From Vitrella brassicaformis CCMP3155 (Eukaryota > Protista > Chromerida): a stretch of DNA of 19,502 nucleotides. Positions 1 to 19,502 of this stretch are shown piece after piece (position 1 is the first letter of the stretch; the number at the start of each line of letters is the position of its first letter). A program made the position numbers and the translations under genes. The notes below the pieces were generated by a model. That model did not search any database, had not been told where the DNA came from, and saw only the letters and a list, made by a program, of their open reading frames with translations. The stretch spans positions 1 through 19,502 of the forward strand of contig CDMY01000794.1 of assembly GCA_001179505.1 (NCBI GenBank), written 5' to 3'.

Positions 1-1
1 A

Positions 2-300
2 GTTGACGAGGGGCTCGCCGAAGGCCTCGCGCATCTTCTCATCGACAAAGGAAGCCGTGGAGGGCACGGCAGGGTCAGCAGAGGGGGAGACGGCATCCGA
101 TCCTTCATCATCATCATTGCAAACGGCCGGGTCCGCGGGATACGCAACATTCGTGCACGTGCCGCGCTTGCAATTGACACAGTGCAGAGGCGCTTGTGCT
201 TCCGGCAGTCACACTTTCGGCTGCATGTGGACAGCGCAGACGTCCCTTTCGCGTCGCATGCGCAACAGGGGGGCCCGCCGTCGTCTCGCGGGATGAGGGT
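2..300 (-). pseudogene. Partial Cys-rich (CXC-like) coding fragment with apparent frameshift at about 179-180; runs off the window start
   Basis: One minus frame reads ...PPCCACDAKGTSALSTCSRKCDCRKHKRLCT. A second frame continues VNCKRGTCTNVAYPADPAVCNDDDEGSD...EKMREAFGEPLVN and stays open to the window edge. Removing one GT from ACTGTGTC joins them. Confidence 0.35.
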
Positions 301-625
301 GGCTGGGGGGGTTGGGTGTAGTCCGATACACGCTCCCTCATCCGAAAAGGAGGAGAAACAGCCGAGAAATAACCGACTCAATCATGTGTTTGAATCGTCT
401 ATTCAATCACTGCAGAATAGAGTACCAGCGCATTGGTCAGTCAAATGATCAATCGGTACCGACAAGATATTGCCTGCGTACGTACATGCGTATGTTTGTA
501 TGTGCAGATGGTGTGTTTGGATTATGAGAGATTCAAGGCGTTGCTGTTCAAGATAGAGGCCATGAACTCGCACCCCGACACGCAGGCCCGTCCGCATCAC
601 CATCGCAAGGCAGAAACTCACCGCA

Positions 626-2844
626 ATGGCGCACAACCTACGTCTAAAAGTGAGTAGAAACAGAAAGGCAGGAGCACACACAGAGAGAAAGAGGTGGCGC
701 ATGCACATCATGTCTGGTGTGTGTGTTTGGTGTGTGGTGTTCAGTCGTTGGACCCGTCGCTGCTCTCCCTCCCTCCCGCGTTGCTGTTTGACCGACTCGG
801 CCCTCTCATCGGCACCGAGTCCGTCATCGGGGGCCTGGCACGTGCCCACTCGTCCTTCCTGGTGCCCTCCCACGACCCCGACATGCACACAACCATCACC
901 TTCACCGCCGACCACGCCATCCACCCCACCGACAAGCAACTGGAGGCATGGGTGCCCCGGCTGGCCAAGACGTCTTGGGCGGTGCTCAGCTGTCGGATGA
1001 ACATGGGCATGGTGAAGCTGCTGGAGGCCATTAACGAGACTCTCGAGCATTTGGAGGCGGACAGCACGTCGACAGAGCCACACGAGATAGATCTTTTGGA
1101 TCTGGAGAGCGAAGAGCGGACGGCATTCCCCCGGTTGAAGACAGTAGCAGTGGGCGGGCGGTGAGGGTGGGTTACCGATGCAGCGCTACTGGGACCTACG
1201 GTGGGGTCTTACAAAACACAATTCAGCCAGTGCAGTCAGCCCGCCACCTGGCACCGACCGAACACTCCCTCTTGTGTGTGTGCGCGCCACAGGTCGCTCG
1301 AGTGTAAGCTGCGCAAGCAGAGCATGCAGGAGAGGATCGCCCACAACCACGAATTCGAACCCAACAGTCGCTACGGGCAGCTCTGGCTGTCCTGGCGCAG
1401 GAGCGTGCCCATCATCCTCCTGTCGCCCCCATTCGCGTGGGATGCGCGTGAGGCGATGGGCCTCATCATCGAGTCCGCGCAGGTCAAGATTGTGAGGAGC
1501 ATCGCCATCACAGAGGAACAGCCCGACCTGGACGGCTGGATCGACGAGGACAATGATGAGCCGAGAAGGTCGCTCGAGTGCATCGAGGCCACCATCAAGG
1601 CAAAAAAGATCACGCCAAGAATCATGTCGGTGAGTGACCAATGCACGCACAGAAAGCGAGTGGCCACTCGCGACACATCCTGTCTGTTGCCTGCTGTGTC
1701 GCAGTCGCTGCATAAGGTCCACAAGTACCGTGTGAGCCCTGGCGGCAAGGAGGACTACAGCAGCAGCGCATTCATTTTCCCCTTCACCCTCCTCTGGCCC
1801 ACCAACCCCGACATCATCATCCGCAACATCTACGACAGCGAGACGCCCGCATTCGAGTCGTCCACCCTCGCCCTGGCTGCCTCCCTCGCCACATCGGTGA
1901 CCTTCCCCACCAGCCTCGCACAGGACAATGTCATCATCCCGGCCTTCTACCGCCTCCTGCCCAAGCTGCTCTTCAGCTCAGCCCGCACCCTCACCCTTCA
2001 AAAGGCCAGGGACACCGACCACCCCCTCCTACAGCCACTGCTTTTCAATCTCGGCCGCATCTTCCCATCGGTGCGGTCCATCGACATGGGCAAGGCACAG
2101 CAGCTGGGCGAGGGGGCCGTCGTCAAGACGATAGATGACCTCCCATCGCTTCGAGTGGTGCGGTTCGCACGGCAGGCCATTCTTTGCGGGCCCGAGGGGT
2201 TCTTCCTCCCGTCGTACCTGCGCAACTGTGCGAGTGACGGGCCGCTGCTGCACATCAAGGGGGCGTTTTACTCATCCTTTGCTGTAGATGACGGTTGGTC
2301 GCTGTGGGAGGGGGAGGAAGAGGAAAGCGGGGCTGAGGCGCCTGTGGGCAAGGCAGATGGGGGCGACAAGAATGCAGGCAGCGGCACCAGGGAGGAGATG
2401 TCAGTGGGAACAGCAGAGAGGCGCAGCAAGGAGGGAGGTAGTGGGGGAATCGCGCGTCGCATCCGTCGCATCAGCGTGGTTTTCTCGGCTGACTATGAGC
2501 CAGAGGACGCAGAGGAGGATGGCCTGAACCCTAAACCCCTAAACCCACGGGTAGACAGGGAGGCCTTCGGCTATTTGTTTGACACGTGCATCAAGGCCAT
2601 CAGCACCCTGCCTAACCTAGAGTGCATCACACTCCGAGCACACAGCGAGTTCCCCATGGGTTTGCTACACACAGGTGGGAAGGGTGCCGTAGGGAGGCGG
2701 CTGAGCCGTTGCGGGTTCGTCGCTGTGCAAACAGGCCCTTGTAGTGTTGAGCTGTGTCGGGAGGGGCTGCCTGTCACGGAGGGCCAGCGGCTGATCACTG
2801 ACTATTTCTCACGTGTCCATAGTAGCAATGAGATGGTTGACTAG
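626..2844 (+). CDS. Hypothetical protein, about 4 exons (626-649, 745-1160, 1293-1629, 1705-2844); possible F-box-like N-terminus; true start uncertain
   Basis: Phase-compatible GT-AG introns 650-744, 1161-1292 and 1630-1704 join ORFs 626, 694..1164 and 1201..2844. There is a long open terminal exon and a TAG stop at 2842-2844. No family recognised. Confidence 0.7.
2523..2546 (+). repeat. Interstitial telomere-like tract (CCTGAA-CCCTAAA-CCCCTAAA-CCC) inside a coding exon
   Basis: The sequence cctgaaccctaaacccctaaaccc matches the complement of TTTAGGG/TTCAGGG telomere units and is translated in frame as LNPKPLNP. Confidence 0.5.
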
Positions 2845-2895
2845 ATGGGTGTACTGGCTGGTGGCGTGTGTGCAGGGGGTGTACAAAGGGAACAT

Positions 2896-3270
2896 TCACG
2901 TTTGTGCCCGGCGCCAAGTGTTGCATGCGATGCCTGCCTTTGTGGGTTTGATGTCCATCCAGCGCCCCATCTTAGCTTGTCTCTCTGCTTCTTGTCGTTC
3001 CGGTCGATCCGCCGGCCAAAGGCGAGGAGGAGTAGTTGGACAGTGTGCAGAGGAGCACGTCTGTGCCGCTCAGACGCACACATATCCTGACTGACTGATG
3101 CTCCATCAACTTACTGCATACACTGGCTGGTGTGTCGGAGCGAGTTGTGTAAAGACAGTCGATTCGATGTGCACAACTCTGACAGTGTGTGCCTGTCGAT
3201 GTCTTCTCTTGAGATAACGCCAGGTGCGACTCGACGGATGAGGACACGTACACCGACGTTTGACTTGCAT
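2896..3270 (-). CDS. Possible small two-exon gene (3270-3115, 3060-2896; about 106 aa)
   Basis: Strong donor GCA|GTAAGT at 3114 and acceptor CACAG at 3061 define a 54-nt phase-0 intron that joins two open frames. A second microsatellite-rich GT-AG segment lies at 3339-3287. No recognisable homology. Confidence 0.25.
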
Positions 3271-3509
3271 GAATTCCACCCAGGACCTGGCCCAGCGGAA
3301 TGGCACATCACACACACACACAGACAGACAGACAGATACCTTCATGCAAACACAGATGGACGCACAGGCTCATCGATTATCTTGCTTTTCTTTTCAAGAA
3401 CGAGCAGTGGCCGATTTTTCATCTGAGCGCTGGCCACTTCAGAATTACAGACGCATTGATCGGACACACCATCTGCCCTCAGGGGCCGGGGCCTCGGTGC
3501 CCGTTAACA

Positions 3510-3533
3510 AACGAACGAACGAACGAACGAACG
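3510..3533. repeat. (AACG)6 microsatellite
   Basis: Read directly. Confidence 0.9.
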
Positions 3534-3706
3534 ATTTAAATCGATGGGAGCCATGCAGCGACGCGTGGTTCCACGAGTTGCCTTTGTGACCGTTCTGGCT
3601 CGGTCAATGACATGTGGGTGGCTTCGGCTGTGATCCTCTTGTCATTGGTCTGGCCAACCATATGCATCAGCCGAGAAGGAGGCCCCGGCCTGCCATCATT
3701 TGCACT

Positions 3707-3742
3707 GAGACGGACAGTCTTCGCGAGACGGACAGCCTTCGC
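3707..3742. repeat. 18-bp tandem duplication (gagacggacag[t/c]cttcgc x2)
   Basis: Two adjacent copies with one mismatch. Confidence 0.85.
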
Positions 3743-4139
3743 CGACAGTGCAAAGGCCCGGCCAGGAGGCATCCTGGAGGAAAATGGCGCTCAAGGACGG
3801 CCACATGCCACTACTTGCCACAACACACAAAAACATACATCGGTATGCCTTGATTATATACATTAGCTCATAGCGCAACGGCAGGCAGGCAGGCAGAGTC
3901 TGTCGGTCTCTCATGAAATGAACTGCGTCAATCGACCAACTCTCAATCATGCGACAAACATGCCAGCAGCATCCTCAGCGCCCGCCTGGCGTATCTTCCA
4001 GCGGCGCCGCCCACCACGCACACACATACTCGCACTACGCGCCAAAAAAATACATACATTATACATTTATGCAAGCATGACAACCCATCCGTCATCATAT
4101 CGGATACACCACATAATACACCTACACATAAAACATACA

Positions 4140-4232
4140 GAGAACAGAGACAGAGAGACAGAGAGAAAGAGAGGCAGAGGGACGGAGAGACAGACAGACA
4201 GACAGACAGAGGGACAGACTGGGAAGGCAGAC
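4140..4232. repeat. GA/CAGA low-complexity microsatellite tract
   Basis: Purine-rich agagacagag / cagacagaca runs read directly. Confidence 0.85.
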
Positions 4233-5005
4233 ATATCCATACATCAATGTTTTCTGTTTTTCCAAGTGTCTCGGCGGTATATAGAACTTGATTTTTGGCA
4301 TAAGTATGGCCGTTTTCCGCGAGTGGGAGAGCGGGGCGCTTCTCCGCCACAACGAAGAGAAAGGGACGCTATTGAAGCCTCCTCATTCTCTGGGGCCAAA
4401 CGAAGAAGACGAGGAAGACGATCCAGCGGCTTGTAGCCAAAACAAACAAATTGAAAGCTCTGAGAGTCACCTTCACTTCGCTTGGTTGATTCTTGTTGTG
4501 GCAGCGTGTTCAACAACGCCGTGTTGTTCAGCGCATCGATCACGTAGACTTCATAAGTCCATCATATGCAGTCGGAGACATCCGCGAGTCTCGCAGCTAT
4601 CTTAGGATTTTTTATGAGAGCGAGAGTCTCAGAACAGACAGATTTCTGTCGTTTTGATTGGCTTCGAGAGAAAAAAGGAAAGGCTCCTGTGATTCATACA
4701 AGAGAAGGCGCTGGAGCAAGCGGCTCAACCCCTCCCCCCCCCGACAAGGCCGGGGTCTGCTCAAAAAGTTGGGTCTCTGATGTTTGACCTGCGATGTCGG
4801 TCTGATGAAGAAGACGCCCCTCTTTCATTAACATCATTTGAACATCACCGCAAACACACATCGGACCACATCCGCACACATACCTCTGTCCCGCGCTCTC
4901 AACCAACCGAAAAACTCGTGGTGTGCGCGACACGCATTGAATATGCAGCCATAGACATGCACACGGAAAATTCCGTCCGACGGAAAGGGTAAAGGAGAGT
5001 AGGAG

Positions 5006-5097
5006 AAGTTTCATGGTATATGAGTGACACAGTCAGTCGGTTTCAAATGAAAATCACTTAGCTTAAGTTTCATGGTATATGAGTGACACAGTCAGTC
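5006..5097. repeat. Perfect 33-bp direct repeat (5006-5038, 5065-5097) with a 26-bp spacer
   Basis: aagtttcatggtatatgagtgacacagtcagtc occurs twice. The second copy shares its last base with the stop codon of the minus-strand gene. Confidence 0.95.
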
Positions 5098-7000
5098 TAA
5101 GCCGCTGTCCCTTCCCCTCCCGCGTCGTCCCCCTCCTCCTCCTCCTCCTCCTCCTCCTCCGACACCCATTCGAAGGGACACGTCTGCGCGACGGACACAC
5201 CGAACACCTCTCGAAGAGAGGCACGTGATGGCACGCTGATTACTTTGTCCAATCGCTGTCTTTTCACCTCCTGGCTCTGATCACCGCGCAGCCGGATGGC
5301 ACACACATCGACCTCCGCAGGCTTGCCGGCATCGCCTTTGTCCGCATCAGACCCATCCCCAATTGGCGCCAGTGATGCGAGCGCTTCAGACACACTGCGC
5401 TTGATGAGACCGACGGAGTCTTTGTCGAGGCCTGTCGGTCCCTCCTTGCACTGGAAGCCGTATATCGTCGTCAAGCGCCCTCTCTCGCACACAAAAACGG
5501 AGAAGTCGAAGCCGATGAAGCTCGAGTAACGCGGCTTGACGAAATAAGATACGGAGGGCTCTCCTGGGAGTGTCGGGTCCATCTTGTCGTGGAATTTGAT
5601 GATGAGATCATTCACCGATTCCGGCGGACTTAATTGGATGACACCCCCAAACTTGCATCCATCGTTGACTGCAGCGGGGATCACCTGGGCCGCCGCGCTG
5701 CTCAAGTCTGCTTTTGCGAGTCCGACGGCCACCAGGTGAGAATGGAGGAGCCTGAGAAGTATTCCTGCGCCGGCAACGCCCTCCCATCTCTTCCCGGACC
5801 CCCTGTCGAGTAGAAGCTGGTCGAGAAGCGTGGGAATTACCCTCAGACCAGAGGCAAATCCTTCTCCGAGCTCCGACTTGACCTCATTTTCAAACCCTGA
5901 CGCCCTACACGCCAGCCCAAGATAGCAGGGCGGCCACAAACATGACGAGTCAAAGACGTCGATGAAGCGCGACCACGTCCCCAGACCACCCGCCCGCTCG
6001 ACGTCGCCCTCGACGGCTGTTCGAACCACATCTTGCGCAAGGGCTGCGTTGAGAGGAGGGCGCTTGGCTTTGCGGAAGATCGTTTTGACCTCGTCGGGGG
6101 CAGGTCGCTCTTCCGAATACATGAGCGCCAGCAACGATGGTGCCCGGCCGGTCCAGCACACGAAACCGGCATGCACGTCTGGGCAGAGGCCGCTCTCGGT
6201 CACATCGGGCAGCTTCTGGACTCTCGGAATCTCTGGCCGGAAGACCCTGCGGCCGCCGAACTTGTAGTAGTACTTCTCCAGATTGTCCCCCAGTGTGAAG
6301 ACGTGGCTCGAGAACACGAAGCAACGGTGACGCTTGTTGAGGAAATTGTTGGTGACGAAGAAATCGAAGTCCTTTGCTGACCGCGCTTTCTCGAAGTCAG
6401 TGTCTTCGGGGATGCGCAGGTTGAGCTCATCGACGAAGAGCGCGAGAGGGTGGGTGCCAAGCCATTCCTCGATGCTCCTGGAGCTGACCGACACATTTTC
6501 GACCCAGTCAGCAAATGTCAGGTCGGCGGCTGCCTTGTCTGACGCCTTTGCCACTCTCTCGAGAGCCTCAGGCGTCGCAGTAGCCCAGGCTATTCGCAAG
6601 CCAATGGACTCCAGTGGTGTCTTGTTGTCGAGCTCAAAGACACTCGGCTTGGTAAACTCGTTGAACGTTATGAAGAGAGCGGGAATGCCATGTTGTTGGA
6701 GACTCAGAGCCAGCTCCTTGATCATTCGCGTTTTGCCTCCATACGAAAAGCGGCTGATAGCGGTCGGCGGCACACGCCTGTAGGGTCCCCCACGGTCCCC
6801 ATCTATCGTTTCACACTGGCGGAGAAGCTCTTTGCCGATTTCCTCCAGAGCAGGCTGGCCGACGTAGGGTACTTTCTGGTCGGGGCTGAGAATGACGCTG
6901 GGCACGCCAGTGGGGTCACGGTCAGTGGGGCTGGTGAGCTTGCCGACGCGGATCAGGTCGGCGGCCTTGATCTCCACATCACTCCTGCCGCGGACGGCAT
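5097..7000 (-). CDS. P-loop NTPase + C-terminal restriction-endonuclease-like domain (Crinkler/RHS-type NTPase-REase architecture); main exon of about 1.9 kb
   Basis: 626-aa ORF with Walker A-like SRFSYGGKT and Walker B LALFVDE. It also has GSGKRWE, a nuclease-like P-x4-F-x-G-F-D...YGFQCK motif and an acidic poly-Glu tail. A splice acceptor (ctgcctgcag) precedes position 7000. Confidence 0.8.
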
Positions 7001-7083
7001 CTGCAGGCAGACAGACAGTACTTGAGTGAATGACTCAGTGCCCGCCTCTCTCGTTGGCTGGCTGGCTGGCTGGCCCGCCCCAC

Positions 7084-7330
7084 CCCTCCCATCTAGACAA
7101 CGACGTGGACCTACAAAGGCCATCCAAAGGCAGCAGCCTTGTGGTTGTCTCGAGCCGCCCCAGGCGTCGCCAGTCAGCAGTGCTGTGGTCGCGGTGGCCC
7201 GGTGGCCCGCACCGATGTGGGTCGGGGTGTAGCGGTGCAGGAATGCCAATGATGCCGGCACTGCCCTCTCAGCCACGCAACACAAGAGCCATCCTTCCAG
7301 GATGACCAACAAGTACAACGAACCCGGCAT
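7084..7330 (-). CDS. Putative upstream exon of the NTPase-REase gene encoding a hydrophobic leader
   Basis: ATG at 7330 starts MPGSLYLLVILEGWLLCCVA.... The 247-nt exon ends in phase 1 at G|GTGGGG, and an 83-nt intron (7083-7001, containing a (GCCA)5 tract) joins in frame to exon 7000. Confidence 0.4.
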
Positions 7331-7932
7331 CCATCCTGCGCAAATAAATAGGAACGCAAACAGGCAGAAACATGCAAGATACATGAGGGTGACACACATC
7401 ACACATGGTGATGCAACCGAGGTCATGCTGGATGGTCGCACTCACCACGGATCTGCCTGCCACCCACACACCAACACACACAGGCAGATGACAGGCAGAT
7501 GGGTGCGTGGATGAGTGCTATCCCTGCCGCCTCCCTCTCTCCCTCCCTCCCCCCTCGCCTTAGGTACATGCATGGTAGGAACTACGGCTGACTCTACCTG
7601 GGAGCAAACAGCAACTCAATCAACCTGCAGACAAGCAGAGGGACAAGCAAGCAGTGCATGAATGGATCGCAAAACATGAATCATTCATTTGTGTGCAGAA
7701 GCGATCGAGAGCAACCCAACGGTCCACGACATGCGTGAGATCATGGCAGTGCCTCAACTCACCGATGTGGGACAGCGCATGACATTTGTGGAGGCGGTTC
7801 ACCGGGTGGCAACCCGACAGCGTCGACAATGGAATCGTTGATGATTTGTGTTGACAACGGCAGCAGAGGACGAGACCCTGGCAAGTGCATGTTAAAGGCA
7901 TTTCGTGAAACGGAACCGCTCAGGATACCACT

Positions 7933-7968
7933 TATCCCTCTATACTCCACTATCCCTCTATACTCCAC
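7933..7968. repeat. 18-bp tandem duplication (tatccctctatactccac x2)
   Basis: Two perfect adjacent copies at the putative element 5' end. Confidence 0.95.
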
Positions 7969-8145
7969 TACAATTCAAGCTCGCCATCACCCACCACCAC
8001 CCACAGACCACCGCCGTCTTTTCGTGTTAGACGCTGCGGGAAATTCCCACGCTGCCTGTGCTCGACAGCTGGGGTCCGGGGAGGCGCGGGTGCGGAGGTC
8101 GGAGCGAAAATGTGTTTCGCGCGCGGAGCGATCACCCCACCTGAG

Positions 8146-8218
8146 GACCACATAGCGCAGTGGTTGAGGCGTGCAGCGAGAGTGAAGGAAGTCGCGGGCT
8201 CGAATCGCAGAGGGGTCC
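8146..8218 (+). pseudogene. Degenerate tRNA-like cassette 1 (Pol III A/B boxes)
   Basis: A-box TAGCGCAGTGG at 8153 and B-box-like GGCTCGAATC at 8197 have canonical spacing (T8 to G53 = 45 nt). The D-stem GCGC/GCGT pairs. Anticodon and T stems are broken. Confidence 0.6.
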
Positions 8219-8369
8219 CGTATTCAGCCCGTACAGGGCGACTCTAAACCCCCGTCTTTTCGTGTTAGACGCTGCGGGAAATTCCCTCGCAGCTGGGGTC
8301 CGGGGAGGCGCGGGTGCGGAGATCGGAGCGGAAATGTGTTTCACCCGGGAGCGGTTCACCCCGCCCGAT

Positions 8370-8444
8370 GAGCACATAGCGCAATGGTGAGGCTGCGTGC
8401 AGCGGGGGTACAGGGACTCGCGGGTTCGACTCGCAGAGCGGTCC
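8370..8444 (+). pseudogene. Degenerate tRNA-like cassette 2 (Pol III A/B boxes)
   Basis: A-box TAGCGCAATGG at 8377 and B-box GGTTCGACTC at 8423, with T8 to G53 = 47 nt. No complete cloverleaf. Confidence 0.6.
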
Positions 8445-8865
8445 TGTGTTGAGCTCGCACAGTGCGCGGGTGCTCCCTGGAACCGCTGCTGCGCGGGTCA
8501 GCTCCCTGATACAGCTTTCCAGAACGCCCGCGCGTGCGCGGGCCAAACTCTAGTCTACGTTTGCGATCGTCAGGAGCGGTCCACGAAAGGACCACGCCAC
8601 CACCGCTGGTGCACTCATGCACTTTTGTCTTTTGGTAGATTTTGTGATGCAAAGCGACATCACATCCATACCCACATTGATCATACATGCATGTATGTAT
8701 GACGGGGTGGAGTCAAATTGCATCGAGCACTGCTTCTCAGGCGCACAGAGAAGAACCAAGGGCTTCATGTCATCGAGGTTCATTCAACAAGGGCTTCATG
8801 TCAAAAGCGCAACGATCCCGTGGTTCCTTTCTTCAGGCAACAAGGGAAAGGCTAAGGTGTGACAC

Positions 8866-11410
8866 TCAGAAGAAGTCCATGTCGTCGCCACCCTCCTCCT
8901 CGCCGGCCTGGCAGAAATGGCACATGATTTTCCGCACACCACACGCGTTCCCATCGATTTGCACCTGTGCCAGGATCTCCTTCTCTCTCTGCCGTCGTAT
9001 CTCGGCTTCTTCGGCATCGTCCGTCTTCTGAGAAACACACATGCACACATCCGTGCCACAAGGATGATGTCACTATGCTCACAAACTACTTCACAGCCCA
9101 CCTCGTCCGGGTACTGCATTGCCTGCAATGACCACACACACCATTGCAATGCTTGAGCCCACGTCATTCTGACTGCACACCTTGACAGCATCGTTGTGAA
9201 GCTGGAGACAGAAGTATACGCGCTTGTGGAAGGCTTTCAGTGGCTCATCGGAAGCATAGACGTCAGTATTGGCCTACACAGACGAGAGCAAAACGTGCCA
9301 CTGCTATTACCTGCCCAGTATGTGAACTAATCACCTTGCTCTGCACATATTGCTTGTCGTGGTCAATTGACGCTTCGATGACTCCGTCCAGAATCGCCTG
9401 AAAGGACAGGTCAACATGAAAATCGACACACTTGCCTCTTTGCAGGGAGTACCTTGCCAACGATTCCTTCCGCATCAGCAGCCGAATCAAGTCCCAGCTT
9501 CATTGCCACATCAGCCTACAAACAGATGCGAGCCACGACCTTTCATTATCGACTCTCAATATGTGTCATCTCGTCTGTGCCCTCCTCTCCGTATTCGCCT
9601 CACAAGTGAGATTCGGCTGTAGGACAGGTTGATGAGCCGCAGGCCCGCTTTGATGACGTTGGACTGCAGCCGGCGGATGAGAAAGAGCGTCCCGTCCCTC
9701 TTGAACAGGTCCTCGTTGGAATCCATGACATTCTTGAACGAATGCAAGTCACCTGTGCGAACAGCCTGGGGGCAAGGCAACCAAGGAGAGGCGAAGGGTG
9801 CAGGCGAGCGCCATCTTGTCTGCCTCGTCGTAGGGTCACCTGAACGATGGCCTCGTAGGCAGAGAGGGACTTCTTGAGTTCCTCCTGATTGAACGTGGAT
9901 CGGTCAGGGATGTCACCCATCAGCAACTCGACAACAATCGCCATCTTGGTGGCCTGACACCACGCACAACCACATCAACAATGGAAGTCGCATCCAGTGT
10001 CAAGTGACAGTGTCACACGGTGTCTGACCGCCAAGCGAAATCCCCGCGCAGTCTTGGGGCCTTGGGGAGCTTTGCGGATTGCCTGATGGGACACACGAAC
10101 AATATATGAATGGGTAAGTGGGCTTCCAATGGCACCAACTGCAGGCTTACGGTGGTGAGCTTGCCGTGGGCGTCAGAGTACTCCAGCTGGACAGCTTTGA
10201 TGCGGCCTGAAAGTAGGGAACGACTCGTGCGTGCGCGTGTGGTGATGATGTGATGCCTTTGTGTTGTGGCTGCTGACCGATATAGAAGAGGTACCGTGCG
10301 TACTGCGCACTGGATCGCAGATTCTCAGGAAATGTTGTCTTGGACACGAGCTTGAGCGCCATCTCGTACAAGTTGTATGCCAGGTAATTTCTCAGCAGTA
10401 GGTTCAACTGAGTGGCCTGAGGACACACACAAAGGCCGGGGAGGCTGAAGAGGTGACCACTGTGCAAGGATGACGTCACCTGTCCCACAAGGTCATGATG
10501 TAGCGACGCTGTGCGGTACGCTGCCATCAAATCCCTGCCACATAGGACGGACGCACACGCACACGGACACCCGGTACATGGCACCTTTTGATGTTGGTTC
10601 CTACTCTCGTATCTCTGACAGGCGCCCATCCAGCTCGTACGCACGAGACAAACAAAAGTATGCCTGCAGAGCCGCCCCATGACAGGTGAGAAGATATGCA
10701 TTTGAATGGCATGTTCATGTGCCCACCCGTGCGGTCAGAGGGTCCAGAGACCGTCGGTTGTACGACTTGGCACGACTCACAACCAAATCGGCTCCTGACA
10801 CGGCCTGGAAAAAGCACACAGCCACACAGTCACACAACCGCATCATAGCAACGCGCGTGCCTGACCTTTTGAGTCAGCTTCTTGTCGACGAAATGCGTGA
10901 CGACGAGTATGCCGAGATAGATCTCACATTCAGGCATGATAATGTCGAAGTGGTGTTCGTGGAAGGGGAATGGCGAAGGACTGTGTGACGACGGGGCAGC
11001 CACACCGTTCGGCAGAGGGGGTGGGGCCATCTCGACATCCTCAGACTGATATGCATAGCAGAAACGCAGAAATAGAGCAAAGCATTCACAGGTAATCCGC
11101 CACCCACATTGCCACCACATACCTGCTGTTGCCCCTCCAGCATCCCCACGAGCCGCTCCTTGTATGGCGTGTTCTTGAGCACCAGTTTGACCATCTTGAG
11201 CAAGTCGGCGACGCCCATTCGCCGGCGCTGCCACGAGATGTTGCGAAGGGCACGATTGACGAGGCGCACCTCCTTCGTAACGATGCCATTGTGAATCAGC
11301 TCAAGGCTTATCCCCAGGTCGCCGGCAAAGGTGCGTGGAGGCTTGATCTTCTTGTCTTCCGCCACCTTGGGCTCGGGCTCCTTCTCTGCATCCTTCCCTT
11401 CTCCCTTCAT
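8866..11410 (-). CDS. RPN3: 26S proteasome regulatory (lid) subunit RPN3/PSMD3, 16 exons, about 509 aa
   Basis: Exons 11410-11123, 11045-10866, 10804-10727, 10663-10605, 10534-10480, 10416-10278, 10206-10151, 10082-10029, 9953-9840, 9765-9604, 9515-9453, 9397-9335, 9273-9181, 9122-9102, 9027-8965 and 8907-8866. All introns are GT-AG and the exons total 1530 nt in frame. Hallmark motifs: [95 protein letters not shown]. Confidence 0.96.
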
Positions 11411-11838
11411 CTCGAAAACGACAGCGGTTGCTGTGAACCTCCGTGTAATGGATTACACACCCTATGCCCATAACTCCAGGAGCGGCACAACTGATCTTAG
11501 AGTAGGCAATGTGCTCGGCCCACAAATGTGGGAAGACAGCCTCGATAACGAGTCCATCTCCCTGGATGATGGTCCGGTCGTGTTGGCTCTGTGTCGTTGC
11601 GGCGGTCGTCCTCCCGCACTTGATCCCGCATGGCCACGCCCTTCGTGATCCAGCCATCCCTCAGAGCCTGTTCGTGCCGCCGTGGCCACACCGTGGAGCA
11701 CTCAGGGGGAAATCAGCTCCATCGCGTCGTGCAGCAAGGGCCAAAGATGATACCACAACAGCAAGGCCGACACACGGACATCTAGATCTGGCTTGATGCA
11801 TCTGTGATTGTGTATGCAGACTGTACACTCCTCTTCAG

Positions 11839-12464
11839 CTGAGAGCCATCAAAGCGACCTCCCTCGAGTGGTACTCGACGATGAAACCCTTGGCCTGATC
11901 AGAGACGAGTTCCAGCACAGCAGATCTCTTCCGTGCGGTACCATTCGGTCGCTTGCGGCCAACCTGTTTTACAACCTCGTTTATCCCTTACTGGACCAGC
12001 TTCGCAAGACCGGCCTTCGCATCAGGAAGGTCATTGATGCATACAACATGAATGACGACGATGACCGCTCTCAAGTATCTGAAGTCCATTACACCATATT
12101 GGAGTGCGAAGACGAGAGGCTCCTCTTTGTCATCACAACTCCCGGCCCCCTGAATGGCTGGCGGCAGGAGGGGGAGCTTCTGAAGAGGCTGTTGGCTGAC
12201 GGGATGACGCACGGCTTTATCACGGATGGGGCGTCATGGCTTGTCGTCAACATTGCCTTCTTCGACCCAGAGTGGGCGGATGGCAGTCGTGACACGGAGA
12301 AGAGACTCTACTTCAAACCACAGCGGATGTTTTGGTTGGCGACCGAGCCGCAGGCCATTATGGACTACCTTGTGGAGGCCATCGGGAGGAAGCGAAAAGG
12401 CGACGACTTTGAATCATTCTATCGCTTGAAGGGCTACCGAGCCTACGCGGGGCAGAAGAGTTAA
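11839..12464 (+). CDS. Hypothetical protein, terminal exon; possible (inactive?) restriction-endonuclease-like fold
   Basis: Open frame 11808..12464 with an acceptor (ctcttcag) at 11838 and natural-looking composition. Motif order V-H-Y-T-I-L...L-F-V-I / GWRQ / HGFITDGASW. 5' exon(s) unresolved. Confidence 0.6.
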
Positions 12465-12875
12465 GATGATGAGACGGCTACGTTTCATCTATGAGGTTGA
12501 CTCGCTGGCTCCTCTGGAATGCTCTGTCAATGAGGACACCGAGAGGGAGACCTGAAGGGCCCGAGCGCTCCAAACTGCAACGCCCTAAGGTTGTCTACGT
12601 GGCTTCCAGCAGAGAACGCAGTTTCTGTGTCTGTGTGTGTGCACTTTTTCCGTTGGGTTTGCTTGGATTTGCTTGGATTTGCAGTAGAGAAGCGGTGTCA
12701 ATAAGTCTCAGTGAAGTTGTTGAGTCTCAGGTCCAACAAGGCATGACTCACAAATACAGGCCCGATTTGCACACACAGCGCCACACACACACGTTTATCC
12801 ATACAAACAGTCAGAGAGTGCTGGCAGAGACACCTCATCCACATATGAGACACAACACACACACACGTCGGGCAG

Positions 12876-12912
12876 ATTGATAGACAGATAGACAGACAGA
12901 CAGACGGACGCA
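12876..12912. repeat. GATA/GACA microsatellite tract
   Basis: gatagacagatagacagacagacagacgg read directly. Confidence 0.8.
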
Positions 12913-13297
12913 GGCATCCATTAAAACATCGATCACACAACACATATATTGCTCTGGGGTTGTGCCATGGCGGTGTCTGGTGGGGCGCCTGCTTTTACCG
13001 CTTGCAGTGACGAGCGTTGCCACAGGGGTGAAGCGGACATGGTAGTGAGAAAGGGACTGGCAGTCAGACACAAGCAGTACCGCCGCCACGATGACAAGAC
13101 GGAGCCGAGGGTGGCATATTGCAATAAAAGCGGCAATGCGGCCGAACTCGAGTGCGAGCTTGAAGTGGGTTAGCTTTCACAGAAAAATGGACCCCGTGAC
13201 CTTTTTACACCCCAGCACTTCTGATCAGTACTCACACACAGGCAGCTGGAAAGATCCTCGGCCAATGATTGAATGAAGTGGCCGATAAGTCTGTCTG

Positions 13298-16200
13298 ATG
13301 GGTTACCTCCACCTTCATCATCGGCTGCTGTCGGTGCTCGCCGTCTTCTATGCCGCTGCCGCAGATCCGCCTCTCAACACGTCGTCATGGCACACGCCAG
13401 AGAAGTGGAAGCTACTGTCTCGCAGGTCAACGATCTCGGAATACATAATACACAGCAATGCCTGTGGCGCGTCTGTATTCAGGTTCCAATTTCAGTCACA
13501 GCACACCGTAAGCAGTTACAGTGCATGCAGCCTGTCTGCCTGACATTCATGGGTAAGACGTGCGTCATTTGCACGTGTGGCGTACGTACTTCGCAGATCA
13601 CTCCCAGTGGCGCTCTCGAGTACGCCTTTCGTATCATGCCCCTAGAGAACCTGACGGAACTTGTCGAGTGCGCTTCGTGCCAGCAAGACGCCGGGGCGCT
13701 GAGGGAGTTTGTGGATGAGTCGGGGCTTCTCTCTGTGCTACCCAACGACACGGACAGCACTCTCGAAGCAAACGTCTGTGCCACGTCCTTCATCGTCTGT
13801 ATCCGAGACGAGGCGACAGATGAGGAAGGCTATGTCCTGGCGCTGGTCGGGGCGATGAGCTTCAGCGATGTGTCGCCACTGCCTCAGAAAGTGGCAGCGC
13901 GTATAGGGCTTCAGCTGACACTCAGCCGATCGTTCTATGACTTACGGGATGTGCTGGTGGTGTTTCTGTTTGAGATGCCCTTCACTGGACAGCTGGACGA
14001 AAGACTAGGAGAAATGACCTCAATCAGGATCATCGATATACACTCGGTAAAGAGAGAAAGACAGACAGGAAGATAATGTCACGCAGTCAACAGTGCTGCT
14101 GTCTGGTTTGCTTTTTCTGTGGTGTATGGTGTCAGACGGAGCTCTCTGGCCCAATGCCATCGTCGATTGGCAACCTGAGCAACTTGCAGGCACTCATGCT
14201 TGAGGGGCAGAACTATACCAATGCACCTGTCCTGGGAGGCCCTCTACCGACATCTCTTCTTGATCTCTCAGCGCTGGAAATCTTCACTCTGTCCTTTACC
14301 AAGTTTGAGGGCTTCCTGCCTTCAGCTTTCTGCATCCGGCTGACAAAAATGCGCGTGATCATATCGCGCCACGGGGGATTAACAGCGACCAATGGTCGGC
14401 TGCCTGAGAGCCTCGCTGAGTGCCGCAACTTGGAGATCTTCTGGTTCGAGGCCATCGGCCTCACCGGGCCAGTGCCGCCTTACATTGGGAACTTCACCCG
14501 CTTAACCATACTGGACCTCTCGAAGAACAACCTAGATGGGCCTTTTCCGCCTTTTCCATTCTGGGCCAAACTGCGCGAGTTGCGGCTTCTGAAGCTCAAC
14601 ACCAATAGCCTGTCTGGTGAGATACCTGAAGGGTTTGGGGCGGCCATGCCGGACCTCCTTTGGGTGTCTGTCTACCGCAATAGAGTAAGCAAGCATCGAG
14701 AGGAGAGTCAACAAGGTGATCGGTGTCTTCTTGTGTGTCCTCCTTCCCATTGTCAGCTGACTGGTCCACTCCCTGCCTCTCTCGGGCAAGCCAAGGAGCT
14801 CAGGCGGCTGGACGTCTATGCGCAGGACGGCGAGGGCATGTCGGGGCCTCTTCCACCGTCACTCGGCAACTGCACCAAACTGAATACTCTCAACCTTCGG
14901 TTCAACAACTTCTCAGGCCCCTTGCCTGAGTCCTGGTTACAACTCACGGCGCTCGAGTACTTGAGACTCGACAGCAATAATCTAAGCGGTACACTACGGC
15001 CGCTGGCGTCGATGAAGCGGCTGCAGACACTGATGTTCGGATACAACCAGGTGAGTTTGACCTGACGCAGATGTAGCAGTCGAACTTTCAATACATCTTT
15101 CAACCATTGCCTGTTGCCCAGTTGGAAGGCCCACTGCCCGCCGAGCTCGGCAGCTTCACTGAGCTGCAGGAAATCCACGGAGCGGTCAACAGGTCGGCTT
15201 AGCCACACGCTGTGGACACGTGCTCTGTACACTCTGTGTATCTATGCCTTCAGATTGACAGCTCTGCCGCCGTCTATCGACGGCTGGAAGAAAGTCTCTT
15301 TCATCGACGTACGCAGCAACGCCATTCAAGGCCGCCTCCCTCCGTTTGGCCACGCATCAGCTCTCCGAGAGCTGTATCTGGCCGACAACCAGATCGAAGG
15401 TTTCACAGACAACGGAACCATGCCAGAAGGGTATGCAGACGGGCAGAGAATGACACGGACAGTGCATGTTGTCGCAAGTTCACGCTCTCACCTGCAGGTT
15501 GGTCACGTTGAACATGGAGTTCAATCGGCTGACGTCAGTTCCGGAAGGTTGGAACAGCATGCCTGCGTTGGAGGAGATATTTCTCAAGGGCAATCAGCTC
15601 ACCGGATGGCCGACGTGGGGGAGGACTCCTGCACGATTTTGTCAGGCGAATGCTCGCAGTACGTGTGTTTGTGCTTCTCATTTTCCTTCGGGCTGCATCG
15701 CTTGTCACTTGCTTTGTATTTGTTGGGCAGTCACGCCGCACATCACCCTTTATCTGCTGGCACTGCCGGCGCCTCCCTACTGGCCGGTCATCCAACGTGT
15801 GAGTGGGCACCGCACCGAAGGGCACTCAGCAGCGGCACTGTCATCATGTGAGCTGCTGACATATATCGATTTTGCAGGCCGACTTTTCGGGCAATCCTTT
15901 GGGCGTTGAAGTGAGAGACTTTATGCAGACGTTCCGCGAGCTCAACACGTGAGAAGAAGAGACACTCACCGTCGGGTCTGATGTGGGAGATGTGCTTCTT
16001 GTCTGTTTCCAGGCTGATGACTTTGAGCTGCGCTGGCTGTGGTCTCACGGGGCGCCTGGACTGGTAAAGGGGGTTGAGGCAGACACGTATATCGATGCAT
16101 TCACTATTCCCCTTTCCCTCAGCGACTCGGTGACCTTCTATGACCGCAGTAGTCTGTCAAGATATGGCAACACAGAGTTCACCGAAAGATCCGTTGTAAG

Positions 16201-19200
16201 GAAATATGCACACACACAGACTCTGCTCAGCCCTACATCACCCTCTCCTTGTGTTAATGTGTGCAGGCCGCCTACCCGACTCTGCGCCCGGGGTTCGTTT
16301 CTCTTACGCGGCTCCTCCTCAGCCACAACTCGATTGTCGCCCTGGATGAGTTGCGGCTGAGGAATCTGGCGCGTGCTGACCTCTCGTCAAACGCTCTCGA
16401 GAGCGTCCGCGGTGATTGGCTTGCCGGTCTGGACGTCAGAATCGATGGCAACCCGAATCTCAGAATCGACCGTATCGATGACAGCCTGGACATACAGGTG
16501 GGTCACGTGGATCAGGCCATGACATGAAGGCCCGCCGTGTTTGGATGTCTACTCTGTTCTGCCTGCAGAGCTGTGAGGACGTGTTGAGCCTAAAGAACGT
16601 CTCCGCTGACACACTGGTGCCAAACCCTGCTGGTGAGGGAAAACATTCACGGAGAGCCTAATGTGTCTGTCTTTGTGTGCAGCGTACGTCCCCCAGAGAG
16701 ACCCGAAAGGCCTGTCCAACTCAACTTACGAGTGCACCACCCTCTGCAACACTTGGATAATGGTCGACTTCAGCGTGGCTGAGGAGAAGCTCTGCCGCTG
16801 TCTGCCTGGCTACAGCGGCACGGGCAAGGCCTGCACCATGTGCCCAGCGGGCACCCACAGCAACAGACAGGTCGGCACACAATCGTGCCAGCGATGCCCC
16901 GATGACGCAGGTGAGCGCCGACACGAACAGACACCCAATCTGCGTTCTGTTGGTCTACGAGTGTGGTTGGCAGATTCTGAGGAGGGCTCGGCTGCCTGTT
17001 CCTGTCGTCTTGGCTACGAGAAGAGGGGCAACGAGCCCTGCGAGCCATGCACGGCGGGATCTGTCGGCGTGCGCAATGCCGGCAGTGACGGAAGTCGCAG
17101 CAGGTGGATCTGCCAGGACTGTCAGGAGGGATTGGACTGCTCCGTCCCCATCAACTACAATGCGAGTGTGCTGCCAAGGTTCTTCCAACTCACTGCCCGC
17201 CTGCAGTCGGCCGGCGCATCCCCCAGTGCCACACGAGAAGTGACGACGTAAGAAGCAGGACTGAGGGGCAAGTAGGCATTTCGGTATGGTGCCGTCTGCG
17301 CTTTCAGGTATGGCGCCGGTTTGACTGAGTTGCCCATAGTCATACCGTGCCCATTGCCGGCGTCGTGCAAAGGCACTGACAAGGCATCTGGACTCAACAT
17401 ATGCTCGGTGAGAGCCAACAGCTGTCCTTTCTCCCAGGCCGTCACCACTGTGACATGTCTGTGCATCGTCTGTGTGCCAGGAGGGCCATGAGGGCTTTGT
17501 GTGCAATCGGTGCAAAAGGGGCTTCTCGCGCCAGACGCCCCAGCAGCCGTGCGCCCCATGTGCGGCCCTTTGGCAGATCGTCGTGGTCAACGTGTTGCTT
17601 GTCGTCGCCACGCTGCTGGCCATCTTCATTCTGACGGCACTCGCTGAACGGTCGGCTGGTGTGAGGCGCATAGTCATCTGCCAACTCGTCTGTCTGCATG
17701 GCTGTGTTCTGTTCGTTTGTGCGTGGCGTCACACATTCAGCGCCGCGGCCACACAGAGGGCTGAGGTCCCCTCCCAACTGACCAAAATCGGACTATCGCA
17801 CATCACCGCCGTACGCAATGCACTCACATCGCTCGCAGGACGTCCCCCACCGGTGTGCGCATGTGTGTGTGCAGGTATGTGGGCTGGCCTTTCTCGTGTT
17901 CGACGAGTCCCTCTGGGGCGATCAGATATCCTGGCTGATCAGCTCGTTCTTTGGATGGAGTGGCGGTGTTCCGCAAAGCTATCAGGTGGACATGTGCAAG
18001 AAAACACTCAAACATGTCCGCCGTGCCATCCGCCGTCCTGTCCTGTCAGGTGTGGGAGTGTCTGTTGCGGCCATACGTGGGCGACAAATGTGTGCTCTAC
18101 CGCCATTCTGTGTGGTTGGGGCTACCGCTGATCTGGCTCACTGCTGTGCCTCTCATTGGTAGCGACTAATGCACTCAACCAGAGAAGCGATGGACTGTGG
18201 TCATTTCTCCTTCCTGTCGTGTCATCGAGTGCAGCGAGTGGGTTTGATAAATTGCGCGACGCACTCAAGTCGAAGCGGCGCATCGGCACCGACGATTCAT
18301 TCGCCACCGACACCTACCTCCGAGCCCTCTCAGCGCCGCCATCGGTCACCAACGGAAAGGCACACAAGGCCACCGCAGAGGGTCCTTACCAGCGAGCAGT
18401 CACATTCCAGGAGTCGGCAACCGAGCCAGAGACGCCCGCCTCATGCCAGCACTCCCTGGCGGAGCCCCGCAAGAGCGGCCGATGGCGGCAGTGGCTCGAC
18501 GACCGCGGCACCATGATGGTCGTGATTCTCACGTTCATTCACCCCACCGTCACCAAGAGTATGCTGGCCCTCCTGCGCTGCCGATGGTATCCCTATGTGA
18601 CGGATGTGATCCCTATCGCCCCCGGCGAGGGTGTCAGTCGGCTGCCTTTTGACCCGAGGGACCACCCAAGGCCCCGGATGGACCTCGATCCACACGTCAT
18701 ATGCCGGTCGGCCGAACACGCGCCGTTCCTCTGGATCGCTGTGGCTGGTCTGCTGCTGTGGACCTTCGCGCCCGTCATATGTGGCGTGGCGTTTCTGTGG
18801 CGGCACAGAGACAGTCTACAGGACCACCACACGCGGAGGCGAGTGGGCTTCCTCTACACGGGATACCGGAAGCACTTCTTCTACTGGGACGCAGTGCTTG
18901 CGATGAGGCGGGTCTTGGTGCTGCTTATCGCACAGCAAGCGACTTCGGAGAACAGACAGCTGCTGGGCTGGACAGTCATCGCCGCAGCGTGTCTGGCGCT
19001 GCACTTCGCCGTGTGGCCCTTCGACCGAGGCAGTATGGACATTCTCAATTTGACAGAGCTGAGAGGGCTGCTGGTGTGGCTCATGTCGCTGTTTGTCATG
19101 CAATTCGTTGTCATACTGCCCGAGGGGACCTCCTTGGCCATCGCCCTGGTGCTGGTGGTCATTGCGGTCAACCTGGTCCACTATGTCATGGTGGCCATTC

Positions 19201-19502
19201 AGATATGCCGATTTGGTCTGCTGCAAGTGGGCTACAGATACACGGCCCTCACGGACCGCAAACAGGCCATCGGTGGGCTACAGAAGCGCACACACTCTCT
19301 CTCCTTTGTTAATCGTGTCATCCTCTTATCGTTTGTTCAGCTCGTTTGATGACCGGTTGTTTGACGGGCCCGATTGTGTCGTGGCTGATCCACAGAGAGG
19401 AGCAAAGACGAGAGGTCGCCCCCAAAGTCTTCTATGACTGGTCCAGCGCGGCCCTCTCTGTGGACGGCCCCCCTGCTGCTGCCTCTGCTGCCTCGGGCAA
19501 GT
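13298..19502 (+). CDS. Multi-exon (about 22) receptor-like membrane protein: signal peptide, plant-type LRRs, GCC2/GCC3 or ephrin-receptor-like Cys repeats, multi-pass TM module; 3' end beyond window
   Basis: Exons about 13298-13507, 13597-14046, 14136-14684, 14757-15050, 15122-15192, 15254-15430, 15498-15645(?), 15731-15798, 15878-15948, 16013-16063, 16123-16195, 16267-16497, 16569-16632, 16683-16910, 16974-17247, 17308-17407, 17481-17650, 17741-17810, 17875-17985, 18050-18158, 18235-19272 and 19341-end. LRR units include LSGPMPSSIGNLSNLQAL and LDLSKNNLDGPFP. Cys repeats include CTMCPAGT and CQRCP. The TM motif GFLYTGYRKHFFYWDAVLAMRR is present. Confidence 0.88.

Follow-up and report, generated by a model that had tools for sequence, protein, structure and literature searches.

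A probable low-copy family of non-autonomous Helitrons with a tRNA-like internal module in the chromerid Vitrella brassicaformis

Introduction

Canonical (Helitron1-type) Helitrons are defined, in the summary given by PMC13085455, by a 5′-TC and a 3′-CTRR terminus, a short hairpin near the 3′ end and insertion into 5′-AT-3′ without a target-site duplication (TSD). The telomere-capping Helitrons of Paramecium form a separate class, which has other ends and always inserts into C4A2 repeats (PMC13085455). The subterminal palindrome used as a criterion for canonical Helitrons in this study is GC-rich, 16–20 nt long and located approx. 10–12 nt before the 3′ end. Helentrons use a TT target and carry hairpins at both ends. 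In the Pacific oyster, Helentron-derived elements disperse satellite-like arrays (PMC7492417). Full-text searches of the open-access literature gave no paper that, judged by title and abstract, treats Helitrons in Vitrella or Chromera, and none on a Helitron with a tRNA-derived module.

Here, we analyze a putative element of Vitrella brassicaformis CCMP3155, in which the TC, CTRR and hairpin of canonical Helitrons are present and the flanking bases, together with the lack of a TSD, are compatible with an insertion between A and T. Its palindrome lies within the limits given above. Like canonical Helitrons, the family to which it belongs combines a lack of coding capacity with varying interiors, and one member harbors an orphan open reading frame (ORF). 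It differs from the non-autonomous canonical Helitrons of plants and animals in its very low copy number of about a dozen. Moreover, its 5′ end occurs on no coding element of the assembly, and its interior consists of a tandem tRNA-like module.

Results

Ends of the element

The window, i.e. the whole analyzed stretch of 19,502 nt, is contig C794 of the V. brassicaformis assembly. The initial annotation had described positions 7935–8553 as a non-autonomous Helitron-like element starting with TC after a host A, ending with CTAG before a host T, carrying an 18-bp GC-rich palindrome that stops 10 nt before the terminus and lacking a TSD. Each of these features was found again at the following positions.

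7935–8553, plus strand: whole element, most probably a non-autonomous Helitron copy, 619 nt; homology to other copies is confined between these ends and the flanks are unrelated
7934, plus strand: base −1 (A), presumed host A of the A-T target; A in 8 of 8 copies with a 5′ end
7933–7968 (7933–7950 and 7951–7968), plus strand: 18-nt tandem duplication of the 5′ terminus, peculiar to the window copy
8526–8543, plus strand: 3′ subterminal GC palindrome (hairpin in the DNA fold), 10 nt short of the terminus
8550–8553, plus strand: 3′ terminus CTAG, matching CTRR; seven of the eight family 3′ ends read CTAG and the remaining one CTAT
8554, plus strand: base +1 (T), presumed host T; six of eight family copies have T here, as do the C366, C541, C204 and C571 termini

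Inspection of the sequence placed the 5′ TC at 7935–7936, directly after A7934, and TC starts all eight family copies that have retained their 5′ end. The A/TC recurs at 7952/7953 owing to the 18-nt duplication, and alignments with the family begin at this inner A/TC. Tandem Repeats Finder (TRF) reported a period of 18 with 2.3 copies at the 5′ terminus, and the two members of the duplication are 100% identical. According to the alignment, the other family copies possess a single 5′ terminus; if the duplication is discounted, the length of the window element is 601 nt. As a CCACT(T)A microhomology is common to the flank and the element at the 5′ end, the duplication is compatible with an origin by replication slippage.

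At the 3′ end, folding of the 18-nt palindrome as DNA gave a 7-bp stem with a 4-nt loop and −9.5 kcal/mol. Hairpins in five termini showed stems of 7–8 bp and −8.8 to −12.2 kcal/mol in the DNA fold. The loop is variable and the stem constant across the family 3′ ends and the termini of two Rep/helicase (RepHel) Helitrons described below (C366 and C541). Because the stem is invariant, it offers no compensatory change that would prove structural selection on the hairpin.

Comparison of the window flanks revealed no direct repeat or TSD, and a repeat search found no terminal inverted repeat (TIR) joining the ends of the window element. A MITE or another TIR transposon was rejected on these two grounds.

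Related copies in the genome

When the whole genome (72.7 Mb, 1064 contigs) was searched by BLAST and with sequence patterns, a family of about a dozen members emerged, namely seven complete copies on seven contigs, ranging from 360 to 1399 nt, and about five fragments.

C794 (window): complete copy, 619 nt
C409 (L002): complete copy, 360 nt
C1057 (L003): complete copy, 561 nt
C529 (L004): complete copy, 579 nt
C831 (L006): complete copy, 544 nt
C227 (L005), minus strand: complete copy, 785 nt
C298 (L021), minus strand, locus positions 1519 down to 121: complete copy, 1399 nt
C541 (L009): 5′ fragment
C602 (L007), start of the contig: 3′ fragment
C334 and C301: short internal fragments

The seven complete copies share both ends. 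A TCTCTCTATAC-like start directly follows A in eight of eight copies with a 5′ end, and the family 3′ end comprises the hairpin, 9–11 nt, CTAG (7/8) and T (6/8); these counts rest on about a dozen copies and are thin statistics, set against background frequencies of 0.21 for both A and T in the sampled DNA. None of the seven complete copies displayed a TSD or a poly-A tail. Their flanks are unrelated, and similarity stops within about 3 nt at both ends at all seven loci. Common 3′ flanks between copies were not significant, save simple or telomere-like repeats. The copies of this dispersed family are thus neither single nor bounded by unrelated ends, and the Helitron-like character proposed in the initial annotation is borne out by them as well as by the Rep/helicase Helitrons with a homologous 3′ terminus in the same genome (see below).

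The bases next to the presumed junctions are also biased. G is present at −2 in five of eight copies and A at −3 in five of eight, and C/T at +2/+3 are enriched, too. CTAG is followed by TCT in 5 of 10 termini and by TC in 6 of 10 (window 8554–8556, L003, L004, L007, L021, L035 and others). Given these enrichments, the end placement derived from seven copies is precise to about 3 nt only. The TCT could reflect a wider target preference (A/TCT), 1–3 nt of the true terminus or the trace of a head-to-tail junction. As a side observation, the 5′ start of the element reads TCTCTC, comparable to the TCT behind CTAG at the 3′ junctions. A local alignment of the 48 nt after CTAG with the element did not score above shuffles (z = 0.5), so that a further element fragment was not detected there.

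The same base preferences, together with a CTCTA motif near both ends, would suit a mobile element that belongs to a different or unknown class, has its true ends 1–3 nt outside TC and CTAG (e.g. AGA...TCT) and resembles a Helitron partly by coincidence. No TIR or TSD fits such alternative ends, however, and the hairpin-CTAG/T terminus shared with elements encoding Rep and helicase is the most straightforward connection to an enzyme known from this genome. We regard an element of another class as improbable.

Overall identity between the copies amounts to approx. 70–90% (72–88% by BLAST), and the internal units are 68–93% identical; at this divergence, the family must be considered old. In a tree of the units, unit 1 of C529, C831 and C1057 forms one clade (support 100/100), and unit 2 of the same copies forms another (86/72). 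Moreover, box A of unit 2 is missing from both C529 and C831 owing to a shared derived deletion, yet the two copies have different flanks. The separate clades of the units and the shared deletion in different flanks indicate that a dimer, and later a deleted dimer, was copied to new sites together with its ends. For C1057, C529 and C831, the dimer is thus older than the dispersal, and the element moved as a dimer.

The copy on C298 is a far-diverged relative with a single diverged tRNA-like unit and the hairpin-CTAG/T end. Eighteen of its first 19 nt are kept, and its 3′ terminal stretch is clearly related to that of the family (by eye, approx. three quarters of the final 35 nt), whereas its unit is just 53–60% identical. 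Conservation of the ends above the interior gives them the look of cis-acting transposon termini. The C298 relative encloses an intact ORF of 311 aa (ATG at approx. 1220, stop at 285), for which neither a Pfam match nor a second copy in the genome was found. This ORF may represent a gene captured by the Helitron or an orphan gene within it.

The low copy number would agree with a reading that involves no transposon at all, in which a small family of non-coding genes, of Pol III type (a tRNA-like gene plus a conserved upstream region) or otherwise, was dispersed by segmental duplication or gene conversion. Such a spread is difficult to reconcile with similarity that breaks off sharply (to about 3 nt) at one and the same pair of ends at seven loci with unrelated flanks, and with a diverged C298 copy that keeps its ends better than its interior.

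Several further observations concern the surroundings of individual copies. GCGCGGGCGAACGCTAGTCT, the 20-nt 3′ end found in the C298/C227 subtype, has further exact copies at C204:66581–66600 (minus strand) and C571:275089–275108 (plus strand). Both were missed by the 619-nt query and by the 5′ 20-mer, and are probably parts of additional elements within the same Helitron lineage. Degenerate telomere-like repeats of the GGGTTTAGGG type occur just upstream of the 5′ ends of C409 (L002 1440–1500) and C1057 (L003 1425–1474), in one case in both orientations. A GAACAC(AC)GAG motif is common to these two copies, likewise just upstream of the 5′ ends. A AAACCCTTGACCCGAACCCT stretch inside the C298 relative is similar to the telomere-like repeats near C409 and C1057, and TRF reported a telomere-like CCCTAAAC repeat (2.2 copies) at 2529–2546 of the window.

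Rep/helicase Helitrons in the same genome

Profile searches displayed matches to Helitron_like_N (PF14214) and PIF1 (PF05970) at at least eight loci. One of them is a Helitron of about 6.5 kb on C366 (C366:88809–95292, plus strand; L045 6810 to L051 3293), which has a probable A/TC start and contains an open frame of 804 codons with Rep, followed by PIF1 pieces in two frames. Approx. 1.5 kb downstream of the helicase, the coding strand carries the hairpin CCCGCGC-GAA-GCGCGGG and 10 nt ending in CTAG, followed by T. On C541, an identical hairpin with the tail ...CTCTAG before T is located approx. 0.6 kb downstream of a PIF1/Pif1_2B helicase, again on the coding strand. The C541 helicase is 53–64% identical to that of C366 and 27–43% identical to those of other lineages. 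In the 72.7-Mb genome this hairpin occurs five times (C366, C541, C944, C40 and C534), versus zero occurrences of a reversed-pattern control. The elements on C40 (approx. 48780–50531, minus strand) and C534 (approx. 45228–46870) are deletion derivatives of the C366 element of about 1.7 kb with the same 5′ region and 3′ end. The hairpin-CTAG motif was absent from the five other RepHel regions examined.

The termini of the window family and those of C366 and C541 agree in the stem (CCCGCGC/GCGCGGG), in its distance to the end and in the CTAG/T junction; as for the tail, the window family comes closest to the C541 terminus (...CTCTAG). The comparison establishes, at the level of sequence, that the 3′ end signal of the family is homologous to the terminus with which Rep/PIF1-helicase Helitrons in this genome end. 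A 3′ end of this descent is a further argument against a family of non-coding genes.

The initial annotation had proposed a search for an autonomous element with matching termini; homologous hairpin-CTAG/T 3′ ends are present on C366 and C541, whereas the family 5′ end was found on no coding element. A search of the whole genome with the family 5′ 20-mer (up to 3 mismatches) detected non-autonomous copies only and no coding element, and neither blastn nor local alignment of the element ends against six RepHel regions gave anything for the 5′ end. The apparent start of the C366 element, at which the similarity to C40 and C534 begins, is A followed by TCCGAACGCG and is unlike the family 5′ end. 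As no coding element carries the family 5′ end and the C366 start differs, the helper of the family may be extinct, unassembled or situated in the upstream part of C541. C366/C541 represent a candidate helper lineage.

Internal tandem units and tRNA-like motifs

The interior of the window element consists of two tandem units, each with one box A/box B pair, as had been noticed initially.

8010–8252, plus strand: internal tandem unit 1 (repeat search and alignment)
8248–8466, plus strand: internal tandem unit 2, 14 nt missing; identity with unit 1 is 84% in the aligned columns
8146–8218, plus strand: tRNA-like relic 1; box A 8153–8163, exact to TRGCNNAGTGG; box B 8197–8207, two mismatches; spacing 44
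8370–8446, plus strand: tRNA-like relic 2; box A 8377–8387, one mismatch; box B 8423–8433, one mismatch; spacing 46

Block by block, the two units are 80–93% identical, and the unit size is approx. 225–240 nt. The sole ORF reaching into the element (8356–8688, minus strand, 110 aa) had no match in Pfam. A search of both strands of the 19.5-kb window found box A/box B pairs at these two sites only, and block shuffles of the window gave a mean of 0.21 pairs at the same loose thresholds. Pairs at tRNA-like spacing exist in the other family copies, too. A distance of 44–46 nt between the boxes corresponds to tRNA positions 8 and 52.

Beyond the level of motifs, the likeness to tRNA is limited. When relic 1 was folded by hand, five of seven positions of the acceptor stem were paired and the anticodon arm was unpaired. 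A cmscan with the Rfam tRNA model RF00005 gave no match at E ≤ 10 on 2.5 kb, six loci and three pieces of about 100 nt; the only piece touching tRNA-like models in Rfam was a T-arm-like hairpin in the C1057 copy. ARAGORN detected no tRNA in the tRNA-like segments in default or -ps mode. The odd 'tRNA-???' shapes obtained with -ps80 were distrusted. A genome BLAST of the tRNA-like segment returned family members only and none of the 63 located tRNA genes. With a broken cloverleaf and neither a tRNA model match nor an ARAGORN call, a tRNA gene or pseudogene was rejected. The term 'tRNA-derived' used initially for the units is therefore justified with respect to the box motifs, their spacing and the T-arm-like hairpin, but not by any match to a tRNA in Rfam, ARAGORN or BLAST searches. 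The interior module can be described as a tRNA-like relic at the motif level, for which descent from a tRNA gene would be plausible but is unproven, and there is no sign that it works.

Outside the element, a weak scaRNA match at 8729–8836 (E = 0.06, far below the gathering score) was taken as chance.

Conservation within the units did not single out the boxes, since 15% and 61% of 11-nt windows were conserved equally well or better, and the approx. 120 nt upstream of each tRNA-like segment are conserved as well as the boxes. The latter would be in line with the non-coding gene family considered above. Rfam, however, returned no match for the tandem unit, and the broken cloverleaf also speaks against such genes; taken together with the shared ends, a dispersed gene family that involves no transposon is very unlikely.

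Box A/box B pairs at tRNA-like spacing in both units and in other copies, as well as a TTTT run at 8256–8259, about 40 nt past the first tRNA-like segment, could be taken as signs of a tRNA-derived SINE or a Helitron/SINE hybrid, in which Pol III would transcribe from the boxes and a LINE enzyme would copy the RNA back. The architecture of the element contradicts this. Counted from the 5′ end, the first box A lies 219 nt inside, so the common 5′ end is far upstream of the box, and the element ends in a hairpin and CTAG with neither a poly-A or simple-repeat tail nor a TSD. Moreover, two copies lost a box A by deletion and yet moved, the boxes do not exceed the remainder of the unit in conservation, and no tRNA model matches. 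The element ends largely refute the SINE reading, which we consider hardly credible. Accordingly, the suggestion in the initial annotation that a Helitron/SINE hybrid could carry Pol III promoters to new sites is not upheld by boxes approx. 220 nt inside about a dozen old copies that lack a retroposon tail. The Helitron feature is real and was correctly observed; the tRNA/SINE part of that reading is over-interpreted. Rather than a working Pol III gene, the tRNA-like boxes most likely represent the passive remains of a tRNA-like piece, either captured or ancestral.

Element-free paralog and gene context

The flanks of the window element have a paralog with 88–91% identity and several indels on the minus strand of C927 (C927:6290–8071). 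The corresponding blocks are as follows.

Window 7200–7641: C927 8071–7656
Window 7730–7844: C927 7212–7100
Window 7893–7922: C927 7079–7050
Window 8602–9297: C927 7028–6290

On C927, 21 nt replace window positions 7923–8601, which amount to 679 nt (619 nt of element, preceded by 12 nt and followed by 48 nt of flank). The junction is ragged, and these 12 nt and 48 nt of immediate flank are unrecognizable on C927. The search for an empty site thus yielded a paralog without the element but no precise A-T junction: neither an anchored gap pattern nor two 21-mers of the immediate flanks (up to 3 mismatches) matched a precise empty site on C927. The comparison supports a presence/absence difference for the element among duplicated segments. 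A possible alternative to an insertion in the window is a deletion on C927. At another position of the paralog, C927 has approx. 443 nt where the window has 88 nt (7642–7729).

The element sits between two minus-strand genes. It is located downstream of a gene for a PSMD3/RPN3-like proteasome regulatory subunit (exons within 9603–10701, minus strand; PF25573, E = 5e-16 and 9e-9) and upstream of an orphan ORF of 626 codons (5097–6977, minus strand).

Discussion

The shared ends, unrelated flanks and homologous RepHel termini make it likely that positions 7935–8553 represent an old and inactive member of a non-autonomous Helitron family that is of the canonical type and low in copy number. In this, the element behaves like many non-autonomous Helitrons of plants and animals. 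Judged from what is known about Helitrons, a RepHel protein supplied in trans would have nicked the element at the 5′ TC, unwound one strand in 5′ to 3′ direction and halted at the hairpin-CTAG signal. The strand would then have been pasted between a host A and T with no target duplication. This scheme of nick, unwinding, hairpin stop and A-T paste reportedly stems from work on Helraiser. The interior is a module of approx. 230 nt, present in one or two tandem copies and containing a decayed tRNA-like segment. Its tandem state arose from local duplication, and the window copy would additionally have duplicated its own first 18 nt by slippage. The tRNA-like segment was already part of the family ancestor, as the far-diverged 1.4-kb C298 relative has it.

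The tRNA-like modules might instead still bind TFIIIC or Pol III, in which case a Helitron family would have seeded Pol III-type boundary or promoter sites in a handful of intergenic or promoter regions of the compact chromerid genome. If true, this would explain the retention of the module from the family ancestor (C298 relative) to the youngest copies. The analysis gave no positive sign of such a role, the boxes being conserved like their surroundings and the two copies with a lost box A having spread all the same, and we consider it doubtful at best.

Comparison with described systems sets the Vitrella family apart in several respects. The oyster Helentron derivatives (PMC7492417) resemble it in having short tandem arrays of varying unit number between transposon ends. 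The Vitrella elements, in contrast, contain only one or two units of approx. 230 nt between canonical ends and show no satellite expansion of the kind described there. With tRNA-derived SINEs the family shares boxes A and B at tRNA-like spacing and the T-run after the segment of unit 1, but its boxes are internal and do not form a 5′ head, and it has the ends of a DNA transposon in place of a LINE-type tail, poly-A and TSD. The telomere-capping Helitrons of Paramecium (PMC13085455) likewise reside in an alveolate host, and telomere-like debris is found upstream of the C409 and C1057 copies; the window copy and most other Vitrella copies, however, have no telomeric flank.

The known workings of Helitrons and SINEs are unchanged by this family, and a Helitron that spreads Pol III promoters is an attractive idea with no support so far. 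What our results add to a chromerid genome is a documented family of non-autonomous Helitrons, together with a candidate helper lineage (C366/C541) and an element-free paralog, which can be used in the repeat annotation of Vitrella. The family also provides a clean small case of termini that are better conserved than the interior, and of internal tandem duplication in Helitrons.
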